Shown here: positions 1-64,000 of the stretch, piece after piece | How the letters are laid out: each line of letters opens with the position of its first letter | Position numbering within the stretch: the stretch's first letter is position 1 | Assembly (NCBI GenBank): GCA_964483665.1 | Contig: CAZACP010000004.1 | Location: 7,399-71,398, forward strand | DNA length: 64,000 bases | Direction of reading: 5' to 3' | Source: an uncultured Candidatus Saccharibacteria bacterium | GTDB lineage: Bacteria > Patescibacteriota > Doudnabacteria > UBA920 | Position numbers and translations under genes: made by a program | The notes under the pieces: model-generated | Told to the model about the DNA's origin: nothing | Database searches by the model: none | Seen by the model: the letters and a program-made list of their open reading frames with translations, nothing else

Positions 1-974
1 CCGCTCGCGTAGGCTTTAAAGTGTTTGCGCATTATGAAAAAAGATTTTTGGCCGCCCAGCTTTTCCTGAAACAATTTAGCATGCTCAAGAGCAACCGTTA
101 GTCGTTCCTTTACTGATGGTTGATAGTTGTCTTCGCGGAACATCCAGGGAAAGCCAAAAGCGCCTCTTGCTATCATAACTCCGTCGCAGCCTGTTTCTGC
201 CATTCGCGACAAGCCTTCCGTGCGAGACTTAACATCGCCATTGCCAATAATTAAAGTTTTTGATTGTAAAGTATTTCTAACATTAACAGCTTTTTTTACC
301 TCGACCCAACTAGCAGGCACTTTGCTTTTTTCTTGCTTGGTTCTTGCGTGCAAAGTTATAGCCGCCAAATTATGTTTGAGCAAATGTCCTATCCAGATTT
401 CGGTTTCAGGTTTAGAATATCCGGTTCTTGTTTTTACAGAGACCGGCAAACTACCAGCTCCTTTTATGGTTGCTTCGATGATCTCTGATGCCAAAACTGG
501 ATTGCGAATTAAAGCCGCGCACGCTCCTATGCCAATTTCCTTGTCCTGCGGGCAGCCCATATTTATATCTATGCCGTCAAAACCTAAATTCACCATTAAC
601 TTACTCGCTTCATAAAACTTTTCCGGGTCAGTCCCCCATATTTGCGCAACTATTGGCCTTTGATTTTCCGTGTATTCCAAATCTATTTTAAGCCGCTCAA
701 AACCAGTAGGATGCAGTATGCCATCCACATTTATAAACTCAGTAAACATAACGAACGCATTGCCTTTTTTTGTCTCCTCCTCCCCTGGCGAGGGGAGGAT
801 GCCCGATAGGGCAGGAGAGGTTGCTGTGGTCGTGTTATCGTTATTGTTATGAGTAATAGTTTTTACTCCCCCGCTATACTTAGCAAACATTTCCCTAAAC
901 ACCACGTCTGTAACTTCTTCCATAGGTGCTAGACAAAAAATGGGTCTATTAAGTTGTTGCCAAAAGTTAGACAT
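1..974 (-). CDS. dus: tRNA-dihydrouridine synthase (partial; 3' end beyond window start)
   Basis: The minus-strand frame is open from the window edge to an ATG at 972-974. The N-terminus MSNFWQQLNRPIFCLAPMEEVTDVVFREMF matches the LAPMxxVTDxxFR motif of Dus enzymes. It is absent from the ORF track because it has no in-window stop. It contains a roughly 35-aa low-complexity in-frame insert. Confidence 0.8.
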   Translation of the reverse strand, partial: MSNFWQQLNRPIFCLAPMEEVTDVVFREMFAKYSGGVKTITHNNNDNTTTATSPALSGILPSPGEEETKKGNAFVMFTEFINVDGILHPTGFERLKIDLEYTENQRPIVAQIWGTDPEKFYEASKLMVNLGFDGIDINMGCPQDKEIGIGACAALIRNPVLASEIIEATIKGAGSLPVSVKTRTGYSKPETEIWIGHLLKHNLAAITLHARTKQEKSKVPASWVEVKKAVNVRNTLQSKTLIIGNGDVKSRTEGLSRMAETGCDGVMIARGAFGFPWMFREDNYQPSVKERLTVALEHAKLFQEKLGGQKSFFIMRKHFKAYAS

Positions 975-1004
975 AGATATAATAATACAATAAAAACCGC
1001 CCTT

Positions 1005-1045
1005 GTTCCAGCCCGCAGGCCGGAATCAAGGGCATAGTCTACACG
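1005..1045. repeat. Terminator-like hairpin element (AAAAACCGCCC...TCAAGGGC); related copy at 1505-1550
   Basis: Inverted repeat gcccttg...caagggc with a nested GC palindrome. It lies downstream of minus ORF 1057..1443. Confidence 0.45.
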
Positions 1046-1056
1046 TCAAGAATCCT

Positions 1057-1443
1057 TTAGTCGTCTTCGGATTCGGGTATTAACTCAAATGTCGTATACG
1101 CGCCCTGGCCGCGAATTGCGGGTCGGTTGATCATTAGATACTTTTGTTCTTTGAACCCGTACCTAACTACCAGCACCACTCTTGTAAACCGAAGCGCTCC
1201 TATGGGTGGCTTCTCCGCGTCAACCTCTATTCCTATTGGGTAGGCGTTGACGAGATCGTTTGCTATGGCATACCCACACCAGCTCGTAAGAGCAAGGTTA
1301 TACTGGTTCATCAGGTTTGAAATTCGTGAAATCGCTCCAAACAAATCACTAGTCACCCACATAGTAAAAGCGGCCAAGCCGATACCCAAGACAGTGAACA
1401 AAACCGCGAGCATAAAGGTCGAAACAGACATCATGGAATCCAT
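1057..1443 (-). CDS. Hypothetical small membrane protein (GC-rich orphan ORF)
   Basis: 128-aa ORF with an N-terminal TM helix. The local GC is clearly higher than in the flanks. I recognise no homology. Confidence 0.4.
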   Translation of the reverse strand: MDSMMSVSTFMLAVLFTVLGIGLAAFTMWVTSDLFGAISRISNLMNQYNLALTSWCGYAIANDLVNAYPIGIEVDAEKPPIGALRFTRVVLVVRYGFKEQKYLMINRPAIRGQGAYTTFELIPESEDD

Positions 1444-1504
1444 ATTGCTCCCTCTTGTATCTTTTTTCCCGACTACTCATTTAAGCAGAGAGAGAGAGAG
1501 ATTT

Positions 1505-1550
1505 GTCAATCCAAAAAACCGCCCCTCCGCCAGTTGGCGGATCAAGGGAC
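1505..1550. terminator. Bidirectional rho-independent terminator-like hairpin containing CCGCCAGTTGGCGG palindrome
   Basis: The sequence is aaaaaaccgcccctccgccagttggcggatcaagggacggttttt: a stem with an A-run before it and a T-run after it. It is downstream of the rplJ-rplL unit on the minus strand. Confidence 0.5.
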
Positions 1551-1726
1551 GGTTTTTATGTTCGGATCATTCGGATGCGTTCGCAAGTTCGGATCGCAAA
1601 ATTATTTAGTAGATCCTTCGGCTCGTAAACGAGCCTCAGGATGAACCTTAAATAACTGTTACTTGAGGGATCCTTCATCCCAATAAATTGGGACTCAGGA
1701 TCAACTTAAAATAATTAAGTCTAAAA

Positions 1727-2137
1727 TTATTTTAAGTTGACTTTTGCACCGGCTTCTTCCATTTTCTTCTTCATTTCTTCAGCCTGGGCTTTGGCAACAT
1801 TTTCCTTAACTACTTTAGGAGCGCCGTCTACAATGTCCTTGGCTTCTTTAAGGCCAAGACCGGTAATTTCGCGCACAACTTTAATCACATTAATTTTGTT
1901 CGCTCCGGCTTCGGCTAGTTCTACGTTGAATTCAGTTTTTTCTTCAGCTGCAGCCGCACCAGCGCCTGCTCCGGCGGCCGGCATTGCACCCATCATCATG
2001 GGAGCAGCGGCAGAAACGCCGAACTTACCTTCTAAAACTTTTACTAACTCGGAAAGTTCCAAAACAGAAAGCTTTTCAATTTGTTCTACCAAAGCTTTGA
2101 ATTTTTCCGGAACTTCTACTTTATTTTCTTCTGACAT
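1727..2137 (-). CDS. rplL: 50S ribosomal protein L7/L12
   Basis: 136 aa with an N-terminal dimerisation helix, an Ala/Gly-rich hinge ([13 protein letters not shown]) and a C-terminal domain ending [24 protein letters not shown]...KVNLK. Confidence 0.95.
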
Positions 2138-2259
2138 ATGTTTTCTTAAATATATTAATTAATAAATTTTGTAATTTTTTTAATTTTATTAATAATTTTC
2201 TAATGTATAATTTTTGAATTAAAACATTATTTAAAAATTATAAAATTAAAAATTGGGAA

Positions 2260-2787
2260 TTATGCTTTTTGCGTAACCGCGTTAAGCACATTTATTAAGC
2301 TTCTTATGTTGCCGGCAAGTACGTTTACAAAACCGGAAACCGGAGCGTTAATTGTGCCAACAAGCATGCCTCGGAGCTGGTCTTTGCTTGGCAAGTCGGC
2401 CAATGCCTCAACCTGAGTTTTAGCAATAACCGCTTTGTCGACCACACCTTCCAAAACTTTTATGGTCTTAATTTCTTTAGCCAGACTTTTTATAACCCTA
2501 GCCGGCGAAGTCTCGTCTTCGTTAGACATAGACAAAATTACCGGGGTTTTATAGTCCGCAATATTACCGCTAACTCCTGCTTCTGACAAAGCTTTTTTTA
2601 CTAGGCTTAATTTGTAAACCTTGGAAAAAACATTTTCCTTGCGCAAAGCGCTGCGGAATTTGGTAATATCTTTAACTGTTGTGCCTTTATAGTCGGTAAA
2701 GACTATAGACTTTGCGGTTTTAACCTTTTCTGTTAATTCCTGCAAATCAGTCTGTTTTTGAGATTTTGATTTAGACATAGTTTGCAA
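2260..2787 (-). CDS. rplJ: 50S ribosomal protein L10
   Basis: 175-aa ORF immediately upstream of rplL with an L10-like sequence (SIVFTDYKGTTVKDITKFRSALRKENV). Confidence 0.9.
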   Translation of the reverse strand: MQTMSKSKSQKQTDLQELTEKVKTAKSIVFTDYKGTTVKDITKFRSALRKENVFSKVYKLSLVKKALSEAGVSGNIADYKTPVILSMSNEDETSPARVIKSLAKEIKTIKVLEGVVDKAVIAKTQVEALADLPSKDQLRGMLVGTINAPVSGFVNVLAGNIRSLINVLNAVTQKA

Positions 2788-2877
2788 TAACTAATAATTG
2801 TTAATTGATAATTAATAACTTTAGGTACAGTTATGAGATATCAATTATTAGTTATAAATTCTTTCTTCTTTTCGACC

Positions 2878-2940
2878 TTTACCCTGTTAAATAACTCGCT
2901 AAAGGCGAGTTGCCGCTAAGCGGCATTTAACAGGGTTAAT
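2878..2940. repeat. Structured multi-hairpin element (copy 1), about 90 nt upstream of the rplJ start; possible L10 leader or repeat
   Basis: The sequence is ccctgttaaataactcgctaaaggcgagttgccgctaagcggcatttaacaggg: an outer 11-bp stem with two nested hairpins. The copy at 17005-17078 is about 80% identical and has compensatory stem changes. Confidence 0.5.
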
Positions 2941-3221
2941 CGTTAAATATCGTAGACAAATTCCGCCTTCGCCAAGGCTATGGCGGATTGTTCTCTATAA
3001 AAATAAATTTATGGGAACAAAAAACTCGGGCTTAGCCGAGTGAAATACTTATAAGCTTACCAGCTTACGCGCTGATTTGCTTTTATATATTCCTCGGTGG
3101 GCTCCTGTTTAGGAATTAACCCCACTTCTCCTAAGAGGCGGGGACCAACTGTCAATGGATATTAAACTTAATATATAATATAATAAACTAGCTAGAATGT
3201 CAAGGAATGAAAGGGGGGTCT

Positions 3222-3401
3222 ATGGACTCCGAATCTATTAGGTCACTGGGCCAATTTCTGTTTTTGGTGGGCTTCTTAGGCAGTCCCATCTGCCTAATCG
3301 AAATTGACCAGGAAGAAACCCCGTTGACATGGGGAATTATTGGTGCGGTTTTGATAGGCAAACTGCTGAGTTTTTTTGCCAACCTGGCGGGCGGATCGTG
3401 A
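3222..3401 (+). CDS. Putative small two-TM membrane protein (59 aa)
   Basis: There is a G-rich RBS (aaagggggg) 3 nt before an ATG at 3222, followed by two hydrophobic segments. A hairpin plus T-run terminator (ggcggatcgtgagatccgcc then tcttctttt) sits at 3394-3425. It lies in an otherwise unexplained 650-bp gap. Confidence 0.3.
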   Translation: MDSESIRSLGQFLFLVGFLGSPICLIEIDQEETPLTWGIIGAVLIGKLLSFFANLAGGS

Positions 3402-3434
3402 GATCCGCCTCTTCTTTTACCTAATTTAAAGTAT

Positions 3435-4013
3435 TTACTTAAACAAAAACTTCGGCACATAGCTTACCATTGCCGCCATTTCCCTTACGTAATAAAAACT
3501 AAGCTCCTTAAATTTAAAATACCCGCTGTCCGGTGCGCTATAGTAAACTTTTTTAAAACCCAAAGACTTGGCCATTATAACGCTTCTGGCCAAATGAAAT
3601 TTGTCTGAGACCACAATTACAGACTCTGCCTGGGGCAATTTTTCCCGCGCATTTTTTATATTTTCGTAAGTATTAGAAGCATTTTCGTCTAAAATTACAT
3701 TTAAAGTCTTATTGGTATTTTTTTGCAGTATTCGCTGCATATTGGTAGCTTCGGAAATATATTTTTCATTTATCCTGCCTCCGGAAAGCACCATTACCGG
3801 GGCCATTTCCTGCTCATAAAGCTTTAGGGCTTCTAAAGTCCTATTTTGCAAAGCCGGCGTGTTTATAGCAGCGCCCATAACTATTATGGCATCGGCTTTT
3901 TGCACTTGCGGCGAACTTAAGGCATAGCCAAAAACCAACCCGGCATCTAAAACAAGCGCCGCAGCAACGGCATATAGCCCTACTTTTATGGAACTAACAA
4001 CTCTTTTCCTCAT
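3435..4013 (-). CDS. DUF218 (YdcF/SanA/ElyC-like) family protein
   Basis: 192 aa with an N-terminal TM helix and the DUF218 pattern VLSGGR...ASNTYENIKNAREKL...VVSDKFHLARS. Confidence 0.7.
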   Translation of the reverse strand: MRKRVVSSIKVGLYAVAAALVLDAGLVFGYALSSPQVQKADAIIVMGAAINTPALQNRTLEALKLYEQEMAPVMVLSGGRINEKYISEATNMQRILQKNTNKTLNVILDENASNTYENIKNAREKLPQAESVIVVSDKFHLARSVIMAKSLGFKKVYYSAPDSGYFKFKELSFYYVREMAAMVSYVPKFLFK

Positions 4014-4185
4014 TCTTTAATTTTAGCATAATTGAAATAAAAATCCTTATTTACTGTATAATATTGTAACTATACCCCGTAATACAACTTTCTATATTAC
4101 CTTAGGGTATGGGTTATGTTTTAGGGCAAAATATTCTACATAAATATTGTGAGCATTAATAAAATGGAAAGATGATATACGGGGT

Positions 4186-4752
4186 ATGACCGAAACGCCA
4201 AAAACCGACGAAGAGTTAGCCAAACAAACACAAAACGGCAATACGGAAAGCTTTGGTGAGCTGGTGGCCAGATTTGAAAAAAAACTTACGCGTTACGCGA
4301 AAAAATTCCTGTTCGATTACTCCGAAGCCGAGGACTTAGTCCAGGAAGTTTTTTTAAAAGCCTACCAGAATATACAAAGCTTTGACGTAAAGCGTTCTTT
4401 TAATGCCTGGATATACCGGATTGCCCATAACTTGTTTATTAACGAAATAAAAAGAAAGGGCAAAGAACCGCTACCCTTTTTTGACCCTGACACGCTCTTT
4501 CCCCACCCCGTAGACAACCATAAAGCCGACGACGAAGTAAAAGAAAAAGAACTAAAGGAAATGATGGACAAATGCTTAAGCAAGCTAAAACCCAATTACC
4601 GTGAGGCAATGGTTTTGTACTATTACGAAGACCTAGACTACCAAAAAATTTCCGATGTCTTGCAAATTCCGGTTTCCACTGTGGGAGTAAGGCTGAACAG
4701 GGCAAAAAAAGAATTAAGAGAAATTTACCTAAAACTTTACCAGCCCGCCTAA
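4186..4752 (+). CDS. RNA polymerase sigma factor, ECF (sigma-70 family) type
   Basis: 188 aa with region 2 (LVQEVFLKAYQNIQSF...FNAWIYRIAHNLFINEIKRK) and region 4 (YREAMVLYYYEDLDYQKISDVLQIPVSTVGVRLNRAKKELRE). Confidence 0.85.
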   Translation: MTETPKTDEELAKQTQNGNTESFGELVARFEKKLTRYAKKFLFDYSEAEDLVQEVFLKAYQNIQSFDVKRSFNAWIYRIAHNLFINEIKRKGKEPLPFFDPDTLFPHPVDNHKADDEVKEKELKEMMDKCLSKLKPNYREAMVLYYYEDLDYQKISDVLQIPVSTVGVRLNRAKKELREIYLKLYQPA

Positions 4753-4776
4753 TAACTAAATGCTAATTGTTAAACC

Positions 4777-5535
4777 ATGAACGAATTACATCAAACATTA
4801 CAGGAAAAAGTTTTAAGCGCTATTAAGTCCGGAGAAGTTAAGCCGAAATCCAAATGGTACTTCTACGCTCAAAGCGCCGGTTTGTCTTTTGTCTTAATTT
4901 TCCTGGGACTCCTAGTTTTGTTTGTAGGCAGCTTAATTATATTCAGTTTAAAACAAAACGGCGCCTGGTACGCCCCGGGTTTCGGCTTTTACGGCCTTAA
5001 AATTTTTGTTTTGTCTCTCCCCTGGCTTTTAATTTTAGCGGTCGCAGGCTTATTAGTTTTGCTGGAACGACTTTTAAAGCACTACAAATTCAGCTATAAG
5101 CAGCCAATGCTGTATTCTTTTGTCGGGGTCGGGCTTTTGTTTGTTTTAGGTACAATTTTAGTTTCACAAATCCATATTCACGAAGAAATTTTTAACCAAA
5201 CCAGGCAAAACAAACTTATGTTTGGAAAAGGCGTTTATAAGTACTACGGAATGCCTGCAAAAGGCAATGTAACGCGAGGAATAATTTTAGAAAAAAATAC
5301 GGAAGGATGTAAAATAAGCACTTTGTCGGAAGAAATTTTGCAGGTTTTAGTTACGCCCAATACCCGCTTGCCTTACGCCTATGATTTTGTTTCCGGGGAC
5401 GAAATTATGGTACTAGGCCCCAGGGACGACCAAACCATTCGGGCAGTTGGCATAGTTAAGCTCGGCAGCATGCCTGAAATTTTTATAACCCCGACTTCAC
5501 CCCCTGTTATGCTAATGCCTCAATTTACGCAGTAA
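4777..5535 (+). CDS. Membrane protein, putative anti-sigma factor partner
   Basis: 252 aa with several TM helices. It follows the ECF sigma gene by 25 nt in the same orientation. Confidence 0.4.
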   Translation: MNELHQTLQEKVLSAIKSGEVKPKSKWYFYAQSAGLSFVLIFLGLLVLFVGSLIIFSLKQNGAWYAPGFGFYGLKIFVLSLPWLLILAVAGLLVLLERLLKHYKFSYKQPMLYSFVGVGLLFVLGTILVSQIHIHEEIFNQTRQNKLMFGKGVYKYYGMPAKGNVTRGIILEKNTEGCKISTLSEEILQVLVTPNTRLPYAYDFVSGDEIMVLGPRDDQTIRAVGIVKLGSMPEIFITPTSPPVMLMPQFTQ

Positions 5536-5595
5536 CCAAAACCATTCCGAGCCTTTGCGAGGAATCCCTTCTTTTTTCACTAACTTATAACAAAA

Positions 5596-5630
5596 ATCCC
5601 GAGTAAAAACGGGGTTTTTATTTTTTTTCT
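5596..5630 (+). terminator. Rho-independent terminator
   Basis: Stem tcccg...cgggg followed by tttttatttttttt after the 4777..5535 gene. Confidence 0.5.
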
Positions 5631-5719
5631 CTTATTTTAATTTTTTTGAAATATTTTTTTTGCGGTAAAGTAGTAATGTGTGAGCAGCTCAAAAAAATTA
5701 ACTTAAGAAAGGACAACCT

Positions 5720-6187
5720 ATGGAAACAAACCTCCAAAAATCTACTTGGATGAAGAAAAAATATTTAGCTTACGGCATTATTCCGGCTTTTGCTTTAGCC
5801 TTAGCCGGGGCGGGCGTAGCCTCCGCCCATGGATTTGGTTTTGGTATGAGTAATTTAACTCCGCAGCAAATTGCGCAAAACCAAACTGACCGCTTCACTA
5901 AACAGGCCGCGCTTTTAGGAGTCAGCGTGGACGAAGTAAAAACGGCTTGGGCCAAAGGCCAGACCTTGCAGGAACTGGCAAATTCCAAAGGCATAACCGC
6001 CGAGCAACTAAAAGCTAAAATGCAGGCGCAAATGCAGGAACAACAAAAAGCGCATTTGCAGGCTTTGGTTGACCAAGGCGTAATAACCCAAGACCAAATG
6101 AACCAACGCCTTGAATTTGAAAAAAACAACCAGGGCAAAGGCTTTGGCAAGCGCGGTATGCGCGGAATGGGTATGATGGGCTTTTAG
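5720..6187 (+). CDS. Secreted Gln/Ala-rich protein (signal peptide)
   Basis: RBS aaagga 8 nt upstream. The signal peptide is LAYGIIPAFALALAGAGVASA, the body is a helical Q-rich region and the C-terminus is Gly/Met-rich. It is part of the ECF sigma neighbourhood. Confidence 0.5.
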   Translation: METNLQKSTWMKKKYLAYGIIPAFALALAGAGVASAHGFGFGMSNLTPQQIAQNQTDRFTKQAALLGVSVDEVKTAWAKGQTLQELANSKGITAEQLKAKMQAQMQEQQKAHLQALVDQGVITQDQMNQRLEFEKNNQGKGFGKRGMRGMGMMGF

Positions 6188-6203
6188 ATTTAAACAATAT
6201 TAA

Positions 6204-6241
6204 CTCTCTCTCCAAGACTTGGAGAGAGCCGGAGAGAGATT
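6204..6241. repeat. Family A palindromic element (CTCTCTCCAAGACTTGGAGAGAG core)
   Basis: It shares its core with the copies at 24627, 45092, 45512 and 63043 and with the intragenic copies. Confidence 0.7.
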
Positions 6242-6353
6242 AATTCGCCTCTGTCATCCCGGCCCCCGACCGCGTCCTCCATAGCTTTATACGAAGGATG
6301 GAGCCGGAATCCAGTAACTCACTTAACAACTATCTCGAGCAACTAATTATAAA

Positions 6354-6392
6354 CAAAAACCCTTAAGATTTATGACCTTAGGGGTTTTTGTT
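6354..6392 (+). terminator. Rho-independent terminator-like hairpin
   Basis: aaaaacccttaag-atttatgac-cttaggggtttttgtttt. Confidence 0.45.
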
Positions 6393-6459
6393 TTGACTAT
6401 TAATAAGTTGATTGCTAAACTCCTTGCATGCTCGCACCTAGCGGGCTGAAGGAGGTTCA

Positions 6460-6846
6460 ATGTTTTGGTTAGTTGCCATGCTCCTAATGGAGAGTCCACC
6501 CAGCTGGAAGGAGCAACCGAAAAATCACTTCGAGCTGGAAAACTCAACCGACAAGTGCTGGGTCGAAGTGAAGGACTCCAGTTTGGTAGGACGAGTCATG
6601 CATTTGAAAGAAGGTGACGTAGAATATTGGCACTACGTCATTATCTCGGGTTCAAAGCTCAGTCACGAGAACTGGCTTATGAACCCCAAAAGCGGTTTAA
6701 CCTACCAATACGGCGCCGGTGAGCCTTTTCGCAGATGGGCGTTTCAGCAGTTATGCGGCAGGCATCTACGCATGCTGCCAAAAGAAATACAGAAAAGGTT
6801 TAAGAAAGTTGGGTACAAATCCCAACGCCCTCCGCCCCATCCCTAG
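6460..6846 (+). CDS. Hypothetical protein (GC-rich orphan ORF)
   Basis: 128 aa with a strong RBS (gaaggagg 6 nt before the ATG). There is a possible promoter TTGACT-N17-TAAACT at 6392-6420. The local GC is elevated. Confidence 0.45.
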   Translation: MFWLVAMLLMESPPSWKEQPKNHFELENSTDKCWVEVKDSSLVGRVMHLKEGDVEYWHYVIISGSKLSHENWLMNPKSGLTYQYGAGEPFRRWAFQQLCGRHLRMLPKEIQKRFKKVGYKSQRPPPHP

Positions 6847-6924
6847 TCCGTCACACGACGACAACATAAGGCATTAGCTAATTTGGACTGTACATCCAAA
6901 AAGCTAATGCCTTTGCTTTTTTGA

Positions 6925-6960
6925 TTCGCACCCTATTGCACTACTGTACTAGTACGATGA
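6925..6960. repeat. Family E element (GCACTACTGTACTAGTAC palindrome core)
   Basis: It matches the repeats at 12631-12665 and 13570-13627. Confidence 0.6.
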
Positions 6961-6970
6961 AACAAAAAAA

Positions 6971-7231
6971 TTATTTTTTTATTAAAGGCAAAGGTTTATA
7001 CAACCCCCAGGGCTTAGTCCAGCCTTTGGTTTTGTAATGAAAGAAAAAATGTACTACCAAAGAAACAATAAAAGAAATAAGTAAAGTAAAAAGAGTAAAT
7101 TCCAAATCCTTCCAAAAATATAAACCTACAAATATCGGAGTGACTATAGAATACTTAAGAATTCTAAACTTACGCGACTGTCCATGCACCACCACATATT
7201 TTTCTTTTTGTAAGATTTCTTTAAAAGACAT
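6971..7231 (-). CDS. Hypothetical small membrane protein
   Basis: 86 aa with two hydrophobic helices. Its end is 3 nt from the start of the upstream gene (stop 7231-7233, start 7234). Confidence 0.35.
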   Translation of the reverse strand: MSFKEILQKEKYVVVHGQSRKFRILKYSIVTPIFVGLYFWKDLEFTLFTLLISFIVSLVVHFFFHYKTKGWTKPWGLYKPLPLIKK

Positions 7232-7233
7232 AA

Positions 7234-7800
7234 CTACACTTTAATTTCACTTAATATTTTACTTGCTACTTCGGCAATGTCTTTGTTTGAATCAATGGGA
7301 ATAGCACCTCTCTTAATCATTCTGATTTCAAACTCCCTACGTCCACTTAAAGCAAATTCTCTTTCCTCATCGTATTTCCCAAAAGCATTTTCTCCAGGGT
7401 TCATATGGCGTGCCTCCATTCTCTGCGCTAGAATGTTGTCTGGCGATTGAAGTAAAAAGATTTTATCAAATAAATGTAAAAACTCATCTTGATTACCGGT
7501 AATACCTGTTGCGATTAACAAACCTTGATTATTTTTTAATATTTTCTGCAAACTTTCAAAATTACAAACCCAATCATGGTCTTTTAGCCAAGTCATTGTT
7601 GGGCTGTAGTCGTCGGCCTTTTCTTTTGTATTTTTATCTATCCAATAACACAAGTCCTCAATTTCTTCTATATCAAACGCAAAAACACCCCTACTTTTAA
7701 ACTCCTTAGCAATTGCCGATTTACCACTACCAGATATGCCGGTAACATAAATTTTCATATACTGCAATTTTAACACAAAATCGGCTTTGTCAGATAGCAA
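7234..7800 (-). CDS. P-loop NTPase, nucleotide/nucleoside kinase-like
   Basis: Walker A GISGSGKS lies near a probable start at MKIYVTG (about 7758). The overall layout resembles AAA_33-type kinases. Confidence 0.55.
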   Translation of the reverse strand: MLSDKADFVLKLQYMKIYVTGISGSGKSAIAKEFKSRGVFAFDIEEIEDLCYWIDKNTKEKADDYSPTMTWLKDHDWVCNFESLQKILKNNQGLLIATGITGNQDEFLHLFDKIFLLQSPDNILAQRMEARHMNPGENAFGKYDEEREFALSGRREFEIRMIKRGAIPIDSNKDIAEVASKILSEIKV

Positions 7801-7856
7801 ATACTAGATTTTTTTTGTTAAATATCATATAATGTATGAAGTTTTTACCACTCTAT

Positions 7857-7931
7857 TGGGGTGTCGCCAAGTGGTAAGGCAGCGCCCTTTGGAGGCGCCA
7901 TTCGTAGGTTCGAATCCTACCACCCCAGCCA
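7857..7931 (+). tRNA. tRNA-Gln (anticodon UUG)
   Basis: Cloverleaf with acceptor stem TGGGGTG/CACCCCA, a 3-bp D stem GCC...GGC, anticodon stem GCGCC/GGCGC with loop CTTTGGA, T arm GTAGG-TTCGAAT-CCTAC, discriminator G and encoded CCA. A TATAAT box sits at 7828-7833. Confidence 0.85.
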
Positions 7932-8025
7932 CGAAAAATGACTTTGTCATCTCGTGGCAGGCCAGCATACGCTTTTGGTATGATGATCTGCTATGAGAAA
8001 ATGATGAGGTCATTTTTCGTGAGCC
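7931..8025. repeat. 95-bp element bounded by perfect 13-bp inverted repeats CACGAAAAATGAC / GTCATTTTTCGTG, immediately 3' of tRNA-Gln
   Basis: The terminal inverted repeats are read directly from the sequence, and the internal sequence is unique. It lies at the tRNA / GIY-YIG junction. Confidence 0.5.
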
Positions 8026-8083
8026 CCGAGATTATCCACCCATGGTGGAGAATTTTTCGGGGCCACGGTATAATATAACTATG

Positions 8084-8341
8084 CATTATGTATATTTATT
8101 GGAATCCCAACAAGATAAATCATGGTATATAGGCCAAACGGATGACTTAAAAGCAAGAGTAGCCAGGCACAATGCGGGTAATGGAGCCAGAACCACCAGC
8201 CTTAAAACAAATTGGGAACTTATATACTATGAAGCCTATAAGACTAAGGCAGACGCCTTGGGTAGAGAGAAATTTTTGAAAAGTGGATCTGGCTACAAGT
8301 ATTTAAAAAAACAGTTAAAAAATTATTTAGAAATCAAATAA
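8084..8341 (+). CDS. GIY-YIG nuclease family protein (UPF0213/YhbQ-like, about 85 aa)
   Basis: MHYVYLLESQQDKSWYIGQTDDLKARVARHNAG...WELIYYEAYKTKADALGREKFLKSGSG. A TATAAT box is at 8069-8074. The start is moved to 8084 from the ORF-track start of 8042. Confidence 0.8.
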   Translation, partial: HYVYLLESQQDKSWYIGQTDDLKARVARHNAGNGARTTSLKTNWELIYYEAYKTKADALGREKFLKSGSGYKYLKKQLKNYLEIK

Positions 8342-8426
8342 TATAAGCAATAAACGGGTATGGGTCCCGCAAGGAACCAGCTGGCGTGGGGCTTTGTGTT
8401 TATAAAATTAATTTAACAAAAAAATT

Positions 8427-8678
8427 ATGGCTAATTCCTTAATACTAAACATATCTAAAAATCCTTCGTATACAACCCAGTCGTTACAAAACCCGGCAGC
8501 AAGTTATGACAAAACATTAGACTATTTGAATATTGCTTTGGCAGTAGCCGTAGCAATCGTTATATTTTTAATAATGCGTTTTATATTGCTTTGGTACTGG
8601 AAAATCAATGAAATTGTTAGTTTATTAACAGATATTAGAAATAACACCAATAAAAATGAACAAAAAACACAGTCTTAG
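8427..8678 (+). CDS. Hypothetical small membrane protein
   Basis: 83 aa with a single TM helix (LNIALAVAVAIVIFLIMRFILLWYW). Confidence 0.4.
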   Translation: MANSLILNISKNPSYTTQSLQNPAASYDKTLDYLNIALAVAVAIVIFLIMRFILLWYWKINEIVSLLTDIRNNTNKNEQKTQS

Positions 8679-8692
8679 GCTGTGTTTTTTTA
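8664..8692 (+). terminator. Rho-independent terminator
   Basis: acacag-tcttagg-ctgtgt followed by ttttttt. The stop codon lies in the loop. Confidence 0.55.
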
Positions 8693-8744
8693 AATTGACT
8701 TTATTTATGCAAAGTTTTAAACTAGTAGTGTAATTTATTTAGAT

Positions 8745-9410
8745 ATGAAACTAGAAAAAATCGTTATTGAATTAAGGTACAAAGATATAAACCCAATTTT
8801 TAATTGGAGGTCTTCTTTGTTTAAAGCATTAACAGGGACCAGGCCAACACAGGATGTTAGTTTAAATGAAGGTTTCGAATTAAAAATAGAAGATAAAAAA
8901 GCTTTACTGATTTTAGAACAAAGGAGGTGGGCTGTTGCTGTCGAAAATACAAGCAATGTTGAAGATGTTAAAAAATTTTTATACGAGCTATTTACTAAGA
9001 TTCATTCCGTAATTAACTGGGGTACAGGTTGTAGAATCGGTGTAAGAACAGTCTGGGTAAAAGAGTATGTTGGAACTCTGGAAAATCTAGTAAATAAAAT
9101 AAAAGAAGAAGTTTACAAAAACATTCCTATAGTTGATTCAGCTAAGGATATTGCTTTAAACTTGAGCCTTTCAAATCGTGAACATAAGGTAAATTATATT
9201 TTGGGACCAATGGAAAAGAAAGAGCCTACACACCAATATTTTCAAAATAAATCATTCGAAGAATTACCAAACGTATTTTTACTGCTTGACTTAGACTATT
9301 TTTTTGTTAAAAACCAAATTTATACCAAAAAATACTTTAAAGAGTTCGTCGAGGAAGCTATGAATTTTGCCTTGATTAAATCAAATGAAAGTGAGGGTTT
9401 GATTTTATGA
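8745..9410 (+). CDS. Hypothetical soluble protein (first gene of a 4-gene coupled cluster)
   Basis: 221 aa with no motif I recognise. Its stop overlaps the next start (ATGA at 9407-9410). Confidence 0.55.
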   Translation: MKLEKIVIELRYKDINPIFNWRSSLFKALTGTRPTQDVSLNEGFELKIEDKKALLILEQRRWAVAVENTSNVEDVKKFLYELFTKIHSVINWGTGCRIGVRTVWVKEYVGTLENLVNKIKEEVYKNIPIVDSAKDIALNLSLSNREHKVNYILGPMEKKEPTHQYFQNKSFEELPNVFLLLDLDYFFVKNQIYTKKYFKEFVEEAMNFALIKSNESEGLIL

Positions 9411-9730
9411 CAATGTATGGAACAACAACTTTTGAAGATTCTTTTATGGGTAGTACAGGAACCTCGCTCAAACTCCCAAAGAGAAAACAGTTCCAAGTTA
9501 AGAGTATAGATTTAGCTCTTAGATCAAGCAAAAGGGCATCCATAAGACCTTTGATAATTTTTAATTATTCAATGGTTGTTTTTTCAGTGTTCTTTGCAGT
9601 TGAATTTATTTTAGTTTTTTTTAGTAAAAGCATTATAAACGGATTTGTATCACTAAGCGCTTTAACAACAAGCTTGGGTTTATTTTGGGTTTTCAGAACT
9701 CTTCAAGCTGACTATGAAAAAAATGCGTAA
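9407..9730 (+). CDS. Hypothetical two-TM membrane protein
   Basis: 107 aa with overlapping, translationally coupled starts. Confidence 0.5.
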   Translation: MTMYGTTTFEDSFMGSTGTSLKLPKRKQFQVKSIDLALRSSKRASIRPLIIFNYSMVVFSVFFAVEFILVFFSKSIINGFVSLSALTTSLGLFWVFRTLQADYEKNA

Positions 9731-10028
9731 TTGGATTCCTAAAATTATTCGCGAATCAATTAAAGTGGAAAAAGAGACAAAGTACGGGCAGATGAATCAA
9801 AAGGCCGTATCGGCTGTAATTGTAGTTGTAATTATTTCATTAGTAGCTGGAATAACTTTCTCGTACACACCACTAAAAAACATAAATCCTCTAAATGGAT
9901 TTTCTTTTGCTTTAAATAGCGGAACACCATACGTGCTGGTAGCAATAATCCTAGTTTCAGCTTTTGTCTGTATGGGATTTCTTATGTACTGTAAAAATAA
10001 AGGTTGGATTAGCTCAAAAGATTTTTAG
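9714..10028 (+). CDS. Hypothetical two-TM membrane protein
   Basis: 104 aa overlapping the previous ORF by 17 nt. Confidence 0.5.
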   Translation: MKKMRNWIPKIIRESIKVEKETKYGQMNQKAVSAVIVVVIISLVAGITFSYTPLKNINPLNGFSFALNSGTPYVLVAIILVSAFVCMGFLMYCKNKGWISSKDF

Positions 10029-10060
10029 AATTAACAAGGATAAGAAAGTAAAGTGTTCTT

Positions 10061-10303
10061 ATGCAAAAATATTATATTGCTATTATAATAATTTTACTCC
10101 TTGGTTCTTTTTATTGGTTTGAATATAGACCAAATAAGATTAGAAAAGATTGTTTTGTCGTTGCCAAAGATTATAAAAATTCCATTACTAGGACTGAAAG
10201 TGATTTAATAATGGAAGGGTTTACAATAACTAAAAGAGCTGACTATGAGAAATTATTTGATGATAAATTTAAGGAATGTAAACTAGAACACGGGATTCAA
10301 TAA
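10061..10303 (+). CDS. Hypothetical single-TM membrane protein
   Basis: 80 aa with an N-terminal TM helix. Confidence 0.45.
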   Translation: MQKYYIAIIIILLLGSFYWFEYRPNKIRKDCFVVAKDYKNSITRTESDLIMEGFTITKRADYEKLFDDKFKECKLEHGIQ

Positions 10304-10397
10304 ATTATAAACCTTAAAAAGAACCATACTTTGACTAAAAATCATCAAAATAAAGGTGATTTTTTGTTTTATTTAAGAGGAATTTCATACATAGTAA

Positions 10398-10428
10398 TTG
10401 ACAAATAAGGCTAAATATGATATAATAT
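10398..10428 (+). promoter_or_regulatory. Consensus sigma-70 promoter TTGACA-N17-TATAAT
   Basis: ttgaca aataaggctaaatatga tataat. It drives the GC-rich ORF that starts at 10542. Confidence 0.55.
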
Positions 10429-10541
10429 TATGGTTATATAGACATTTTGTGGCACTTCTACCGGAGAGGGTTAATAAATCTTTTGCGGTGGGAGCGATAC
10501 AAAGTCCCAAAAATCAAAAACCATTCTATAGGAGAGATCCA

Positions 10542-10838
10542 ATGATCTATACGCCCCGTAGTGAAAGCACGAATCAGACTTGCACGATCATCAGATTCCG
10601 TGGCTTTATAATTTCTATTGCCATGGACGACCGTTCTCGTGGGGGCACAACTCCACTTACCCGATCTTCTCTGGCAGTCATCGAAGGCAAGGAGATCGTC
10701 ACGCACAGATTTGCAGGTCGTCATAACACCAATGACGGCTACATCGAAGAAGTGGAAGGCGAAACGCTGTTTGAAATTATGGCAGCGATTGCCGCAGTGA
10801 CGCAGCCCGAATCGGAGTTGGTCGCCAAGACTTCGTAA
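10542..10838 (+). CDS. Hypothetical protein (GC-rich orphan ORF, about 55% GC)
   Basis: RBS aggaga 7 nt before an ATG at 10542. The ORF-track start at 10398 coincides with the promoter -35 box, so I trimmed it. A hairpin gggcaag...cttgccc at 10886-10908 follows the gene. Confidence 0.4.
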   Translation: MIYTPRSESTNQTCTIIRFRGFIISIAMDDRSRGGTTPLTRSSLAVIEGKEIVTHRFAGRHNTNDGYIEEVEGETLFEIMAAIAAVTQPESELVAKTS

Positions 10839-11100
10839 AGAAATACAATCAGGCGTATCGCACATAAATCCAGTGACGAACTGGTGGGCAAGATGAACTT
10901 CTTGCCCCTTTACCTTAATTCATTAATAATTGTGGTTTGAGGTAAAGTTTTAAGCAAAACTGTTCCAACTTCGTCAAACAAGGCCAGCCAAAGAAAAGAC
11001 AGTAATCAATGATTGCAGTCTTTTCTTTGTTTATGACCGACTTGTACTTAAGCCTTGCTTTTAGAGCAATATTTTTTTGCCATATGTTATAATTAACACT

Positions 11101-12198
11101 ATGAAAAAACATCAAATAGCCATTTTTTTATTTATTGTCCAAGGAATTTTGTTTCTTGGGCACTATTTTGTTTATAAAATTTTTACTTTGGTTTTTGGCA
11201 TAACTTCCCCACAAAGCCTGTTTTGGACACGGCTAATATTTTTTATTATGTCCGTAAGCTTTCTTTTTGCAACGCTTTTTAATTACAAATTCTACGGCTT
11301 CTTTGGCCGCTTTATATATAGAACTGCGGCTATTTCACTTGGAACCTTTTATTGGCTATTTTTTGCCGCTTTATTAAGCGGAGCCCTTTATATATTAAAC
11401 CTAAGCTTAGCGCCTGTTTTAAGCCAAATTTTAATGTTTAGCGCGGTTTTAGTAAGCCTATACGGCATTATAAATAGCCACAATACCAAAATCACCCAAA
11501 TAAAGGTAACTTTGCCAAACTTGCCTAAAACCTGGTTAAATAAAAAAGCTGTATTGGTGGCAGACACGCACTTTGGCAGTTACTGGAATATAAATTTTGC
11601 CAAAAAAATAGTTAGGCTGATACAAAAACAAAATCCGGATATAGTATTTTTTTCCGGCGACTTTTTCGACGGTCCGCCGGCTTACTTTGACCGTTTAGCC
11701 AAACCCTTTGCGGAATTAAAAATAAAAAACGGCATCTGGTTTGCCCCGGGAAACCACGAGGAATTTTCCGACCCCAAACCTTTTTTTGACGCACTAAATA
11801 AAGCCGGAATAAAAGTTTTAAACAACGAACTTGTAGAAATAGAAGGCGTGCAAATAATTGGCGTGGGTTTTGGCGCGGCTCATAGAGCTGAGCAGGAAAT
11901 GGGCGTGCTGGAAAATTTAAAGATTGATAAAATAAAGCCAAGCATTCTAATTAAGCACGAACCCTCGCATATTAATGTAGCCGAAAAATTCAATATTTCC
12001 CTACAGCTTTCAGGCCATACGCACTCAGGCCAAGTCTGGCCGCTTAACTACATTACCAAAAAAGTTTACGGCAAATTCCACACGGGGCTTAACAATTTAG
12101 GCCAAACTCAAGTATATACAACCACCGGCGCAGGCTCCTGGGGCCCGCCCCAAAGAATTGGCAACCGCCCGGAAATTGTGATAATTAATTTTAAATAA
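11101..12198 (+). CDS. Membrane-anchored metallophosphoesterase (calcineurin-like)
   Basis: N-terminal TM helices, then the motifs LVADTHFG, FFSGDFFDG and GNHE. The start is moved to 11101 because a TATAAT box at 11085-11090 overlaps the ORF-track start. Confidence 0.75.
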   Translation: MKKHQIAIFLFIVQGILFLGHYFVYKIFTLVFGITSPQSLFWTRLIFFIMSVSFLFATLFNYKFYGFFGRFIYRTAAISLGTFYWLFFAALLSGALYILNLSLAPVLSQILMFSAVLVSLYGIINSHNTKITQIKVTLPNLPKTWLNKKAVLVADTHFGSYWNINFAKKIVRLIQKQNPDIVFFSGDFFDGPPAYFDRLAKPFAELKIKNGIWFAPGNHEEFSDPKPFFDALNKAGIKVLNNELVEIEGVQIIGVGFGAAHRAEQEMGVLENLKIDKIKPSILIKHEPSHINVAEKFNISLQLSGHTHSGQVWPLNYITKKVYGKFHTGLNNLGQTQVYTTTGAGSWGPPQRIGNRPEIVIINFK

Positions 12199-12199
12199 C

Positions 12200-12628
12200 A
12201 TGGAAAGATTTAAAATTATCCCAACTGTGCATTTATTTTTAATAAAGGATGAAAAAATCCTCTTACTTAAACGAGCCAATACGGGTTACGAAGATGGTAG
12301 TTATAGCGTTCCGGCCGGGCATTTAGACGGAAATGAAACCGCTAGCTCCGGCATGCTGCGTGAAGCCAAAGAAGAAATTTGCGTTATTATTCAAGAAAAA
12401 AATATAAAATTAGTTCATTTAATGCACAGAAAAAACGAAAGAGAACAATTAGATTTATTCTTTTTATGTAAAAATTGGTTTGGGGAACCAAAAATTGGGG
12501 AACCTGATAAATGCAGCGAACTAAAATGGTTCGAGTTAAATAAATTACCTTCAAATACTATTCCTTACATACAAAAAGCTATTTACAATTATCAAAAGAG
12601 TGTTATTTATTCCGAATTCGGCTGGTAG
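12200..12628 (+). CDS. NUDIX hydrolase
   Basis: Nudix box GHLDGNETASSGMLREAKEEICV. Confidence 0.8.
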   Translation: MERFKIIPTVHLFLIKDEKILLLKRANTGYEDGSYSVPAGHLDGNETASSGMLREAKEEICVIIQEKNIKLVHLMHRKNEREQLDLFFLCKNWFGEPKIGEPDKCSELKWFELNKLPSNTIPYIQKAIYNYQKSVIYSEFGW

Positions 12629-12630
12629 CT

Positions 12631-12665
12631 TTCGCCTGGCCATTTGCATTAGCGTACTAGTACGC
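12631..12665. repeat. Family E element (TTCGCCTGGCC...GCGTACTAGTACGC)
   Basis: A direct-repeat partner is at 13570-13627. Confidence 0.6.
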
Positions 12666-12675
12666 TTATAAAGTT

Positions 12676-13548
12676 ATGACTGAAACAAAAAAAGGCGAGA
12701 TTTATATTTTTTTAGAAACCCTGCTTTGGGCGCTTTTCCCAGTTATTACTCTGCTAAGCTTTTCGAGCTTAAAACCTTTAGCTTCATTAGCTTTAAGCAC
12801 GCTAAGCGCCTCTGTATTCTTTGGGTTTGTTATAACCAAAAAGAAACTCTGGAAAGAAGTTTTCAGCAAAACCGCCAGAAAAGAAATACTGCTCGGCACT
12901 TTGTTTGTCGGGGTAATTTTTTATTTGTTGCAATTTTTCGGCATAAGCCATACCACAGCCGGCAACGCGGCATTAATTTCGCAAATGGAAATATTTTTCA
13001 GTTTTTTAGTTTTTAATGTATATAAAAAAGAATATTTCGATACAAGCCACATTTTTGGAGCTCTGTTAATGCTTTTAGGAGCCTTAATTATACTATTGCC
13101 TAAAAGTTCGCAAATAAACCCGGGCGATATTTTTATTTTGCTTTCAACTGTTGCGGCCCCATTAGGCAATGTCTTTCAACAAAAAGCCATGAAAAAGGTC
13201 AGTAGCTTTAACATTATGTTTTGGCGAAACACCCTAAGCTTTCCTATATTTTTTTTGTTGATGTTTATTTATGGCCAAAACTTTTCTGGTGCGGATTTGC
13301 AAAAAAGTTTGTGGCTTGTAATATTTAGCGGCGTATTTTTGTTCGGTATTTCCAAAATTCTTTGGCTGGAAGCTATACATAGAATACCGGTTGTAAAAGC
13401 CAACGCGCTTAACTGCATAGGGCCTTTATTCACCATAATTTTCGCTTATTTTTTACTCAAACAATCCCCTACCATTTGGCAGCTTTTAGCGGTTTTGCCT
13501 TTAAGTCTAGGGATACTAATTCTCACCAAGCCTTCAAAAAAACATTAA
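12676..13548 (+). CDS. EamA/DMT-family membrane transporter
   Basis: 290 aa with about 10 TM helices in two similar halves. Confidence 0.6.
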   Translation: MTETKKGEIYIFLETLLWALFPVITLLSFSSLKPLASLALSTLSASVFFGFVITKKKLWKEVFSKTARKEILLGTLFVGVIFYLLQFFGISHTTAGNAALISQMEIFFSFLVFNVYKKEYFDTSHIFGALLMLLGALIILLPKSSQINPGDIFILLSTVAAPLGNVFQQKAMKKVSSFNIMFWRNTLSFPIFFLLMFIYGQNFSGADLQKSLWLVIFSGVFLFGISKILWLEAIHRIPVVKANALNCIGPLFTIIFAYFLLKQSPTIWQLLAVLPLSLGILILTKPSKKH

Positions 13549-13569
13549 AAAAACAAAAGCTACTAGCTT

Positions 13570-13627
13570 TTGCCTTAAAATTTTCGCCTGGCCCTTTTGC
13601 ACTACTGTACTAGTACAGTAGTGCAAA
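13570..13627. repeat. Family E element with perfect 38-bp palindrome CCTTTTGCACTACTGTACTAGTACAGTAGTGCAAAAGG
   Basis: Read directly from the sequence. It shares the TTTTCGCCTGGCCC leader with 12631. Confidence 0.65.
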
Positions 13628-13631
13628 AGGT

Positions 13632-14675
13632 TTATCGTATAAAACTCGCTTCAAATGCCCATTTGGTGCACTGGTCTAACTGGCTTTGTGTTAGAATTCC
13701 ATTTTTCCTTAAAAATTCTTCTTCGTGCACAATATTACTTTTGTACATTTCCGGCCCGTCGGTATTTATGGTAAATTTTACACCGTGCTTTATAAGCGTA
13801 TGAATAATATTTTTTAAATCTGAAACATTTTTAACCACGCTATTGCGTAAATTCGACGTCGGACAAATTTCCAAAGTAATATTATTTTTTACCATAGCTT
13901 CCATAATTTTTTTGTCTTTTACGCACAAAATTCCGTGTCCTATTCTGTTTGGCTTAATTTCATTAACTACATATTTTAACTCTTCTAAACTCCCCGCTTC
14001 TCCGGTATGAATGGTTATGCCCAAGCCGGCTTCCCTTGCTCTTTTAAAAAGCGGCGCATGCTTTTTCATTGAAAAAGTTTTTCTTTCAGGGTCGGCAATA
14101 TCAAGGCCAATAACGCCCTCATTTTTATACTTAATGGCTTTGTTGGCAATTATTTCATTTTGCGTAAAACTTAAAGACCTGCCCATCATTAAAATAATTC
14201 CGGCTCTAACTTGAGGGTATTCAAGCATGGCACGCTCAGTGCCCCAAAGCGCGGAATATATAGTGTGGTCCAAATCCCGCTCGCCGCTTCTGTTGCGCTT
14301 CATGGGGTTAAACCTCAATTCATGCAGCACAATATTGCTTTTCCTAAATCCTCCGGCAATAGTTCCCTTTACCGACTCTTCTATCGCTTCGGGCGAAGAC
14401 TGTATTAGTTCGGTCCAATGGAAAAAATTCTTGTCCATTTGGTCAAGGTTTTTGTTTTTTTCCTCACCCGTCATAGTTATCATGTCTTCAAACTCCCAGT
14501 AACTTTTGGTGGGAAGCTTTATGCCTTGCCTGTGCGAAATCGCCCATAAAATGGAAGGGTGTACAGCCGAGCCCAAATGCGAATGAAGCTCTACGTGTTG
14601 TTTAAAAATTTTTTGAGGCACTTTAAATACGTTTAATATAAAACTAATAATAACAAATTTCAGGGATTCTGACAA
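13632..14675 (-). CDS. add: Adenosine deaminase family protein
   Basis: The motifs HSHLGSAV, TIHTGEAG, RIGHG and FTINTDGP are typical of the adenosine/AMP deaminase fold. Confidence 0.75.
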   Translation of the reverse strand: MSESLKFVIISFILNVFKVPQKIFKQHVELHSHLGSAVHPSILWAISHRQGIKLPTKSYWEFEDMITMTGEEKNKNLDQMDKNFFHWTELIQSSPEAIEESVKGTIAGGFRKSNIVLHELRFNPMKRNRSGERDLDHTIYSALWGTERAMLEYPQVRAGIILMMGRSLSFTQNEIIANKAIKYKNEGVIGLDIADPERKTFSMKKHAPLFKRAREAGLGITIHTGEAGSLEELKYVVNEIKPNRIGHGILCVKDKKIMEAMVKNNITLEICPTSNLRNSVVKNVSDLKNIIHTLIKHGVKFTINTDGPEMYKSNIVHEEEFLRKNGILTQSQLDQCTKWAFEASFIR

Positions 14676-14789
14676 CGTCCTGGTATTTTTAAAAAATACG
14701 AAATACGAAACAAACTAAAAATTCTAATTTATGAATTTTAAAAACTAAAATTTTTCGAATTTCGGATTTAGTGCTTCGAATTTTTAGCT

Positions 14790-16523
14790 TTATCTTGTTT
14801 CTCTTGTCGGAGGGATTTGGAAATAATTAACCAAATACTGCGCCAGCTGGCCAAAAGCCGGTGCCGCGGTGCTTTCCGCAAACTTTACTGTTTTTGGCTT
14901 GTCTATACGAACAAGCATTAAAAATTTTGGGTCTTCCACGGGACCAAAGCCAATAAAGGTGCCTATGTTTACATTTTCTTCATATCCAAGGCCGTTAATT
15001 TTAGGAACCTGGGCTGTGCCGGTCTTCCCCGCAATATAGTAGCCAGGAACACCAGCTCTTTTTCCGTGTCCGTTTTCCACGACATTTACCATCATGGCGG
15101 TTACGGTATTGGCGGTTTGAGCAGAAATTATTTGCCTTACTTCCTTAACTTTGGTGTCAGTTCTTTGGCCTTCCGGAGAAATTCTACTGGCAACAATATA
15201 TGGCTTAAGCATCTTGCCTGAATTTGGAAATGCGGTAAAGGCTTGTATGAGCTGTATGGGCGTTACTGTTAAACCCTGGCCAAAACTGGCTGTTGCGAAG
15301 TTTACATTAATATTTGCCTTTAGGTTGTCTAAATTACCTTTTCTCTCCATTAACTCAATCCCGGTTTTTTCACCAAAACCAAATTTTTTTACGTATTCTA
15401 AAAATTTTTGATTCCCGATTTGGTCTTTAACAAAAATCAAGCCCGTATTTAAAGATTCTTCCAGTACTTGTGTCATTGTCTGCAGGCCCCTTGGTTTTGG
15501 GTCAGAATTTTTTATAGTTTTGTCATCTATTTTTACAAACCCCTCGTCCACAAAAGTCGTATCCGGAGTTATTTTGCCTTCGTTTAAAGCCGCGGCCATG
15601 GTTAAAGGTTTAAATACGCTTCCTGGTTCATAAGAACCTATGGTGGCTTCGTTGTTAAAAGCGGCCGGGTCAGTTACTTCGCTGTATTTATTTGGGTCAA
15701 AATCTGGGAAACCGGCCATAGCCAAAATTTTTCCGGTTTTTGGGTCAGCGATTATTACCGTCCCGCTAGTCGCCTCATTTTTTTCCACCGTTTCTTTTAA
15801 AACTTTTTGAGCCTCGTACTGGATATTTTTGTCTATGGTTAAAATTAGAGAGTCACCGTCTTTTGCGGCATCCAGCTGCCTATTGCCGCCAAAAATCCAG
15901 GCTCCGCTTATATCGCCCTCCTGTTTTAAAACTCCTTCTTTTCCGGCTAATTCACTTTCAAAAAAACTTTCAAGCCCGTAAACCCCTTGCTTTGTATCGC
16001 CCTTATAGCCAACAAATCCCAGCACCTGGGAAAGTAAGGATCCTTGCGGATAGTACCTAAAACCTTCGTGGTCAAAATATATACCGCTTAACTTTATTTC
16101 CTTAATTTTATTTACTTCTTCATCGCTGAGCTGTTTTTTTAAAACCACATATTTTTTTTGCTTGTTTGCCAGCTTGTTTAAAAGCTCGTTATGTTCTAAA
16201 GACAAGACCGAAGAAAGACTGGCTGCTGCTAAAACCGGATTTTGAATCTCGCCCGGTACGGCATAAACCAGCGGTTTTTGAATATTGGTAGCCACAGGCA
16301 AAAGCTGGTCGGTCGAGTTTTCAATTAAATTTATTTCCCCCCTTGTGGGCAAAAGTTTTAAAACCATATTCCTTTGCGCTTCCGCCCTGGCTTTACTCTC
16401 CTTGCCGCGAACTATTTGCAAATATCCAAGCCGTAAAACAATTATAAAAAAACATACTATAAAAAAAGCAGCCAATAAACTGCTTCTTAGGTCTAATGGA
16501 TTTTTAACCTTTCTCTGCACCAT
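14790..16523 (-). CDS. ftsI: Penicillin-binding protein (FtsI/PBP2-type transpeptidase)
   Basis: N-terminal TM helix. The motifs are SVFKP (SxxK) and KTGTAQ (KTG). It is positioned after ftsL in the dcw cluster. Confidence 0.85.
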   Translation of the reverse strand: MVQRKVKNPLDLRSSLLAAFFIVCFFIIVLRLGYLQIVRGKESKARAEAQRNMVLKLLPTRGEINLIENSTDQLLPVATNIQKPLVYAVPGEIQNPVLAAASLSSVLSLEHNELLNKLANKQKKYVVLKKQLSDEEVNKIKEIKLSGIYFDHEGFRYYPQGSLLSQVLGFVGYKGDTKQGVYGLESFFESELAGKEGVLKQEGDISGAWIFGGNRQLDAAKDGDSLILTIDKNIQYEAQKVLKETVEKNEATSGTVIIADPKTGKILAMAGFPDFDPNKYSEVTDPAAFNNEATIGSYEPGSVFKPLTMAAALNEGKITPDTTFVDEGFVKIDDKTIKNSDPKPRGLQTMTQVLEESLNTGLIFVKDQIGNQKFLEYVKKFGFGEKTGIELMERKGNLDNLKANINVNFATASFGQGLTVTPIQLIQAFTAFPNSGKMLKPYIVASRISPEGQRTDTKVKEVRQIISAQTANTVTAMMVNVVENGHGKRAGVPGYYIAGKTGTAQVPKINGLGYEENVNIGTFIGFGPVEDPKFLMLVRIDKPKTVKFAESTAAPAFGQLAQYLVNYFQIPPTRETR

Positions 16524-16632
16524 AGTTTAGTAAAATTGACGTTGCTAGATTCTGTAGTTTTCCCCGCCTACAACGCATATGTCGTAGCATTTCGGGCAGG
16601 TGTAGTGTATTTCTATTTGTTATTCTGTAGCT

Positions 16633-16998
16633 TTACTTTAATGCCGTAGCCGGCGCTTGTAAAGTTACAAAAGTCGGCGCCCCTGCCTGGACAAAACCGC
16701 TTTTGGAAAAATCGTCCGTTAAAACTGAAATAGCTGTTGCTTCAGACATTTTTAAATTTAAAGCTTTTTGGGTTTCATTCAATTTTTGGGCTTGTTTCTG
16801 CAACTCCTTTATTTCATAGCCGGTAGAGGCTCTGGCGTTTACTCCGAGCAAATAGCTTAAAAGCAAGGCCGCGTTAACCGCAATTATGGCATAAAGCAGC
16901 CATGGCCTTTGTTGCTCTACTCCAAAATTTCGCCTGGCAGCGGAAATTTGCGGGCGAGCGCTGAAAAATAAATTTTGTAATATGTCGGTTTTTATCAT
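16633..16998 (-). CDS. ftsL: Cell division protein FtsL-like
   Basis: Single TM helix plus coiled coil, sitting between rsmH and ftsI. The start is trimmed to MIKTD at 16998. Confidence 0.5.
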   Translation of the reverse strand: MIKTDILQNLFFSARPQISAARRNFGVEQQRPWLLYAIIAVNAALLLSYLLGVNARASTGYEIKELQKQAQKLNETQKALNLKMSEATAISVLTDDFSKSGFVQAGAPTFVTLQAPATALK

Positions 16999-17004
16999 AT
17001 GTTT

Positions 17005-17078
17005 TTTTGCTTGCCCCGTTAAATAATTCGCTTGTCGAATTGCCGTCAGAGGCGGCATTTAACAGGGTGAATTTTTTG
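17005..17078. repeat. Structured multi-hairpin element (copy 2)
   Basis: ccccgttaaataattcgcttgtcgaattgccgtcagaggcggcatttaacaggg. The stems are conserved relative to 2878-2940 with compensatory substitutions. Confidence 0.5.
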
Positions 17079-17175
17079 TTTTAATTTTTGCTTGTCCGTC
17101 TAAATGTCCCGCCCAGGCGGGACTTTTGACGAGCTTTTGTTTTTTAGTTAATTGTTAATCGTCAATTGTTAATTG

Positions 17176-18153
17176 TTACAGCTTCACTATTGCCCTTAAT
17201 TTAGCGGGCTTTGAGCGAGGATTATTTTTTAATTCGTTTTCAGAAGCAGTTACTATTTTTTTGGTTAATATTTTTCCTTGAGGATTTTTGCCACACACAC
17301 ATTGAGGGAAATCTATTGGGCATACGCAGCCTTTACTTAAGCTATTAAAGTATTGTTTTACTATTCTGTCTTCAAGCGAATGGAAGCTTACTATTACTAG
17401 CCTGCCGCCCGGGTTTAAAAGGTCAAAACTTTTTGGCAAAAACTCTTCTAAGGCTTCCAGCTCATGGTTAACCGCTATTCTTAAGGCTTGAAATATTCTT
17501 CTGGCTGAATCATCGGCGCGATGTTTTACAGGCTTAGGAAGTGAATCATGGATTATTTGATAGAGTTCTGTTGTATAGCGGATTTGGCTCTTAGATCTTG
17601 ATTCTTGGATCTTCCTTGCTATCTGGCGGCTAAACTTTTCCTCACCGTAATCGCTAAATATTTTACTAAGCTCCTGTTCGCTTCTGTTATTTAGTAAAAA
17701 ACTTGCGTCTTCGGGTTTAGTTTGATCAAACCGCATGTCTAGCGGCTCTTTTTTCTGAAAGCTAAATCCCCGCCCAGACTGGTCAAGTTCATATGACGAA
17801 AGTCCCAAATCTGCAACAATGCCTGAAATATTATTAAACTCATGTTCTTTTGTTATTTTGTTTATGTTTTGAAAATTGCCGTGCACCGCTATCACTCCCT
17901 CTCCCTCTGGGAGAGGGCCGGGGTGAGGGTGTTTGATATTTGTCCGCCAGTTTGCGGATTGAAATTTGAAATTCTCAATCGCATCCTTGTCCAAATCTAT
18001 AACCAACAACTTGCCGCCCGGAGATATTTTTTGCAAGATCGTCTTACTATACCCTCCTCCGCCTAGCGTCGCGTCGACAAAATTCTCACCGGGCTTAGGG
18101 TTAAGAAAGTAAATAACTTCCTCAAGTAATACTGGAATATGTTCATAATTCAT
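17176..18153 (-). CDS. rsmH: 16S rRNA (cytosine1402-N4)-methyltransferase RsmH/MraW
   Basis: MNYEHIPVLLEEV...DATLGGGGYS and a C-terminal FHSLEDRIVK. It contains an in-frame repeat-derived insert. Confidence 0.85.
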   Translation of the reverse strand: MNYEHIPVLLEEVIYFLNPKPGENFVDATLGGGGYSKTILQKISPGGKLLVIDLDKDAIENFKFQSANWRTNIKHPHPGPLPEGEGVIAVHGNFQNINKITKEHEFNNISGIVADLGLSSYELDQSGRGFSFQKKEPLDMRFDQTKPEDASFLLNNRSEQELSKIFSDYGEEKFSRQIARKIQESRSKSQIRYTTELYQIIHDSLPKPVKHRADDSARRIFQALRIAVNHELEALEEFLPKSFDLLNPGGRLVIVSFHSLEDRIVKQYFNSLSKGCVCPIDFPQCVCGKNPQGKILTKKIVTASENELKNNPRSKPAKLRAIVKL

Positions 18154-18585
18154 TTAAACTCCTAGGCTCCCTAATTGTTCTGCTATTTGATTACTCGCGG
18201 CTTCGGTTTGCTGTTTGTACGCTTTCCACAGTTCTTCGCTCCAAATTTCTATGCGGTTATACAGTCCGGCAATTACTGCTTTTTTCCCAATTTTTGCAAA
18301 TTCCTTTAAATAGGTCGGTAAAATTATTCTGCCTTGCTTGTCTATTTCACAGTCCATAGCCCCGGCTAACATTAAACGGCTAAAGGCTCTGGTATTTGCC
18401 GTGGCAATTGGCAAGCTGGAAAGTTTTTCCGCCAATTTCTTCCATTCTTCCATTGAGTAAAGAAACAACGAATTGTCTAAACCCCTGGTAACAACGACTT
18501 TTCTTTTAAGTTCTGCTCTAAATTTGGCCGGAACTGAAATTCTGCCCTTTTCATCTATACTTGCTTGATATTCACCTATGAACAT
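18154..18585 (-). CDS. mraZ: Transcriptional regulator MraZ
   Basis: 143 aa, two-domain MraZ with DEKGRISVP and DKQGRIILP motifs. Confidence 0.85.
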   Translation of the reverse strand: MFIGEYQASIDEKGRISVPAKFRAELKRKVVVTRGLDNSLFLYSMEEWKKLAEKLSSLPIATANTRAFSRLMLAGAMDCEIDKQGRIILPTYLKEFAKIGKKAVIAGLYNRIEIWSEELWKAYKQQTEAASNQIAEQLGSLGV

Positions 18586-18769
18586 ATGAGCCGCTGTTTT
18601 CTCGCTGATCGGAACGCTGAGAGATCGCCGATGCTGTTTTTTCAGTGTCAGTTCAGCGTTTCTTTCTTCTGCGACAAATCCGCGTTTTAAGGAGAGACCA
18701 GCCCCGGTTTTCTTAAAAAGCCAGAGCTGGAAGCCGTAAATGACTTACAATTTAAGATGTTTTAGTTTT

Positions 18770-18806
18770 TCCACTTTACTTCCCACTTTTTCCCACCAAA
18801 ACCCAC
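18770..18806 (-). promoter_or_regulatory. MraZ operator: GTGGG direct repeats at exact 10-bp spacing
   Basis: Plus-strand CCCAC at 18782, 18792 and 18802, with a degenerate copy at 18771. On the mraZ strand this reads GTGGG-N5-GTGGG-N5-GTGGG, immediately 3' of the -10 box. Confidence 0.6.
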
Positions 18807-18824
18807 TTTTTAACATCTAAAGCA

Positions 18825-18853
18825 ATTATACCCCACCTTTTAACACCAGTCAA
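18825..18853 (-). promoter_or_regulatory. Consensus sigma-70 promoter for the dcw cluster (TTGACT-N17-TATAAT)
   Basis: On the minus strand: ttgact ggtgttaaaaggtgggg tataat. Confidence 0.55.
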
Positions 18854-19039
18854 AACTATTTGAGCATAAAAAAACAGCCGTTTCATTGGCTATTTCTAAT
18901 ATCTACCTTCCAATATTTAATATCTTCTTAATCTATCCACAGAACAAATAAAAAAACCTAAGAGAATCTCTGGGGTTAAATAACAAACATTTGATTACAA
19001 CATATTTGTTTGTTTTTAGGAAATTTTAAAAATTTTCAA

Positions 19040-19078
19040 ATAAAAACGGCGTGCTATTCCTCCATATAGCACGCGCGT
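19040..19078 (-). terminator. Rho-independent terminator
   Basis: On the minus strand: gcgtgctat-atggaggaat-agcacgc followed by a U-run. Confidence 0.55.
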
Positions 19079-19091
19079 TTCGCTGGTTAGT

Positions 19092-19871
19092 TCAGTCTTT
19101 TGGATTGAACGGGGCCAAAAACGCGGCAAGCTGTTCAAGCTTCCTAGCCAGTACAATATTCTCACCTTGAAGCCTGACGATGGCAGCCTGGTTTTCTTCT
19201 CTCTCACGCCGAAGAGCATCTAGAAACCCAGGTAAGGTCTCTGAAAGCTGGGTCAACAACCTAAGAAAGGCATTGACCTGAGGCGCTTCAAAACATTCGA
19301 CAGAGCCTGAATTCGCACGTTTTTTCCCCCGAAGAGACTGTTTGACAACACCCCTGTTTTTACAGAATTGGTAATAGTAGGTCGAAACCCCACTGTACGT
19401 TGCCCCAGTAAACCCATTTGAGATGGCAAGCATAACAAGCCTGTTAATCTCTGGGGGTGATTCCGCGTCTGGATTGCCGTTTTGGTACACAAACGCTTTC
19501 AGCGTTAGTCTGACTCCATTTCCCACACCGGGTGGCTGAACCGGCTTTACTGCAAGGGGCTCGGGTTCGGCCAAACCCAAGACCCTATGTAGCTTCGTCT
19601 CAAAATCGTTCTGCGCTTCAACCTTCACATACACGCAGCCTTCAATCTCGCCCGCACCTTTTATGACCAAAGCGGTCGCGTTCTCTCTAATTGCAGATTC
19701 GCAGCACAGAACGTGGGTTGTGTTCGAAGGAAACCGGAAAGGGTTTCTTATATCTGCTGTCAAAACTACACCAATTCTCGTGTCATCTGTGACCAGTAGA
19801 GCCAACTCGTTGCTAGCCGTAGTGATGTTAAAACCCACCAACCAGATGCTTGCCCCACTCCCTTTCTCCAT
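19092..19871 (-). CDS. Hypothetical protein (GC-rich orphan ORF, about 50% GC)
   Basis: 259 aa. The C-terminal 60 aa form a heptad leucine zipper ending LEQLAAFLAP. Confidence 0.4.
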   Translation of the reverse strand: MEKGSGASIWLVGFNITTASNELALLVTDDTRIGVVLTADIRNPFRFPSNTTHVLCCESAIRENATALVIKGAGEIEGCVYVKVEAQNDFETKLHRVLGLAEPEPLAVKPVQPPGVGNGVRLTLKAFVYQNGNPDAESPPEINRLVMLAISNGFTGATYSGVSTYYYQFCKNRGVVKQSLRGKKRANSGSVECFEAPQVNAFLRLLTQLSETLPGFLDALRREREENQAAIVRLQGENIVLARKLEQLAAFLAPFNPKD

Positions 19872-20087
19872 GTGTATGCCCGCCTTTCGCTCAAAATCTC
19901 CGGGAAGTTTAACTAATTTTCATTAATCTTCCTCCCTGGAATATGTTTGTAATTCTACATTAAAAAAAGCCCTATTTCAAGGCTTAAAATATACCTAGCA
20001 AGCTAAACTGAATAGTGAACAAAAACAAATAGATTCCGGATAAATTTAACAGCAAAATAAATTTTCCGGAATGACATACTAAAAAAA

Positions 20088-20561
20088 TTATTTATACTTT
20101 GAAATCTCGTATGCTGCAACTCCGAACGCCACAGACACATTCAGACTTTCTTTTTGTCCAAACATAGGGATTTCTACCACCCTATCACAAAGCTTTAATA
20201 ATGCTTTTTCCACACCCCCAACTTCTTCGCCCAATATTAAAACCAAGGGAAACTTTGGTTTAAACTTGTTCAGCTTTATAGTTTTACCTTTTATATTGTT
20301 TTCAAGCGCAACAACCTGAATTTTTGGGTGTTTAAGTTTTAGCTCCTTAACTAACCTAACCGGTGAAATTTTATGTTCCCAAGGCACAAACTCTTCCGCC
20401 CCCAGCGCAGTTTTGCTAATTTTAACTTTATGCTTAAAAAGCTCCGGCGTAGGCGTATAGCCGGTTAAATAAATTTTACTTACAGAAAAAGCATCGGCAG
20501 TTCTAAACAGCGAACCAACGTTAAAAAGTGAGCGAATATTGTGAGCAACCACATAAAACAT
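20088..20561 (-). CDS. SpoU/TrmH-family RNA 2'-O-methyltransferase
   Basis: 157 aa with the C-terminal SpoU motif IPMFGQKESLNVSVAFGVAAYE. Confidence 0.7.
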   Translation of the reverse strand: MFYVVAHNIRSLFNVGSLFRTADAFSVSKIYLTGYTPTPELFKHKVKISKTALGAEEFVPWEHKISPVRLVKELKLKHPKIQVVALENNIKGKTIKLNKFKPKFPLVLILGEEVGGVEKALLKLCDRVVEIPMFGQKESLNVSVAFGVAAYEISKYK

Positions 20562-20579
20562 AACAAAATTATGGAAGTG

Positions 20580-21136
20580 TCAAAGGTCACCTTTGACACT
20601 AAGGGTACTTTCGGCCTTCGATCTACGATTTTTTATTACCCACCAGCTATACCAAACAGCAAAAAAAGTATATTGCGGTATTAGAATTGCCCAATGCGCC
20701 CAACTAAGGCCCCAAGTTAACTTATAGTTAGAGATCGGGAACAAAAACGGGGTGTTGTAAAAATTTGGATGCGTCGGCATATCGAGCAAAATATGAAAAC
20801 CCCACGCCAGCATAGGAAAATAAACAATTTCCCATCCGCTTTTTTTGTGTTTAATTTTTCTGTACAAAGATGTAATTAAAAAACTACCGAAAAAACCACT
20901 AAGGAATGGGTAAAATTGTAAGCAAACGGCGCCCAATTTAAAGTCCAGTGGCTAAAATTCCAATTTTCAGGCCCGCCAAATCTGCCGGTTAAAAACGTAT
21001 ATATAAACAAAGGGGCAAATGGAATTAAGTCAGGCAAAACGCCAAAAGCCACCGCCACCCAGCGCATTTTGCTGTTATGCGGGTATTTTTTATAAACAAT
21101 AATATTACTCCAAAGACCGTGGGCTAAAACATCCAT
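20580..21136 (-). pseudogene. Membrane-bound metal-dependent hydrolase (YdjM/DUF457-like), frameshifted
   Basis: Two overlapping ORFs in different frames cover the N-half (LPDLI...FTHSL) and the C-half (HILLDMPTHP) of a single protein. The shift falls in an A6/T6 homopolymer near 20885-20895. Confidence 0.55.
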
Positions 21137-21148
21137 AATTAGGTTACC

Positions 21149-21568
21149 TTACTCCAAGAGCTTTAAATTAAATTCTTCGTTATTCGTTCTGCTAATTTGC
21201 CCGTCCAGTTTTATTAAAAACATCTCACAAGTTACGGAAACGGTTAATTTAAAAACATGACCGCCAACAGTGGTAAAGTCATTGCGGCCAAACATACCAT
21301 GAGCGTGAATAAAAGGCTTACCATCAACCACACTGCCGTTGCCATTTAAAGAAACCATTTCAAATTCTTCCAAAAATATTTTTTTTCTGTAGTCTTTTAC
21401 ATGAACATTAAAGAAGCCCATTTCCAAGTCTATAACAGCTCCTACCGCGCTAAAAGTACAAGCTCCTATTTGCTCGCTTTGTAAAAATTCTCCCAACTTG
21501 CTTAAAACTTCTTCGCCTTTGTCAAAACGAAGAATATAACGACGGCCGTCTTTAAGAATGGTTTTCAT
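21149..21568 (-). CDS. PPC/DUF296-domain protein (predicted DNA-binding)
   Basis: 139 aa with a PPC-domain-like beta-rich sequence. Confidence 0.45.
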   Translation of the reverse strand: MKTILKDGRRYILRFDKGEEVLSKLGEFLQSEQIGACTFSAVGAVIDLEMGFFNVHVKDYRKKIFLEEFEMVSLNGNGSVVDGKPFIHAHGMFGRNDFTTVGGHVFKLTVSVTCEMFLIKLDGQISRTNNEEFNLKLLE

Positions 21569-21666
21569 AGTAAGCGATCCTAACCTACGAATGCATCCGA
21601 ATTATCCGAATACTTAATTATTTAGACTTCGGGTCATTCGGATAAAGTTCGGATTGTTAGCGTCGG

Positions 21667-22050
21667 TTAATTAAGCTTCACGTCCCTGCTTAAAACGTCT
21701 CTAACTTTTTTCATTACTTCGTCTATAGACTGGTCGCTTTTAAGCAAATAGTCAGTAGCGCCGGCTTCCAAAATTTTGCTTATAGTCTCCATATCGCCCA
21801 TATTAGTCAAAACCACAACCGCGGTTTTTTTTGTTTCTTCGTTACTCCTAAGCTCCCACAATACCGAAATGCCGTCTAACTTAGGCATCATTATGTCTAA
21901 AAGCAAAAGGTCAGGCTTTATTTCCTTGGCTTTTGCCACAGCCTCTTCACCGTCATACGCCGGCGTGGCGTCGTAGCCGTTTTGTTTAAGCGCATCGCAC
22001 AAAGACGCGGAAATGAGTTTATCGTCTTCGGCAACCAAGATTTTGATCAT
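21667..22050 (-). CDS. Response regulator, receiver domain only (CheY-like)
   Basis: MIKILVAEDDKLI...LLLLDIMMPKLDG...TNMGD...ATDYLLK. Confidence 0.85.
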   Translation of the reverse strand: MIKILVAEDDKLISASLCDALKQNGYDATPAYDGEEAVAKAKEIKPDLLLLDIMMPKLDGISVLWELRSNEETKKTAVVVLTNMGDMETISKILEAGATDYLLKSDQSIDEVMKKVRDVLSRDVKLN

Positions 22051-22179
22051 AAATTTGTCTTTTATTTAAGGTTAATTTGTTGACATTATTATAGCAAAAA
22101 ACAAAAAAAATCAACACTATCTAGTAAAATCCCTTTAGTACTTTCGTATATTTTCGCACTTTAGTAGCCAATAGCCAAT

Positions 22180-23853
22180 TTACTCCAAAGGCAACGAAAA
22201 ATAAAAAGTGCTACCCAAATTTTCACCCGGGCTTTCCGCCCAAACTTGGCCGCCATGGGATTCCACAATGCCTTTTGTAACAACCAAACCAAGTCCGGTG
22301 CCTTTACGACTCCTGTCGCCGCTTTTAAGCTGTTTAAATTTCGAAAACAACACGGGCAAATCTTCCGGCGAAATGCCTATACCGGTGTCTTTAACCCCCA
22401 CGACAACGCGCTTTTTTTCCGGCTCGGTATTTACGTTAACGACTATTTCGCCCGTGTCCGAATATTTTATTGCGTTGCTAATTAAATTGCCTAACACCTG
22501 AGCCACCCTAACTCTGTCAAATTTGCACTTAAATTTTTCAGGCGAAGTGAACTTTATAGACAAATGTTTGGCTTCGGCCTGGGGTTTAAATGCGTCCACC
22601 TGCTGTTTTAACACTTCGACCAAATCATACTCCTGGGCATTTAACTCAAACTTCCCGGCTTCTATTTTTGCCACGTCAAGCAGGTCGTTAACCAACTCCA
22701 GCATATTGTTAGAAGCCGTTTCTATGGTTAAGAAGGTATCTTTTACCTTGGTTTGGTCGGTACCTTGAGCCGCGGCCAAAGTTTTTATCATTGATTCGCT
22801 TGACCAACGAACCGCGGTCAAAGGAGCCCTAAGCTCGTGCACCATCATGGCGGTAAATTCCTGACGCAATTTTTCCAAAGATTTTTCCGTGGTAATGTCG
22901 TGAAAAACCACGTTGGTGCCTATTTTTTCACCTGCATCGGTTTTAACCGGCGTAATGGTAATTTCTAAAGCTTTGTTTTTCAACACTACATCCGGCACAA
23001 AAACAGTTTTGTCTTCACTCAGTGCCTGGTCTATTTTAGTTCTCAAGTCCGTCTTGCCGGCAAGCGCGTCAACTATGTCGAACATCGTTAAAGCCTGACC
23101 CGGCTTAAGGCCCGTAATTTCTAAAATTTCCTTTACCGAATGATTAGCAATTAACAATTGGTGGTTTAAGTCCACGTTAATTATACCGTCGGCAATTGAG
23201 TCAATAACTGCTTCTAACTTCCCTTTTTCGCTATGCAAAACGGCCTGCAGTTTAGTAACCGCGGTTGCTGCCTGGTTGGTAATAGCATACAAAATAGATG
23301 CCTGTTCGTCGCCATAACGGCCCGCTTCCGAAGAAGCCACGTTTATAAGGCCGATTAACTTTTCTCCAATAACCACAGGTAAGTTGAAATAAGATTTTAC
23401 ATTTACGTTTATATTGTCGTCTAAAATATTTCCGGTTACGCTTTCATCAACTTTTTGAGGCTTTATATCCTCGTTTAAAATAGCCGCAAAAGCCTGGAGC
23501 ATTTTTTCTTTTACTTCCGAAATAAACTCGTGGTTAACCGTATTTTCTACATGGCATTTAAACACCACTTTATGGTCGTCGGTTAAAACCATATACGAAA
23601 CTGTGTCGTACTCCAGCAAATTACCAAGCGAATTGGTAATAATTTCCACCACTTTGTTGGTGTCTAAGCTATAGCCAATACGTTCGCTTATTTCTTTTAA
23701 CACCTGGGCTTGATAGACTTTTTGTTGCAGCTGCAGGCTCTGGCTTAAGCGTTTTCTTAAAACATTACGCTCTTTTAAAGAGCGAAAAACATACCATGTT
23801 ACAACAATGGCAAGGATAATAAAATCTACTACTAATAAAATATTGATGATCAT
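22180..23853 (-). CDS. Sensor histidine kinase (TM, GAF/PAS-like, HisKA, HATPase)
   Basis: H-box MMVHELRAPLTAV, N-box LISNAIKYS and G-boxes VKDTGIGI and GTGLGLVVTKGIV. Confidence 0.85.
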   Translation of the reverse strand: MIINILLVVDFIILAIVVTWYVFRSLKERNVLRKRLSQSLQLQQKVYQAQVLKEISERIGYSLDTNKVVEIITNSLGNLLEYDTVSYMVLTDDHKVVFKCHVENTVNHEFISEVKEKMLQAFAAILNEDIKPQKVDESVTGNILDDNINVNVKSYFNLPVVIGEKLIGLINVASSEAGRYGDEQASILYAITNQAATAVTKLQAVLHSEKGKLEAVIDSIADGIINVDLNHQLLIANHSVKEILEITGLKPGQALTMFDIVDALAGKTDLRTKIDQALSEDKTVFVPDVVLKNKALEITITPVKTDAGEKIGTNVVFHDITTEKSLEKLRQEFTAMMVHELRAPLTAVRWSSESMIKTLAAAQGTDQTKVKDTFLTIETASNNMLELVNDLLDVAKIEAGKFELNAQEYDLVEVLKQQVDAFKPQAEAKHLSIKFTSPEKFKCKFDRVRVAQVLGNLISNAIKYSDTGEIVVNVNTEPEKKRVVVGVKDTGIGISPEDLPVLFSKFKQLKSGDRSRKGTGLGLVVTKGIVESHGGQVWAESPGENLGSTFYFSLPLE

Positions 23854-23860
23854 TTTTGTT

Positions 23861-23905
23861 TTTGCTACAGAAACCTACTAAAACACACTACGTAAAACTA
23901 CAGAA
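23861..23905. repeat. Family F element (CTACAGA tandem motifs)
   Basis: gctacagaaacctactaaaacacactacgtaaaactacagaagc. The inverted partner is at 24289-24330. Confidence 0.55.
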
Positions 23906-24035
23906 GCTATTTAAAGTTATTTTGATTAAGCACCCTTTTTGGTGCTAAATATTTAGTTCGAAAGTTAACTAAAATACCAAGCTTAAAATTAGTTATATCC
24001 AAGTATCTTTTTATTTGTTCGAAATGTTCTTTTAT

Positions 24036-24314
24036 TTAAAACCGAACAGCCTTTAGCTCCAATATTAATGCATTGTCAATAATAAAATCCACAATATTTC
24101 CTGTGTCCCCGATTATTACTTCTTTCTTATACTTAATACCATTTTCTGAAAATTTTTTCTCTAGCAACTTACTATATTGTTTCTCCTTAGCATATGGACC
24201 TAATTCTTTATAAACTTCAATCAATAAACCGTTTATTTTATAGCTCAAATCCCCGTACAAAAAATCTACCTTCAGTTTCTTCGTTTCTGTAGTTTTCTGT
24301 AGGTTATTACTCAT
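24036..24314 (-). CDS. GxxExxY family protein (PD-(D/E)XK-like), C-terminally truncated paralogue
   Basis: FLYGDLSYKINGLLIEVYKELGPYAKEKQYSKLLEKKF is about 60% identical to the 39534..39923 protein, but it stops at LKAVRF and lacks the last 35 aa. Confidence 0.65.
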   Translation of the reverse strand: MSNNLQKTTETKKLKVDFLYGDLSYKINGLLIEVYKELGPYAKEKQYSKLLEKKFSENGIKYKKEVIIGDTGNIVDFIIDNALILELKAVRF

Positions 24315-24328
24315 TCGTAGTTCTGTAG

Positions 24329-24595
24329 CTACAATGCTTTTATTGAAGGGTATTTTTCGAGCAATGAATTTAATGTCATTTGCGCGATTTGTCCGGAAAG
24401 CGCCATATATTCGTTGGCCACGCCTTTTAAAACCATAGGCGGGTTGCCGTCCATGTCCAAAACCGTTCCGTCGTCGGCTATTTTTACCCCCGGCACTTTG
24501 CGGGCTTTATCGAGTGCAATATTGGGGCCTAACACAACCATTTGCTTTTGGATCAAATCCGTAAGCATTTTTTTGTATTCTGCTTGGTCTTGCAT
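24329..24595 (-). CDS. Hypothetical protein
   Basis: 88-aa ORF with no motif I recognise. Confidence 0.35.
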   Translation of the reverse strand: MQDQAEYKKMLTDLIQKQMVVLGPNIALDKARKVPGVKIADDGTVLDMDGNPPMVLKGVANEYMALSGQIAQMTLNSLLEKYPSIKAL

Positions 24596-24626
24596 ATTTT
24601 TGTTTCCTTAGCTCTTTCCTTATTTT

Positions 24627-24670
24627 TTCCCTCTCCAAGACTTGGAGAGGGTTAGGGAAAGGTTGATGAT
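24627..24670. repeat. Family A element (CCCTCTCCAAGACTTGGAGAGGG TTAGGGAAAGGTTG)
   Basis: Matches the cores at 63043 and 6204. Confidence 0.7.
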
Positions 24671-24763
24671 TTGTAAACTGAGGTAAGTTAACTTATTATA
24701 CCATAAAAAATACAAACACGCCTCTTAAGAGAAAACTCCACTGAGGCGTGCTTAGCAAAAATT

Positions 24764-25429
24764 TCAGCTTTGGAACGCGAGCCGTGCCCGCATGATCAAC
24801 TGTTTTTGAACCGCGGGAAAACCTTTCAACTCAGACAGGCGCATACTCACCGCACCACCCATAAGAATTTGGACTTTCAACTCATGGGGCTTATAAGGCA
24901 CTGAGTCGCGTGTTTGAAACTGAGCTATCTTGAGGTCAAAGGTTGGGCCGATCACATTCGAAACCTTACGCTGCGGTTCGTAGTAGACCACACCAAGGCC
25001 CAATCGACCTGAAAAAACCTTGGTACAGCCTTTGCCCCTAAGCATGTTGTTGAAACTTCGACCGTTCGTCCACGACCATGCACTGTAACAACGGACGGGG
25101 CTGTTTTCAGGCCAATCTCTAGGCTGAATTTGCCCGGGCCCTTCCACCATGAGGCAAGTGTGGAAAGCGTAGCCTGATCCGTCGATCGGTCTTAGTTGTC
25201 CCGCTTCAAGAAGAATCTCGGTTTGCTCCCACTTGGCAGCCATTTGCGACAACCAAGACAGCGAGAACATCTCGGGAGCAAACCGTGGCACGTAGGTGGT
25301 ATTTCCCGGCGAAAAATTATTCCAACCAGTTCCGGGTTTCCCAACCTGATACTTGTAACAATCATCCTCGAAGCGAAACCCGTAGCAAGGCACCAAAAAG
25401 CTGTTGTCGTTCTTTTCAACGTCTTTCAC
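24764..25429 (-). CDS. Hypothetical protein (GC-rich orphan ORF; GTG start)
   Basis: 221 aa, Trp/Gly-rich, with elevated GC and no match I recognise. Confidence 0.4.
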   Translation of the reverse strand: MKDVEKNDNSFLVPCYGFRFEDDCYKYQVGKPGTGWNNFSPGNTTYVPRFAPEMFSLSWLSQMAAKWEQTEILLEAGQLRPIDGSGYAFHTCLMVEGPGQIQPRDWPENSPVRCYSAWSWTNGRSFNNMLRGKGCTKVFSGRLGLGVVYYEPQRKVSNVIGPTFDLKIAQFQTRDSVPYKPHELKVQILMGGAVSMRLSELKGFPAVQKQLIMRARLAFQS

Positions 25430-25534
25430 TTTAACCTACTTTTCCCTTCTTTAACTTGGTTTTGTCGCCTTGGTAGAAAGGAACACCAATACAAGCGACA
25501 ATATTTTATAGCACTTTCAACAGCAATGGTCAAC

Positions 25535-26968
25535 TTACCTTTTAAAACTCTTCCCCGGCCTTATGGAAATATCACCATCGTTATCAACTTCCTTAACTCT
25601 CCCAAAACCTACGCTGTCCCTAAATACTTTCCCTGCCTTTAAAACCGGGGCGTAAGACAAAGTAAATTTGCCGTATTTGGCGTTTACAACATCTATCGCG
25701 CGAGTAAGCGAAGCTTTGGCCGTTTGTTTTTTAAACAAAGACTGCTGAAGAATAAAAGGCTTAAGGCCTGCTACGGTAACGCCTATTAATTTACAATTGG
25801 CGATGATTTTATGTATATCGGTATAATTCTTTATAATATGCCTGGCTTCCCAAAATAAATCCCTTGCGTCAAAAATATCGGTAGACAATTTTGCAGAATG
25901 CCCGTAACTGTTATAATCGCCGTCGCGCACATACGCCACCACAATATTGCCCATTAATTTTTTGCGCCTAAGCCTCTCCCCCACCATTTCGCAAAGCTTG
26001 TATAAAACCGGCTCAAAAAATTCCGGCTTTCTGTATTCCTTAGGCAGAGTATACATATGGCCGATTGATTTTATACTTTCATCAAAATTCACTTTTGCTT
26101 TCCAGCTACCGCTTAACTGTCCCATATGGTGAAGGTGATAGCCGTTAATGCCAAACACTCGCACCAGTTTGCTTAAGGGGTAATCGCGCAGCTCTTTTAA
26201 AGTTTTTATGCCAAGTTCGTTTAACCTTTTTTCCTGCCTTTTGGCTATACCCGGTATGTCGGTAAGTTTAAGACGAGTATAAAGATCTTCTTTGGTTAGA
26301 TTTAAAACCCCATTTGATATTTGAAATTTGATATTTGAAATTAGCACTATTCCATCCGGCTTTTTTAAATCACTCGCAATTTTTGCTAGGAGTTTGTTCT
26401 CCGCAATACCTATGCTGCAAGTTAAATAATCCCCCACTTCTTTTTTCATTCGTTTTTTTATTTCCACAGCTACCCTAACCGCTTCTTGCCAAGGATTGGC
26501 CAATAAATAATCTTTAATTTCTGCCATATAAAAATATGGGTGTTCTATATTTTGAAATTTGGATTTTAAAATTTGTCCGCCAGCTGGCGGATTATTTAAA
26601 AATTTAAAATTTAAAATTGGAAATTTAACATTACAGCTTGCTGTAATGTCCACATACGCTTCATCTATGCTGGCCGGCTCAACAAAATTGCTGTAGTCCC
26701 TTAAAACTTTTAAAAACCGGCGATGATACTCCCTGTAAGCATCGGCCCTTGTATGCACCAAAATAATTTTAGGATACAGCTTTTTAGCTTCCCAGACCGG
26801 CGTGCCGGTCTTTATGCCCCAGCGCTTGGCTTCTATGCTGGCGGCAATAATAATGCCGCCCAAATGTTCGCACACGCCTAAAACCTTGCCGCGGTACTCT
26901 TTATTGTCTTGCTGCTCCACCGAGGCAAAATAGCTGTTCATATCTAAATGCAAAATTACATTTTGCAT
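25535..26968 (-). CDS. dinB: DNA polymerase IV (Y-family)
   Basis: MQNVILHLDMNSYFASVE...SIDEAYVDIT...CSIGIAENKLLAKIAS. It carries two in-frame repeat-derived inserts. Confidence 0.85.
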   Translation of the reverse strand: MQNVILHLDMNSYFASVEQQDNKEYRGKVLGVCEHLGGIIIAASIEAKRWGIKTGTPVWEAKKLYPKIILVHTRADAYREYHRRFLKVLRDYSNFVEPASIDEAYVDITASCNVKFPILNFKFLNNPPAGGQILKSKFQNIEHPYFYMAEIKDYLLANPWQEAVRVAVEIKKRMKKEVGDYLTCSIGIAENKLLAKIASDLKKPDGIVLISNIKFQISNGVLNLTKEDLYTRLKLTDIPGIAKRQEKRLNELGIKTLKELRDYPLSKLVRVFGINGYHLHHMGQLSGSWKAKVNFDESIKSIGHMYTLPKEYRKPEFFEPVLYKLCEMVGERLRRKKLMGNIVVAYVRDGDYNSYGHSAKLSTDIFDARDLFWEARHIIKNYTDIHKIIANCKLIGVTVAGLKPFILQQSLFKKQTAKASLTRAIDVVNAKYGKFTLSYAPVLKAGKVFRDSVGFGRVKEVDNDGDISIRPGKSFKR

Positions 26969-26984
26969 AACTAATAATAATTAA

Positions 26985-27105
26985 TTTAGGACTTAGGCGC
27001 TCGTCATTGCGAGCCCCGAGTCCTCGAGGGGCGAAGCAATCTTTTAATATAAACAAGCCTTATTAATAACAGATTGCTTCGTCCCAAAACCTCCTCGCAA
27101 TGACG
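26985..27105. repeat. Approximately 120-bp imperfect palindrome (CGTCATTGCGAG...GAAGCAATC // GATTGCTTC...CTCGCAATGACG)
   Basis: 12-bp and 9-bp complementary arms surround a 31-bp AT-rich centre. It lies between the dinB start and the upstream gene. Confidence 0.5.
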
Positions 27106-27204
27106 AAAAACCATACTTTGCTTTGTCTCAAATATATTTTTATAGTAAACGATAGTTCACCCAAAGTCAACAAAAACAAACGCCGCGGGGGTATGGAAAA
27201 CCCC

Positions 27205-27471
27205 TCACGGCGCGTCTTTCCTAGACGGTCCAATTACCATTATTGCCCTTGCCGGTAAAAGCGGTTGAAAGTTTAATCTCGCGAGTGGATGAATAATAAA
27301 TATGTCAGGGGGGTCATCAATCAAAAAGTCTCTTACGACCCTTAATTGATTAATATGGGCAACCCAAATCACTTGATGGCATTTAATATCATTCACTGAT
27401 TGGACAAGAGCGTCTCTCCTGTCATAACCAAAAAACCCAACCTTCAATGGCTCTTTATGAGAATGCCACAT
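27205..27471 (-). CDS. Hypothetical small protein (GC-rich)
   Basis: RBS aaggagaagg before MWHSHKEP. The start is trimmed from 27537. Confidence 0.35.
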   Translation of the reverse strand: MWHSHKEPLKVGFFGYDRRDALVQSVNDIKCHQVIWVAHINQLRVVRDFLIDDPPDIFIIHPLARLNFQPLLPARAIMVIGPSRKDAP

Positions 27472-27720
27472 TTTTTCCTTCTCCTTGTTGTACGATACAA
27501 AACCCGTCCCAAAGAATAACAAAAAAGTTATTCTCAAGGACGGGTTGATGAAGTTTCATCAGTTTGCCGCGGTACCACCTTGCTTTCCTAAAACTTAGGA
27601 CTCTTTTTACCGGATTTTACGGCTCGGGCAACCGTGCGGGATATTCCCCCGCCAGCGTTTTGGTGTGCGAAACCAAATCTTTAACTGCTTTATACTATTA
27701 TTCCGCCAAAGGCGGATCCG
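27472..27720 (-). promoter_or_regulatory. Putative structured 5' leader with terminator/attenuator hairpin (riboswitch-like arrangement, class unknown)
   Basis: On the minus strand the hairpin is cccgtccttgagaataac-tttttt-gttattctttgggacggg followed by ttttg, 25 nt before the RBS. The GC-rich upstream segment has several short hairpins. Confidence 0.3.
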
Positions 27721-27788
27721 CCTTTGGCGGAATTTTAGCTTAGTTTACCACTTACAAAAATTCTGTCAATAACTTTGAATAACCAAAG

Positions 27789-27880
27789 ACAAAATTTTAG
27801 TGTTCGACTTCATGGAGAACCTAAAATTTTATCTTAAATACTCAATATTGTTCTCCACGAGGTCGAACAATATTCCGGTT
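27789..27880. repeat. Family H element (AAAATTTTAGTGTTCGACTTCATGGAGAACC + inverted partial copy)
   Basis: Same family as 42511-42552 and 42893-42964. No gene is enclosed. Confidence 0.6.
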
Positions 27881-27903
27881 TCATGATTCAAAGTCAAGAA
27901 AAA

Positions 27904-28281
27904 CTAATGGTGAGCATGCATTTTTTTCCTGGTTTCTATATAACGCTTTTTGTGCAGCAAAAAAACCACGCCGCACATAATTAAATGCCCCAACCAAAAC
28001 TCCCAGGAACGAAAAATAACCGTGCCTAAAATAGCTGAAGTAATTAACAAATCTAAAAACAAAAAAACAACAAACCAAAAAAAAGCTACAAAAGCAGCTT
28101 CTAAAAAAGTTATAGCGCCCAAGCGGCGGCTTAAAACCAAACTCACAAAACCTACCGACCCTAAATAAACATAGTAGCCGGTTTCGCCGCTGCCTAAATT
28201 CCCGTTAAAATAAAAATACCTTAGGGCAAACAGACTTAAGCCGGAAATAAAAGTTATTAAAAAAAAGCTTTTTAGGGTCAT
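27904..28281 (-). CDS. Hypothetical multi-TM membrane protein
   Basis: 125 aa with about 4 TM helices. I reject the antisense Lys-rich ORF on the plus strand. Confidence 0.4.
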   Translation of the reverse strand: MTLKSFFLITFISGLSLFALRYFYFNGNLGSGETGYYVYLGSVGFVSLVLSRRLGAITFLEAAFVAFFWFVVFLFLDLLITSAILGTVIFRSWEFWLGHLIMCGVVFLLHKKRYIETRKKMHAHH

Positions 28282-28323
28282 TGTGGTAAATCTGAAACTT
28301 ACCTTTTACAAAAGCCGATTGTC

Positions 28324-28830
28324 TTAAGCTTTAGGTTTGGAAGTTTTTTTAGTCTTAGTAGTTCGTTTAGCCGCCGGCTTTTTTGCGGAAACCGTACTTC
28401 TTTTTATAACCCGTTTGGGTTTTAAAGCAACCGGAAAATTATTTTCCAAGTTTTCCAATTTTAACAAATCTGCTTCTATTTTTTGTGTGGCTTCCTGAAG
28501 CTTATGTTTGTAAACCTCAACCTTAACAGGCTTGTCGTCCCATATCCAGGCATTTAAGTAGGAAACCAGCCCTCCGTGAGCAGCTTCATGGTATACGGAT
28601 TTGTACCAATACTTGCCTAGCCATAAACCGTAACAACCGCCAATCACTAATACAACACTTAACGTCGCATAGTCCCAAAAAACAAACCTATAGTATTCAA
28701 AGCCCACATCAGCATAAGTAGCAAAAAGCAAGTAAAAAAATACGGCTATTCTATGGAGGATAAAAAACAACAGCAGCCCCATAAGGCCCGCCATAAACAA
28801 ATACGCCGATCTCCTAAAAGCATGTATCAT
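28324..28830 (-). CDS. Hypothetical membrane protein with coiled-coil and Lys-rich tail
   Basis: 168 aa with 3 TM helices. It is downstream of mreB but does not resemble MreC. Confidence 0.4.
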   Translation of the reverse strand: MIHAFRRSAYLFMAGLMGLLLFFILHRIAVFFYLLFATYADVGFEYYRFVFWDYATLSVVLVIGGCYGLWLGKYWYKSVYHEAAHGGLVSYLNAWIWDDKPVKVEVYKHKLQEATQKIEADLLKLENLENNFPVALKPKRVIKRSTVSAKKPAAKRTTKTKKTSKPKA

Positions 28831-28924
28831 TTTGTTTTGATTTTTAGTTTAAAATCTAATTTATTATAAAATAGATTTAACCTTTAAGCAAGATACTTGC
28901 GCTGTGGAAAAGTAAAATAAAATA

Positions 28925-28985
28925 AATGAGCAAAAATGACAAAAATATAAGTACAGATGCATCTAAGTTTTTGTCATTTATTTTA
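28925..28985. repeat. Family G element (AAATGACAAAAAT ... TTTTTGTCATTT inverted repeat)
   Basis: Read directly from the sequence. Related copies occur at 29995-30130 and 53238-53285. Confidence 0.5.
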
Positions 28986-29990
28986 TCTGACGCTCAATAT
29001 ACTTCTCTTATAGCTGTCTAAATTATCTAAAGCAACGCCGGTTCCTTTTGCAACGCAAAGCAGCGCTTCTTCAGCCACATAGCACGGTACACCCACGCTT
29101 TGGCTAATATACTTATCTAAGTTTCTTAAAAGCGCGCTGCCGCCCGTCATAACCATACCTTTTTCTATAATGTCCGAAGCCAGCTCCGGCGGCGTGTCCT
29201 GCAAAACTATTTTTACAGCTTTGGCTATTTCATATAATTCCTCTCCTAACGCGTCAACAATCTCGTTGGTAGAAACATTTACAGTTTTGGGGAGTCCGGT
29301 TACCATATCGCGCCCTTTTATTTCCATAATTTCTTCTTCTTTAACCGGCAAAGCGCTGCCAATATTTATTTTTATTTCTTCGGCGGTTCGGTCGCCAATA
29401 GCTATGCCCTGTTTTTTTCTAACATATTCCACAATCGCCTGGTCGAGCTTGCTGCCCGCAACTCTGACCGAGGTAGAATTCACTATCCCGCCCAAAGACA
29501 AAACAGCCACGTCAGTAGTACCGCCGCCAATGTCTATAATTAAATTTCCTCTTGCTTCAGAAATAGGAATACCCGCGCCAATGGCCGCGGCAACTGTTTC
29601 CTTAATAACATACGCAGCCCTAGCCCCGGCCGCCTGCGCTGCTTCTATAACCGCTCTTCGTTCTGTAGAGGTAATGCCTCCGGGAACCGATATCATAACT
29701 TCGGGTCTGAAAAACCTTACCTTGCCCAAAGCCTTGTTTATAAAATAGCGCAGCATAGCCTCGGTTACCCTATAGTCGGCAATAACCCCGTCTTTCATAG
29801 GCCTGGACGCAACTATGGTTTCCGGCGTTCTGCCAAGCATGTCTTTTGCTTCCTGGCCCACTGCCAAAACCTTATTGTCAGCCAAAGAAATTGCCACAAC
29901 TGTTGGTTCGTTTATAATTATGCCTTTTTTGGGCAAATAAACGAGGGTATTTGCAGTTCCCAAGTCTATGCCGATTTTTGATTCAAACAT
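28983..29990 (-). CDS. mreB: Rod shape-determining protein MreB (actin-like ATPase)
   Basis: MFESKIGIDLGTANTLVY... and the overall actin-fold motifs. Confidence 0.9.
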   Translation of the reverse strand: MFESKIGIDLGTANTLVYLPKKGIIINEPTVVAISLADNKVLAVGQEAKDMLGRTPETIVASRPMKDGVIADYRVTEAMLRYFINKALGKVRFFRPEVMISVPGGITSTERRAVIEAAQAAGARAAYVIKETVAAAIGAGIPISEARGNLIIDIGGGTTDVAVLSLGGIVNSTSVRVAGSKLDQAIVEYVRKKQGIAIGDRTAEEIKINIGSALPVKEEEIMEIKGRDMVTGLPKTVNVSTNEIVDALGEELYEIAKAVKIVLQDTPPELASDIIEKGMVMTGGSALLRNLDKYISQSVGVPCYVAEEALLCVAKGTGVALDNLDSYKRSILSVR

Positions 29991-29994
29991 AAGT

Positions 29995-30130
29995 TAAATG
30001 ACAAAAATGACATAAATGAGCAAAACGGCATTCTCTGAAACACTTTATAGTATGCCTTCCCGAATGAAATGAGGGATCCCTCGCTGTGCTCGGGACGATA
30101 CTTAGTACCGTTTTTTTGCTCAATTTTGTC
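29995..30130. repeat. MITE-like element, about 135 bp, with imperfect terminal inverted repeats AATGACATAAATGAGCAAAACGG / CCGTTTTTTTGCTCAATTTTGTCATT
   Basis: Read directly from the sequence. The internal GGGATCCCTCGCTGTGCTCGGGAC segment is related to the 1611 and 47539 motifs. Confidence 0.5.
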
Positions 30131-30207
30131 ATTACTCTGACTATCGTACCATATAATACAAAAACTCGGCAATTGATACAACTAAGCACTTAATGTAGAA
30201 TATTCTT

Positions 30208-31497
30208 ATGACAAAACGTTCCCGATATTTGCTAATTGTCTTTTGTGTTGTTTTGTTTGCAATTTTGGCCCCATTAACTATTTTTTATAGTATGGGTCTT
30301 AGTTTTGATTGGCAAAAAAAATCTTTAACTAAAACCGGAATTTTGGCTTTTTTCACAGAGCCCAAAGAGCCAAAAGTTTTTCTTGACGGCAAGGAAGTAG
30401 AACAGCCCGTAAGCACCTTACGCTTTTTAAAACCCAAAGATTATACATTAAAATTTGAATTACCCGGGTACTGCTCTTGGCAAAAACGGCTGCCGGTTAA
30501 TCCGGAACAAGTCACCTGGGTAAGTCCGTTTGATAGCAAAATTTATTTGCTCAAATCTGCGCCCAACACAAATGTTTTAGCCACAGGTACGGAAGATTTT
30601 TTTTACAAAGAAAATTACGTTTTTGCAGCAAAAACAAATTCATTAAGCGTTATTTCAACAAAAAATTTTGCAGAAAAAAAATTCCCGCTTGAAGGAAAAT
30701 TGCGCTATATAACTCCCTTAAACACCAGCTCTGACTTTTTATTGGAACTTAAGTTAACCGCTTCAACTTCAACTTTTTCTGTATTTAACCAAACCTTGGG
30801 CACTCTAAACAAAATACCAGGTGACTTTTCTACGGAAACCAAAATTTTTACCCATAACAACGACTATTTAGTTTTTGAAAAAAATATTCTTTATAGCTTA
30901 GAACCCAAAAGCGGAGAAAAAAAAGTTTTGTTAAAAAATGTTTTAGATTTCGTAATCTTATTTTCAGACGGTTACATTTTAACTAAAGGAGATAATTCTT
31001 CAGTATTATATAATTTTCCCCTAAACAACATTGGTCAAATAAACGAACTGGCAAAACTTCAGTCTTTTTCAAAAGCGAAAATTTTTGTAACTGAAGAAAA
31101 ACAAATTTTTATTTTGGCTGACAAAAAACTTTACGAGTTAGGTTTACAAATAAAAAATATAGGCTCCGCTGAATTTGCCTATTTTGAACAAACAAGCCCA
31201 AACTTAATATATTTTGGACAAGGTGAAACTTTTTTCTTTGACTTTTCCTCAAACCAGCAAAAACTGATTTCAAGGACAAGTGAAAAAATCACCAACCTGT
31301 TACTAGCTAGCAATTTGGGTTATGCTATTTTACAAAAAGGACAAAAAATTGAAGCCTTAGAGTTAGATACCCGTGACGCGCAAAATAACTGTGTTTTGTA
31401 CCAGGGGCAAAATATAATAAAAATATTTCCCGACGAAGACAATCACCGCTTATTTGTATTGGACGGGAACGAATTAAAAATGCTGGAAATAAGATGA
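30208..31497 (+). CDS. Membrane-anchored PEGA-domain protein
   Basis: N-terminal TM helix, then a PEGA-like segment (PKVFLDGKEV...YTLKFELPGY). Confidence 0.45.
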   Translation: MTKRSRYLLIVFCVVLFAILAPLTIFYSMGLSFDWQKKSLTKTGILAFFTEPKEPKVFLDGKEVEQPVSTLRFLKPKDYTLKFELPGYCSWQKRLPVNPEQVTWVSPFDSKIYLLKSAPNTNVLATGTEDFFYKENYVFAAKTNSLSVISTKNFAEKKFPLEGKLRYITPLNTSSDFLLELKLTASTSTFSVFNQTLGTLNKIPGDFSTETKIFTHNNDYLVFEKNILYSLEPKSGEKKVLLKNVLDFVILFSDGYILTKGDNSSVLYNFPLNNIGQINELAKLQSFSKAKIFVTEEKQIFILADKKLYELGLQIKNIGSAEFAYFEQTSPNLIYFGQGETFFFDFSSNQQKLISRTSEKITNLLLASNLGYAILQKGQKIEALELDTRDAQNNCVLYQGQNIIKIFPDEDNHRLFVLDGNELKMLEIR

Positions 31498-31502
31498 GTC
31501 AG

Positions 31503-31943
31503 CTAATTTAATTTTGTCATTTCAAGGTCTATTGCTTCATTTACTAGTCTGTCGGCGTCTGAATTTTGGACTCTAGGAACGTGGATGAAATTTACGTTTG
31601 CAAAATTTTTACAAAGTTTTAATACCGTTTCAGCCAGGGGTTTAAGCCCCTGGTCTTTTATTTTATAACGGCCCTGCATTTGCCTGACTATTAACTCACT
31701 ATCCATTCGGATTTCTAGGCTCGCCTTTTCGTTTGAAATTTGAAACTTGTCATTTGAAATTTTAATTGCTTCTTCCAACGCCAAAATCAGAGCCCTATAT
31801 TCCGCCTGGTTATTGGTAGTTTCTCCGATATATTTTTTAAATTCAGCGGTTATTAACCCTTGTTCATTTTTAAAAACCACACCGATCCCCGAAGGGCCTG
31901 GATTCCCCCTAGAGCCGCCATCTGTGTTGATTATTAGTTTCAT
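31503..31943 (-). CDS. rnhA: Ribonuclease HI
   Basis: INTDGGSRGNPGPSGIGVV...TNNQAEYRALILALE...HVPRVQNSDADRLVNEA. It contains an in-frame KISNDKFQISNEK insert. Confidence 0.8.
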   Translation of the reverse strand: MKLIINTDGGSRGNPGPSGIGVVFKNEQGLITAEFKKYIGETTNNQAEYRALILALEEAIKISNDKFQISNEKASLEIRMDSELIVRQMQGRYKIKDQGLKPLAETVLKLCKNFANVNFIHVPRVQNSDADRLVNEAIDLEMTKLN

Positions 31944-32018
31944 AAAATTTATTTGTATATACTAACATTCTATCATCCTAACACAAGCAAAATACCCCGT
32001 TGTTAAAATGTTAAAAAG

Positions 32019-33746
32019 TTAAGATGATAACTGCCTAATATCTATAATTCTTAACTTTAATTGCTTATTCCCGTTCCATTCATCTTGCAATAATTCACAG
32101 GCTAAATCTAACTCTTGGCCTATTTGTAAACTGCTGTCTTTAGGCCCAAAATTAAAAGCGATGCAGGAAATTTGTCTGTTGCCTAAAGAAATTTTCATTT
32201 GCAAATGCTGTGCTTTTTGTCCCACAGCCCGCTTACTTAATATTTTAGCATTTTTCAGCAAAAATTTTGGTTTCGGGTTGCCAACCCCAAAAGGCTCTAA
32301 GGAAGCAATCAAGTTGTAAGTTGTAAGTTGTAAGTCTTCGGAGGAAAGTTCTGCGTCAATATTTAAAACAGGCCCGTCATCTTCTTCCATATTCTTTTCC
32401 GCAAAATCCAAAACGCTTTGGTAAAATATTTCAAAATTTTCCGTTTGCAAGGTAAGCCCCGCCGCCTGCTTATGCCCGCCATAGCGGATTAAATGCTGGC
32501 CGGAATATTTTAAAGCCTCAACTACATTAAATTCCCCCGCGCTTCTGGCCGACCCGGTCGCTTCAAACTCCCCCTTCTCCAGCACAATTGTGGGTTTATA
32601 AAATTCTTCGGCTAATTTGCCCGCAACTAACCCCACAACGCCTTTATGCCAACTTTCCCCCATTAACACCAAAACCTTCCTGTGAAGTATTCCTTGGGCT
32701 TTTTCTCTCGCTTCGCTCATTATCCGCGCTGTTATTTCCTGCCTTCGCAAATTTATTTCTTCAATATTTTGAGCTTGAATTTTTGCCTTTAAGGGATCGT
32801 TTTCTAACAAAAGTTCCAGGGCAACATTAGCGTGTTCAAGCCTTCCAGCCGCGTTTATCCTTGGTGCAATTACAAAACCTAAGGAATAAGTATCCAGCGG
32901 CTGCTTTGCAGGATCCAGCTTTGCTAAATCCATTAAAGCCCTAAGCCCAACCCACTTTGTTTTAGCTAAAACTTTAAGGCCATACTTAACAAAAATTCTA
33001 TTCTCGCCTATAAGCTTATGACAGTCAGCCACTGTGCCTATAGCCACAAGGTCTAATAGCCACTTTTCCCACCCTTGGGATGATTTCGGATTTCGTCCGC
33101 CAGCTGGCGGATCGGATTTCGGATTTTGCAGCAATGCCTGAGCGAGTTTAAAAGCCACGCCGACCCCAACAATTTGGTCATCCGGATAATTATCGTCTTG
33201 ATTTTTAGGGTTTATAAGCGCTAAAGCGTTTGGTAAATTTCCAATAATTTCATGGTGGTCGGTAATAATTAAGTCTATGTTATTTTCCTTGCACCATTCT
33301 GCGGCATCTACAGAATTTGTGCCGCAGTCCACGGTAATTATTACTTTTGAACCATGTTCTTTAATTTTTTTTAAGGCGTCTAAATTTACCCCGTACCCTT
33401 CCAAAAAACGGTCGGGTATATAACTTTCACAGTCCGCGCCCAAATAATTAAAGGCTTGGCGCAAAACCGCATTAGCGGTTATGGCGTCTGCGTCATAGTC
33501 GCCGTAAATAGTAATTTTTTCTTTATTCTCTATTGCCTGCCATATCCTGTTAACGGCTTTTTCCATATCGCGGAATAAAAACGGGCTATTAAGCCCTGTA
33601 GTATAGTCCGCGTTAATAAATTTTTTTATTTCTTCCGGTTCCTTAAGGCCGCGATCAAAAAGCAATTGCCTTAAAAGGACCGGGTAATCTTTATAAACTT
33701 CTTCCAGTTCTGTCGGAATATTGGGTTTTAATTTCCAAATTTTCAT
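32019..33746 (-). CDS. recJ: Single-stranded-DNA-specific exonuclease RecJ
   Basis: DHH motifs (YGDYDADAITANAVL and IITDHHE) and a DHHA1 domain. It has two in-frame repeat inserts. Confidence 0.85.
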   Translation of the reverse strand: MKIWKLKPNIPTELEEVYKDYPVLLRQLLFDRGLKEPEEIKKFINADYTTGLNSPFLFRDMEKAVNRIWQAIENKEKITIYGDYDADAITANAVLRQAFNYLGADCESYIPDRFLEGYGVNLDALKKIKEHGSKVIITVDCGTNSVDAAEWCKENNIDLIITDHHEIIGNLPNALALINPKNQDDNYPDDQIVGVGVAFKLAQALLQNPKSDPPAGGRNPKSSQGWEKWLLDLVAIGTVADCHKLIGENRIFVKYGLKVLAKTKWVGLRALMDLAKLDPAKQPLDTYSLGFVIAPRINAAGRLEHANVALELLLENDPLKAKIQAQNIEEINLRRQEITARIMSEAREKAQGILHRKVLVLMGESWHKGVVGLVAGKLAEEFYKPTIVLEKGEFEATGSARSAGEFNVVEALKYSGQHLIRYGGHKQAAGLTLQTENFEIFYQSVLDFAEKNMEEDDGPVLNIDAELSSEDLQLTTYNLIASLEPFGVGNPKPKFLLKNAKILSKRAVGQKAQHLQMKISLGNRQISCIAFNFGPKDSSLQIGQELDLACELLQDEWNGNKQLKLRIIDIRQLSS

Positions 33747-33749
33747 TGA

Positions 33750-33830
33750 GTAGTTGGTAGTTGGTAGTTGGTAGTTGGTAGCCCAAATTGCTCCGGCTAC
33801 TTACTACTTTACTACCTACTACTTACTAAA
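33750..33830. repeat. Family D element: (TAGTTGG)4 array - spacer - (CTACTTA)n array
   Basis: Read directly from the sequence. The second copy is at 62515-62590. Confidence 0.65.
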
Positions 33831-35745
33831 GTATTTCCAATAAATTTATGCCTGTCATTTCTTCCGGCTTAGGCAAGTCAAATAAAGCTAAAATAGTGGG
33901 CGCTACGTCTGAAATAACGCCATTTGGCATTTCGCCTGAGAGGCTTTCAAAATTAATCCCTAAGGGATTTTTAAACTTTAGACTATTACTTACAAAAAGG
34001 CAAGGCACCGGATTAGTGGTGTGGTCTTTGTCTATTTCCCCGGTTTGCGAAGAAATCATTTCTTCCACGTTGCCATGGTCAGCGGTTATTATTAAAGTTG
34101 CGTTACTTAAAAGCGCTGCGTCCATAACTTGCCGAAGAGATTGGTCAATAAACTCAACTGCTTTAATTGAGGCCTGTAAATTTCCGGTATGCCCTACCAT
34201 ATCGCAGTTAGCGTAATTGGCAACAAAAAAATTAGTGTTGGTTCCGGTAATTTTTTGGGTCAGTATGTCTGTTAACTCTTCCGCGGACATTTGCGGGCTG
34301 TCGGTATAGTTGCGGGCGTTGTTTGGACTGGTTACAATATGCCGCTCTTCTCCCGGGTAGGGGTCTGTTTTGCCGCAATTAAAAAAAGAAGTAACGTGGG
34401 CGTATTTTTCGCTTTCTGAAATATGAAACTGGGTATAACCGCTGTTAGACAATACTTCGGCTAAATTATTTTTTAAATCCATTGGGGGAAATGCAACATG
34501 GACCCCTTTTAAATTTTGGGAATATTCGGTCATTGTACAAAAGTACAAATTCTGCAAAACCGGGTGCCTAAATTCCGCCGGCACGTTTTGCGGCGCCACA
34601 AACATTTCGGTTAATTGGAGTGCTCTATCTTGGCGGAAATTAAAGAAAATAACCGCGTCATTTTCTTCTATTGTGGCCAACGGTTTTTGGTCAAAATTTG
34701 TTATTACCGTAGGCAGTATCATTTCATCAAAAATTTGCTTTTGGTAGCTTTGAGTAATTACATCTTCCGCTGAGGCGGCCATGGGACCCTTGCCATTGAC
34801 CAAAGCTTGATAGGTCATTTCAGTTTGGTTATAGTGCCCGCCTCTGTCCATGGTGTAAAACCTGCCGCCTAACGTGGCAACAGTTCCGACACCTATTCTG
34901 TTAATGCGCTCTTTAACTTTTTTAAGCTCATCCATCGCAACTCTTTCGGGCGTGTCGCGGCCGTCGGTAAACATATGTATAAAGACCCTATTTAAAACCA
35001 TTTCCGAACAGAGTCCCAAAATAGCGAACATATGTTCATCTAAGCTATGCACCCCGCCGTCTGAAACCAGTCCGAGCAAATGGAGTTTGGAATTATTTTT
35101 TTTGGCGTGCTCAACCGCACCCCGCAAAATGGGATTTTTAAAAAAATCGCCGTTTTGTATAGCCATGGTTATGCGGGGCAAATCTTCGCCCACAATCCTG
35201 CCGGCTCCAATATTTAAATGCCCGCTCTCGCTGTTGCCCATTTGTCCCCAAGGCAGGCCAACCAAGGGTCCGCTAGCCTGCAAGGTCAACGAAGGGAAAT
35301 TATTTACAATATGGTTTAAGGTTGGTGTTCTGGCCCTAAAAATCGCATTGCCGGTTGCGGGAGGAGCTACGCCAAAACCGTCTAAAATTACCAGAACAAC
35401 TTTTTTTAATTCTTTCTTATTCGAAGATGTTTGTTCTGGTTGCTGCTTTGTAAAAATTTCAGGTTCCTTTTGTAAGTTATGAGGGCGAGGTATCGGGGCA
35501 TTTGGCATGTTTGCAGCTAAAAAATTTTGGTCGTTATTGGCCTTTGGCCGCAATATTCTTTGTGGAATATTCGGAGCAATCACAGGTTTAAAAGGCTTGC
35601 TGCTTGGGGTTTGTAAATTTTTTTGAGGCAAAATGCCGGCCGGATTTTTCTTTTCCGCCTGTTTTTCTTCGCCATTCTTTGCAACAGAAAAAGGTAATCC
35701 CCCAATTTTATGCGGCCTTGGAATTTGTAAGCTGTCGTCAGACAT
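33826..35745 (-). CDS. gpmI: 2,3-bisphosphoglycerate-independent phosphoglycerate mutase with Pro-rich N-terminal extension
   Basis: The core VVLVILDGFGV...GNSESGHLNIGAGRIV matches iPGM. It is preceded by about 110 aa of low-complexity sequence. Confidence 0.8.
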   Translation of the reverse strand: MSDDSLQIPRPHKIGGLPFSVAKNGEEKQAEKKNPAGILPQKNLQTPSSKPFKPVIAPNIPQRILRPKANNDQNFLAANMPNAPIPRPHNLQKEPEIFTKQQPEQTSSNKKELKKVVLVILDGFGVAPPATGNAIFRARTPTLNHIVNNFPSLTLQASGPLVGLPWGQMGNSESGHLNIGAGRIVGEDLPRITMAIQNGDFFKNPILRGAVEHAKKNNSKLHLLGLVSDGGVHSLDEHMFAILGLCSEMVLNRVFIHMFTDGRDTPERVAMDELKKVKERINRIGVGTVATLGGRFYTMDRGGHYNQTEMTYQALVNGKGPMAASAEDVITQSYQKQIFDEMILPTVITNFDQKPLATIEENDAVIFFNFRQDRALQLTEMFVAPQNVPAEFRHPVLQNLYFCTMTEYSQNLKGVHVAFPPMDLKNNLAEVLSNSGYTQFHISESEKYAHVTSFFNCGKTDPYPGEERHIVTSPNNARNYTDSPQMSAEELTDILTQKITGTNTNFFVANYANCDMVGHTGNLQASIKAVEFIDQSLRQVMDAALLSNATLIITADHGNVEEMISSQTGEIDKDHTTNPVPCLFVSNSLKFKNPLGINFESLSGEMPNGVISDVAPTILALFDLPKPEEMTGINLLEIL

Positions 35746-35753
35746 TTTTTAGG

Positions 35754-37454
35754 CTATTTGCTTTTATTACTATTGCTTATAAAAAAGAGAGTTATTAACA
35801 AAATGCCGCCGTACAAGCCAATTTGGGCAATTGTCCACCCAAAAACTTTAGGCTGGCTCCCAGCCTGGTATAACAAAGCCGAAGCTAAGACAATAGCACC
35901 CAAAAGAGTACCGTAGCTATTAATTTTTGAATTCGCATTTAAAAGCCTTTCGTAATCAACAAGCTGCTGGGTATTAATTTCCATCCCAAAGCGCCCTCTT
36001 TCTATATTACTTATAATAGAAGACGAACTCGATGGCAGCCTTTTTATTAGATCTTCAATAATGATTGCCATATTTTGAGATTTGGATTGTAAATTCTTTA
36101 AAGAAAGCTTTCTTTTCACAATTCGCTGAAGAGTCGGTTTTTCCCATTCTTCCATTTTGAAATCATTACTCAGCTGTTTTACAACCACATCTAAAGTAAC
36201 AATTGCCTTACCCATCATAGTTAAATCTGTCGGTACTCTAATCCCATTCATAACTGCTATGTTCAACATTTGCGAAAAAAGTTTGGTAAAATTTCCCGAC
36301 TGACCAGACATGCCCGAAGACCACTGTAATATTAAAATATTCAGCTCTTTCCTTAAATTATTTATATTAACTAAATCTCCAACATTCTGTTCTTTTAAGC
36401 GTTCGTCATAATTTTCTTCCATTTTGATAAATAATTCCACCAGATTCTGGGTATCTTTTTGAATTAACGCCAAAAACATAGCTGACCCCAAAGCCGTTAA
36501 GCTTTCATCTAAAAATCCAACCATACCAAAATCTAAAAACAAAATCTTTTTATCGGGTAAAATAAAAATATTACCCGGATGCGGGTCTGCGTGAAAATAG
36601 CCATATTCAAAAAATTGTCTAATAAATGCGTCGGCAATATGTCTGGCAAGAAGTGTTTTTTCGTTTTGGGGATACTCACCATCTTTTATAACCTCAGACA
36701 ACTGCTTGCCCTCAACAAACTCCAAACAAAGCACGCTTGAAGAAGAATAATCCCAAAAAACTTTAGGGCCGTAAATATTTTTGTCTTTTTTAAAAAAATT
36801 GGAAAATATCTCGCAATTTGTAGCTTCTTTTCTGTAGTCAAGTTCATTTAGAGTCCAGCGCCTAAACTCCTGTACTGTTTCCATAATGTTAAAATTTTTT
36901 GCTTCCACGCTATACTTTTCCGCCAGGTGAGCCAAAGTTAATAGCACTTCGGTATCTAACATTATTTGCTCTTTAGCTTTTGGTCTTTGTACTTTTATCG
37001 CAACAATTTCTCCGGTATGTAACTGTGCCTTATATACCTGGCCCAAAGAAGCAGAGGCGAAAGGCTTTTCATCAAACTTTTTAAAAAGTTTTGTTAAAGG
37101 CTTTTCAAACTCCCTCTCAATAATTTCCACGGCTTTTTCATAAGCAAAAGGCGGAACTTTTGCCTGCAATTTTTCCAGCTGTTTAATAAAACTTTTAGGC
37201 AAAAAGTCAGAACGGGTACTTAAAATTTGCCCAAATTTAACAAATACTGGACCCAATGACTCCAATGCCAATCTAAAGTTTAAGGCCAAAACCAATTCTT
37301 CCTCTTCTTCTTTACCCCTAAACTTTTTTAAAGGATTTATGTGCTTTTTAAAACCGTAAGCGGAAATAACTCCTGCAAACCCTGCCTTAAAAAACACAAA
37401 AATTATGTGGTTTAACCTGACAATAACTCTTATTTTTTTAAAAAATTTAAACAT
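35754..37454 (-). CDS. ABC1/UbiB-family atypical kinase
   Basis: LGQVYKAQLHTGEIVAIKVQRP...HADPHPGNIFI, with C-terminal TM helices. Confidence 0.75.
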   Translation of the reverse strand: MFKFFKKIRVIVRLNHIIFVFFKAGFAGVISAYGFKKHINPLKKFRGKEEEEELVLALNFRLALESLGPVFVKFGQILSTRSDFLPKSFIKQLEKLQAKVPPFAYEKAVEIIEREFEKPLTKLFKKFDEKPFASASLGQVYKAQLHTGEIVAIKVQRPKAKEQIMLDTEVLLTLAHLAEKYSVEAKNFNIMETVQEFRRWTLNELDYRKEATNCEIFSNFFKKDKNIYGPKVFWDYSSSSVLCLEFVEGKQLSEVIKDGEYPQNEKTLLARHIADAFIRQFFEYGYFHADPHPGNIFILPDKKILFLDFGMVGFLDESLTALGSAMFLALIQKDTQNLVELFIKMEENYDERLKEQNVGDLVNINNLRKELNILILQWSSGMSGQSGNFTKLFSQMLNIAVMNGIRVPTDLTMMGKAIVTLDVVVKQLSNDFKMEEWEKPTLQRIVKRKLSLKNLQSKSQNMAIIIEDLIKRLPSSSSSIISNIERGRFGMEINTQQLVDYERLLNANSKINSYGTLLGAIVLASALLYQAGSQPKVFGWTIAQIGLYGGILLITLFFISNSNKSK

Positions 37455-37455
37455 G

Positions 37456-38235
37456 TTACTTGAACAAAAAAATTGTTATGCCGTAAATTGCCCAGAAATA
37501 AAACCCCAATATGGAAAAAGGTATTATTACCAGAGGGGTAAAATGCCCGCCGTCAAAAGAAAAGGGCTTGTATTTCCAAAATTTTGTCCCCAAATTTCGC
37601 TCCAAAATTTTACCATAAAGGTATTCAAAAAAGCTGGCACTGATTCCTATTATTAACGCAAGCAGGATTAACCCCTCGGTAAAAAGAATTCCACTTACTG
37701 TTAACGCAAACATAAAAGGGAACAAAAATAACAGCTGATTTAACGGTCTTACTGTTTTAAATTTAAAGCTTCTTGGATGTAAAAACTCCATAACAACTCT
37801 CACCATAAATTGAAACGCTAGTCCGGCAAAAAAACATAAAATAAATATGTAGTAAAATATATCTGAGTTTAGACCGTTTAAACTAATTCCATATTGCGGA
37901 AAAATTTTTGAAAAAATGCTTATTACCCATAAACAAAAAAGACCTCCGGCACCCCATGGAATATAATTAATTCTTGCGGAATACGAATGGACAATACCCT
38001 GGACAGAATATTTATAAAGCGGCTGCTCATAAAAACTCATCCACCATTCCAAAAAAATTATTTCACCAAGCATACCAAACACACCAAAAAGACAAAAATA
38101 AACCATTGGCCAAATAGTTTTAGAGTCTATTGTCCACCAAATCGGAAAAATTAAAAGCAAGCTAACCAGCTTATAATACTTATTAACTGAAAAATTTTTG
38201 TGTTTATTTTGAATTGGCATTTTTATTTGTGTCAA
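37456..38235 (-). CDS. Hypothetical multi-TM membrane protein
   Basis: 259 aa with 6-7 TM helices. Confidence 0.4.
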   Translation of the reverse strand: MTQIKMPIQNKHKNFSVNKYYKLVSLLLIFPIWWTIDSKTIWPMVYFCLFGVFGMLGEIIFLEWWMSFYEQPLYKYSVQGIVHSYSARINYIPWGAGGLFCLWVISIFSKIFPQYGISLNGLNSDIFYYIFILCFFAGLAFQFMVRVVMEFLHPRSFKFKTVRPLNQLLFLFPFMFALTVSGILFTEGLILLALIIGISASFFEYLYGKILERNLGTKFWKYKPFSFDGGHFTPLVIIPFSILGFYFWAIYGITIFLFK

Positions 38236-38260
38236 GTTGTGTCAAGGGTCACCTTTGACA

Positions 38261-39478
38261 TTATTTTAATGCTTCTATTCCCGGCAGTTTTTTGCCGGCT
38301 AAGTATTCTAGCATAGCTCCGCCGCCTGTTGAGACGTGGTCTATATTTTCAAATTGGTGCGCTTGTCTTATAGCATCTACCGTATCTCCCCCGCCAGCGA
38401 CCACAAACGCTTTGCCTTTACCCCGACCACCAATAAGCCTAGCTAAAGCAAAAGTTGCATGGTGAAAAGGCTTTTTTTCAAAAAGCCCTAAGGGCCCGCT
38501 CCAAACTATGGTTTTAGCCGCTTTTATGTGTTTAGAAAACTCCAAAATAGTTTTTGGGCCGGCATCTAAAATTTGCTCATTTTCTCTTACCTCGTATGGG
38601 GCGCAGGAACGAATATTTTTTAATTCTTTATTTGCCACCACAACATCTACGGGTAAAACCAATTTGTTTTTATAATTCTTTGCTATTTGCATAGCGGTTT
38701 TCCTTTCGCCTTCCTCTACGCGGGAAATCCCTATTTCAAAACCCTTGGTTTGAAAAATTAAATTTGCCACTCCCCCGGAAACTAAAATTTTATCTGCCTT
38801 TTTGCCTAAATTTTCGAGTGCTCCCACTTTTTCTGAAAGTTTTATACCGCCGGTCATAACCACAAAGGGGCTTTTTGGGTGCCTAATAAGAGCGTCCAAA
38901 GACTTAATTTCCTTTTCTAAAAGAAGCCCGCAATATGAATTTAAATATTTTGTCACGCCCACTATAGAAGCCGCAGACCTATGGTCAACGCCAAAAGCGT
39001 CGTTTACATATACATCCGCTAAATTTGAAAGTTTTTTAGAAAATACCGGGTCGTTCTCTTCTTCCCCTTTATAAAATCTTAAGTTTTCTAAAAATACAAT
39101 GTCTTTTTCAGAAATTGCCTTTATTTGTTTTTGATGCTTGTCTTCCGTGATTTTTCCGGTGTAAAAAATTAAATGCCGTGCATGGTAATCCGGAACCCTA
39201 TGGTCTGTTTCAATGAATTTAAGTTCCAAAAAATCCGCCATTAGCTTTGCCGCCGGTTTTAGGCTGAATTCTTCATTCCATTTGCCCTTTGGCCTGCCCA
39301 AATGCCCGCAAACTATAACTTTATTTTTATTTTTTAGCAAATGTTTTATGGTTGGCACAACCTGCTCAATTCTAAAAGCGTCGGAAACTTTGCCGTTTTC
39401 TATAGGCACGTTAACGTCTACGCGCAAAAGAACAGTTTTGTTTTTAAGTGTTGATGTTTTAAGATATTTAATAGCCAT
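38261..39478 (-). CDS. pgk: Phosphoglycerate kinase
   Basis: LLRVDVNVP...VIVCGHLGRPKG...GGGA. Confidence 0.9.
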   Translation of the reverse strand: MAIKYLKTSTLKNKTVLLRVDVNVPIENGKVSDAFRIEQVVPTIKHLLKNKNKVIVCGHLGRPKGKWNEEFSLKPAAKLMADFLELKFIETDHRVPDYHARHLIFYTGKITEDKHQKQIKAISEKDIVFLENLRFYKGEEENDPVFSKKLSNLADVYVNDAFGVDHRSAASIVGVTKYLNSYCGLLLEKEIKSLDALIRHPKSPFVVMTGGIKLSEKVGALENLGKKADKILVSGGVANLIFQTKGFEIGISRVEEGERKTAMQIAKNYKNKLVLPVDVVVANKELKNIRSCAPYEVRENEQILDAGPKTILEFSKHIKAAKTIVWSGPLGLFEKKPFHHATFALARLIGGRGKGKAFVVAGGGDTVDAIRQAHQFENIDHVSTGGGAMLEYLAGKKLPGIEALK

Positions 39479-39480
39479 AA

Positions 39481-39533
39481 AACTACAAAACTACAGACAT
39501 ATACGAATCTACAGATACCTACAGAATCGTATA
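39481..39533. repeat. Family F element (CTACAGA motifs)
   Basis: aaactacaaaactacagacatatacgaatctacagatacctacagaatcg. The inverted partner is at 39925-39960. Confidence 0.55.
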
Positions 39534-39923
39534 TTAAATATTATTTGGATTTAAAACTCTCTTTATTTGTAATCTGGGGACGCGGAAGTTTACTAATAGA
39601 CCTAATTTTAAATTCGTTTGAATTAAATAACGCTTTAACTGATCATATGTTTCTTGTATTAAAAAAGGTACTGTTTTTAATTCTAGAATAATTCTATTTT
39701 CAATAATGAAGTCAGCAATATTACCAGAATCCCCTATCCTAACCTCTCTCTTATAATTCACGGCTCTGTTTTTAAATATAATTTCTATTTTATCGGCTAC
39801 TTGTTTTTCTCTAGCATATGGCCCCAGTTCTTTATGAACCTCAATTAAAATGCCATTGATCTTGTAAGTAAGATCGCCGTACAAAAATTCTGACATCTTT
39901 TTAAACTTAGTTTCTGTAGGCAT
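39534..39923 (-). CDS. GxxExxY family protein (PD-(D/E)XK-like), full length
   Basis: FLYGDLTYKINGILIEVHKELGPYAREKQ....ELKTVPFLIQETYDQLKRYL. Confidence 0.7.
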   Translation of the reverse strand: MPTETKFKKMSEFLYGDLTYKINGILIEVHKELGPYAREKQVADKIEIIFKNRAVNYKREVRIGDSGNIADFIIENRIILELKTVPFLIQETYDQLKRYLIQTNLKLGLLVNFRVPRLQIKRVLNPNNI

Positions 39924-39956
39924 CTGTAGTACATTTAATTCTGTAGTTCTGGTAGT

Positions 39957-40976
39957 TTACTTTCCCACTAACACAACTTCCTCCACCAGCCTGTTTGAAT
40001 ACCCAAACTCGTTGTCGTACCAGGCAATAACTTTTACAAAATTACCGTCTATAACCTGGGTTAGCGACAAATCTACTATGCTTGATGCCGGGTTGCCGAC
40101 TATGTCTTGCAAAACCAATTGTTCACGCGAAGCAATGAGTATATTTTTATAATGCGGAAGCTTTGCCGCGTCTTCAAAGGCCTCGTTAACTTCTTCTTTG
40201 GTGGTTTTCTTTTTAAGCAGTAAAGTAAAATCAGAAAGGCTGCCAACAGGGGTCGGTACCCTAAAAGCAATGCCGTCAAATTTGCCTTTTAGCTCTGGTA
40301 TTGCCTGAGTTGCGGAAATGGCCGCGCCGGTTGAAGTGGGAATTATATTTACTGCCGCTGCACGGGCACGACGGAGGTCAGTTGATTTTCCGCCTGGCGG
40401 AGGCCCGTCTACCAAGTTTTGCTCGGCTGTATAACTATGAATAGTAGACATAAACGCCTTTTCCACGCCAAATTTTTTGTGCAGCACATCTAAAACCGGT
40501 GCTATGCAGTTTGTGGTACAAGAAGCATTGCTAATAATATTTTGCTTATGGTACTCTTCCTGGTTAACGCCAAGGACTATGGTGGGGGTTATGCCTTCGT
40601 CTTTAGCCGGCGCGGAAATAATAACTTTTTTTGCTCCGGCTTTTATATGCGCGCTTGCTTTTTCACTGTCTGTAAAACGACCGGTGGATTCTATAACCAC
40701 GTCCACATTCAGCCTGCCCCAAGGCAGAGCTTGCGGCTCTTTTTCCGTAAACACCGGATATTTTTTTCCGTCCGCAATAATATGATTTTGGTCAAAAGAA
40801 ACTTTATGTTTAAACTTACCGTAATTGCTATCATATTGTAATAAATGCGCTAACACTTCTGTGGAAGTTAAATCATTTATACCCACAACCTCTATTTCCG
40901 GTTTTTCTATGGCAATTTTAAAAGCCTGCCTGCCAATCCTCCCAAAACCGTTTATTGCTAATTTAATTTTTTGCAT
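39957..40976 (-). CDS. gap: Glyceraldehyde-3-phosphate dehydrogenase
   Basis: INGFGRIGR and ASCTTNC. Confidence 0.9.
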   Translation of the reverse strand: MQKIKLAINGFGRIGRQAFKIAIEKPEIEVVGINDLTSTEVLAHLLQYDSNYGKFKHKVSFDQNHIIADGKKYPVFTEKEPQALPWGRLNVDVVIESTGRFTDSEKASAHIKAGAKKVIISAPAKDEGITPTIVLGVNQEEYHKQNIISNASCTTNCIAPVLDVLHKKFGVEKAFMSTIHSYTAEQNLVDGPPPGGKSTDLRRARAAAVNIIPTSTGAAISATQAIPELKGKFDGIAFRVPTPVGSLSDFTLLLKKKTTKEEVNEAFEDAAKLPHYKNILIASREQLVLQDIVGNPASSIVDLSLTQVIDGNFVKVIAWYDNEFGYSNRLVEEVVLVGK

Positions 40977-41094
40977 TTGATTAATTTAAATTCGAAGCAT
41001 CAAATACGAAATTCGAAACAAATTCAAATAAAAAATTTTTAAATATTAAACTGTAACTATTTTTCGGATTTCGATATTCGGATTTCGAATTTTG

Positions 41095-42111
41095 CTAGTC
41101 TTTTTTCCTTCCCACTATCTCCATTACCTTTTGTTTTATTTTGTCGTTTGTAATGGCAATTGGCTTAAAACTCTTTAGTTTTTTTAATTTGGTTTCTATT
41201 TCGCGCCTTGTTAAAAGCCCGGCCTGCGGCCCTACTTTTTGCACCACGCTGCCGGCATTGACCGGCCCCCACATGAGCGCATCATGGTGCGAAAGACCAT
41301 GGCTTAAAGCCGCAATATAAGCGGTGGTAAAACTGTCGCCCGCTCCGGTGGCTTCCACACGCTCGCCCGGGTATTCGGGGCAATAGTAAAACCCTTCCGC
41401 GCTATAACTATACGCACCCCGCCTACCGTCTGTAAGCGCTATTGCCTTGGGGCCTAACTTACCAAGCCTTCTGCAAAGTTCTTCCGGATCCCTACCGCAG
41501 TCGCCCACCCACGCCTGGCTTTCCTCTATATTTAATGATAGCACACTGGTACGCTTAAGCATTATTTCATTGGTCTTAGGACCTGCCCTTAGCATAAAGG
41601 TCCCCGGATTAAAGCCTAATTTTACTTTGTATTTGTCTAAATATTTTGCCAAATCTTTATAAATTTTTTCAAAACCTTCACCCATACTGGTTAAATACAC
41701 CCAAGCAGAGGCGGGAAATTTGGGTAGTTTGTAGTTACGGTGCTGATGATAAACAAAAATTGTTCGTTCGCCCTTAAAACTTAAAACATAAGAAGCGTTA
41801 GTGCCGTGCTTGTCATCTATTACAATAAACCTGTCAGAAACGCCCTCTTTTCTCATTTTATGCACAATTTCCCTTCCGCCTGTGTCATGAGCGAGTACCG
41901 TATAAAAAGCCGCTTTAAGGCCAAGCCTTGAGCTTCCAACAGCGTTATTAGCAGCATTGCCGGCTACCGACTTATATAATTCATCTACCGGCAATTTGTC
42001 TCCCCAATTCAAAAGGGCTTTTTGTTTGCCGTCGATTTCTTTAACCTCAACGTCATGAACAAATAAAAAGGTGTCTATTGTGGCATCGCCGATGGATATT
42101 ATGTCAAACAT
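41095..42111 (-). CDS. PfkB-family carbohydrate kinase
   Basis: C-terminal GAGDSFTTAYIAAL motif within a ribokinase-like fold. Confidence 0.7.
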   Translation of the reverse strand: MFDIISIGDATIDTFLFVHDVEVKEIDGKQKALLNWGDKLPVDELYKSVAGNAANNAVGSSRLGLKAAFYTVLAHDTGGREIVHKMRKEGVSDRFIVIDDKHGTNASYVLSFKGERTIFVYHQHRNYKLPKFPASAWVYLTSMGEGFEKIYKDLAKYLDKYKVKLGFNPGTFMLRAGPKTNEIMLKRTSVLSLNIEESQAWVGDCGRDPEELCRRLGKLGPKAIALTDGRRGAYSYSAEGFYYCPEYPGERVEATGAGDSFTTAYIAALSHGLSHHDALMWGPVNAGSVVQKVGPQAGLLTRREIETKLKKLKSFKPIAITNDKIKQKVMEIVGRKKD

Positions 42112-42166
42112 ATATTCTTAGATACACAAATAAAATGCAGGTTACACAGATTTCAATCTGTTTCCT

Positions 42167-42472
42167 TTATAAAACCATAGAAACTATATAAACCACCATA
42201 AATATAAATATTAACAATGAAATCAGTTTAATTGCACTTAATAACTTTGTTTGTTTTGGAAAAAATATCTTTATAAGAAGATGTAAACATAAACATAAAA
42301 ATAAAACTCCTATAAATGGAATAGCGAGTACTGCAGCAAAAAATAGTATCCCTTCGGAATTTGAAAATTCTAATGGCCACAAAGCCAGGCCAATTTCTGG
42401 CAACAACATAAATATGAAGAGCGCAAAGAACCAAACTAACTGTTTTTTGATTTGTAAAGAAAAAATAGACAT
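42167..42472 (-). CDS. Hypothetical small membrane protein
   Basis: 101 aa with 3 TM helices. Confidence 0.35.
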   Translation of the reverse strand: MSIFSLQIKKQLVWFFALFIFMLLPEIGLALWPLEFSNSEGILFFAAVLAIPFIGVLFLCLCLHLLIKIFFPKQTKLLSAIKLISLLIFIFMVVYIVSMVL

Positions 42473-42510
42473 TGTGTTTTTGTGTCATCCAAAGCCTGTG
42501 TAAATGGGTG

Positions 42511-42552
42511 GCAAATAATAGTGTTCGACCTTGTGGAGAACCTATTATTTGC
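42511..42552. repeat. Family H element (solo unit GCAAATAATAGTGTTCGACCTTGTGGAGAACCTATTATTTGC)
   Basis: 10-bp flanking stem around the conserved core. Confidence 0.6.
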
Positions 42553-42603
42553 TTTCATCAGTCTAGCAAAATATCTTCTCCATAAAGTCGAAGAATATTT
42601 TGC

Positions 42604-42879
42604 TTACACCCATTTACCCCACTCTCCGCTAATTAATTTTCTTTTCTTTTTCTGGCCCCAACCTTTAACTTGCTTTTCTCTAAGTCTTGCTTCTTCCAAA
42701 TTTTCAAATTCTTCAATATAAACTATATTTTTAACTCCGTGCTTCTTGGTATACTCCGAACCTTCTCCAAGCAAATGCTGATTTCCGCGAATATCGTGGT
42801 TCCAAGTCATTCCGGTATAAAAAGTATCGTCCAGGCACTCCACAATATACACATACCATTTCCAGTTTTCTTTGGTCAT
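42604..42879 (-). CDS. GIY-YIG nuclease family protein (second copy)
   Basis: WYVYIVECLDDTFYTGMTWNHDIRGNQHLLGEG...IVYIEEFENLEEARLREKQVKGW. Confidence 0.75.
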   Translation of the reverse strand: MTKENWKWYVYIVECLDDTFYTGMTWNHDIRGNQHLLGEGSEYTKKHGVKNIVYIEEFENLEEARLREKQVKGWGQKKKRKLISGEWGKWV

Positions 42880-42892
42880 TGCTTAAAAATTT

Positions 42893-42964
42893 TAGTGTTC
42901 GAGCTTGTCGAGAACCCAAAATTTTACGTACTTAATAGTATCACAAGGTCGAATAATATTAAGT
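42893..42964. repeat. Family H element (direct copy plus inverted partial copy)
   Basis: ttttagtgttcgagcttgtcgagaacccaaaatttt ... tcacaaggtcgaataatatt. Confidence 0.6.
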
Positions 42965-42978
42965 GCTCCTACGTGCAT

Positions 42979-43956
42979 CTACCCAGCTTTCCTCTTTACC
43001 ACCCTCCTAACCGCTTCTATTACCGCTTTTTTCCCCATCCCGTACTTTTCAATTAATTCTTCAGGCTGGCCGCTTTCGCCAAAACTGTTAGGCATACCAA
43101 CCATTTCAACCGGCACGGGGTAGTTCATAGCTAAAACCTCACACACAGCCGAGCCGCAGCCGCCCATAATTTGGTGTTCTTCCAAAGTTACCACTGCTCC
43201 GCATTTTTTTGCGGAAGCTATTATAGTAGCCGAATCAATGGGCTTAATAGTGTGATTGTTAATAACTTCTACGCTTACGCCTTCTTTTTCTAGTTCCATT
43301 GCCGCCAAAAGCCCGTTATATAAAACAGGACCGCTGGCAATTATAGAAACATCTTTTCCTTCCTTAAATATTTCCGCTTTGCCTACTTTAAAAGGGGTCT
43401 TTTCAGTGGTTATAACCGGAGTTTTTGAACGGCCTAAACGAAAATAGGCCGGACCCTTTATAATCCCTAGCGCTATTGTACATTTACGCGCTTCTATAGA
43501 ATCGCACGGCACGACTACGGTTAAATTTGGTAATACCCTTGTCATAGCCACGTCCTCTAAAGCCTGGTGCGTTGCGCCGTCAGGACCCACGGTTACACCC
43601 GTATGTGCTCCGGCAACTTTTACATTAGCCATACTGTAACAAACACTAACGCGTAATTGGTCCCAGCTTCGCCCCGGGCTAAACGTGGCATAACTAGACA
43701 CAAACGGAGTTTTGCCGTACAAAGCAAGTCCGGCTGCCACGCCCATCATATTTTGTTCTGCCACGCCGCATTCTATAAACCTTTCAGGATATTTTTTGGC
43801 AAAATCTAAAACCATTGTGCTTTCCGCCAAATCAGCAGTAAGCACAACCACGTTTTCATTTTCCGCTCCCAAATCCAAAGCCCCTAAGCCATACCCTTTG
43901 CGTGTTGGTTCTTGTTCAATATCGGTTTGTCCGATTTTTGGATTTAATAATTTCAT
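42979..43956 (-). CDS. tkt: Transketolase, C-terminal (pyrimidine-binding) subunit
   Basis: 325 aa, transketolase C-half (GVAEQNMMGVAAGLA...). Confidence 0.85.
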   Translation of the reverse strand: MKLLNPKIGQTDIEQEPTRKGYGLGALDLGAENENVVVLTADLAESTMVLDFAKKYPERFIECGVAEQNMMGVAAGLALYGKTPFVSSYATFSPGRSWDQLRVSVCYSMANVKVAGAHTGVTVGPDGATHQALEDVAMTRVLPNLTVVVPCDSIEARKCTIALGIIKGPAYFRLGRSKTPVITTEKTPFKVGKAEIFKEGKDVSIIASGPVLYNGLLAAMELEKEGVSVEVINNHTIKPIDSATIIASAKKCGAVVTLEEHQIMGGCGSAVCEVLAMNYPVPVEMVGMPNSFGESGQPEELIEKYGMGKKAVIEAVRRVVKRKAG

Positions 43957-43959
43957 CTT

Positions 43960-44211
43960 TTATTTTTTTCTTTCTACCCAGGTTTTTTGAATCTCCAATC
44001 TTCTTCTTAAAATTCCTTTTTCTAAATCACCTTGTTTCATTGCTAAGTCTGTTGCCAGCTGCTCAAAATCATCATAAGTTTTACAGTTACCAATTTTTTT
44101 CATCCAGCGTTCAACTGAAGGACGATGATCTTTATATATCTTATGGATTCTTTCAGTCAAAACGGTTTCAGCTAAATGAATATCAAAATTTTTTTCGTTC
44201 ATAATTAACAC
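43960..44211 (-). CDS. Hypothetical 83-aa protein interposed between the two transketolase subunit genes
   Basis: AT-rich ORF fitted between them with 4-nt and 10-nt gaps. Confidence 0.4.
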   Translation of the reverse strand: MLIMNEKNFDIHLAETVLTERIHKIYKDHRPSVERWMKKIGNCKTYDDFEQLATDLAMKQGDLEKGILRRRLEIQKTWVERKK

Positions 44212-44220
44212 TTGAATATT

Positions 44221-45075
44221 TTATTGATGCTCGCTTGTTATTTGTCCTCGTAGAGTTCTTAGCTCGTCTAATGCTAATTTTGCCTGTTCTTTGTTTGGCG
44301 GGTTGCCGTGCCACTTATAGTCGTATTCCATAAAATCTACACCCTTGCCCGGTATTGTATGCGCAATTATTAAAGTCGGCTTTTCGTATATAGCTTTTGC
44401 TTCAAAACAGGCGTCTATAATTTGCTGGTGGTTGTGTCCATCTACTTCAAGCACATGCCAATTAAAGGCTTCATACTTTTGGCGTAGATTCTCCAAAGGC
44501 ATAACTTCTTCTGTATAACCGTCTATTTGAATATTGTTCCTGTCCATAATAGCGGTAATATTATGCAAGCGGTATTTGCCGGCAAACATAACCGCTTCCC
44601 AGGTTTGGCCTTCCTGCTGCTCTCCGTCAGACATAATTAAATACACTCTTTGGGATTTTTTCCTGTCCATAAGCAAACCGTAAGCCATGCCGCAGGCCTG
44701 GCTGGTGCCTTGAGCAAGCGGTCCGCTCGAAGTTTCAATGCCGGGCAAAGCTAAATTATGCGGATGTCCATGAAGCCTGGTGCCAAACTTTCGTAAAGTA
44801 AGCAGTTCTTCTTTTCTAAAATACCCCGCCTCGGCCAAAGTCGCGTACAAAACCGGATTTATATGGCCGCAGGAAAGTATGAGGCGGTCGCGAGTTTCCA
44901 TTTTAGGATCCCTCGGATCGTGTTCTAAAACATTAAAATAAAGGCAAGCAAAAACATCTGCCATACCTAAAGGACCCGCGCTATGTCCGCTTCCGGCTGC
45001 TAGCAGCATTTCTATTATGTCCTGGCGTATATCGTTTGATTTGTATTTTAGTTCGTTGACCGATAGTTTTTGCAT
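44221..45075 (-). CDS. tkt: Transketolase, N-terminal (TPP-binding) subunit
   Basis: GSGHSAGPLGMADV...GHP...DGEQQEG. Confidence 0.85.
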   Translation of the reverse strand: MQKLSVNELKYKSNDIRQDIIEMLLAAGSGHSAGPLGMADVFACLYFNVLEHDPRDPKMETRDRLILSCGHINPVLYATLAEAGYFRKEELLTLRKFGTRLHGHPHNLALPGIETSSGPLAQGTSQACGMAYGLLMDRKKSQRVYLIMSDGEQQEGQTWEAVMFAGKYRLHNITAIMDRNNIQIDGYTEEVMPLENLRQKYEAFNWHVLEVDGHNHQQIIDACFEAKAIYEKPTLIIAHTIPGKGVDFMEYDYKWHGNPPNKEQAKLALDELRTLRGQITSEHQ

Positions 45076-45091
45076 TTTGTTTTTGCGGTAT

Positions 45092-45131
45092 TTCCCTCCC
45101 CTCCTAAGGGGAGGGATTAAGGGAGAGGTTG
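45092..45131. repeat. Family A element (CCCTCCCCTCCTAAGGGGAGGG ATTAAGGGAGAGGTTG)
   Basis: Read directly from the sequence. Confidence 0.65.
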
Positions 45132-45135
45132 TATT

Positions 45136-45501
45136 TTAAAACCCGCATGCTTCTTTTATTTTACTTAAAACTCCTTGAATATTTGTGTCTATTTCATTAT
45201 TCCAAAATCTTAAAACTTTGTAGCCTATTTTTTCTGCGTACTGTTGTTTTCGCTTATCGTAAGCCGATATTTCTTGCTCGCTGTGCTGTCCTCCGTCTGC
45301 CTCCACTAAGAGCATTTTCTCTTTACAACTAAAATCATAAATATACTGTCCAATTTGCATTTGACGCTTAAATTTTAACCCATAAAACCTACCAGCTCTT
45401 AAATAATACCAAAGCTTGCTTTCCCAAGGAGTCTGATTTTTTCTTAGGCTTCGGGAATTGGTTAAATATGGCTCTGGTATAACTCTTTTGGCAGTATCCA
45501 T
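45136..45501 (-). CDS. DUF559 endonuclease-domain protein (Vsr-like fold)
   Basis: YGLKFKRQMQIGQYIYDFSCKEKMLLVEADGGQHS...YKVLRFWNNEI. Confidence 0.75.
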   Translation of the reverse strand: MDTAKRVIPEPYLTNSRSLRKNQTPWESKLWYYLRAGRFYGLKFKRQMQIGQYIYDFSCKEKMLLVEADGGQHSEQEISAYDKRKQQYAEKIGYKVLRFWNNEIDTNIQGVLSKIKEACGF

Positions 45502-45511
45502 ATGTTTTTAG

Positions 45512-45620
45512 TCTCTCCCCTTTTAAGGGGAGATGTCACGAGTGTATCCGAGTGACAAAGAGGTTGTATACTACATCTACTGCAACCTCTCCCTAACCCT
45601 CTCCTTAAAAGGAGAGGGTA
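45512..45620. repeat. Family A composite element (4 hairpins: CTCCCC/GGGGAG, GTCAC/GTGAC, GAGGTTG/CAACCTC, CCCTCTCC/GGAGAGGG)
   Basis: Same stem set as 63043-63138 in inverted orientation, but with different loops. Confidence 0.7.
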
Positions 45621-45645
45621 CCTGTAAAGATATCGTACGTTTCTT

Positions 45646-46284
45646 TCAATTTATCTCCTTCTGCAATTTTTCATACGCCACGTTTAAATTGTCCGCTTTT
45701 ACCAAAGCGCTGCCTACGCATATTAAATCCGCGCCGGCATCTTTTAGGCTTTTTATATTGCTTTCTCCTACTCCGCCGTCCACTTCTATTATAGCATGGG
45801 GCATAAGAGCGCGCAGTTGAGCTATTTTGTCTGGGGTGGATTCTATAAAAGCTTGTCCCTGTTTGCCCGGCACCACGCTCATAACTAAATATTGATCGGC
45901 AGTAATGTCTTTTAAGACATTTACTTCCGTATCCGGATTTATAGCCACACCGGTCTTAAAACCCATACTTTTTATTGAAGCAAGCGATTCTTTAAGTTCT
46001 TTTGCCGATGAAAAAGCCTCATAATGCACAATTAAAGTTTTAAACCCGCAAATTTGATAGTCTAAAAAGTCATTTGGCGCTTTTACCATTAAGTGTGCTT
46101 CCCATTCAAAGGCCGGGTTTAAAGTATCCATTTCTCCTGCTTCTAAAAGCTTATTTTCTATAAATTCCCCGTCCCCAAAATCTACCTGTATTTTACTCAG
46201 ACCGGGAATTTTACATACCAAATTCAGCCTTTCGTTAAAAGCTTCCTTAGTTTTTTCCAAAATTGCGGGAATTATAATAGCCAT
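45646..46284 (-). CDS. rpe: Ribulose-phosphate 3-epimerase
   Basis: SKIQVDFGDGEF...HLMV...IEVDGGV. Confidence 0.85.
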   Translation of the reverse strand: MAIIIPAILEKTKEAFNERLNLVCKIPGLSKIQVDFGDGEFIENKLLEAGEMDTLNPAFEWEAHLMVKAPNDFLDYQICGFKTLIVHYEAFSSAKELKESLASIKSMGFKTGVAINPDTEVNVLKDITADQYLVMSVVPGKQGQAFIESTPDKIAQLRALMPHAIIEVDGGVGESNIKSLKDAGADLICVGSALVKADNLNVAYEKLQKEIN

Positions 46285-46285
46285 A

Positions 46286-46516
46286 TTACTTTTGTCCTAA
46301 AAAATATTGACGTGCTTTTTTGTATGTGTGGGGGTACAAATTATAGCGCGGATGATTACTAAAATTTGAATCTTTTTGGATTGTGCGAACATTTTCCAAA
46401 ACAAATAGTCTTTTAACAACTTCTTCCCATATCTTATCAGCAATAACTTCTTGCTTACCAGACTCCACGTGTAGGGCATCAAAAAATTCTTTCCTAATTC
46501 TTTTAATTTCGTTCAT
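46286..46516 (-). CDS. Hypothetical 76-aa protein
   Basis: Its start overlaps the upstream nucleotidyltransferase stop (ATGA). Confidence 0.35.
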   Translation of the reverse strand: MNEIKRIRKEFFDALHVESGKQEVIADKIWEEVVKRLFVLENVRTIQKDSNFSNHPRYNLYPHTYKKARQYFLGQK

Positions 46517-47028
46517 ATCCCAATATAGGGCAAAAACAACCTAACATATCCATCCAAAATTATAGTCCTTAAATCATCATCTCTCTTATCGGTTAAATTT
46601 TTAGACAAATCAGACATATCCCTGGATAAACGCGCGCCATCATATACTGAAAACTTAACTTCGGGATAACTATAGTCTTTACCAAAAACAATATTTTTTT
46701 TATCAGAGAATTCTTCAAACGCCCTGTTGACCGGAGTAAGTGAATCACTAATATCAGAATACTGTTTTTTTCCTTCGTCAAATAATAAATTTAAATCCCA
46801 GTCACTATCAGGTTTAGCATAGCCTTTAATCTGAGAACCAAGGAACCCTACCCCAATAAATTCAGGGTATAACCTGTGCTGTTCTGTGAAGAGTTCCCTA
46901 ATTGCATCGCGAACATCTTTTCCTTCTTTTACTAAACGAAAACGGTGCCCCAACAATTTTTCTTGAGTAAAATGCCCCAGCTCTCTAGTTATTTTTTCAT
47001 TCTCAACCTTTTCAAAACCCTTATTCAT
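46513..47028 (-). CDS. Nucleotidyltransferase-fold protein
   Basis: GVGFLGSQIKGYAKPDSDWDLNLLF (GS...DxD pol-beta-like motif). Confidence 0.5.
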   Translation of the reverse strand: MNKGFEKVENEKITRELGHFTQEKLLGHRFRLVKEGKDVRDAIRELFTEQHRLYPEFIGVGFLGSQIKGYAKPDSDWDLNLLFDEGKKQYSDISDSLTPVNRAFEEFSDKKNIVFGKDYSYPEVKFSVYDGARLSRDMSDLSKNLTDKRDDDLRTIILDGYVRLFLPYIGI

Positions 47029-47467
47029 TTTCTAAATTATTAATTTTTTTTACTCTCCGCTCATGCCTTCCACCTTCAAATTCAGTATTTAAAAATAAAT
47101 CTATTGCTTTTTTTGCTTCTTCAAAACTTAAAAATTTAGCGCCCAAGGCAAGTACATTTGCGTTATTATGTTTGCGCGCAAGCAAAATAATTTCTTCGTG
47201 GCCACCATAATAATGTGCGGCCCTAACGCCCTTTGCCTTGTTAGCAACTATACCTTCCCCGTTTCCTGACATACCCAAAACTATACCCATACTTCCCGGA
47301 TTCTTGCCTACCTTTTCTGCTGCTAGATAACAAAAATCCGGATAATCATCGTCTTTATCAAAAACAAACGCTCCACAATCTTCAACTTCCAAACTTTTTG
47401 ATTTTAAATATTCAATAATTTGGTTTTTAAGTTCAAACCCTGCGTGGTCAGATGCGATAAATATCAT
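47021..47467 (-). CDS. rpiB: Ribose-5-phosphate isomerase B
   Basis: MIFIASDHAGFELK...GIVLGMSGNGEGIVANK. Confidence 0.85.
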   Translation of the reverse strand: MIFIASDHAGFELKNQIIEYLKSKSLEVEDCGAFVFDKDDDYPDFCYLAAEKVGKNPGSMGIVLGMSGNGEGIVANKAKGVRAAHYYGGHEEIILLARKHNNANVLALGAKFLSFEEAKKAIDLFLNTEFEGGRHERRVKKINNLENE

Positions 47468-47578
47468 ATGTAGCGCTGATTGGCGCGGAACTTTACGCGA
47501 GACAACGCGGAAAGAACTGCGTGTTAATTTTATATTTTCTTAAAAAGGATCCTTCGCTTCGCTCAGGACGACATGTTA

Positions 47579-48262
47579 TCACATGTCGATTATTTCGTTA
47601 AAGTAACTAGGGATCAAACTGGCACCGCCAACCAAAAGCCCGTCTACATTTCTTTGTTCCAAAAATCCTTTGGCATTTGTAGGACTTACGCTGCCACCAT
47701 ATAAAACTTTTTTTACACCATAACGATTTTTTATAAAAAGGCCAATTGTCTCTGCGTGTTCAGGGCTAGCCACTTTGCCTGTGCCAATTGCCCAAACCGG
47801 CTCATAAGCGACCACAACTTTAGAAACTTCTATTCCTTTTAAATCCGTATCTAGTTGCTGTTTTATTACATCGGTTACTTCTAAATCGTCCTGCTCAACT
47901 TTTGTTCCAAAACCAACGCATACTACCGGCGTAATCGCATTGGCCAACGCCGCCTTCGTTTTGGCATTTATCATTTCGTCAGTTTCGCCGGTCGCTCTTT
48001 TCTCGCTATGACCTATTATGCTGTATTTAATTTTCAAAGACTTTAATTGTAAAGGGGAAACTTGTCCGGTAAAAGCACCCTTCTCCTCCCAAAAACAGTC
48101 TTGGGAACCTAAGTTAGGATATTGGATATTAGATACGTAGATGGTAGGCGGGCACAAAACCACGGTATTTTTTTTTGTGCGGGATATAGCAGCCGCAAGC
48201 TTCTGCGCTTCCTTTAAAGTGGTTGGGTTTAATTTCCAGTTGGCGATAATTAGTTTTTTCAT
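47579..48262 (-). CDS. tpiA: Triosephosphate isomerase
   Basis: IIANWKLN...IGHSEKR...GGSV. Confidence 0.9.
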   Translation of the reverse strand: MKKLIIANWKLNPTTLKEAQKLAAAISRTKKNTVVLCPPTIYVSNIQYPNLGSQDCFWEEKGAFTGQVSPLQLKSLKIKYSIIGHSEKRATGETDEMINAKTKAALANAITPVVCVGFGTKVEQDDLEVTDVIKQQLDTDLKGIEVSKVVVAYEPVWAIGTGKVASPEHAETIGLFIKNRYGVKKVLYGGSVSPTNAKGFLEQRNVDGLLVGGASLIPSYFNEIIDM

Positions 48263-48269
48263 AAAAAAT

Positions 48270-49283
48270 TTATGTATTGCTTTTTAAAAACTTTGCAGTA
48301 ACTTCCGGCGGGATCGGGTTTACAGGTATGCCGGTGGCAAATTCAAACCCTGCCCACATTGTAATTCTAGGAAAAATTGTTAAGTGCCAGCGATATGCTT
48401 TTTCATTGTAAGTTTTGCTTTCACGCCTAAGCGGCATATTGTGAATATAAAAATTTAGGGGCGGGTCGGAAAGCTTAGTGTATAGCTGGCCTAAAGTAAC
48501 TTTTAACACAAAAGACAAGTGCTTTATTTCGTCTTCCGTCATTTCCTCAAAACGAGCAGACTGGCGTTTTGGAATAATCCAAGTTTCAAAAGGCTGGCGG
48601 GAGGCGTATGCGGACAAAACCACAAAATGATCGCTCTCATACAAAATTCTGTCTTTTACTTTTAACTCCTCTTTCAACATATCGCCGTAAATGTCCGTGC
48701 CATGAACGCCAAAATAATGCTGGCAACCCACAATTTCGTTATGAATGTGCGAAGGTACTATAGGAGTTGCCATTAATTGGTAATGCGGGTGGATTATGCT
48801 TGCTCCGGCATCACGCCCGTGGTTGTGGAATATTTGAATGTACGCCAGCTCCTTATGTTTGTCCAGTTCGTTTATTCTTCTGACAAAAACTTTTAAAGTG
48901 CTCTCAACTAAGCCTATGGACTGCAAAGAAACAGGCTCGTTGTGCTTTCTGGTAATAATTACTTCGTGGTCGCCGTCTCCCGAATGAGAAACATAAAATT
49001 CTTTATGGCTGTAGCTGGCTGAATGTTCTAAACTGGCAAATTTGTTTGGAATGATTCTTATATCCCAGTCAGGACTGTTCTTTTCTATCAGTTTACCATA
49101 ATAATCAAACCTCTCTATTTCCGGGTTTAAATTTTCGTTGCCCGGACAAAACACGCATTTTTCGTCATGCTCCGGCACGCCGTGCATAACGCTGTAGGTC
49201 TTGTACTCATCCGGCCGTTTGTTCCGCCCCGGAGCTACAAGTACCCAAGACTTTGTTATGGGATTTTGTCGAAACTCACTCAT
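48270..49283 (-). CDS. galT: Galactose-1-phosphate uridylyltransferase-family (HIT-like) protein
   Basis: Zinc-knuckle CVFCPGNE and HIT-like HPHYQL. Confidence 0.7.
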   Translation of the reverse strand: MSEFRQNPITKSWVLVAPGRNKRPDEYKTYSVMHGVPEHDEKCVFCPGNENLNPEIERFDYYGKLIEKNSPDWDIRIIPNKFASLEHSASYSHKEFYVSHSGDGDHEVIITRKHNEPVSLQSIGLVESTLKVFVRRINELDKHKELAYIQIFHNHGRDAGASIIHPHYQLMATPIVPSHIHNEIVGCQHYFGVHGTDIYGDMLKEELKVKDRILYESDHFVVLSAYASRQPFETWIIPKRQSARFEEMTEDEIKHLSFVLKVTLGQLYTKLSDPPLNFYIHNMPLRRESKTYNEKAYRWHLTIFPRITMWAGFEFATGIPVNPIPPEVTAKFLKSNT

Positions 49284-49371
49284 AAAACTTAACAGTGGTT
49301 GGATTAAATTTACTTATTATTGACAATCTACCGACAAAATTATTAATATAAAATCTGAAAAGAGGGCTCAA

Positions 49372-49473
49372 ATGGATCAAGGTACCGGTTTTGTGTTGTT
49401 TTTGCTGATCGTTTTTGTTGTCGGAGCTTTCTACCTCGGGGGCACTGACGACGGGAGTTGTGACAGAGATTAG
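49372..49473 (+). CDS. Putative 33-aa hydrophobic peptide (MDQGTGFVLFLLIVFVVGAFYLGGTDDGSCDRD)
   Basis: RBS agaggg 8 nt upstream, a single TM segment, and a terminator immediately after. It is too short to appear in the ORF track. Confidence 0.3.
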   Translation: MDQGTGFVLFLLIVFVVGAFYLGGTDDGSCDRD

Positions 49474-49480
49474 CTTCCTG

Positions 49481-49520
49481 GGCTCGGGCGGTTCAAAACT
49501 GCCCGAGTTCTATTGTTTTT
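49481..49520 (+). terminator. Rho-independent terminator
   Basis: ggctcgggc-ggttcaaaact-gcccgag followed by ttctattgttttt. Confidence 0.5.
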
Positions 49521-49589
49521 ACTCCACCCCCGAACTATGCATTATATTGGAATTATAAATTTAAAACCATAATTCCTAATTCCAGACCG

Positions 49590-49973
49590 CTAATTCTTTT
49601 TCTTATCTAAATAATTTTGTAAAAGTATTTGCGCGGCAAGGCTGTCTAAATCTTTTTTACTTCCGCTTATATTTTTTGCCATAACAGATGTTAATCGCTC
49701 GTCTATAGTTTCTACCGGCAAACCTGTCTTTTTTGTAATTTGCAATTTGAAACCGGAAATTTCTTCCGTCTTTTTTGTCATTTCCCCGCTCATATTTAGC
49801 GGCCAGCCCAAAACAATTTGGGTAATTTGATGTTCCTCGATAACTCCCGTAATTTTCTCCCAAAATTCCTTTGGCGACAAAATAGTTAACTCCCGCGCAA
49901 AAGTTTTTGTCTCATCAGAAATTGCCAAACCAATCCTCTTTGAGCCATAGTCGATCCCTAGGATTTTAGACAT
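49590..49973 (-). CDS. ruvX: Holliday-junction resolvase-like protein RuvX/YqgF
   Basis: ILGIDYGSKRIGLAISD... Confidence 0.85.
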   Translation of the reverse strand: MSKILGIDYGSKRIGLAISDETKTFARELTILSPKEFWEKITGVIEEHQITQIVLGWPLNMSGEMTKKTEEISGFKLQITKKTGLPVETIDERLTSVMAKNISGSKKDLDSLAAQILLQNYLDKKKN

Positions 49974-50025
49974 TAGAAATTAGAATTAGAAATTATTTAG
50001 TATAATTAGGTTAATTAGAATAATT

Positions 50026-51300
50026 TTATTTGCTATCCTCAAGCCTCACCTTAACCGTCTTCTCATCCCCTTTATGATAAATTTTTAAACTGACTTCGTC
50101 GCCGGTGTTAAAATTCTTAAGAAGCTTGGCTAAAGTATTTTCACCTTCAACCTTCTGTCCTTCTACCTCTAAAATTATGTCATTCTCACCCAAACCCGCC
50201 TTGTCAGCCGGGCTGCCGGGTAAAACAGCAAAATCCGTAACTTTTTCACCCCTTACTATTAAAGCGCCAAAATTCTTAGGTAGTTTTTGAGAGTCCGCAA
50301 GCGCCTGGTTTATCATTATATACCTGACCCCAAGCATAGGACGGCTAATTTTGCCGTTTTTTTGAAAGCTGGCTAAATCTTTTTGCGCGTCGTTAGAAGG
50401 TATGGCAAATCCGACAAGCTGACCCTGCATATCTACCGCGGTATTAATTCCAACCACTTGGCCTTCCAAATTTAATAGCGGTCCTCCGCTGTTGCCCGGG
50501 TTTATGGCTGCGTCAGTTTGAATAACCCCTTCAAGGCTTTCTGAGCCGCCCGTTCCGCCCGCTGTTATGCTACGCCCTATTCCGCTTACAATTCCGCTGG
50601 TAACGGAATTCTGGTATTCGCCCAGCGCGTTGCCTATAGCAATAACGTACTGGCCGACCTGCAATTTTGAAGAGTCTGCCAATTGTAAAAAAGGCGCGTT
50701 GCTTATTTCTATTTTTACTATGGCTAAATCATTAAGCGGGTCTCTCGCCAGTACTTTTGCATCGTATTTTTTTCCGTCATTGGTTAAAACAGTATAGCTG
50801 GCTGACGTGTCGTCGACCACATGCTTGTTGGTTAAAATAAGCCCGTCTGCTGAAACTAAAAACCCGCTACCCGCGCCGACTTGCTGAATATCCGGACCAC
50901 CGGAATTACCGGCGGATGGAAACCCAAAAAATGGGGAAAAAAAGTCATCGCCAAAAGGACTAATGCCATAACCGGGAAGTTTACTTAAGTCTTTACTGAC
51001 CACGATTGAAACCACGGCAGGACGGGATTTTTTTACAACGTCAATTATTACTGAATCTTCTGCTAGAGTAATTTTTTTACTGCTTAAAATTCCAGGCTTA
51101 TTTGAAGTGTTTAAACTGCCGTTTTTTAACAAATAAGAAGTAGCCGCGCTGCCTCCCAGTGCCCCAAAAACTAAGCTTAAAACTATTACCGCTATAAACA
51201 GCGAGCTGTGGTGCTTAGGTTCTAAATTATCTGATTGAAGAGCCGGATGAGGCGGTTCTTTTAATTCTCCTAATGGTTTATTTTCCTTTGTATTCTCCAT
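50026..51300 (-). CDS. htrA: HtrA/DegP-family serine protease with PDZ domain
   Basis: N-terminal TM helix, then GSGFLVSADGLILTNKHVV, GNSGGPL and a C-terminal PDZ domain. Confidence 0.85.
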   Translation of the reverse strand: MENTKENKPLGELKEPPHPALQSDNLEPKHHSSLFIAVIVLSLVFGALGGSAATSYLLKNGSLNTSNKPGILSSKKITLAEDSVIIDVVKKSRPAVVSIVVSKDLSKLPGYGISPFGDDFFSPFFGFPSAGNSGGPDIQQVGAGSGFLVSADGLILTNKHVVDDTSASYTVLTNDGKKYDAKVLARDPLNDLAIVKIEISNAPFLQLADSSKLQVGQYVIAIGNALGEYQNSVTSGIVSGIGRSITAGGTGGSESLEGVIQTDAAINPGNSGGPLLNLEGQVVGINTAVDMQGQLVGFAIPSNDAQKDLASFQKNGKISRPMLGVRYIMINQALADSQKLPKNFGALIVRGEKVTDFAVLPGSPADKAGLGENDIILEVEGQKVEGENTLAKLLKNFNTGDEVSLKIYHKGDEKTVKVRLEDSK

Positions 51301-51380
51301 ATTTTTTTAAATTTAATTGTTGTATTTTCTAATACAACATTCTATTCCCTGTATTTCAAAATTTCATATATTATAACACA

Positions 51381-51410
51381 AAAAACCGCCTTTTTAAAGC
51401 GGTTTTTAAG
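51381..51410. terminator. Bidirectional terminator hairpin
   Basis: aaaaaaccgcc-tttttaaa-gcggttttt. Confidence 0.5.
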
Positions 51411-51421
51411 GATTTGTATTT

Positions 51422-53086
51422 TTAGCGTGGCAAACACGACACATCGGAAGGATTTTGCTGGCAATAAACTTCGTCTACAGTCGGAGGAGGAGGTGGTTGT
51501 ATATATTGCGTCTGATCTAAAGCTAAAATTGGCTGAATTTGAGCAACCGCAACGCAAGTTGCCTGCTCTTTAAGAACCCCAACACCTCCGGCGGGCCCGC
51601 CGGTTACGCCTTTAAATACAAAGTTATTTATTAAAGTTTGGGTTAACTGCGAAACAAAGCCGCTAATCATGCCTTCCGCGTTCTGAGCGCCAAGTTGTAA
51701 AAGAGCTGAAAAACTTGCCCGCTGCGCGCTTACTATGCTGCCCACCGACTTTGCCAAACCACTCTTAGCGGTATCGCGCGCTGCCTTAAGACCCTCGCTG
51801 CTTAACTCTCTGTCTGCATTTTTCTCTGCTTCACTTTTTGCCTGGTCGGCAATATCCTGATAATAAACCTGCCAACCTGTTGGGGAAGCCATAAAATCAC
51901 CCACTTTTGCCATTTTGGAATAGTAGTCAGGGTCGTTAGGGCTAATATTTTCAGGGGTAAAACCCAAATAGTCTTTTGCTTTAGCTTCAAAAACAGGCCT
52001 TAAATCTGCGGTATTTCTTCCACAGGAAAGCTGCGGTATAAACCGCTTTATAATTTGCCTGTCGGACTGCAATTGAACATACTTATTTAAGTAGTCGTCG
52101 GTGTATTGCCCGGCAACAAGCGCATCCGAGTAGTACAAAAAATTGGCGATCATATAATTACTCTCAATTTTGGCAATGAGCTTATTTAGCATTGTTCCCA
52201 TAAAAGAAACAAATGCGCTACGCAGACCTTCTTTTATAGCGTCCATAATAATTCTTGGTATATCACCCACTGTAATAGTTACGTCGCCGATTCCTAAAAA
52301 CGCATGCGCGGTTTTTACAAAGGGAATTTTTGACCTCTGGGAAGCGGCAAAATTTTTGGGCAAGCTAATACTTGCTATTTTATATTTGCCTGTCAGCTTA
52401 GTTAACTCGCTTGAATAATTCTTTGTGGCTTCGTTTATTGCGGTGTAATTTTGGTAGACATTTGGCCAAAGCTCGTCATTTTTTGTGTAATCCGAGGCGT
52501 CGTAATTTTCCGATACGTTTAAAAGCCTGCCGTAACTTTCTACGGCTAACACTATGTCTTTATGCAGACTTTCCGCTTCCTTTGGAACCAAAACAGCTAA
52601 AAGTTGGTCTTTGTAATTACTATAAAACTCCTGCGCTTTTTTAAGGCTATCTTTGTCACCGGTAAATAAAGTCGTCTGAAACTGAGCTGATTTGTTGTTA
52701 AAATCTATTGCCTGACCCACAGTTTCACTCAAGTATTTTTCCACCGCCGGTTTACCTGAGTCCTCCGAAATTTTTATACTGCCTTCGGTTATTTGGGTAA
52801 GTTGTAACGGCTGGTTGGATTTTAAAGCATTTTCAACTTCCTGTTTTATTTCCTGGTCAGTAATAATAGTCTGAAATAAATCTTTACTCGCCGCTTTGTC
52901 TATGGGAAGGCTGTTTACGTAAGCTAAATATTTTCTTGCAAGTTCTACATCGGTATTATTTTGAGTGTATTTTTTTTCGTCGGTAAATTTAAAAGACGTG
53001 CGGTTCCAGAAAGAAACGCCGATTAAAGAAAGTATTAACACAATTACTATTCCAAAATATTGTTTTTGTTCTTTTGTTTCTAGCAC
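51422..53086 (-). CDS. Hypothetical large membrane-anchored extracytoplasmic protein
   Basis: 554 aa with an N-terminal TM helix, no motif I recognise, and a C-terminal PPPPPT...C...C. Confidence 0.45.
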   Translation of the reverse strand: MLETKEQKQYFGIVIVLILSLIGVSFWNRTSFKFTDEKKYTQNNTDVELARKYLAYVNSLPIDKAASKDLFQTIITDQEIKQEVENALKSNQPLQLTQITEGSIKISEDSGKPAVEKYLSETVGQAIDFNNKSAQFQTTLFTGDKDSLKKAQEFYSNYKDQLLAVLVPKEAESLHKDIVLAVESYGRLLNVSENYDASDYTKNDELWPNVYQNYTAINEATKNYSSELTKLTGKYKIASISLPKNFAASQRSKIPFVKTAHAFLGIGDVTITVGDIPRIIMDAIKEGLRSAFVSFMGTMLNKLIAKIESNYMIANFLYYSDALVAGQYTDDYLNKYVQLQSDRQIIKRFIPQLSCGRNTADLRPVFEAKAKDYLGFTPENISPNDPDYYSKMAKVGDFMASPTGWQVYYQDIADQAKSEAEKNADRELSSEGLKAARDTAKSGLAKSVGSIVSAQRASFSALLQLGAQNAEGMISGFVSQLTQTLINNFVFKGVTGGPAGGVGVLKEQATCVAVAQIQPILALDQTQYIQPPPPPTVDEVYCQQNPSDVSCLPR

Positions 53087-53237
53087 AGTTTAATTGACAA
53101 GATTTACCTGCCCGCCAAAATTAATGTTTAGAATAAAAACAAAACAGATATTTATCAACAAAAAGCTAGTCGTTGGCAGGCGGGAAAGATTGAACAATAT
53201 TGACAAAAATAACACCGAACTATGCCTTTAGTGTATT

Positions 53238-53285
53238 TCATTTTTGTCATTTTTGTCAATTATTTAATTTTTGTCATTGGTTTTA
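53238..53285. repeat. Family G tandem TTTTGTCATT motifs
   Basis: tcatttttgtcatttttgtcaattatttaatttttgtcatt. Confidence 0.5.
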
Positions 53286-54857
53286 TTCAATTATTTCCCC
53301 GCCAAAAATTTTCAGCGCGTCACTTAAAACCGCAACTGGGTTTTGCCCTTCCGTAATTTTGTCAGGCAATTCTCCAACAATGCCCAAATTTTTACCGCTA
53401 ACCTCTGTTATTTCCTGGGTAATAAAATTTAAGTTTTTTTCAATAGTTTTTTTATCAAACTGATATTTTACGCTTATTACAATTTTTCCGTTATTTACGC
53501 CAATTATTTGGGCTGCCTTAAGCATACTACCTAGGGGGCCGTTTTTGTCTTTAATTCTAAGAACGACTTTTGGCCAAAAATCTAAAACTTCTTTCAAACT
53601 AACATTTTGGTCAAGCCGGCTTAAAATTTCGCTTTGCGGTTCTAAATCAGGCTTTATAGACTCTTGATTTTGCACTTTGATAATCGGCTGTTCGGTTACT
53701 TCTGTTTTTTCCCTTTGTGGTGCTGGAATTATATTATTTGGCTTTTTTTTTAAAGCCCCTTCAATCGCGGCAAGCAAAAGGGGTATTTCAGGACTGGGAG
53801 CGCCTTGCAGATCTTTAAACGACTTTAAAAACAGCCGGATTATAAAAATAATCTCGCTAATGCTTAAATTCTGTAAAACCCCCTCATTCTGCCCTGTAAT
53901 TTTTTTAACCATTAAGACTCTTAAGTGTTCTAAGAAATCTTTGTTAAAAGCGTTAAAATCAACTCCGGCTTCCAGCAAACGGTCAAAATATTCCGGAATT
54001 TCATTGGCCTTTCCTTCAGAAATAAGCTCTGTAAGTTCAGCTAACAGTGCTGTGTCCGTGATTCCTAAAATTGTTCTAATGTCGCCCAACGAAGTGCTGT
54101 TCCCCAGAGTTGAAATCTTGTCTAAAATAGAAAGCGCGTCGCGCATTCCGCCGCCCGCGTTTTGGGCGACTAAATCTAAAACTTCTTCCGGGTAGCTTAA
54201 ATTCTCTTTGTTTACAATATTTTTTAAATGCTCTTTAATATCTGCCGCTGAATATGCTTTAAAATCAAACCGCTGGGTGCGGGAAATTATAGTAGCCGGA
54301 ACTTTTTGAATTTCCGTGGTAGCCAGAATAAATATAGCGTGTTTGGGAGGTTCTTCTAAAGTTTTTAAAAGCGCGTTAAAAGCGCCTTTGGAAAGCATAT
54401 GCACTTCGTCTATTATAAATACTTTATATTTGCCTAAGGTTGGAGAAAATTTAACGTGGTCAATAATATCCCTGACATTGTCTACCCCGGTATTGGAAGC
54501 CGCGTCTATTTCTATTAGGTCAATAAAGTTGTTGTTTTCAATTGCCTTGCAAACACTGCACTCCCCGCACGCATCCCCCAAAGCACCAGGCGAAGCCTGT
54601 ACATTATTTTTCTCCCCATCTGGGGGGAGATGTCCGGCCGACAGGGCGGATAGAGAGGGTTGATTATTCAGACAGTTAACGCTTTTTGCGAATATCCTAG
54701 CCACGCTGGTTTTTCCAACTCCTCTGCTGCCAATAAATAAATAAGCATGGGCAAAAGCACCCCCGGCGATTTGGTTTTTAAGGGTTTTAATTATTGCTTT
54801 TTGACCAACAACCTGAGCAAAAGTTTGAGGTCTATATTTTCGGTAAAGTACAGCCAT
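53283..54857 (-). CDS. dnaX: DNA polymerase III subunit gamma/tau
   Basis: MAVLYRKYRPQTF...GSRGVGKTS...DEVHML and a zinc module CGECSVC. A repeat-derived insert sits next to the zinc module. Confidence 0.85.
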   Translation of the reverse strand: MAVLYRKYRPQTFAQVVGQKAIIKTLKNQIAGGAFAHAYLFIGSRGVGKTSVARIFAKSVNCLNNQPSLSALSAGHLPPDGEKNNVQASPGALGDACGECSVCKAIENNNFIDLIEIDAASNTGVDNVRDIIDHVKFSPTLGKYKVFIIDEVHMLSKGAFNALLKTLEEPPKHAIFILATTEIQKVPATIISRTQRFDFKAYSAADIKEHLKNIVNKENLSYPEEVLDLVAQNAGGGMRDALSILDKISTLGNSTSLGDIRTILGITDTALLAELTELISEGKANEIPEYFDRLLEAGVDFNAFNKDFLEHLRVLMVKKITGQNEGVLQNLSISEIIFIIRLFLKSFKDLQGAPSPEIPLLLAAIEGALKKKPNNIIPAPQREKTEVTEQPIIKVQNQESIKPDLEPQSEILSRLDQNVSLKEVLDFWPKVVLRIKDKNGPLGSMLKAAQIIGVNNGKIVISVKYQFDKKTIEKNLNFITQEITEVSGKNLGIVGELPDKITEGQNPVAVLSDALKIFGGEIIE

Positions 54858-55012
54858 AAGAAAGATACTCGGATATTCATTGATATTACATATTAAGTGG
54901 GAAAGATTAATATCCCAATATCTAATATCCTTATTGGATTATACCACCGTCTTACATAAAAACAAAAAACCCATACTTCTGGGTTTATAATATCAAAATA
55001 TCCAATATATAT

Positions 55013-55681
55013 TTACTTCCGAAACACAATAACTTTATAACCCGTAAAATTCCAAAATAAAGAGACGCCGGTGGCCAGAGCCGCGGCTATATTTTTGTCC
55101 AAGTCTGAACCGGTTAGACGCAAATTTTCCGATATAAAGGATATTAGAGAAAAATTTATGCCTAGTCCAATTAAAGTGACAATAAAAAACACAACAAAAG
55201 AATGCCCTTCATGATCCCAATCCGACAAATGAAAACCAAAAACCTTCCACAAAACGCTTTCAAAAATTAAATAAACAATTAGAGCAAGAGCAAAAAAAAT
55301 AGCAGGGGCTGAAAAACGAGACCCGATTAAAACAAAAATTATTCCTATAACCCCAAGAGCTCCGACCAAAATAAGCCTGGTAACATTTTTCCAGAGCGTT
55401 ACACCCATTTCATTGCCAAAAGTCCAAGTTCTGTTCCAAAGATAACTTTGAATTACCGCGGCGCAAAAGGATATTACCGAAACACCTCCCAAAGACCAAC
55501 CTCGATCTATATTTAAAAATTTAGAAATCGAATTTAGTATTAAAAAATTAAGAGCGGTATTCAAAAAACCTATACAGACGAAACGGAAAAATTGATAAAT
55601 TACCGGCTTTTTTTCCAAAAAAGCAGTTATTTTTAATTTTAGCGTGTTCGATTGAACTTGATTATCTATTAGATTTTCCAT
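55013..55681 (-). CDS. GtrA-family membrane protein (duplicated GtrA-like fold)
   Basis: FFRFVCIGFLNTALNFLIL...SYLWNRTWTF. Confidence 0.55.
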   Translation of the reverse strand: MENLIDNQVQSNTLKLKITAFLEKKPVIYQFFRFVCIGFLNTALNFLILNSISKFLNIDRGWSLGGVSVISFCAAVIQSYLWNRTWTFGNEMGVTLWKNVTRLILVGALGVIGIIFVLIGSRFSAPAIFFALALIVYLIFESVLWKVFGFHLSDWDHEGHSFVVFFIVTLIGLGINFSLISFISENLRLTGSDLDKNIAAALATGVSLFWNFTGYKVIVFRK

Positions 55682-55891
55682 CTAGTTTTGGACCCCTTAA
55701 TACACCTTGTGGGATGGATTGCTTAGATTTGTTGTTGGTGAACTGATTATATGAGTAAAAAAGCGCTCAGCCGAATATTAATCGAATATTAATCCTGTAA
55801 TAAACAATAAAAAAAAATTAAATTGTTGAGACATTTTTTATAAATTTTGTTTATATCTGTGTAATCTGCATTTTATCAGTGCATCTGTGAT

Positions 55892-56506
55892 TTACATTTC
55901 TTCGTCTTCGTCTAACTTAACTTTCCTTCCACTTACCCCCATTTCCATATCGGTATGCGACGTCCCAGCGCCTTTCTTTATAACATTTTCCACGGCTGCC
56001 CAGTCTGAATCGTGCTCCTCGGGCACTATAATAGTTACTTCATCTCCCGGTTCTGACTTAAAGTAAGTTAAAGAAGCGAGCAAAACTTTATACGGCTTGC
56101 CCTCGGCCATAACTCTAAAATCACCTTTGTCGTCTAGCATTAAAATGCCGAGCATTTTCTTTCGTTCAACCGGACCAATTTGCTTGTATATAAAAGAGCC
56201 GTCGTCAGAGATGGTTAATTTCAGCACGTCGCCTTCCACTAATTTAGATTTGGAGGCATAGTTAGCCGGTACCGGATATTGTTTTTTGTCCGGACCTATC
56301 ATATTTTGTCCGTCAAACACGCCTTCTATAACCTTGCCGCCTTCGGACACGCTTAAAGTCCCCGCCTTGCTGGCTATATTTTCTAAGGTAGCCTTGGCGT
56401 TTGGCATACCCATTACATCACGCAACAAATTCTTGGCGGTTTGAATATTTTTTTCCGCCGACTCTATTGCCTGCACTATTAAAGCTAGGTTCGAAATTTG
56501 GTCCAT
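55892..56506 (-). CDS. Hypothetical acidic protein
   Basis: 204 aa with no motif I recognise. It is flanked by ATCTGTG repeat clusters at 55840-55890 and 56520-56630. Confidence 0.4.
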   Translation of the reverse strand: MDQISNLALIVQAIESAEKNIQTAKNLLRDVMGMPNAKATLENIASKAGTLSVSEGGKVIEGVFDGQNMIGPDKKQYPVPANYASKSKLVEGDVLKLTISDDGSFIYKQIGPVERKKMLGILMLDDKGDFRVMAEGKPYKVLLASLTYFKSEPGDEVTIIVPEEHDSDWAAVENVIKKGAGTSHTDMEMGVSGRKVKLDEDEEM

Positions 56507-56688
56507 ATTATATTCACTGACGCACGGATCACACGGATATCACTAATGCCCTAAAATTCAAACTACCTGTTTAAATAGGTGTCTGCGGCATCTGTGCAAT
56601 CTGTGTATCTGTGATTTTATTTTTTGTTTCAAATAGTTTTTCCTATTTAATACATTATAACACAAGTAAAAATTTATGCAAAAGTGGA

Positions 56689-56964
56689 TTAATGATGTTT
56701 AGGCGCTTCTCCACCTTCAGAAATATCTGCAATCCCCCCCAAGACAGCCCCACCAATTCCCTTAACAACTTTATGACCAGCTTCCAGATCAGCCCCAGCC
56801 TGCGACGCGACTTCAGCAATTCCATGATGCCCAAAAAGCAGTTCCTCTATATTTGGTACTGGGCTTACTGCTTTTGCGACATCTTTTAAAAATCCCCCGC
56901 CCTTACCTCCACCATGATCTCCTGAATGAGATGACTCATGTTCATGACCATGTCCGCCTGACAT
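56689..56964 (-). CDS. His/Gly-rich small protein (possible metal-binding)
   Basis: MSGGHGHEHESSHSGDHGGGKGGG...PKHH. I reject the antisense plus-strand ORF. Confidence 0.4.
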   Translation of the reverse strand: MSGGHGHEHESSHSGDHGGGKGGGFLKDVAKAVSPVPNIEELLFGHHGIAEVASQAGADLEAGHKVVKGIGGAVLGGIADISEGGEAPKHH

Positions 56965-57059
56965 AAAATTCCCTTTCTTAAATATAAGCTAAATATTTCG
57001 CTTATATTATACCATTTATTAATATATTCTACAAGCCTAATTAGGTTTTATTTCAAATG

Positions 57060-57110
57060 TAGCGCAGGCCCGTGGCCTGCTGTTTGCAGGGCAAGGCCCT
57101 GCGCTACGTT
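57060..57110. other. Perfect 10-bp-stem palindrome GTAGCGCAGG...CCTGCGCTAC with nested hairpin
   Basis: Read directly from the sequence. It is immediately 3' of the ATPase gene and has no flanking U-run. Confidence 0.4.
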
Positions 57111-57112
57111 AA

Positions 57113-59665
57113 TTAGAGCCCTCTTTCTACATCGGGCAAACCTTCGCTCATACTTTCCGCCACATTGCCGGCTTCCAACATTTCCGCCTCAACCTCGGAT
57201 CTGGGTCTGCCAAATTTAAGCCTCGAAAGTTGGCGGATGCTTTGCGCCAATTCCTCTGTGCCTGATTTTTGCGGCGGCATAGTTGCCATATTAAAGGGCT
57301 TGCTGGCCGTGCCGTTTACCATAAGCCTGACATAGGCGTTGTAACGGTCTATATTCACCAAATCAAACTGGTTAAAGGTAGGCGCAAACTCTTTACCCAA
57401 AACTTCGCTGTCTTCGGCGCCGGTTCTAAACACCACCATTGTCCCAACATTGCCGAACACTGCGTTTCGCAAGTCTTTACTGGCCGCGCCTTGAGCTCCG
57501 GCCTGAGTTTCCAGTTGCCCCAAATATTGGTGTGCGATGATGAGATTTAACTTATACTTTCTGGCCTCAGAAAGTATGGAAGCAAAGGCATCGGTTATAA
57601 AATTCTGGAACTCGTCTACATATAAATAAAAATCTTTTCTTTTTTCCTCCGGCACATCTGCGCGGGAAAGCGCGGCCATTTGGATTTTAGAAACTAGTAT
57701 AAGCCCGAGCAGCTTGGCGTTTATTTCACCCGTGCGGCCCTTAGACAAATTCACCAGCAAAACTTTGCCCTCGTCCATAACTTTCCTAAAATTAAAGCCG
57801 CTCTTGCTTTGGCCGACTATGTTGCGCATCATGGTATTTTCCACAAAACGCCCGACTTTGGAAATTAAATAGCCAAGCATTTCGCTTCTATGGAAGTCGG
57901 AGGTTTTTGCCATTTCCTTTTCCCAAAAAAGTTTTACCACCGGATCTTTTAGCTTTTCCACCTTATATTTCTGAAAATCTGTGTCCGTAAATATCCTCGG
58001 GATATCTGTAATAGTGCCGGGATGCTCTTCGTCCGCCATAAGCGTGAGCATTGCGTTGCGCATATTGTGTTCAAACATAGGACCAAGCATAGCAGGATCA
58101 GTAACTAATTTATAAAATATAGATATCATTTCCTGCACCGCAAAATCTTTTTGCTCTTCGCTGTCCACTTCCAGCATATTTAAGCCGAGTGGCCTGTCCA
58201 TATCAAACGGCTCAAAGACTATAATGTCCTCCGCCCGTTCTTTAGGCACATTTTGTAAAATATCCTGTATTAAATCCCCGTGAGGGTCAACCACGCACAA
58301 ACCTTCCCCATTTTTTATATCCTGAATGGCCATATTGGCAAGCAATACAGACTTGCCGCTGCCCGTGCGACCTAGCACGTAGGTGTGGCGCCTACGGTCT
58401 TCCCTGCCCATAAAAATTGGGGTCTCCACGCCTCTATAAATATTTTTACCAATTAACAAACCCTCTTTGTGAATATTTAAAGGCGGCGGGGCTTTTTTAG
58501 AAACCAGCCACTTAATGTTTGGCGTTTCAATATACGGCGTTGGCAAATGCCACAGGCTTGCCAGCTCTTCGGTATTTAAAACGGTTTTTAAGCCATAATC
58601 CCTAAAAACTCTAAAAATATAATCTTTAACTATTTCTTCCTTATTTCTTTTTTTGTGTTTAAAACCGTTAAATGGGGGCATATTATACTGCAAAAATGCG
58701 CCCATTAAATTACGCATATGGCTCTGAGCCTGGCCGGGTGTGGCAGATGAAGTTATAAGTCTGACATTAACTTTATACCCCGGACGGCTGGCTTTTTCTT
58801 CAAGTTTCTTTACTATTTCCTGCTGCATTGGGGTAAGCTGAATTGGCGAATAGTATCCGCTTAAATCTTTATGCTTATGCGACTGATTTTGTCCCCCGCC
58901 TTTTACCCCCGCGGCCATTCCGCCAAAGCCTTTAAGCAACCCCATAACCGCTCTGTAAAAATGCCCTTTTTCAACCAACTCCGGATTTTTCCCTTGCTGG
59001 ACTTCTAAAGCCATGTGCCTGGGTTTTCCCTGCCAGGCTGTGCCGGCCGGACTTAAAATAAACTGTACCGCTGCGCCCTCGTTTTCCAAAAGTTTACTCA
59101 TTGCATTGGTTATGGCATTAAGCGGGTCTGACTCCATAGTTTTGTAAGTACGGAAAGGATAAAAATATTTTTTGTTTAAAACTAATTCTTCCGCTTCCAC
59201 CTGCCCGCCTTTTTGGAATGGATTATAACCTTTTACCGCTTCTACAAAAGCATGCGGGTATTGTGCCTGCAATTGCTTTTCTACCAATTCCTGCAAATGC
59301 TTGGGGCAATTTATATAAAAGCTTATTTTTTTGTCTGTGCAAGCTATTTCAAAACTATAGTAGTCCTTACCCAAAAGCCAGCCTTTGCTGTGTCCGCTTT
59401 CAGAAAGCGTGGTAAACAGCTGTTCAGCTATGCCAATTAAATGTTTTTTTTCTTCTTCTGTCTTGGGCTTTTGCTGGTCTTTGTCTTCAGAGGATTCTTT
59501 AGGCATCTGAATTTCCAAAAACACCCACTCCATAGTCCTGGGAATAACATGGCCTAAGTGATAACGGTGGCGCTTGTAAAAATAAAAAAACACGGCCCCA
59601 AAGACAAACAAAAGGCCGACAAATACCAAAAGCACTATATTAAAAGTATTTATTTCAAAAGGCAT
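57113..59665 (-). CDS. TraD/TraG/VirD4-like (DUF87-type) membrane-anchored P-loop ATPase
   Basis: 850 aa with an N-terminal TM helix. Walker A GRTGSGKS is followed by CVVDPHGD. Walker B-like LYVDEFQNF is present. The long N-terminal domain is atypical. Confidence 0.5.
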   Translation of the reverse strand: MPFEINTFNIVLLVFVGLLFVFGAVFFYFYKRHRYHLGHVIPRTMEWVFLEIQMPKESSEDKDQQKPKTEEEKKHLIGIAEQLFTTLSESGHSKGWLLGKDYYSFEIACTDKKISFYINCPKHLQELVEKQLQAQYPHAFVEAVKGYNPFQKGGQVEAEELVLNKKYFYPFRTYKTMESDPLNAITNAMSKLLENEGAAVQFILSPAGTAWQGKPRHMALEVQQGKNPELVEKGHFYRAVMGLLKGFGGMAAGVKGGGQNQSHKHKDLSGYYSPIQLTPMQQEIVKKLEEKASRPGYKVNVRLITSSATPGQAQSHMRNLMGAFLQYNMPPFNGFKHKKRNKEEIVKDYIFRVFRDYGLKTVLNTEELASLWHLPTPYIETPNIKWLVSKKAPPPLNIHKEGLLIGKNIYRGVETPIFMGREDRRRHTYVLGRTGSGKSVLLANMAIQDIKNGEGLCVVDPHGDLIQDILQNVPKERAEDIIVFEPFDMDRPLGLNMLEVDSEEQKDFAVQEMISIFYKLVTDPAMLGPMFEHNMRNAMLTLMADEEHPGTITDIPRIFTDTDFQKYKVEKLKDPVVKLFWEKEMAKTSDFHRSEMLGYLISKVGRFVENTMMRNIVGQSKSGFNFRKVMDEGKVLLVNLSKGRTGEINAKLLGLILVSKIQMAALSRADVPEEKRKDFYLYVDEFQNFITDAFASILSEARKYKLNLIIAHQYLGQLETQAGAQGAASKDLRNAVFGNVGTMVVFRTGAEDSEVLGKEFAPTFNQFDLVNIDRYNAYVRLMVNGTASKPFNMATMPPQKSGTEELAQSIRQLSRLKFGRPRSEVEAEMLEAGNVAESMSEGLPDVERGL

Positions 59666-59697
59666 TTATTTTTGTTTTCAGAATTCTTTTAGTTTAA

Positions 59698-60048
59698 CTA
59701 CTGCTTTGTAACAAAGTTAGTCAATTCATAAGGGTCACCACCACTATTTTGAAGTTTGTGTAACAAATCATTAATTTTTTCTTTTGGGTCAGCAGCACTC
59801 ATAATAGCCGGATCAACATAACCCTCGGGCATATTAAGAATTTTCTCCCTTACTTCTACGGGCAAAACCCCGTTTGGCTGAGTTCCGCCTGTTTCCAACG
59901 ATAAATTTCCCTCTGATATCTTACTGGTTTCAGGGGAATTTTTCGCAGCCACTCTTTCCAAACTATCCTGATTGCCAACACCAAGCTTTTTTCTTACCTC
60001 CGGACTTAATCCACTTATTTCTTCCGGAGTTAAATTTAATTCAGCCAT
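59698..60048 (-). CDS. Hypothetical protein
   Basis: 116-aa hydrophilic ORF. Confidence 0.35.
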   Translation of the reverse strand: MAELNLTPEEISGLSPEVRKKLGVGNQDSLERVAAKNSPETSKISEGNLSLETGGTQPNGVLPVEVREKILNMPEGYVDPAIMSAADPKEKINDLLHKLQNSGGDPYELTNFVTKQ

Positions 60049-60137
60049 AAAATAATTTTATTATACTTATTTATTATACCACACATATAAAATGACCTAA
60101 TATTATAATATTTTTTTAGAATATTGTCAACATTAAG

Positions 60138-60527
60138 TTAAATTTTGCCTTCCTTGGCCCATTTTTCTTCTAAACGCCTTACCCCTTCTTCGTCAAAACC
60201 AAAGTGATGTCCGATTTCATGCCAAACTACCCGTCTAACTAAAGACGCGATTTGATCTTCCCCGGCCGTTAAGCCCTGAGCTTGTCGAAGGGCAAATTTC
60301 TCTATTGTGCCTTTATAAATAGTAATTTTGTCCGGTAATGTTGCGCCCATGCCATACGTTGACCCACGCTTTATTTGCGAAACACCATGGTACAAACCAA
60401 ACAAACTATTGTTTGGCGACTCCCCTTCTTCCATGGTTATAGAAACATTGTTTAACTTTTCACGAATATTCTGAGGCAAAGCTGCCACCGCCTCAGTTAT
60501 TAAATTTTCAAATTGTAGATTTTCCAT
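60138..60527 (-). CDS. Putative zinc metallopeptidase (HExxH)
   Basis: WHEIGHHFG motif. Confidence 0.5.
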   Translation of the reverse strand: MENLQFENLITEAVAALPQNIREKLNNVSITMEEGESPNNSLFGLYHGVSQIKRGSTYGMGATLPDKITIYKGTIEKFALRQAQGLTAGEDQIASLVRRVVWHEIGHHFGFDEEGVRRLEEKWAKEGKI

Positions 60528-61134
60528 TTAAAATTTCGTAACTAGTTAATTGCTGTTTAAAGTTTTCAAACGTTGTAAAGAATTCTGCTTTGAAACCAAA
60601 TTCTTTGGCTGAATCAACAAGGTGTTTCTGGTTATCAAAAACTAAAATTTCATCTTTTTTGTAGCCCTGCAATCGTTTAAACACCTCGTGCCAAAAATTT
60701 GGATCTGGTTTTAAGTAACCTGCACCGGCTGAAGAAAAAATCCCGTCTAAAATTTTTCCTAAGCCAACTGTGTTGGTTAAATATTCAACACGATATTTTT
60801 CGTTGTTTGTAGTAAGATAGCATTTAACCCCTTGTTTGCGTAAACTATTTATTTCTTCAACCATAAACTGGTCTTTTTCGGCCTCTCCTTCAAACCAGTA
60901 CTTTAAAACTTCCTCAACTGGCCAGCTTATGTTCCAAATCGGTAATTGTTTTGCGAGCTCTACTTTTAAATCAAGCTTACCGGTTTCGCAAAGTAAAAAA
61001 TCATTCCGAAAAAAATCTGTTGCTACTGCCTCATTAATATTTATACCAAATTCGTCTTTCATCCTATGACGAAAATACTTTTCTCTCTCTTTCACAATCA
61101 CCCCATCACAGTCAAACAAAATAACTTTAATCAT
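60508..61134 (-). CDS. HAD-superfamily hydrolase
   Basis: Motif I MIKVILFDCDGVIV and the overall HAD layout. Confidence 0.75.
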   Translation of the reverse strand: MIKVILFDCDGVIVKEREKYFRHRMKDEFGININEAVATDFFRNDFLLCETGKLDLKVELAKQLPIWNISWPVEEVLKYWFEGEAEKDQFMVEEINSLRKQGVKCYLTTNNEKYRVEYLTNTVGLGKILDGIFSSAGAGYLKPDPNFWHEVFKRLQGYKKDEILVFDNQKHLVDSAKEFGFKAEFFTTFENFKQQLTSYEILNGKSTI

Positions 61135-61220
61135 AAAAATAACTTAAAAACCTGCCGGTATTATAGCAGGTTTTTAGCGTCGATTCAGCGTTTCTTTTTT
61201 CAGCGATTTATTAGCGGCTT

Positions 61221-62510
61221 TTAAAAGCCCTCATAGTCATGCATTGTCAACTGTGCTTCGATTTTCTTGATTATTTCTATAACCACGGACACCACAATCA
61301 ATAACGAAGTACCGCCCAAAGTTAAGGCCTTGGTTCCGGTTAAATTTTGGGCAACTAGAGGCAGAATAGCAATAATTGCTAAAAATACTGCACCGGCTAA
61401 AGTAATGCGGTTAAGCACAGAAGACAAATAGTCAGCAGTTTGAGCTCCGGGCCTAAGTCCCGGAATGAAGCCGCCATTTTTTTGCACATTTTCGGCAATT
61501 TCCTGAGGGTTAAAGACTACGGCAGTATAAAAATAAGTAAAGCCTAGTATCATAAGGAAGTAAACAATGCCGTAAAACCAGGTGCCGGTGTCATTAAACA
61601 AGGCAATGGTTTTTTGCGCATAGTTAGCAATAAGTGCGCTTTTTGCATTTACAAAGAACTGGGCTATCATTGCGGGAAACAGCATTATGGAAATAGCAAA
61701 AATTATAGGAATAACTCCGGCTTGGTTAAGGCGCAAAGGCAAATGGGTATTAACGCCGCCAAAAAGCCTGTTGCCCCTAACGCGCTTAGCGTAAGCAACC
61801 GGGATATTGCGCTGAGCCTCTGTTACCAAAACCACTCCGGCAATAACGGCTAAGAATACCAAGACAAAGCCGACAATAGTAGGAACTGCGTCCGGATTAC
61901 CCTGATAAATTTGGTAAGCTTGGGAAATGGCGCTCGGGACTCTGGATACAATACCGGCAAAAATAACCAAAGAAATTCCATTGCCAATGTCGAATTCAGA
62001 CATAATTTCACCAATCCACATTATTAACATAGTGCCGGCAGTTACAGAAAGCAAAACCAAAAACCATTGAAAAGGAGAAAAAGTTCCTAAAATTGATCCG
62101 GCTCCCTGGCTGGAAAGAAGCCTAATGGTGCCAAAAGCCTGAAGCGGGGCAAGCGGAATGGTTAAATAGCGGGTGTACTGGTTAAGCTGAGCCCTGCCGG
62201 CTTCCCCACCTTCCTTTTGCATTTCAGCAAAAGAAGGAACTATTATGGTTAAAAGCTGCATTATAATGCTGGCAGTAATGTACGGGCCAACGCCAAGCAT
62301 GGCAATAGAAAAATTAGTCAAACCTCCGCCGGAAAAAACATCAAGCAAATTTAAAAACTGACTCTGCTGAAAAAAAGCTTTAAGCCCGGTTGGGTCTATA
62401 CCCGGAATGGGTATGTGAGTTAAAACCCGCGTAACTAACAAAAGACCAAGCACAATTAAAATTTTGTTGCGTAGGTCTTTGGTTTTCCAAATAAGTAGGA
62501 TTTTGTTCAT
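61221..62510 (-). CDS. secY: Preprotein translocase subunit SecY
   Basis: 429 aa with 10 TM helices. It follows rplO. Confidence 0.9.
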   Translation of the reverse strand: MNKILLIWKTKDLRNKILIVLGLLLVTRVLTHIPIPGIDPTGLKAFFQQSQFLNLLDVFSGGGLTNFSIAMLGVGPYITASIIMQLLTIIVPSFAEMQKEGGEAGRAQLNQYTRYLTIPLAPLQAFGTIRLLSSQGAGSILGTFSPFQWFLVLLSVTAGTMLIMWIGEIMSEFDIGNGISLVIFAGIVSRVPSAISQAYQIYQGNPDAVPTIVGFVLVFLAVIAGVVLVTEAQRNIPVAYAKRVRGNRLFGGVNTHLPLRLNQAGVIPIIFAISIMLFPAMIAQFFVNAKSALIANYAQKTIALFNDTGTWFYGIVYFLMILGFTYFYTAVVFNPQEIAENVQKNGGFIPGLRPGAQTADYLSSVLNRITLAGAVFLAIIAILPLVAQNLTGTKALTLGGTSLLIVVSVVIEIIKKIEAQLTMHDYEGF

Positions 62511-62514
62511 TATG

Positions 62515-62590
62515 TAGTTGGTAGTTGGTAGTTGATAGTTGGTAGCCGAACATTGCCTGACTACTTACTACTTACTACTTCACTAATCGC
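62515..62590. repeat. Family D element (TAGTTGG array - spacer - CTACTTA array)
   Basis: It overlaps the last 8 codons of rplO. Confidence 0.65.
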
Positions 62591-63019
62591 TATTACTGTT
62601 CCACCGGCTTTCTCTATAGCTGCTTTAGCCGATGCCGAAACAGGTAATTTTACGTTTAATTTCTTTTTTATTTCGCCGGCCAATATTTTTACCGACTGGC
62701 CTTTCATAATTATACCTTTTTCTTCCAAAGATTTTAAATCTACAGTTGCTCCGTCTGCGAAAATATCTAGTTTAGTAACCGGCAAAGCAAATGGTTTTGA
62801 GCTTAAAGATTTAAAACCGCGTAATTTAGGCAACTGCCTAACAATAGGCTGGCGTCCGCCTTCAAAACCGGCAGGCATTTTGGAGTGACCGGTTCTTGCA
62901 GTCTGACCTTTACCACCGCGGGTGGAATAAGTACCGTGGCCGCTTCCAAGACCGCGTCCCACAACTTTGCGCCTGCGGGTGGATTTCGGATGTTTTTTTA
63001 ATTGATGTAATTTTAACAT
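62561..63019 (-). CDS. rplO: 50S ribosomal protein L15
   Basis: MLKLHQLKKHPKSTRRRKVVGRGLGSGHGTYSTRGGKGQ. Confidence 0.9.
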   Translation of the reverse strand: MLKLHQLKKHPKSTRRRKVVGRGLGSGHGTYSTRGGKGQTARTGHSKMPAGFEGGRQPIVRQLPKLRGFKSLSSKPFALPVTKLDIFADGATVDLKSLEEKGIIMKGQSVKILAGEIKKKLNVKLPVSASAKAAIEKAGGTVIAISEVVSSK

Positions 63020-63042
63020 AAATAGATATATTCCTTATAGTT

Positions 63043-63138
63043 TCCCTCTCCAAGACTTGGAGAGGGTTAGGGAGAGGTTGAAAATTATTAACCTCTCTGT
63101 CACCTTTCGGGTGACATCTCCCCAAGCTTTCGGGAGAA
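63043..63138. repeat. Family A composite element in the rpsE-rplO spacer (where rpmD/L30 would normally be)
   Basis: ccctctccaagacttggagaggg ttag ggagaggttg..aacctctct gtcacctttcgggtgac atctcccc.. Confidence 0.7.
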
Positions 63139-63155
63139 TTATATTGTGCTTCGCG

Positions 63156-63662
63156 CTACTTGCGCATCTTGGCAAGGGCTTCCTTGCTCTTCATTTTGGT
63201 AAAAGCTTCGAAAACCGCCTTAATATTATTTACTTTGTTATTGCTGCCAAGCATTTTTGAAACAACATTTTTAACTCCGGCTAGTTCAAAAACCTGGCGA
63301 ACCGCGCCGCCGGCAATAACACCGGTACCTGGCCTTGCGGGCTTTAGCATTAATTTGGACGATTTATATTTAACATTAATTTCATGCGGTATGGTTTGGT
63401 TTACCAATGGCAAAGTAATCATATTCTTTTTTGCGGCGTTTACTGCTTTGTTTACGCTTTCGGAGACATCTGCGCCTTTTCTTAAGCCCATACCCACTTT
63501 GCCTTTATGGTCACCAATAACTACGAGTGCGCGAAAACGCATTCTTTTTCCGCCGGCCACAACACGAGTAACACGCTTAACCTCTACGGTCTTTTGGTCA
63601 AACTCGCGGGGTTCTCGTTCCTGCCCGTCTCTGGATGTTTTTCGTCTTTTTTCAAATGCCAT
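63156..63662 (-). CDS. rpsE: 30S ribosomal protein S5
   Basis: RVTRVVAGGKRMRFRALVVIGDHKGKVGMG. Confidence 0.9.
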   Translation of the reverse strand: MAFEKRRKTSRDGQEREPREFDQKTVEVKRVTRVVAGGKRMRFRALVVIGDHKGKVGMGLRKGADVSESVNKAVNAAKKNMITLPLVNQTIPHEINVKYKSSKLMLKPARPGTGVIAGGAVRQVFELAGVKNVVSKMLGSNNKVNNIKAVFEAFTKMKSKEALAKMRK

Positions 63663-63684
63663 AAGTGTAAATATAATTAATAAC

Positions 63685-64000
63685 TTAAAACTTTAATCCG
63701 CCTTCTCTTGCACCCTCAGCCAAGGCTTTTACCCTGCCATGATAAGCAAATCCGCCTCTGTCAAAAACACAAGTTGAAATTTTCTTTGCTAAAGCTTTCT
63801 CAGCTAAAAGTTTTCCCACTTCCTTTGAAACATCTGTCTTTTTTGCTTTAGACCCGGCCTTGCCCGTAATATCTTTTGTGGAAGCAAAAACCAAAGTTTT
63901 ACCGGAAGAGTCGTCTATTAGCTGGGCATAAATACCCGCAAGGCTTCTATATACGCTTAAGCGAGGGCGGTCTGATGTGCCTGAAATTTTAGCCCTTACT
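63685..64000 (-). CDS. rplR: 50S ribosomal protein L18 (partial; 5' end beyond window)
   Basis: The frame stays open to the window end, reading ...[31 protein letters not shown]...[27 protein letters not shown]. Confidence 0.85.

What the first reader, a model, noticed from the sequence alone, without database searches (positions are those of the whole stretch)
18770..18853. MraZ operator (three GTGGG repeats at 10-bp phasing) fused to a consensus sigma-70 promoter
On the mraZ strand the sequence reads TTGACT-N17-TATAAT, followed within 20 nt by GTGGG-N5-GTGGG-N5-GTGGG and a degenerate fourth repeat. This has the same arrangement as the E. coli Pmra / MraZ-binding direct repeats. A roughly 190-nt structured leader sits between the operator and the mraZ ATG. 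The consensus promoter and intact operator show that autoregulation of the dcw cluster is retained in this reduced genome.
Basis: partly seen in the sequence, partly recalled or inferred. Interest (0 to 1): 0.55.

Follow-up and report, generated by a model that had tools for sequence, protein, structure and literature searches.

The report
MraZ operator on the mraZ promoter
This is the ordinary self-control switch of the cell-division regulator MraZ, a row of GTGG boxes laid over its own promoter, found intact and strongly conserved in a tiny-genome Patescibacteria lineage (Doudnabacteria).

Summary
On the minus strand, TTGACT-N17-TATAAT (18853-18825) is followed after 18 nt by GTGGG-N5-GTGGG-N5-GTGGG (18806-18782), then a fourth GTGGA 12 bp on (18774). 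It lies upstream of a true mraZ (18585-18154), and it is the only such site in 64 kb. The organism is a Candidatus Doudnabacteria (Patescibacteria/CPR).

In 75 relatives with enough upstream DNA, all keep at least two phased boxes. 64 keep the exact GTGG triple, and 62 keep promoter and array in the same layout. The DNA around it diverges and is full of indels. E. coli Pmra, read directly, has the same GTGGG-N5 x3 just downstream of its -10. The MraZ here keeps the DNA-contact residues K13, R15 and R86.

- Two more phased boxes sit inside the -35/-10 spacer.
- A weak box lies near the predicted start site.
- A conserved distal TGTGGATAG lies about 110 bp upstream.

The "structured leader" claim fails. 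The leader folds no better than shuffles, is not conserved, and varies from 59 to 387 nt in relatives. Only one local hairpin is real.

Verdict: a new member of a known kind, with modest interest. Binding and repression are inferred, not shown.

The parts
18848..18853 (-). -35 hexamer TTGACT
   Evidence: TTGAC(C/T) is conserved in 44 group-1 relatives.
18843..18846 (-). Spacer box a, GTGT (relatives: aTGG). It lies 10 bp upstream of spacer box b.
   Evidence: Sequence. Consensus TTGACctaTGGgtttttGTGGtgTATAAT. GTG(G/T) is the general box core (PMC12957436).
18831..18836 (-). Spacer box b, GTGGGG. It abuts the -10 hexamer and lies 30 bp upstream of box 1.
   Evidence: A box in this position is present in 65 of 75 relatives.
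18825..18830 (-). -10 hexamer TATAAT. The predicted start site is about 18818/18817.
   Evidence: The start site is inferred from spacing only.
18813..18816 (-). Weak box c, ATGT (relatives: ATGG). It lies 10 bp upstream of box 1, at about the predicted start site.
   Evidence: consensus gtAatGgtAAAAagtGg.
18782..18806 (-). Core operator: GTGGG-N5-GTGGG-N5-GTGGG (boxes 1-3, at 18806, 18796 and 18786).
   Evidence: The exact GTGG triple is present in 64 of 75 relatives.
18770..18774 (-). Terminal box GTGGA, at a 12-bp step. Relatives have tGTGGATAA here; the window has aGTGGAAAA.
   Evidence: The terminal box sits 56-57 nt after the start of the -10 in 52 of 65 loci.
18933..18941 (-). Distal conserved box TGTGGATAG, 111 nt upstream of the -10 hexamer.
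   Evidence: It is present in 61 of 62 relatives, 100-124 nt upstream of the -10 in most. TGTGGATA occurs 80 times in sense orientation and 7 times antisense, against 9.5 expected, with 63 of the sense hits within 500 nt upstream of mraZ.
18868..18891 (-). Small hairpin AGCC-N8-GGCT plus T7, a weak terminator-like insulator just upstream of the -35.
   Evidence: Sequence. Relatives have a stronger hairpin plus T-run at the same place. The scan listed only the plus-strand reading.
18691..18730 (-). Leader hairpin CCAGCTCTGG-loop13-CCGGGGCTGG followed by TCTCTCC.
   Evidence: Fold -21.3 kcal/mol, z -2.4. It is shared with L001 and L006, with one compensatory pair, and absent from the other relatives.
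18586..18662 (-). ATG-proximal leader with CGCTGA/CACTGA words followed by TCGGCG/TCAGCG/TCAGCG/CAGCGG words. It is a degenerate modular hairpin with no Shine-Dalgarno sequence.
   Evidence: The fold is not better than shuffles (z -0.42). The segment is absent from L001 and L006.
18154..18585 (-). mraZ (143 aa), with D11-x-K13-x-R15 and D82-x-x-x-R86.
14790..18153 (-). Presumed co-transcribed genes: rsmH (18153-17176), an ftsL-like gene (17058-16633, no Pfam hit) and a class B PBP/ftsI (16523-14790).
   Evidence: No convincing minus-strand terminator lies between them. Co-transcription is inferred.

Best explanation
The segment 18853-18770 (minus strand) is the promoter of a short mraZ-rsmH-ftsL-like-ftsI operon, with the MraZ operator laid over it.

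A sigma-70-type RNA polymerase would use TTGACT-N17-TATAAT and start near 18818. MraZ, the first product of the transcript, recognises GTG(G/T) boxes that sit on one face of the helix at 10-bp steps. There are two in the -35/-10 spacer, a weak one at the start site, three strong GTGGG boxes at about +13 to +37, and a terminal box at about +45.

Neighbouring subunits of an opened MraZ ring would fill the boxes cooperatively, as seen in the M. genitalium cryo-EM structures. That would occlude the spacer and the start region, so the operon is repressed by its own product (negative autoregulation).

A conserved distal TGTGGATAG about 110 bp upstream may be an auxiliary site.

What is shown:
- the sequence anatomy
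- its non-random nature
- its conservation
- the conserved DNA-contact residues

What is inferred:
- the start site
- MraZ binding
- repression rather than activation
- any role for the distal box
For: - Exact motifs are unique in 64 kb.
- mraZ lies directly downstream.
- Its protein keeps K13/R15/R86 and both DxxxR motifs, which are the residues that contact the boxes in M. genitalium (PMC12957436).
- In 75 relatives, 75 keep at least two phased boxes, 64 keep the exact triple, 62 keep promoter plus array, and 65 keep a spacer box.
- Column conservation peaks on the hexamers and on GTGG at a 10-bp period, while the flanks diverge with large indels.
- E. coli has the same GTGGG-N5 x3 downstream of its -10.
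- The literature places the boxes downstream of the -10 and over the start site in E. coli, B. cenocepacia and M. genitalium, where MraZ represses.
Against: - No experiment exists for this lineage. The start site is only predicted.
- MraZ was reported as an activator in M. gallisepticum.
- The terminal and distal boxes carry an extended consensus, TGTGGATA(A/G), that the inner boxes lack. That consensus equals a DnaA box, so another protein could bind them.
- The terminal box is out of the 10-bp register (12 bp).
- The long, variable leader means other controls could act after initiation.
Confidence: 0.85

Rival explanations
1. Mixed site. The inner GTGG boxes bind MraZ, but the two TGTGGATA(A/G) boxes (distal 18941-18933; terminal 18774-18770 in relatives) are DnaA boxes. 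They would couple expression of the division genes to the replication initiator.
For: - In relatives the terminal box consensus tGTGGATAa is the reverse complement of TTATCCACA, and the distal box is tTGTGGATAg.
- Both share GGATA beyond the GTGG core.
- They are about 166-168 bp apart, in the same orientation.
- The word is strongly enriched only here.
Against: - In the window itself the terminal box is aGTGGAAAA (7 of 9), yet the region is otherwise intact.
- DnaA-box-like words are not enriched in the window: 9 found against 16 expected.
- There is no GC-skew switch.
- Box 2 in relatives reads GTGGGGATAA, so GGATAA may simply be part of this clade's MraZ box.
- The GTGG core is what MraZ reads.
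Confidence: 0.1
2. MraZ binds here but activates transcription rather than repressing it, or it acts mainly by looping between the distal and proximal boxes.
For: An activator role was reported in M. gallisepticum (cited in PMC12957436). The conserved distal box lies at a near-constant distance.
Against: Boxes lie inside the -35/-10 spacer and over the predicted start region. That placement blocks polymerase. The same placement goes with repression in E. coli, B. cenocepacia, B. subtilis and M. genitalium.
Confidence: 0.07
3. The G-rich repeats act as a G-quadruplex, or as an RNA element in the 5' UTR (GUGGG repeats pairing with C-rich leader segments such as UCUCUCC), rather than as a protein operator.
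For: - A G4 was proposed downstream of the S. aureus mraZ promoter (PMC11796246).
- The window's maximum G4Hunter score is 1.32.
- The boxes are transcribed if the start site is near 18818, and the minimum-free-energy fold pairs GGUGGG with UCUCUCC.
Against: - A canonical four-tract G3 motif is absent here and in 78 of 79 loci. Only GTGG, not GGG, is conserved.
- Strict 10-bp phasing that continues into the untranscribed spacer is a DNA-face signature.
- The leader partners are not conserved, and the fold is no better than shuffles.
Confidence: 0.04
4. Chance clustering of GTGGG words in an AT-rich intergenic region next to a fortuitous promoter-like match.
For: None beyond the fact that promoter-like matches as a class are not enriched in the local scan.
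Against: None of 100 shuffles gave a match. The site is unique in 64 kb, and it is conserved in position and phase across 60-75 species-level relatives.
Confidence: 0.01

Closest known systems
E. coli Pmra (mraZ1p) with the three MraZ direct repeats
   Same: It has the identical core, GTGGG-N5-GTGGG-N5-GTGGG, on the mraZ strand just downstream of the -10 of a TTGAC-type promoter, upstream of mraZ-rsmH-ftsL-ftsI (L081). MraZ represses its own operon there (cited in PMC7761207).
   Different: - In E. coli the triple starts 7 nt after the -10, the spacer has no boxes, and the ATG follows 20 nt after the last box (a 38-nt 5' UTR; PMC5089854).
- Here the triple starts 18 nt after the -10, and a weak box fills the E. 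coli position.
- There are also two spacer boxes, a terminal box at a 12-bp step and a distal box.
- The leader is about 232 nt.
- The E. coli operon runs on through the mur and fts genes. Here it ends after ftsI.
Mycoplasma genitalium four-box MraZ operator (cryo-EM entries 9QLG, 9QLR, 9R4J)
   Same: It has four or more GTG(G/T) boxes at a 10-bp period in a reduced genome. The start site lies inside or next to the first box, binding is cooperative and gives repression, and K13/R15/R86 are conserved.
   Different: - The box is AAAGTGT there and AAGTGGG here.
- All four M. genitalium boxes are in strict 10-bp register.
- No spacer or distal boxes are described there.
- The proteins are only distantly related (E 1e-18 to 4e-23).
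Bacillus subtilis MraZ binding repeats (GTGG[A/T]G-N4 x3) and Burkholderia cenocepacia PmraBc (four 7-nt repeats, 3-nt spacers)
   Same: Both have a GTGG core, a 10-bp period and a unique triple in the genome, and both are required for repression. In B. cenocepacia the repeats lie downstream of the -10 and over the start site, with a 100-nt 5' UTR.
   Different: They differ in flanking bases and in box number. Neither has a reported distal TGTGGATA box.
Rhodobacter sphaeroides UpsM, the long mraZ 5' UTR with an internal terminator
   Same: The untranslated leader ahead of mraZ is long, 268 nt there against about 232 nt here.
   Different: UpsM is conserved in its family, has a strong Rho-independent terminator and yields an sRNA. 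Here no terminator is called in the leader, there is no Rfam hit, and there is no conservation or excess stability.

Membership tests
MraZ operator (MraZ-binding repeats at the dcw promoter) | Three or more direct GTG(G/T)-core boxes at a 10-bp period | tested here: met
   GTGGG at 18806, 18796 and 18786. Further phased boxes lie at 18846, 18836 and 18816.
MraZ operator (MraZ-binding repeats at the dcw promoter) | Lies directly upstream of mraZ, on the same strand, at the head of mraZ-rsmH-ftsL-ftsI | tested here: met
   ORFs and Pfam hits. The ftsL-like gene is assigned by position and architecture only.
MraZ operator (MraZ-binding repeats at the dcw promoter) | Boxes overlap or directly follow the -10 and start site of the promoter | tested here: inconclusive
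   This is met for the predicted promoter. The start site itself cannot be mapped with these tools.
MraZ operator (MraZ-binding repeats at the dcw promoter) | Cognate MraZ has two SpoVT/AbrB-like halves, DxxxR motifs and K13/R15/R86 | tested here: met
   PF02381 matched in two stretches. D11, K13, R15, D82 and R86 are invariant in the alignment with E. coli and relatives. The protein aligns with PDB MraZ chains.
MraZ operator (MraZ-binding repeats at the dcw promoter) | Boxes and phasing conserved in relatives | tested here: met
   Of 75 relatives, 75 keep at least two boxes, 64 keep the exact triple and 62 keep promoter plus array.
MraZ operator (MraZ-binding repeats at the dcw promoter) | MraZ binds the boxes and changes transcription | not testable with these tools
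   This needs EMSA or footprinting and a reporter assay.
Sigma-70-type promoter | -35 and -10 hexamers at 16-18 bp spacing, conserved in relatives | tested here: met
   The match is 11 of 12 with a 17-bp spacer. The consensus TTGACc-N17-TATAAT holds in 44 group-1 loci, and TTGct/TTGaaa-N17-TATAaT in 19 group-2 loci.
Structured cis-regulatory leader (riboswitch or attenuator, UpsM-like) | Conserved sequence and structure, excess folding stability, or an internal terminator | tested here: not met
   - Fold z-scores are -0.86 and -0.42.
- There is no Rfam match.
- No leader terminator is called.
- The leader is not alignable and has large indels.
- Only one local hairpin stands out (z -2.4), shared with two relatives.
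G-quadruplex | Four G-tracts of three or more G with loops of 1-7 nt, conserved | tested here: not met
   It is absent in the window and in 78 of 79 loci.
DnaA box cluster / oriC | Several TTATCCACA-like boxes with a GC-skew switch | tested here: not met
   The window has 9 one-mismatch boxes against 16 expected, with no cluster. The skew is monotonic. Single DnaA boxes acting as regulatory sites are not excluded.

The most novel reading that the evidence does not exclude
In Doudnabacteria the MraZ operator may not be a simple three-box site. It may be an extended nucleoprotein complex: seven phased boxes from the -35 to about +50, plus a conserved TGTGGATA box about 110 bp upstream. In that reading an opened MraZ ring would wrap or loop the whole promoter. 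Alternatively, the two TGTGGATA boxes would be DnaA sites that tie division-gene expression to replication initiation in an organism with very few regulators.
Probability: 0.15. Interest if true: 0.55.

Novelty: new member of a known kind. Interest (0 to 1): 0.3.

Why it matters
- The MraZ autoregulatory switch keeps the same box sequence as in E. coli, despite the deep divergence, small genome and few regulators of this Patescibacteria lineage. This supports the view that the switch is ancient and general.
- The clade offers about 75 natural variants of one operator. They include spacer boxes and a distal box, and could guide binding and structural work on how MraZ rings engage more than four boxes.
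- The finding does not change the current picture of MraZ.

Tried and rejected
- **Rfam:** a permissive search of 18400-19200 and a gathering-threshold search of eight related loci found nothing credible.
- **tRNA/tmRNA:** a scan of eight loci found none.
- **Leader folds:** the whole leader and its ATG-proximal part fold no better than shuffles, so I dropped the "structured leader" idea except for one hairpin.
- **Tandem Repeats Finder:** it does not report the operator, because the units are too divergent outside GTGG.
- **Small ORFs in the leader and operator:** the 23-aa ORF starting at the ATGT box was rejected. Conservation there has a 10-bp period, not a 3-bp one, and the frames differ between relatives.
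- **oriC/DnaA cluster:** rejected.
- **G-quadruplex:** rejected as the conserved feature.
- **mraZ-specific leader element:** the CGCTGA/TCAGCG words in the leader were tested for this and rejected, because the same repeat style occurs ahead of many genes in the window.
- **Eraso et al. 2014 (PMC4010979):** the paper is not held, so I read the E. coli layout from the genome record instead.
- **Literature on MraZ in Patescibacteria:** among the 15 top-ranked papers listed, none contained MraZ together with a Patescibacteria/CPR term.

Full report
**What is there**

On the minus strand the window reads TTGACT (18853-18848), a 17-nt spacer, then TATAAT (18830-18825). After 18 nt come GTGGG (18806), GTGGG (18796) and GTGGG (18786), and a fourth GTGGA follows at 18774, a 12-bp step.
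- The promoter pattern has one exact match in 64 kb, against 0.03 expected. It scores 11 of 12 against the sigma-70 consensus.
- The triple has one match, and none in 100 shuffles.
- Relaxing it to GTGG-N6-GTGG-N6-GTGG with one mismatch still finds only this site.
- The ORF that starts at 18585 is MraZ (PF02381, E 2e-41). It is followed without a gap by RsmH, then a 141-aa membrane and coiled-coil protein in the FtsL position, then a class B penicillin-binding protein.
- The next gene downstream is an adenosine deaminase, so the dcw cluster here is a four-gene remnant.

**Whose genome**

The closest MraZ proteins and the 80 loci retrieved from species-representative genomes are almost all Candidatus Doudnabacteria or unclassified Patescibacteria assemblies. 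Their MraZ identity to the window ranges from 94% down to 65%. "Reduced genome" is a fair description.

**Conservation**

I anchored the relatives' upstream regions on the repeats. The same layout recurs almost everywhere. Among the 75 loci with at least 300 nt upstream:
- all 75 have at least two GTGG boxes 10 bp apart
- 64 have the exact GTGG-N6-GTGG-N6-GTGG
- 62 have a TTGnnn-N16-18-TAnnnT promoter followed by the array
- 65 have a box in the spacer next to the -10

The group-1 consensus (44 loci) is TTGACctaTGGgtttttGTGGtgTATAAT-N8-AatGgtAAAAagtGgataaAagtGGggAtAagtGG-N8-GTGGAtAa. Information peaks on the two hexamers and on GTGG at a 10-bp period. A second subclade (19 loci) has one more 10-bp box and a 20-bp step across the -10.

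A three-way alignment with the closest relatives shows the promoter and operator nearly invariant, while everything downstream is broken by long indels.

**The operator is larger than reported**

Besides boxes 1-3 and the terminal box, the window carries:
- GTGGGG at 18836-18831 inside the spacer, abutting the -10 and exactly 30 bp from box 1
- GTGT at 18846-18843, 10 bp further up
- a weak ATGT at 18816, where relatives have ATGG

This gives a phased series from about -30 to about +50.

A further conserved box, tTGTGGATA(g), lies 100-124 nt upstream of the -10 in most of the 61 of 62 relatives that carry it. In the window it is TGTGGATAG at 18941-18933. Across 397 kb of related loci, TGTGGATA occurs 80 times in the mraZ-sense orientation against 9.5 expected. 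The antisense count is 7, and 63 of the sense hits fall within 500 nt upstream of mraZ.

In relatives the terminal box shares this extended form, tGTGGATAa. The window has aGTGGAAAA.

**The protein**

The MraZ here aligns over its full length with the M. pneumoniae and M. genitalium structures. It keeps D11-x-K13-x-R15 and D82-x-x-x-R86. K13, R15 and R86 are the residues shown by cryo-EM and mutagenesis to read the boxes (PMC12957436).

**Comparison with known systems**

[quoted passage not shown] There are four boxes in M. genitalium, where the start site lies inside box 1 and binding is cooperative and repressive. B. subtilis has GTGG[A/T]G-N4 three times, a triple that is unique in its genome. 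B. cenocepacia has four repeats downstream of the -10, "as in E. coli", overlapping the start site.

I read the E. coli K-12 record directly. It shows TTGACA-N18-TAAACT-N7-GTGGGaaattGTGGGgcaaaGTGGG, with the ATG 20 nt later. The core of the window's site is thus letter for letter the E. coli pattern, in the same orientation and on the same side of the -10.

**Mechanism**

The best-supported reading is negative autoregulation by promoter occlusion. MraZ subunits fill phased boxes on one face of the DNA, across the spacer and the initially transcribed region, and block polymerase binding or escape. I put the confidence that this is the MraZ operator on the mraZ promoter at 0.85.
- Shown here: the anatomy, its non-randomness, its conservation and the conserved contact residues.
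- Inferred: the start site near 18818, actual binding, and the sign of regulation.

**Rivals**

1. The two TGTGGATA boxes match the DnaA box (TTATCCACA reversed), so another protein could bind them.
   - Against this, the window has no excess of such boxes and no skew switch.
   - The window's own terminal box is a poor DnaA box.
   - Box 2 of relatives reads GTGGGGATAA, so GGATAA may belong to the clade's MraZ box.
   - A regulatory DnaA site is not excluded (0.1).
2. MraZ could activate rather than repress, but the placement argues against it (0.07).
3. A G-quadruplex was proposed for S. aureus. Here only GTGG is conserved, not G3 tracts, and a canonical motif occurs in 1 of 79 loci.
4. Chance is excluded.

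**The leader**

The claim of a roughly 190-nt structured leader does not hold.
- From the terminal box to the ATG is 185 nt. From the predicted start site it is about 232 nt.
- The whole leader folds at -61.5 kcal/mol against -57.6 +/- 4.5 for shuffles (z -0.86). The last 90 nt give z -0.42.
- There is no Rfam match and no terminator call within the leader.
- In relatives the first core box lies 59 to 387 nt from the ATG, and the leader sequences are unrelated.
- One element is real: the hairpin CCAGCTCTGG-N13-CCGGGGCTGG (18730-18698; z -2.4). It is shared with L001 and L006 with one compensatory pair and absent elsewhere.
- The ATG-proximal 88 nt of the window are an insertion relative to those two relatives.

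**Context for the leader**

The ATG-proximal part holds CGCTGA-type words followed by TCAGCG-type words. In several relatives the equivalent region forms clean modular rods: three or four direct copies of a 6-nt word, then copies of its complement. These fold with z -3.7 to -5.3.

This is not specific to mraZ. In the window, 9 of 59 genes have three or more copies of a 5-mer in the last 50 nt before the start codon, against about 1% of coding windows. Examples lie ahead of recJ, secY and pgk, often with the complementary words upstream.

The genome also largely lacks Shine-Dalgarno sequences. That agrees with the reported loss of the anti-SD motif in a Parcubacteria subgroup (PMC9297842). The leader is best seen as fast-evolving UTR made of hairpin-forming insertions.

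**Verdict**

The finding is real and correctly identified, and it is ordinary in kind: a new member of the known MraZ operator class. Among the 15 top-ranked papers listed by the search, none contained MraZ together with a Patescibacteria/CPR term. The clade-specific extras are the spacer boxes, the out-of-register terminal box and the distal TGTGGATA box. They are modestly interesting and testable. Interest 0.3.

Noticed in passing
window, upstream of genes starting at 33746(-), 62510(-), 56506(-), 39478(-), 23853(-), 49973(-), 47467(-) and 18585(-); also L010, L013, L019 and L052, about 2400-2500: Many 5' UTRs end, just before the start codon, in 3-4 direct copies of a 6-8 nt word (CTACCAA, TCTGTAG, TCAGCG, TCCGTG, TTCTAAT). 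Copies of the reverse-complement word often precede them, giving a rod of short helices. The word differs by gene and by genome. 9 of 59 genes show this, against about 1% of coding windows. Relatives' mraZ versions fold with z -3.7 to -5.3. The function is unknown.
   Followed up: partly
window, all gene starts; mraZ starts in L001-L080: Shine-Dalgarno-like words are nearly absent upstream of start codons: 11 of 59 crude ORFs in the window, and almost none of 81 mraZ genes. This is consistent with the published loss of the anti-SD motif in a Parcubacteria subgroup (PMC9297842).
   Followed up: partly
window 18933-18941 (-); the equivalent position in 61 of 62 relatives: A conserved distal box tTGTGGATA(g) lies about 110 nt upstream of the mraZ -10, between the upstream gene's end and a small terminator. 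It has the same extended word as the terminal operator box in relatives and is identical to a DnaA box in reverse complement.
   Followed up: partly
window 17897-17917 (inside rsmH, 17176-18153 -); also 24629, 45094, 45597 and 63044: A perfect palindrome, CCCTCTCCC-N3-GGGAGAGGG, sits in frame inside rsmH. It adds roughly 11-13 residues (HPHPGPLPEGEGV) that L010's RsmH lacks. Four similar palindromes occur elsewhere in the window. The TCTCTCCTTAAAA in the mraZ leader resembles half of the one at 45597.
   Followed up: partly
window 19092-19871 (-): A 259-aa ORF with no Pfam hit lies between the SpoU-type methylase gene (20088-20561) and mraZ. In several relatives (L014, L017, L019, L043, L052, L069) the methylase gene ends directly upstream of the distal box, so this ORF looks like an insertion. 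It has its own strong terminator at 19074-19049.
   Followed up: no
L048, L054, L057, L062, L068, L070 and L074, about 60-110 nt upstream of the mraZ -10: In the second subclade the stretch between the distal box and the terminator carries CCCAC/CCAC words, which are inverted MraZ boxes. A conserved CTTAACTTAACAA lies further upstream. There is no Rfam or tRNA match. This could be an auxiliary inverted operator or a small transcript complementary to the GUGGG repeats.
   Followed up: no
window 13632-18585 (-): The dcw cluster is cut down to mraZ-rsmH-ftsL-like-ftsI and is followed by an adenosine deaminase gene. No mur or ftsW/Q/A/Z genes are adjacent. mreB lies at 28983-29990.
   Followed up: partly
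L022 about 2310-2340: A run of N followed by a long poly-G stretch lies upstream of mraZ in this assembly. It looks like an assembly or sequencing artefact.
   Followed up: no

What the first reader, a model, noticed from the sequence alone, without database searches (positions are those of the whole stretch)
23861..24330. Truncated GxxExxY paralogue flanked by inverted CTACAGA-motif repeats
Both GxxExxY genes (24036-24314 and 39534-39923) are bounded by family F repeats in inverted orientation. CTACAGA arrays sit on the gene-3' side (plus-strand left) and TCTGTAG arrays on the 5' side. The repeats also encode the first roughly 10 aa (xTETKK). The copy at 24036 is missing about 35 C-terminal residues present in its paralogue, so it is a decaying duplicate. 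An additional family F block without a gene sits at 16545-16630. The genes look like IR-bounded mobile cassettes.
Basis: seen in the sequence. Interest (0 to 1): 0.55.

Follow-up and report, generated by a model that had tools for sequence, protein, structure and literature searches.

The report
Nuclease gene cassettes with heptamer-array inverted ends
The flagged gene is a stop-codon-inactivated copy of a widespread ~480-bp cassette, a tiny nuclease gene bracketed by inverted arrays of a 7-base motif, that sits between the stop and start codons of neighbouring housekeeping genes in Patescibacteria, differs between near-identical strains, and has not been described in the literature I could search.

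Summary
The repeats are real. CTACAGA occurs 17 times against 2.6 expected, and 11 copies flank the two GxxExxY genes in inverted orientation. One correction: copy A (24036-24314) is not deleted. A single in-frame TAA interrupts it, and 42 homologous codons follow.

Each gene lies in a ~470-bp unit bounded by ~45-nt imperfect terminal inverted repeats. Each repeat holds about four heptamers (generic TACNRAW) spaced 8-10 nt apart, and the start codon lies inside the 5' arm.

64 of 81 relatives' loci in Patescibacteria share this design. The heptamer variant is matched between the two arms of a cassette, but it differs between cassettes of the same genome. The units fill the stop/start junction of co-oriented host genes.

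At gap-pgk I found an empty site (TAATG overlap), discordant cassette types, and a ~140-bp internally deleted derivative. At locus A, strains with 100% identical flanks carry a cassette only about 65% identical.

Most likely this is a selfish, slowly turning-over cassette whose PD-(D/E)XK nuclease acts on its own heptamer arrays. That mechanism is inferred, not shown. The RNA-stem (IVS-like) reading is weaker but not excluded.

The parts
23865..24328 (-). Cassette A, whole unit (464 bp): 5' arm, interrupted GxxExxY ORF, 3' arm. It fills the space between the TAG stop of the 88-aa gene (24329-24331) and 11 nt before the ATG of the histidine kinase gene (23851-23853).
   Evidence: Divergence from the L011 allele starts and ends within the outermost heptamers.
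24286..24328 (-). 5' arm of cassette A. CTACAGA heptamers at 24322-24328, 24296-24302 and 24286-24292, plus a degenerate CTACGAAT at 24313-24320. It contains the ATG (24312-24314) and codes residues 1-10.
24036..24314 (-). Truncated GxxExxY ORF (92 aa). It matches TIGR04256 positions 2-78 of 116.
24036..24038 (-). In-frame TAA nonsense codon (the paralogue has TTA Leu). Identical in five other assemblies.
23907..24035 (-). The remaining 42 in-frame codons of the GxxExxY gene (IKEHFEQIKRYLDITNFKLGILVNFRTKYLAPKRVLNQNNFK) plus the TAG stop.
   Evidence: The reconstructed 135-aa protein finds intact relatives at up to 80% identity.
23865..23905 (-). 3' arm of cassette A. In gene orientation it reads TTCTGTAG ... 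TACGTAG ... TTAGTAGG ... TTCTGTAG. It is more degenerate than in cassette B.
   Evidence: The arm-to-arm alignment scores 38 against a shuffled maximum of 29.
39483..39956 (-). Cassette B, whole unit (474 bp). It lies between the GAPDH stop (39957-39959) and 4 nt before the PGK ATG (39476-39478).
39912..39956 (-). 5' arm of cassette B: ACTACCAGA ACTACAGAA ... CTACAGATG CCTACAGAA. The ATG (39921-39923) is embedded between heptamers 3 and 4.
39534..39923 (-). Intact GxxExxY / PD-(D/E)XK gene (129 aa). D71 and E81-x-K83 are conserved.
39483..39526 (-). 3' arm of cassette B. In gene orientation: TTCTGTAGGTATCTGTAGATTCGTATATGTCTGTAGTTTTGTAG.
   Evidence: (I3)
16545..16630 (-). Orphan heptamer block between the FtsL-like gene and the PBP gene. 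It holds two CTACAGAA in direct orientation, CTACACC, CTACGAC and one inverted GTTGTAGG, with no ORF.
22131..22169 (-). Orphan 5'-arm-like array directly after the histidine-kinase stop codon: CTACTAAA GTGCGAAAA ATACGAAA GTACTAAA. It has no inverted partner.

Best explanation
The locus is one inactivated copy of a family of ~480-bp selfish gene cassettes. Each cassette has three parts: (i) a 5' terminal inverted repeat of about 45 nt built from roughly four heptamers (generic TACNRAW, here CTACAGA) spaced 8-10 nt apart, (ii) a single gene of about 125-135 aa for a minimal PD-(D/E)XK nuclease (GxxExxY, TIGR04256/PF13366) whose start codon sits between heptamers 3 and 4, and (iii) the inverted copy of the heptamer array.

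The cassette occupies the stop/start junction of two co-directional host genes and is presumably transcribed with them.

Proposed mechanism (inferred, not shown): the nuclease recognises the heptamer arrays at both ends as nucleic-acid binding sites and cuts there, or at a rival or empty allele. Host recombination and repair then do the joining. The result would be homing-like gain, replacement of one cassette by another at an already occupied site, internal deletions that leave ORF-less minis, and orphan arms. Copy A is at the decay stage of that cycle: a nonsense codon and eroded arms.

Shown: the anatomy, its generality, arm co-variation per cassette, junction placement, an empty site, allele replacement, a deletion derivative, and conserved catalytic residues. 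Inferred: who binds the heptamers, where cutting occurs, and how copies move.
For: Anatomy in the window.

Generality:
- 64 of 81 loci from Patescibacteria genomes have an arm-to-arm alignment at least 10 points above the best shuffle. L046 has a perfect 44-nt TIR.
- The heptamer census is TACGAAT 108, TACTAAT 85, TACAAAT 76, TACAGAT 45 and so on, with spacing peaks at 8-10 nt and 17-19 nt.

The motif is constrained more than base pairing is:
- Arm mismatches are 482 transversions, 137 sense-wobble and 127 antisense-wobble.
- The degenerate position N matches between paired heptamers in 62% of cases, against 56% expected.

Specificity is cis, not host-wide:
- The dominant heptamer class is the same in both arms in 49 of 64 cassettes, against 14.3 for random pairing.
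- Cassettes in the same genome carry different classes.

Placement:
- Median unit length is 484 bp.
- 55 of 56 upstream and 43 of 50 downstream neighbours within 30 nt are co-oriented.
- The median distance from the upstream stop to the 5' arm is -5.5 nt, and from the 3' arm to the downstream ATG 0 nt.

Turnover:
- At locus A the flanks are 100% identical while the cassette is 55-67% identical per 100-nt window. The break lies in the outer heptamers, and both alleles occur in several assemblies.
- gap-pgk is occupied in at least 8 diverged genomes by cassette types discordant with host divergence. L089 has GAPDH 83% but cassette 52% with TACTGAT heptamers. L014 has GAPDH 80% and cassette 75% with CTACAGA.
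- L158 has an empty gap-pgk junction, AAGTAATGG.
- L108 and L110 carry a ~140-bp internally deleted derivative although GAPDH and PGK are 100% identical in protein to the window's.

The nuclease looks functional:
- D71, E81 and K83 are invariant in 25 sequences.
- The AF2 model has pLDDT 88.6. Its best structural matches (Foldseek E about 2e-3 to 4e-3; none at or below 1e-3) are Cas4, then lambda exonuclease.
- The TIR-encoded residues 1-10 are disordered.

Beyond Patescibacteria: a Bernardetia (Bacteroidota) plasmid gene has inverted CACAGAG arrays, scoring 41 against a shuffled maximum of 28.
Against: - No identical or near-identical cassette was found at two different loci. The nearest relatives of A and B elsewhere are 80% and 78% identical, so recent transposition is not demonstrated.
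- Persistence at gap-pgk across diverged genomes fits long vertical residence.
- No target-site duplication could be defined.
- A 129-aa PD-(D/E)XK protein has no recognisable separate DNA-binding domain and cannot carry out strand transfer.
- At the gap-pgk site, the L108 allele comes with a patch of synonymous differences in the first ~100 nt of pgk. That looks like ordinary homologous-recombination import rather than end-specific exchange.
- Binding of the nuclease to the heptamers is untested.
Confidence: 0.5

Rival explanations
1. RNA-level element, like the intervening sequences of 23S rRNA. In the polycistronic transcript the two arms pair and loop out the cassette, so the upstream stop and downstream start lie at the base of the stem. 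RNase III, or the encoded nuclease acting as an RNase, cuts the stem. This releases the cassette mRNA and leaves short-leader or leaderless host cistrons. The arms would be kept for this processing or coupling, and DNA mobility would be secondary. This reading can coexist with the best explanation.
For: - The full cassette B transcript folds with the arms paired end to end (MFE -113.8 kcal/mol, z -3.4).
- The arms abut the stop and start codons.
- The size, terminal stem and single small ORF parallel the Coxiella and Leptospira IVS, which RNase III excises (PMC4990558; PMC2672173).
- The structural neighbours include tRNA-splicing endonucleases.
Against: - There is no excess of G-U-compatible mismatches on the sense strand (137 against 127), and 65% of arm mismatches are transversions.
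- The same heptamer is repeated four times per arm and conserved as a motif across lineages, which pairing alone does not require.
- The degenerate heptamer position is barely correlated between the arms.
- Any TIR will fold, so the fold itself is not evidence.
Confidence: 0.2
2. A long-resident, domesticated small nuclease gene with a host role (repair, defence or regulation). The heptamers would be operator or regulatory sites, and strain differences would arise only from ordinary homologous recombination between diverged lineages.
For: - The ORFs stay intact with conserved catalytic residues over 45-100% identity.
- gap-pgk occupancy is old and widespread.
- No identical copies occur at different loci.
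- The L108 allele carries a recombination-like synonymous patch in pgk.
Against: - An empty site, an internally deleted copy, a nonsense allele and orphan arms show the cassette is dispensable.
- Cassette type is discordant with host divergence at one site.
- Different heptamer classes occur within one genome.
- There is no PADLOC match.
- The divergence boundary falls exactly in the outer heptamers at locus A, with 100% identical flanks.
Confidence: 0.15
3. The heptamer arrays are ends recognised by a recombinase or transposase encoded elsewhere in the genome, and the GxxExxY gene is only cargo.
For: - The encoded protein is very small.
- ORF-less minis and orphan arms persist.
Against: - The same gene family is the only cargo in all 64 TIR-bearing loci.
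- The heptamer class co-varies per cassette, not per genome.
- The start codon is built into the arm.
- No transposase or integrase lies next to the cassettes in the window.
Confidence: 0.08
4. Chance, or simply shared 5' ends of two paralogous genes.
For: The inner heptamers are part of the coding sequence.
Against: - 17 copies against 2.6 expected.
- Arrays also lie 3' of the stop codons and in gene-less blocks.
- The same design appears in 64 independent loci.
Confidence: 0.01

Closest known systems
23S rRNA intervening sequences with an ORF (Coxiella, Leptospira; S23p / four-helix-bundle ORF)
   Same: Both are selfish insertions of about 430-500 nt with terminal inverted repeats that can form a long stem. 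Both carry a single ORF of about 120 aa and are co-transcribed with the host gene. In both, the ORF is prone to decay (PMC4990558).
   Different: This element sits between protein-coding genes, not in an rRNA helix. Its ORF is a PD-(D/E)XK nuclease, not S23p. Its arms are arrays of a repeated heptamer with only about 79% arm-to-arm identity, and there is no wobble signature. RNase III excision is untested.
Free-standing homing endonuclease genes (e.g. phage T4 seg/mob genes)
   Same: Both are small nuclease genes lodged in intergenic spacers between conserved, co-oriented genes. Both show presence/absence and replacement polymorphism between close relatives and a cycle of gain, decay and loss (PMC2790892 abstract; the rest is my own knowledge).
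   Different: Homing endonuclease genes have no terminal inverted repeats or end arrays. The nuclease family here (GxxExxY) has no characterised member, and cleavage of the empty site is untested.
REPIN-RAYT systems
   Same: In both, a gene is flanked by short repeats in inverted orientation, gene-less repeat copies lie in intergenic DNA, and inheritance is largely vertical and long-term (PMC3337134 and related papers).
   Different: RAYTs are HUH/Y1 transposases, usually single-copy, with hundreds of REPINs. Here the protein is a PD-(D/E)XK nuclease, several diverged gene-bearing copies occur per genome, and few gene-less copies were seen.
IS elements and MITEs (e.g. Correia elements)
   Same: They share terminal inverted repeats, internally deleted non-autonomous derivatives, co-transcription with neighbouring genes, and several subterminal binding-site repeats as in Tn7, Mu or CACTA ends (my own knowledge).
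   Different: There is no DDE, HUH, serine or tyrosine transposase. No target-site duplication was identified, and no identical copies occur at different loci.

Membership tests
GxxExxY protein family (NCBIfam TIGR04256 / Pfam PF13366 PDDEXK_3) | HMM score above the curated cut-off | tested here: met
   B scores 67.9 bits (cut-off 35) and 69.4 bits (cut-off 22). A scores 37 and 42.9 bits over profile positions 2-78/79.
GxxExxY protein family (NCBIfam TIGR04256 / Pfam PF13366 PDDEXK_3) | PD-(D/E)XK catalytic core (D ... E-x-K) and restriction-endonuclease-like fold | tested here: met
   D71, E81 and K83 are invariant in 25 sequences. The AF2 model has pLDDT 88.6, and its best Foldseek matches, all weak (E about 2e-3 to 4e-3), are Cas4, then lambda exonuclease. 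In copy A the core lies before the TAA, but the C-terminal third is cut off.
Classical IS element / MITE | Terminal inverted repeats | tested here: met
   Arms of 40-55 nt in 64 of 81 loci, including a perfect 44-nt pair in L046.
Classical IS element / MITE | Recognised transposase (DDE, HUH, Ser or Tyr) | tested here: not met
   The only Pfam/NCBIfam match above a curated cut-off is PF13366/TIGR04256.
Classical IS element / MITE | Target-site duplication, and multiple near-identical copies at different sites | tested here: not met
   The junctions show no consistent duplication. Exact-protein look-ups place each cassette at a single locus, and the nearest other copies are at most 80% identical.
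Free-standing homing endonuclease gene | Nuclease gene in an intergenic spacer of conserved genes, with empty alleles in relatives | tested here: met
   The empty gap-pgk junction TAATG is in L158.
Free-standing homing endonuclease gene | The enzyme cleaves the cassette-less allele and is copied in by repair | not testable with these tools
   Needs biochemistry or a genetic cross.
rRNA IVS-type element | Located in an rRNA helix and excised from the rRNA by RNase III | tested here: not met
   Both copies lie between protein-coding genes. The only Rfam hit in the window is one tRNA. Excision from RNA is not testable here.
REPIN-RAYT | HUH/Y1 (IS200-like) transposase flanked by REP sequences | tested here: not met
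   The protein is a PD-(D/E)XK nuclease.
Known anti-phage defence systems (PADLOC-DB) | Match to a defence-system protein model | tested here: not met
   0 families at E <= 0.01.

The most novel reading that the evidence does not exclude
GxxExxY (TIGR04256/PF13366) proteins, a family with 7,658 50%-identity clusters at E <= 0.001 (1,126 at E <= 1e-10) and no assigned function, would be the sole protein of a previously unrecognised class of autonomous mobile element. A nuclease of about 125 aa would recognise its own heptamer-array inverted ends and drive homing or cassette exchange at stop/start junctions of operons. That would make it among the smallest self-contained mobile units known, found across Patescibacteria and probably Bacteroidota.
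Probability: 0.3. Interest if true: 0.85.

Novelty: new variant of a known kind. Interest (0 to 1): 0.68.

Why it matters
It would give a function and a testable mechanism to a large protein family of unknown function. That family litters the operons of streamlined Patescibacteria genomes.

It offers a concrete recognition code to test: four TACNRAW heptamers per end, with cassette-specific variants.

It shows how an insertion can sit exactly between a stop and a start codon of essential glycolytic genes without breaking the operon. It also flags these cassettes as strain-level markers and recombination hot spots in metagenome-assembled genomes.

If the nuclease is programmable through heptamer variants, it could also be useful as a sequence-specific tool.

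Tried and rejected
1. Scan of viral contigs for the arm core CTACAGATRCCTACAGA. It gave 34 hits, and none encodes a relative of the cassette protein. Most are one conserved coding stretch of an unrelated phage group, so there is no cassette in IMG/VR with this arm.
2. PDB sequence search with the family profile. Nothing significant.
3. PADLOC: no hit. PHROGs: only families of unknown function.
4. Reciprocal swap idea. The A-like cassette P0046 at gap-pgk looked as if A and B had swapped loci in the L011 strain. Rejected: the L153 flanks are only 71-84% identical to the window, so it is a different species.
5. RNA-pairing signature. The wobble-bias test and the degenerate-position test gave no support.
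6. Orphan blocks as hairpins. 16524-16632 and 22051-22179 do not fold better than shuffles.
7. PGK-seeded metagenome scan. Only 3 close relatives among 80 loci, but they supplied the empty site and a different occupant.
8. FtsL-neighbour look-up for polymorphism of the 16.5-kb block. It has the same length in all 7 strains and differs by a single base in one (L117).
9. Literature. 'GxxExxY' appears in 3 papers and 'PDDEXK_3' in 1, and none deals with repeats or mobility. No paper on MITE-like elements of Patescibacteria was found.

Full report
**Observation**

The window has 39% GC and nearly all its genes are on the minus strand. By its closest relatives it comes from a Patescibacteria genome close to Doudnabacteria. 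This origin is an inference.

CTACAGA occurs 17 times, against 2.64 expected from 100 dinucleotide shuffles (largest 11).
- Eleven copies bracket two small minus-strand ORFs. In gene orientation, CTACAGA copies lie upstream of each ORF and TCTGTAG copies lie downstream.
- Two further copies lie at 16551 and 16624.
- The remaining four are isolated, which is the chance number.

Both ORFs pass the curated cut-offs of TIGR04256 (GxxExxY) and PF13366 (PDDEXK_3). They are 63% identical to each other.

- The DNA is all there. One in-frame TAA (24036-24038, where the paralogue has TTA) is followed by 42 in-frame homologous codons and then a TAG at 23907-23909.
- The same interrupted cassette is identical base for base in five other assemblies.
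- It is therefore a real nonsense allele, not a deletion and not an assembly error.

**Anatomy**

Each gene is the centre of a discrete unit, 23865-24328 for A and 39483-39956 for B. Each unit is bounded by imperfect inverted repeats of about 45 nt.

Each arm holds about four heptamers. Relatives show the canonical form best. L014 reads CTACAGAACTACAGAAATAATGTACTACAGATGCCTACAGAA ... gene ... TTCTGTAGGTATCTGTAGATTCGTATTAATCTGTAGTTCTGTAG.

The start codon sits between heptamers 3 and 4. The N-terminal 'MPTE' and 'LQKTTE' residues seen in many homologues are therefore translated repeat sequence. In the AlphaFold model (mean pLDDT 88.6) exactly these residues 1-10 are disordered.

The rest of the protein is a minimal PD-(D/E)XK fold.
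- D71 and E81-x-K83 are invariant in 25 sequences.
- The best structural matches are Cas4 proteins (SSO0001, Pcal_0546), lambda exonuclease and, at weaker scores, tRNA-splicing endonucleases and Hjc. All are modest: Foldseek E-values start at about 2e-3, with none at or below 1e-3.
- There is no solved relative by sequence and no PADLOC hit.

**Generality**

I fetched 80 loci encoding relatives, all from genome assemblies of Patescibacteria lineages (some carry other taxon labels). Together with the window's copy B and L011, that gave 81 testable loci. Copy A was excluded because the analysis window ran off its extracted segment.

- In 64 of the 81 loci, aligning the 5' flank to the reverse complement of the 3' flank scores at least 10 points above the best of 20 shuffles.
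- Arms are 40-55 nt long and about 79% identical. L046 has a perfect 44-nt pair.
- The repeated unit is a heptamer of generic form TACNRAW. The census is TACGAAT 108, TACTAAT 85, TACAAAT 76 and TACAGAT 45, among others. Spacing peaks at 8-10 nt and 17-19 nt.
- The dominant heptamer class is the same in both arms of a cassette in 49 of 64 cases, against 14.3 for random pairing.
- Cassettes in the same genome can carry different classes, for example AG and AA in CAYIHW, or AA and GG in JAJYWK.
- So the arms co-vary per cassette, not per host. That argues against a genome-wide host binding site.
- A Bernardetia (Bacteroidota) plasmid GxxExxY gene has inverted CACAGAG arrays. A Treponema gene has one inverted ACACGGATTCG pair, and a Persicobacter gene has none. 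The design therefore probably extends beyond Patescibacteria.
- The family is large: 7,658 50%-identity clusters at E <= 0.001 and 1,126 at E <= 1e-10.

**Placement**

- The units have a median length of 484 bp.
- 55 of 56 upstream neighbours and 43 of 50 downstream neighbours within 30 nt are on the same strand (binomial P about 1e-20).
- The median distance from the upstream stop codon to the 5' arm is -5.5 nt. From the 3' arm to the downstream ATG it is 0 nt.
- In the window, the TAG of the 88-aa gene and the TAA of GAPDH abut the 5' arms. The histidine-kinase ATG is 11 nt and the PGK ATG 4 nt beyond the 3' arms.
- This genome rarely uses Shine-Dalgarno motifs (11 of 50 genes even with a lenient definition). 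An arm next to an ATG therefore need not harm initiation.
- The tight fit may simply reflect very short original spacers plus selection against insertions within genes. The orientation bias is not explained that way.

**Polymorphism and turnover**

Locus A:
- Strains represented by L011 have flanks 100% identical to the window for hundreds of bases on both sides. Between the outermost heptamers they carry an intact 129-aa cassette.
- That cassette is only 55-67% identical to copy A per 100-nt window.
- Both alleles occur in several independent assemblies.

gap-pgk site:
- Strains whose GAPDH and PGK proteins are 100% identical to the window's (L108, L110) carry a remnant of about 140 bp. It consists of A-type arms plus the last few codons of a GxxExxY gene, so it is an internally deleted, MITE-like derivative.
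- That allele comes with a patch of synonymous differences in the first ~100 nt of pgk. It was probably imported by ordinary homologous recombination.
- The same junction is occupied in at least eight diverged genomes, by cassette types that do not track host divergence. L089 has GAPDH 83% identical but cassette 52% with TACTGAT heptamers. L014 has GAPDH 80% and cassette 75% with CTACAGA.
- L158 (GAPDH 79%, PGK 71%) has the empty junction AAGTAATGG, a one-base stop/start overlap. L156 and L157 (GAPDH 96%) carry an unrelated 110-aa membrane ORF there.

Relatives of A and B:
- The nearest intact relatives of A (80% and 74%) sit at gap-pgk, or next to pgk, in other genomes.
- The nearest relative of B (78%) sits at locus A.
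- I found no identical cassette at two different loci, so movement is inferred and appears slow.

Orphan arrays without a gene lie at 16545-16630, fixed in seven strains, and at 22131-22169. Neither folds better than shuffled sequence.

**Mechanism**

The evidence favours sequence-specific recognition of the heptamers over simple base pairing.
- The same motif is repeated four times per arm and conserved as a motif across cassettes whose proteins are only 45-50% identical.
- 65% of arm-to-arm mismatches are transversions.
- Mismatches compatible with G-U pairing are no more frequent on the sense strand (137) than on the antisense strand (127).
- The degenerate heptamer position matches between paired heptamers only slightly more often than chance (62% against 56%).

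The arms do pair in a predicted fold of the whole transcript, but any inverted repeat would. I therefore rank the readings as follows.

1. A selfish cassette whose own PD-(D/E)XK nuclease binds and cuts at its heptamer arrays, or at rival or empty alleles, while host recombination does the joining. This is homing-like, with cassette replacement at occupied sites, then decay to nonsense alleles, minis and orphan arms. Confidence 0.5.
2. Confidence 0.2.
3. A domesticated host gene with ordinary recombination between strains. Confidence 0.15.
4. Arms used by a recombinase encoded elsewhere, with the nuclease as cargo. Confidence 0.08.

Which protein binds the heptamers, where cutting occurs and how copies spread are all inferred, not shown.

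**Comparison with known systems**

- The nearest architectural analogue is the ORF-bearing 23S rRNA intervening sequence. It is 428-444 nt long, has a 28-bp terminal stem and an S23p ORF, and is excised by RNase III (PMC4990558). It lies in rRNA and encodes a different protein.
- Free-standing homing endonuclease genes share the intergenic placement and the cycle of gain, decay and loss, but they have no inverted ends.
- REPIN-RAYT shares the design of a gene flanked by inverted repeats with gene-less copies elsewhere, but it uses a HUH transposase.
- Classical IS and MITE membership fails. There is no known transposase, no target duplication and no identical copies at different loci.
- In the searchable literature 'GxxExxY' occurs in three papers and 'PDDEXK_3' in one. 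None concerns repeats, placement or mobility.
- Work on selfish insertions in Patescibacteria concerns rRNA and tRNA introns and LAGLIDADG enzymes.
- I could not read the NCBIfam or Pfam curators' free-text notes, which might mention the context.

**Verdict**

The specific locus is an inactivated member of the family. The family-wide design is the more important result: heptamer-array inverted ends, a start codon inside the arm, exact occupancy of stop/start junctions, and strain-level replacement. It appears to be undescribed.

I rate it a new variant of a known kind (a selfish element bounded by inverted repeats) and give it an interest of 0.68.

Noticed in passing
window 42511-42966 (- strand): A GIY-YIG nuclease gene (about 42604-42879, 91 aa) between the transketolase and PfkB genes. 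It is bracketed by a 25-nt inverted repeat (42511-42535 / 42942-42966, 84% complementary). This is another small nuclease gene with inverted ends in the same operon region.
   Followed up: partly
window 45080-45625 (- strand): A DUF559 (Vsr-like endonuclease) gene at 45136-45501, between the ribulose-phosphate epimerase and transketolase genes. It is flanked on both sides by CCCTCTCC...GGAGAGGG-type hairpins. A similar hairpin lies at about 24640-24680. In L011, a DUF559 gene follows the PCC-domain gene, at the point where L011 stops aligning with the window.
   Followed up: partly
window 33750-33830 and 62514-62590 (- strand): Two near-identical hairpins of about 75 nt, built from exact tandem 7-mers: (GTAGTAA/GTAGGTA)n, a loop of about 12 nt, then (CTACCAA)4-5. 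They end 3-5 nt before the ATGs of the RecJ-like gene and of a 429-aa gene. RNA fold z-scores are -4.8 and -2.7. The CTAC/GTAG core resembles the family F heptamers, but the arms face outward.
   Followed up: partly
window 40988-41092: The intergenic spacer between the PfkB and GAPDH genes holds an inverted repeat of TTCGAA/TCGGATT-type short units (31-nt arms, 71% complementary). It includes AATACGAAAT, which resembles heptamers of other cassette classes.
   Followed up: no
window, all gene starts: Only 11 of 50 genes have even a lenient Shine-Dalgarno-like motif upstream. Most starts are preceded by A/T-rich sequence.
   Followed up: partly
L155:1700-2300: A contig in which a GC-richer phage-like block (Sipho_Gp157, Rad52/22, SSB) is joined directly to the outer heptamer of the 5' arm of an A-type cassette that precedes pgk. 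This suggests the arm is a rearrangement or integration point.
   Followed up: no
L073:2343-2436 and L087:2367-2455: The upstream arm block (about 50-75 nt including three to four heptamers) is tandemly duplicated two to three times in some cassettes.
   Followed up: no
protein representatives P0210, P0213, P0220, P0228, P0249 etc.: Roughly a third of the best-scoring family representatives are 250-900 aa long, with the GxxExxY domain at one end or inside. This would be expected if cassette ORFs fuse with abutting host genes after stop-codon loss, or are mis-called under another genetic code.
   Followed up: no
L156/L157:1657-2001: In the closest other species (GAPDH 96% identical), the gap-pgk spacer holds an unrelated 110-aa hydrophobic ORF in place of a cassette. 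A possible TGTAG remnant lies just before the pgk ATG.
   Followed up: no

What the first reader, a model, noticed from the sequence alone, without database searches (positions are those of the whole stretch)
26300..26635. DinB contains two separate in-frame repeat inserts
The first insert (26551-26630) is NVKFPILNFKFLNNPPAGGQILKSKFQNIEH. Its DNA is an imperfect 80-bp palindrome centred on CCGCCAGCTGGCGG and flanked by AAATTT-rich arms. The second insert (26305-26340) is ISNIKFQISNG, from tandem GATATTTGAAATTT units. Both interrupt conserved Y-family polymerase segments without a frameshift. The enclosed peptide KFQISN recurs in RnhA and RsmH.
Basis: partly seen in the sequence, partly recalled or inferred. 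Interest (0 to 1): 0.7.

Follow-up and report, generated by a model that had tools for sequence, protein, structure and literature searches.

The report
In-frame heptamer repeat cassettes in DinB
The DNA polymerase IV gene of this Candidatus Doudnabacteria genome carries two translated repeat cassettes in loop regions. They belong to a lineage-wide spread of 7-base tandem repeats into genes and spacers, and they change even between near-identical strains.

Summary
Both inserts exist at the stated coordinates in dinB (25535-26968, minus strand), in frame.

- **Insert 1** lies in the palm loop just after the catalytic Asp-Glu strand. It is an AAATTT(T/C) heptamer array interrupted by the perfect palindrome TCCGCCAGCTGGCGGA.
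- **Insert 2** lies in the palm-thumb linker. It is a pure direct heptamer array with no hairpin.

They are not DinB-specific. Period-7 arrays number 13 in the window against 0.15 in shuffles, and they also sit in RNase H, RecJ, RsmH, TIM, PfkB and RuvX and in spacers.

Across 80 related loci the trait is clade-specific: about 2-5 arrays per 10 kb in most genomes of one clade and none in the sister clade.

- **Linker length:** the DinB linker is exactly 10 residues in 46 genomes and 21-73 hypervariable residues in the 35 genomes of the window's clade.
- **Turnover:** a strain about 96% identical in DNA has different cassettes in DinB, RecJ and RsmH.
- **Sharing:** one cassette is 91% identical between species whose DinB proteins are 63% identical.

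My best reading is a 7-nt-step repeat-generating and cassette-replacing process plus small GC hairpins, filtered by selection for reading frame, absence of stops and permissive loops. The closest analogues are Rickettsia palindromic elements and cyanobacterial or Beggiatoa heptamer repeats. I call it a new variant of a known kind.

The parts
25535..26968 (-). dinB (DNA polymerase IV, Y family), 477 aa, host gene of both cassettes
   Evidence: ORF. Pfam IMS, IMS_HHH_1 and IMS_C. PDB sequence matches. Foldseek hits to Dpo4, Pol kappa and Pol IV.
26498..26629 (-). Hypervariable site 1 (HV1), residues 114-157, between SIDEAY..CN and NPWQEA in the palm. It is 44 aa here against a 12-13 aa baseline.
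   Evidence: Alignments of 26 and 81 orthologues. pLDDT is below 50 for residues 125-151. No PDB counterpart for residues 110-158.
26540..26632 (-). Insert 1 of the finding: AAATTT(T/C) heptamer array interrupted by the GC palindrome. Encodes NVKFPILNFKFLNNPPAGGQILKSKFQNIEH.
   Evidence: lag-7 identity 0.47.
26575..26592 (.). Core palindrome GTCCGCCAGCTGGCGGAT (16-nt perfect palindrome TCCGCCAGCTGGCGGA), translated as PPAGG
   Evidence: 4 copies against 0.10 expected. (the copies share only about 21 nt). (18 nt extra relative to L004/L005). (the only stable stem).
26288..26350 (-). Hypervariable site 2 (HV2), residues 207-227, the palm-thumb linker. It is 21 aa here against an invariant 10-aa LVVVRPEDKx outside the clade.
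   Evidence: 46 genomes have 10 aa; 35 have 21-73 aa. (it differs in a strain that is about 96% identical).
26312..26342 (-). Insert 2 of the finding: direct array of 4.4 heptamers (AAATTTC/AAATATC on the sense strand), no hairpin
   Evidence: (z = +1.45, less structure than shuffles).
31731..31762 (-). Heptamer array inside RNase H (31503-31943), encoding SNDKFQISNE. The site is present or absent among genomes of the clade.
33080..33127 (-). RecJ (32019-33746) cassette: (GAAATCC)2 + core palindrome + (GAAATCC)2, with direct arms. Encodes NPKSDPPAGGRNPKS.
   Evidence: Replaced by (GAAAAGA)4 without the core in strain L081.
32309..32338 (-). Second RecJ array, (ACTTACA)3-4, encoding DLQLTTYNLI. 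There is no length change relative to other clades, but the segment is heptamer-periodic.
17890..17975 (-). RsmH (17176-18153) composite insert: heptamers + degenerate core (TCCGCAAACTGGCGGA, read as SANWR) + GC-rich element encoding HPHPGPLPEGEG
   Evidence: shared with L010.
17580..17613 (-). Second RsmH array (AAGATCC-type). Replaced by (GTTATCA)3 in strain L081.
33747..33828 (-). Intergenic hairpin of inverted heptamer arrays, (GTAGTTG)4 ... (ACTACTT)n, ending at the RecJ start codon
   Evidence: -34 kcal/mol, z = -6.2.
62511..62585 (-). Second copy of the GTAGTTG/ACTACTT hairpin, between L15 and the SecY start codon
   Evidence: (z = -2.2). (97% identity over 34 nt to the first copy).
48115..48135 (-). 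Heptamer array inside triose-phosphate isomerase. Further short arrays lie in PfkB (41773-41793) and RuvX (49732-49752).
1525..1542 (.). Intergenic copy of the core palindrome (CCGCCAGTTGGCGG)

Best explanation
The two DinB inserts are translated, selectively filtered by-products of a lineage-specific repeat process acting on the whole genome.

**The process.** In one Doudnabacteria clade, short tandem arrays of arbitrary A+T-rich heptanucleotides (3-6 copies) arise, expand, contract and are replaced. Some arrays are interrupted by a 16-18-nt GC palindrome or by other GC-rich palindromic repeats.

**Where the arrays persist.** They are densest in spacers, where inverted arrays form strong hairpins that abut start codons. 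Inside genes they persist only where three conditions hold:
- the total length keeps the reading frame;
- the units, or their variants, contain no stop codon in the frame being read;
- the protein tolerates a floppy peptide.

**In DinB.** The tolerant places are the palm loop after the catalytic strand (HV1) and the palm-thumb linker (HV2). HV2 was opened once in the clade ancestor, and its content has been rewritten many times since.

**Function.** The peptides themselves most likely have no specific function.

**Shown:** 7-nt periodicity, clade restriction, site conservation with content turnover, frame and stop filtering, whole-unit indels, and dispersed copies.

**Inferred:** slippage or unequal exchange as the generator, gene conversion or transfer as the replacer, and neutrality at the protein level.
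For: **Periodicity is specific to 7.**
- The window has 13 arrays at period 7 against 0.15 in shuffles. Periods 6, 8 and 9 give 1, 2 and 1.
- Across 1.3 Mb of related loci there are 190 arrays at period 7, against 41 at period 6 and 14 at period 8.
- 197 arrays use 91 different units, so the period is the invariant, not the sequence.

**The trait is clade-specific.**
- Short windows matching at lag 7 occur at 4.72 per 10 kb in array-bearing genomes against 0.74 in array-free ones. The equivalent figures at lag 14 are 3.57 and 0.65.
- Array presence follows the DinB tree.

**DinB sites.**
- HV2 is exactly 10 aa in 46 genomes and 21-73 aa in all 35 genomes of the window's clade.
- Lag-7 identity within the HV DNA is mostly 0.4-0.6 where heptamer arrays fill the site, against roughly 0.25 at other lags.

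**The cassettes are translated.**
- All 81 dinB genes stay in frame through both sites.
- Variant units fall exactly where a pure repeat would create a stop. AAGGATT would give TAA, and the real array reads KDKGLMIKD.

**Arrays are tolerated rather than favoured in genes.** 87 of 197 arrays lie inside ORFs, while ORFs cover 86% of the DNA.

**Turnover.**
- Strain L081 is 93-97% identical in DNA. The sharpest local divergence includes the cassettes in RecJ, DinB HV2 and RsmH.
- Whole-unit indels (21 nt = 3 x 7; 16 nt = 2 x 8) separate L071 from L072. The array-free pair L059/L061 shows none.

**Structure.**
- HV1 has pLDDT below 50.
- HV2 is coil between two strands.
- The flanking core is confidently modelled.
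Against: - **Slippage alone does not explain wholesale unit changes.** (GAAATCC)n becomes (GAAAAGA)n between strains about 96% identical.
- **Slippage alone does not explain cassette sharing.** One HV2 cassette is 91% identical over 68 nt between species whose DinB proteins are 63% identical. Third-codon identity is 21/26 in the cassette against 182/427 in the rest of the gene. That points to copying or transfer of cassettes, or to selection on the DNA itself.
- **DNA-level conservation in RecJ.** The (GTCAATT)4 array is almost identical in five species while flanking synonymous sites differ.
- **No compact genome has lost the site.** No genome of the clade has deleted HV2 back to 10 aa, except possibly L050/L052, which sit on a long branch. 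This is unexpected for pure junk.
- **No candidate enzyme has been identified.**
- **Clean +/-7-nt differences were not seen** inside the WIN/L081 cassettes. The alignments there are ambiguous.
Confidence: 0.65

Rival explanations
1. The cassettes are discrete non-autonomous mobile elements, like MITEs or Rickettsia palindromic elements. They are copied into permissive or preferred target sites, including existing heptamer arrays, by an enzyme encoded elsewhere in the genome. The GC core palindrome would be a very small mobile unit.
For: - **Dispersed copies.** The core occurs 4 times in 64 kb against 0.10 expected, in three unrelated genes and one spacer.
- **Gain of the core.** WIN HV1 equals the L004/L005 HV1 plus 18 nt at the core.
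- **Metagenome context.** 11 of 120 occurrences of the 18-mer sit inside a direct heptamer array that continues on both sides, against 1.8 in the control.
- **Multi-copy GC-rich elements in HV sites.** L022 HV1 has a 92.5% copy 8 kb away. L016 HV1 matches the L016 RNase H insert at 78% over 64 nt. L013 HV2 matches the L013 RecJ insert.
- **Cross-species sharing.** One cassette is 91% identical across distant species.
Against: - The copies in the window share only about 21 nt, and the arms differ in unit.
- There is no consistent target-site duplication or terminal inverted repeat.
- 91 different heptamer units exist.
- Arrays occupy orthologous positions with no length change.
- Pfam finds no transposase or RAYT-type gene among the window ORFs of at least 90 aa.
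- Most metagenomic occurrences of the 18-mer have unrelated flanks.
Confidence: 0.3
2. The arrays and hairpins act at the nucleic-acid level. They could be binding sites for a protein that reads 7-nt units, or structured or unstructured mRNA segments that tune translation or stability. On this view they are maintained by selection on DNA or RNA, not on the peptide.
For: - **Position.** Inverted arrays form strong hairpins that end exactly at the RecJ and SecY start codons.
- **Conservation.** The RecJ (GTCAATT)4 array and the L081/L051 HV2 cassette are more conserved at synonymous sites than the rest of their genes.
- **Retention.** HV2 is kept in all 35 genomes of the clade.
- **Precedent.** TAACTGA heptamer repeats in Beggiatoaceae lie directly upstream of start codons and were proposed to act in translational regulation. 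CspB binds heptamer repeats (PMC4679880).
Against: - Units differ from site to site and from strain to strain.
- Coding arrays, including insert 2, are unstructured. The hairpin of insert 1 is marginal.
- Rfam has no match.
- No binding protein is known.
Confidence: 0.2
3. The cassettes are contingency or diversification loci. Heptamer copy-number changes would switch repair genes on and off by frameshift, or selection would favour diverse surface peptides on DinB, RecJ and RNase H.
For: - A unit length not divisible by 3 inside coding sequence is the classic layout of phase-variable genes.
- The affected genes are enriched in DNA repair and replication functions (DinB, RecJ, RNase H, RuvX).
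- Variability is extreme between close strains.
Against: - All 81 dinB genes are in frame.
- Arrays are short (3-5 units) and imperfect, which slips poorly.
- Glycolytic and ribosome-associated genes are affected as well.
- Spacers carry more arrays per base than genes.
Confidence: 0.08
4. The inserts are assembly or binning artefacts.
For: Low-complexity A+T-rich repeats can be misassembled.
Against: - The identical DinB protein with both inserts is on record from several independent contigs and sources.
- The same sites carry cassettes in 35 independent MAGs from many studies.
- All of them are in frame.
Confidence: 0.02

Closest known systems
Rickettsia palindromic elements (RPEs; summarised in PMC10969869)
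   Same: Short repeats are inserted in frame into many unrelated housekeeping genes. They are translated as extra peptide segments that appear compatible with the fold, and they also occur in spacers.
   Different: RPEs are about 150 bp and fall into roughly ten families, each with a conserved consensus and peptide. Here the cassettes are 30-90 bp and the copies share at most about 21 nt. The invariant is a 7-nt period with 91 different units, the content is replaced between near-identical strains, and the host is a Patescibacteria lineage.
Heptanucleotide tandem repeats of cyanobacteria and Beggiatoaceae (STRR, recalled from memory; TAACTGA repeats, PMC4679880), and the general excess of 7-nt units among long simple sequence repeats in prokaryotes (as summarised in PMC4679880)
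   Same: Direct tandem repeats of a 7-nt unit with a few copies per array. They are abundant in spacers, often directly upstream of start codons, and restricted to certain lineages. Polymerase slippage is the proposed origin.
   Different: Those systems are dominated by one or a few unit sequences and are almost entirely intergenic. Here the units are highly diverse, and 44% of arrays lie inside ORFs at recurrent, hypervariable sites of conserved enzymes.
Small dispersed repeats of cyanobacteria (21-27-nt elements nested in hairpins and repeats; Elhai and co-workers 2008, recalled from memory and not read here)
   Same: A very short GC-containing palindromic unit is found nested inside other repeats and sometimes inside genes, without a recognisable transposase.
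   Different: The sequence is unrelated. The association with heptamer arrays holds for only about 10% of metagenomic occurrences of the 18-mer. Mobility is not demonstrated here.
MITEs and REP/REPIN elements (PMC3184786, PMC3116915, PMC10969869)
   Same: Short, multi-copy, hairpin-forming, non-coding-type repeats that can land inside genes.
   Different: No terminal inverted repeats, no target-site duplication, no conserved element body and no RAYT or transposase were seen in the window.
Phase-variable simple sequence repeats (contingency loci)
   Same: Tandem units whose length is not a multiple of three lie inside coding sequence.
   Different: No frameshifted alleles were seen in 81 genomes. 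The arrays are short and imperfect, and housekeeping genes of all kinds are affected.

Membership tests
Y-family DNA polymerase IV (DinB), the host gene | IMS palm/fingers domain with the catalytic Asp and Asp-Glu, an HhH thumb and a little-finger domain | tested here: met
   Pfam IMS 1.9e-38, IMS_HHH_1 and IMS_C. D8/D102/E103-type motifs DMNSYF and SIDEAY are invariant. Foldseek probability is 1.00 to Dpo4, Pol kappa and Pol IV.
Rickettsia palindromic elements | In-frame insertion into unrelated housekeeping ORFs, translated | tested here: met
   DinB (two sites), RNase H, RecJ (two sites), RsmH (two sites), TIM, PfkB and RuvX are all in frame. All 81 dinB genes are intact.
Rickettsia palindromic elements | Element of about 100-150 bp belonging to a family with a conserved consensus and conserved peptide | tested here: not met
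   The window copies share only about 21 nt. There are 91 heptamer units. Content differs between strains that are 96% identical.
Rickettsia palindromic elements | Palindromic, hairpin-forming sequence | tested here: inconclusive
   Insert 1 has a stable stem only at the GC core (z = -1.9). Insert 2 has no hairpin (z = +1.45). The intergenic relatives are strong hairpins (z = -6.2).
MITE | Terminal inverted repeats and a target-site duplication flanking a conserved body | tested here: not met
   Flanks of the core copies in the window, in 80 loci and in 120 metagenome loci show no consistent direct repeat or terminal inverted repeat.
REP/REPIN with RAYT | A REP hairpin family plus a cognate Y1 (RAYT) transposase gene | tested here: inconclusive
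   No Y1 transposase was found among the window ORFs of at least 90 aa. Only 64 kb of the genome was available.
Heptanucleotide simple sequence repeats (STRR / TAACTGA type) | Direct tandem repeats with a 7-nt unit, enriched over other periods | tested here: met
   13 arrays against 0.15 in shuffles, with periods 6, 8 and 9 near zero. 190 against 41 and 14 across the loci.
Heptanucleotide simple sequence repeats (STRR / TAACTGA type) | One or a few dominant unit sequences per genome, and an essentially intergenic location | tested here: not met
   91 canonical units occur among 197 arrays. 87 arrays lie fully inside ORFs.
Contingency locus (phase variation) | Copy-number changes that shift the reading frame and switch the gene on or off | tested here: not met
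   No frameshifted dinB was found in 81 genomes. Read-level data were not available.
Diversity-generating retroelement target | Variable region with adenine-specific substitutions at constant length, plus a template repeat and a reverse transcriptase | tested here: not met
   The sites vary in length from 21 to 73 aa and in unit sequence. No reverse transcriptase was found in the window.

The most novel reading that the evidence does not exclude
An active, clade-specific mechanism installs and exchanges short heptamer-repeat cassettes at fixed sites in housekeeping genes. It would copy them between loci or even between species.

That mechanism would be either a new class of ultra-small mobile element or a cassette-type diversification system acting on enzymes such as DinB, RecJ and RNase H. 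Possible links are the small PD-(D/E)XK, GIY-YIG and DUF559 nuclease genes scattered through these genomes.

The evidence does not exclude this. Cassettes are replaced wholesale between strains that are 96% identical. One cassette is 91% identical between species whose DinB proteins are 63% identical.
Probability: 0.2. Interest if true: 0.85.

Novelty: new variant of a known kind. Interest (0 to 1): 0.6.

Why it matters
- **Protein tolerance.** Compact Patescibacteria genomes can carry and rapidly rewrite repeat-derived peptide segments inside core enzymes. The loops of a translesion polymerase that tolerate this are now mapped across 81 natural variants.
- **A contrast to exploit.** Sister clades differ sharply in 7-nt periodicity. 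This gives a direct comparative handle on why heptanucleotide repeats dominate long simple repeats in bacteria, a question open since that excess was first described.
- **Practical consequences.** Such cassettes inflate apparent protein divergence, break homology-based domain calls and can mislead strain typing. They could also serve as sensitive strain markers.
- **If cassette copying is real,** it is a new way of moving sequence between genes.

Tried and rejected
- **14-mer enrichment.** GATATTTGAAATTT gives 8 matches against 3.5 expected, which is weak. The period, not the word, is the signal.
- **Insert 1 as a true 80-bp hairpin.** Only the GC core folds stably.
- **Known RNA families.** Rfam at gathering thresholds finds only a tRNA-Gln.
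- **Target-site duplications around the core.** A 3-nt direct repeat (CAA, CGA or TCA) occurs in a few copies but not consistently.
- **Core always nested in heptamer arrays.** This holds for only about 10% of 120 metagenomic occurrences. The 18-mer also occurs in unrelated and high-GC contexts.
- **Transposase, RAYT or reverse transcriptase in the window.** None was found.
- **PDDEXK_3 nuclease genes and the heptamer-bearing clade.** 7 places against 0, but the counts are small and the query is biased toward the window's own clade. I did not rely on this.
- **Literature searches.** I found no description of heptamer or in-frame repeat cassettes in Patescibacteria.
- **Clean +/-7-nt indels between WIN and L081 inside cassettes.** The alignments are ambiguous. 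Whole-unit indels were seen in L071/L072 instead.
- **Surface exposure.** Loop status therefore rests on pLDDT, secondary structure and gaps against PDB sequences.
Full report
**1. The observation.**
- The window is a gene-dense stretch of about 40% G+C. Its DinB matches proteins that their sources label Candidatus Doudnabacteria or Patescibacteria.
- ORF 25535-26968 (minus strand, 477 aa) is a Y-family polymerase. Pfam finds IMS at 8-200, IMS_HHH_1 at 236-282 and IMS_C at 300-404. An AlphaFold2 model (mean pLDDT 73.8) matches Dpo4, Pol kappa and Pol IV with probability 1.00.
- Insert 1 contains the exact palindrome CCGCCAGCTGGCGG at 26577-26590, flanked by 33-nt arms that are 73% complementary.
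- Insert 2 is a perfect 14-nt x 2.2 repeat, equivalent to 7 nt x 4.4, at 26312-26342.
- phmmer against PDB chains leaves residues 110-158 unmatched and opens a 10-residue gap at insert 2.
- Residues 125-151 have pLDDT below 50. Residues 211-220 are coil between strands 206-210 and 221-224.
- The inserts therefore lie in the palm loop a few residues after the catalytic SIDEAY strand and in the palm-thumb linker. Neither is in the little finger.
- KFQISN recurs exactly in RNase H. RsmH has only NFKFQ, followed by the core palindrome read in another frame.

**2. The signal is a 7-nt period, not a word.**
- Arrays of at least three units number 13 in the window at period 7, against 0.15 in shuffles. 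Periods 6, 8 and 9 give 1, 2 and 1.
- The arrays lie in DinB, RNase H, RecJ, TIM, PfkB and RuvX and in spacers. A weaker array detected by Tandem Repeats Finder lies in RsmH.
- Two spacer elements are inverted arrays, (GTAGTTG)4 ... (ACTACTT)n. They fold strongly (-34 kcal/mol, z = -6.2; and z = -2.2) and end at the start codons of recJ and secY.
- Insert 2 and the other coding arrays are unstructured. In insert 1 only the GC core stem is stable (z = -1.9).
- The core palindrome occurs four times against 0.10 expected: in DinB, RecJ, RsmH and one spacer. The copies share only about 21 nt and have different heptamers beside them.
- In RecJ the arms are direct repeats, GAAATCC on both sides. Insert 1 looks palindromic mainly because AAATTT is self-complementary.

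**3. Orthologues.**
- Twenty-six close homologues show near-invariant flanks. At exactly the two sites they differ extremely in length and sequence, with 7-residue periodic peptides such as NNKFQISN, SEQWLVSSEQ, NEECKMQNEECS and DKGLKIKDS.
- Eighty dinB loci were fetched from species-representative genomes.
- Where heptamer arrays fill an HV segment, its DNA has lag-7 identity of mostly 0.4-0.6, against roughly 0.25 at other lags. The unit differs from species to species.
- HV sites also host other GC-rich palindromic repeats. These have further copies in the same 21-kb locus. For example, L022 HV1 has a 92.5% copy 8 kb away, and L016 HV1 resembles the L016 RNase H insert.
- HV2 is exactly 10 residues (LVVVRPEDKx) in 46 genomes and 21-73 residues in the 35 genomes of the window's clade. 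L050/L052, on a long branch, are the only exceptions inside it.
- The HV1 baseline is 12-13 residues. It is variable in several clades.

**4. A clade-wide genomic trait.**
- Array density is about 1-5 per 10 kb in most genomes of the window's clade and in a second, smaller clade. It is zero in the intervening sister clade of 29 genomes.
- Short windows matching at lag 7 occur at 4.72 per 10 kb in array-bearing genomes against 0.74 in array-free ones. At lag 14 the figures are 3.57 and 0.65. Other lags are equal.
- 197 arrays use 91 canonical units and are 75% A+T.
- 87 arrays lie fully inside ORFs, although ORFs cover 86% of the DNA. Arrays are therefore several-fold denser per base in spacers.
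- In RNase H the insert site is occupied in some genomes of the clade and empty in others. It is always empty in the array-free clade.
- In RecJ and RsmH, variable helices of the array-bearing clade are heptamer-periodic even where length is unchanged.
- One RecJ array, (GTCAATT)4, is nearly identical in DNA in five species while neighbouring synonymous sites differ.

**5. Dynamics.**
- A 19-kb contig from a close strain (L081) is 93-97% identical to the window.
- The sharpest local divergence includes four repeat regions, plus a PDDEXK_3 gene:
  - RecJ: (GAAATCC)2-core-(GAAATCC)2 against (GAAAAGA)4.
  - DinB HV2: 21 aa against 30 aa, with different units.
  - RsmH: AAGATCC-type units against (GTTATCA)3.
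  - One spacer.
- HV1 is the same in both strains.
- Conversely, the L081 HV2 cassette is 91% identical over 68 nt to that of L051, whose DinB protein is 63% identical. Third-codon identity is 21/26 in the cassette against 182/427 elsewhere, and the similarity stops at the cassette borders. Other cross-lineage pairs exist.
- L071 and L072 differ by whole-unit indels (21 nt = 3 x 7 in a spacer array; 16 nt = 2 x 8). The array-free pair L059/L061 has none.
- WIN HV1 equals the L004/L005 HV1 plus 18 nt at the core.
- In 120 metagenome occurrences of the 18-mer, 11 sit inside a direct array that continues on both sides, against 1.8 in the control.

**6. Interpretation.**
- The cassettes are translated. 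All 81 dinB genes keep frame through both sites, and variant units fall where a pure repeat would give a stop codon.
- They are best seen as products of a lineage-specific process that generates and replaces repeats in 7-nt steps, plus small GC hairpins. Selection then filters for frame, absence of stops and permissive loops.
- Slippage explains the whole-unit indels. It does not explain wholesale unit replacement or cross-species sharing, so a copy-and-replace component (gene conversion, transfer or true mobility) is likely and remains unresolved.
- Function at the RNA or DNA level is plausible for the spacer hairpins. It is not shown for the DinB inserts.

**7. Comparison with known systems.**
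- Rickettsia palindromic elements are the closest functional analogue, as in-frame repeats in many housekeeping genes (PMC10969869). The defining conserved element body of about 150 bp is absent here.
- Heptanucleotide repeats of cyanobacteria and Beggiatoaceae, and the general excess of 7-nt simple repeats, are the closest sequence-level analogue (PMC4679880). Those repeats are dominated by single units and are intergenic.
- I found no description of this phenomenon in Patescibacteria.

**8. Verdict.** The larger picture is a clade-wide heptamer invasion of coding sequence with fixed hot spots and fast cassette turnover. I rate it a new variant of a known kind, of moderate to high interest.

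Noticed in passing
window 23860-24330 and 39485-39950: Both PDDEXK_3 (PD-(D/E)XK nuclease) genes, 24036-24314 and 39534-39923, are bracketed by inverted clusters of CTACAG (2-3 copies on one side) and CTGTAG (3 copies on the other). These account for 11 of the 25 occurrences in the window. The 24036 gene region is among the most divergent stretches compared with the 96%-identical strain L081. This looks like a small selfish gene cassette.
   Followed up: partly
window 33747-33828 and 62511-62585: Two copies of a strong hairpin built from inverted heptamer arrays (GTAGTTG / ACTACTT). Each ends at a start codon (recJ, secY) and overlaps the end of the upstream gene.
   Followed up: partly
window ~27000-27110: A GC-rich palindromic element of about 110 bp lies immediately upstream of dinB, with arms CGTCATTGCGAG...GGGGCGAAGCAATC and GATTGCTTCGTCCC...CTCGCAATGACG. 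It is a different repeat family from the heptamers.
   Followed up: no
window 27695-27738: A near-perfect 44-nt palindrome contains two back-to-back hairpins, TCCGCCAAAGGCGGA and TCCGCCTTTGGCGGA. The same doublet occurs in L010 (inside dinB), L076 and L079.
   Followed up: no
window 17890-17930 (RsmH); also 45080-45140 and 45500-45640: GC-rich 'CTCCCTCTGGGAGAGGG'-type palindromes are translated in RsmH as HPHPGPLPEGEG. Related palindromes flank the DUF559 endonuclease gene 45136-45501. Similar elements sit in DinB HV1 and RNase H of other species.
   Followed up: partly
window 8042-8341, 42604-42879, 45136-45501: Small stand-alone GIY-YIG and DUF559 nuclease genes are interspersed among housekeeping genes. 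L081 carries an extra DUF559 gene plus one further ORF where the window has none.
   Followed up: no
window 25535-25747 (DinB residues 408-477): A QQSLF motif resembles a beta-clamp-binding motif (resemblance recalled from memory). It is followed by a conserved tail of about 50 residues (...KYGKFT...KAGKVFRDSVGFGRVKEV), invariant across orthologues but modelled with low confidence. Clamp motifs are usually C-terminal.
   Followed up: no
L091, L102, L125, L128, L163, L190 (metagenome loci): The 18-mer ATCCGCCAGCTGGCGGAC lies inside tRNA-like sequence, flanked by D-arm-like and T-arm-like motifs, at places where ARAGORN calls no tRNA. These may be tRNA genes interrupted by the hairpin.
   Followed up: partly
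window 35416-35745 (first ~110 residues of the iPGM ORF 33826-35745): The N-terminal 110 or so residues of the phosphoglycerate mutase ORF are matched only in the closest genome, L001. In all other genomes the match starts near residue 105-124. The true start may be internal, or the extension may be lineage-specific.
   Followed up: no
L050, L052: These two genomes are placed inside the heptamer-bearing clade on a long branch. They have almost no arrays, the ancestral 10-residue HV2 and a 7-residue HV1. This is either secondary loss of the whole trait or misplacement in the tree.
   Followed up: no
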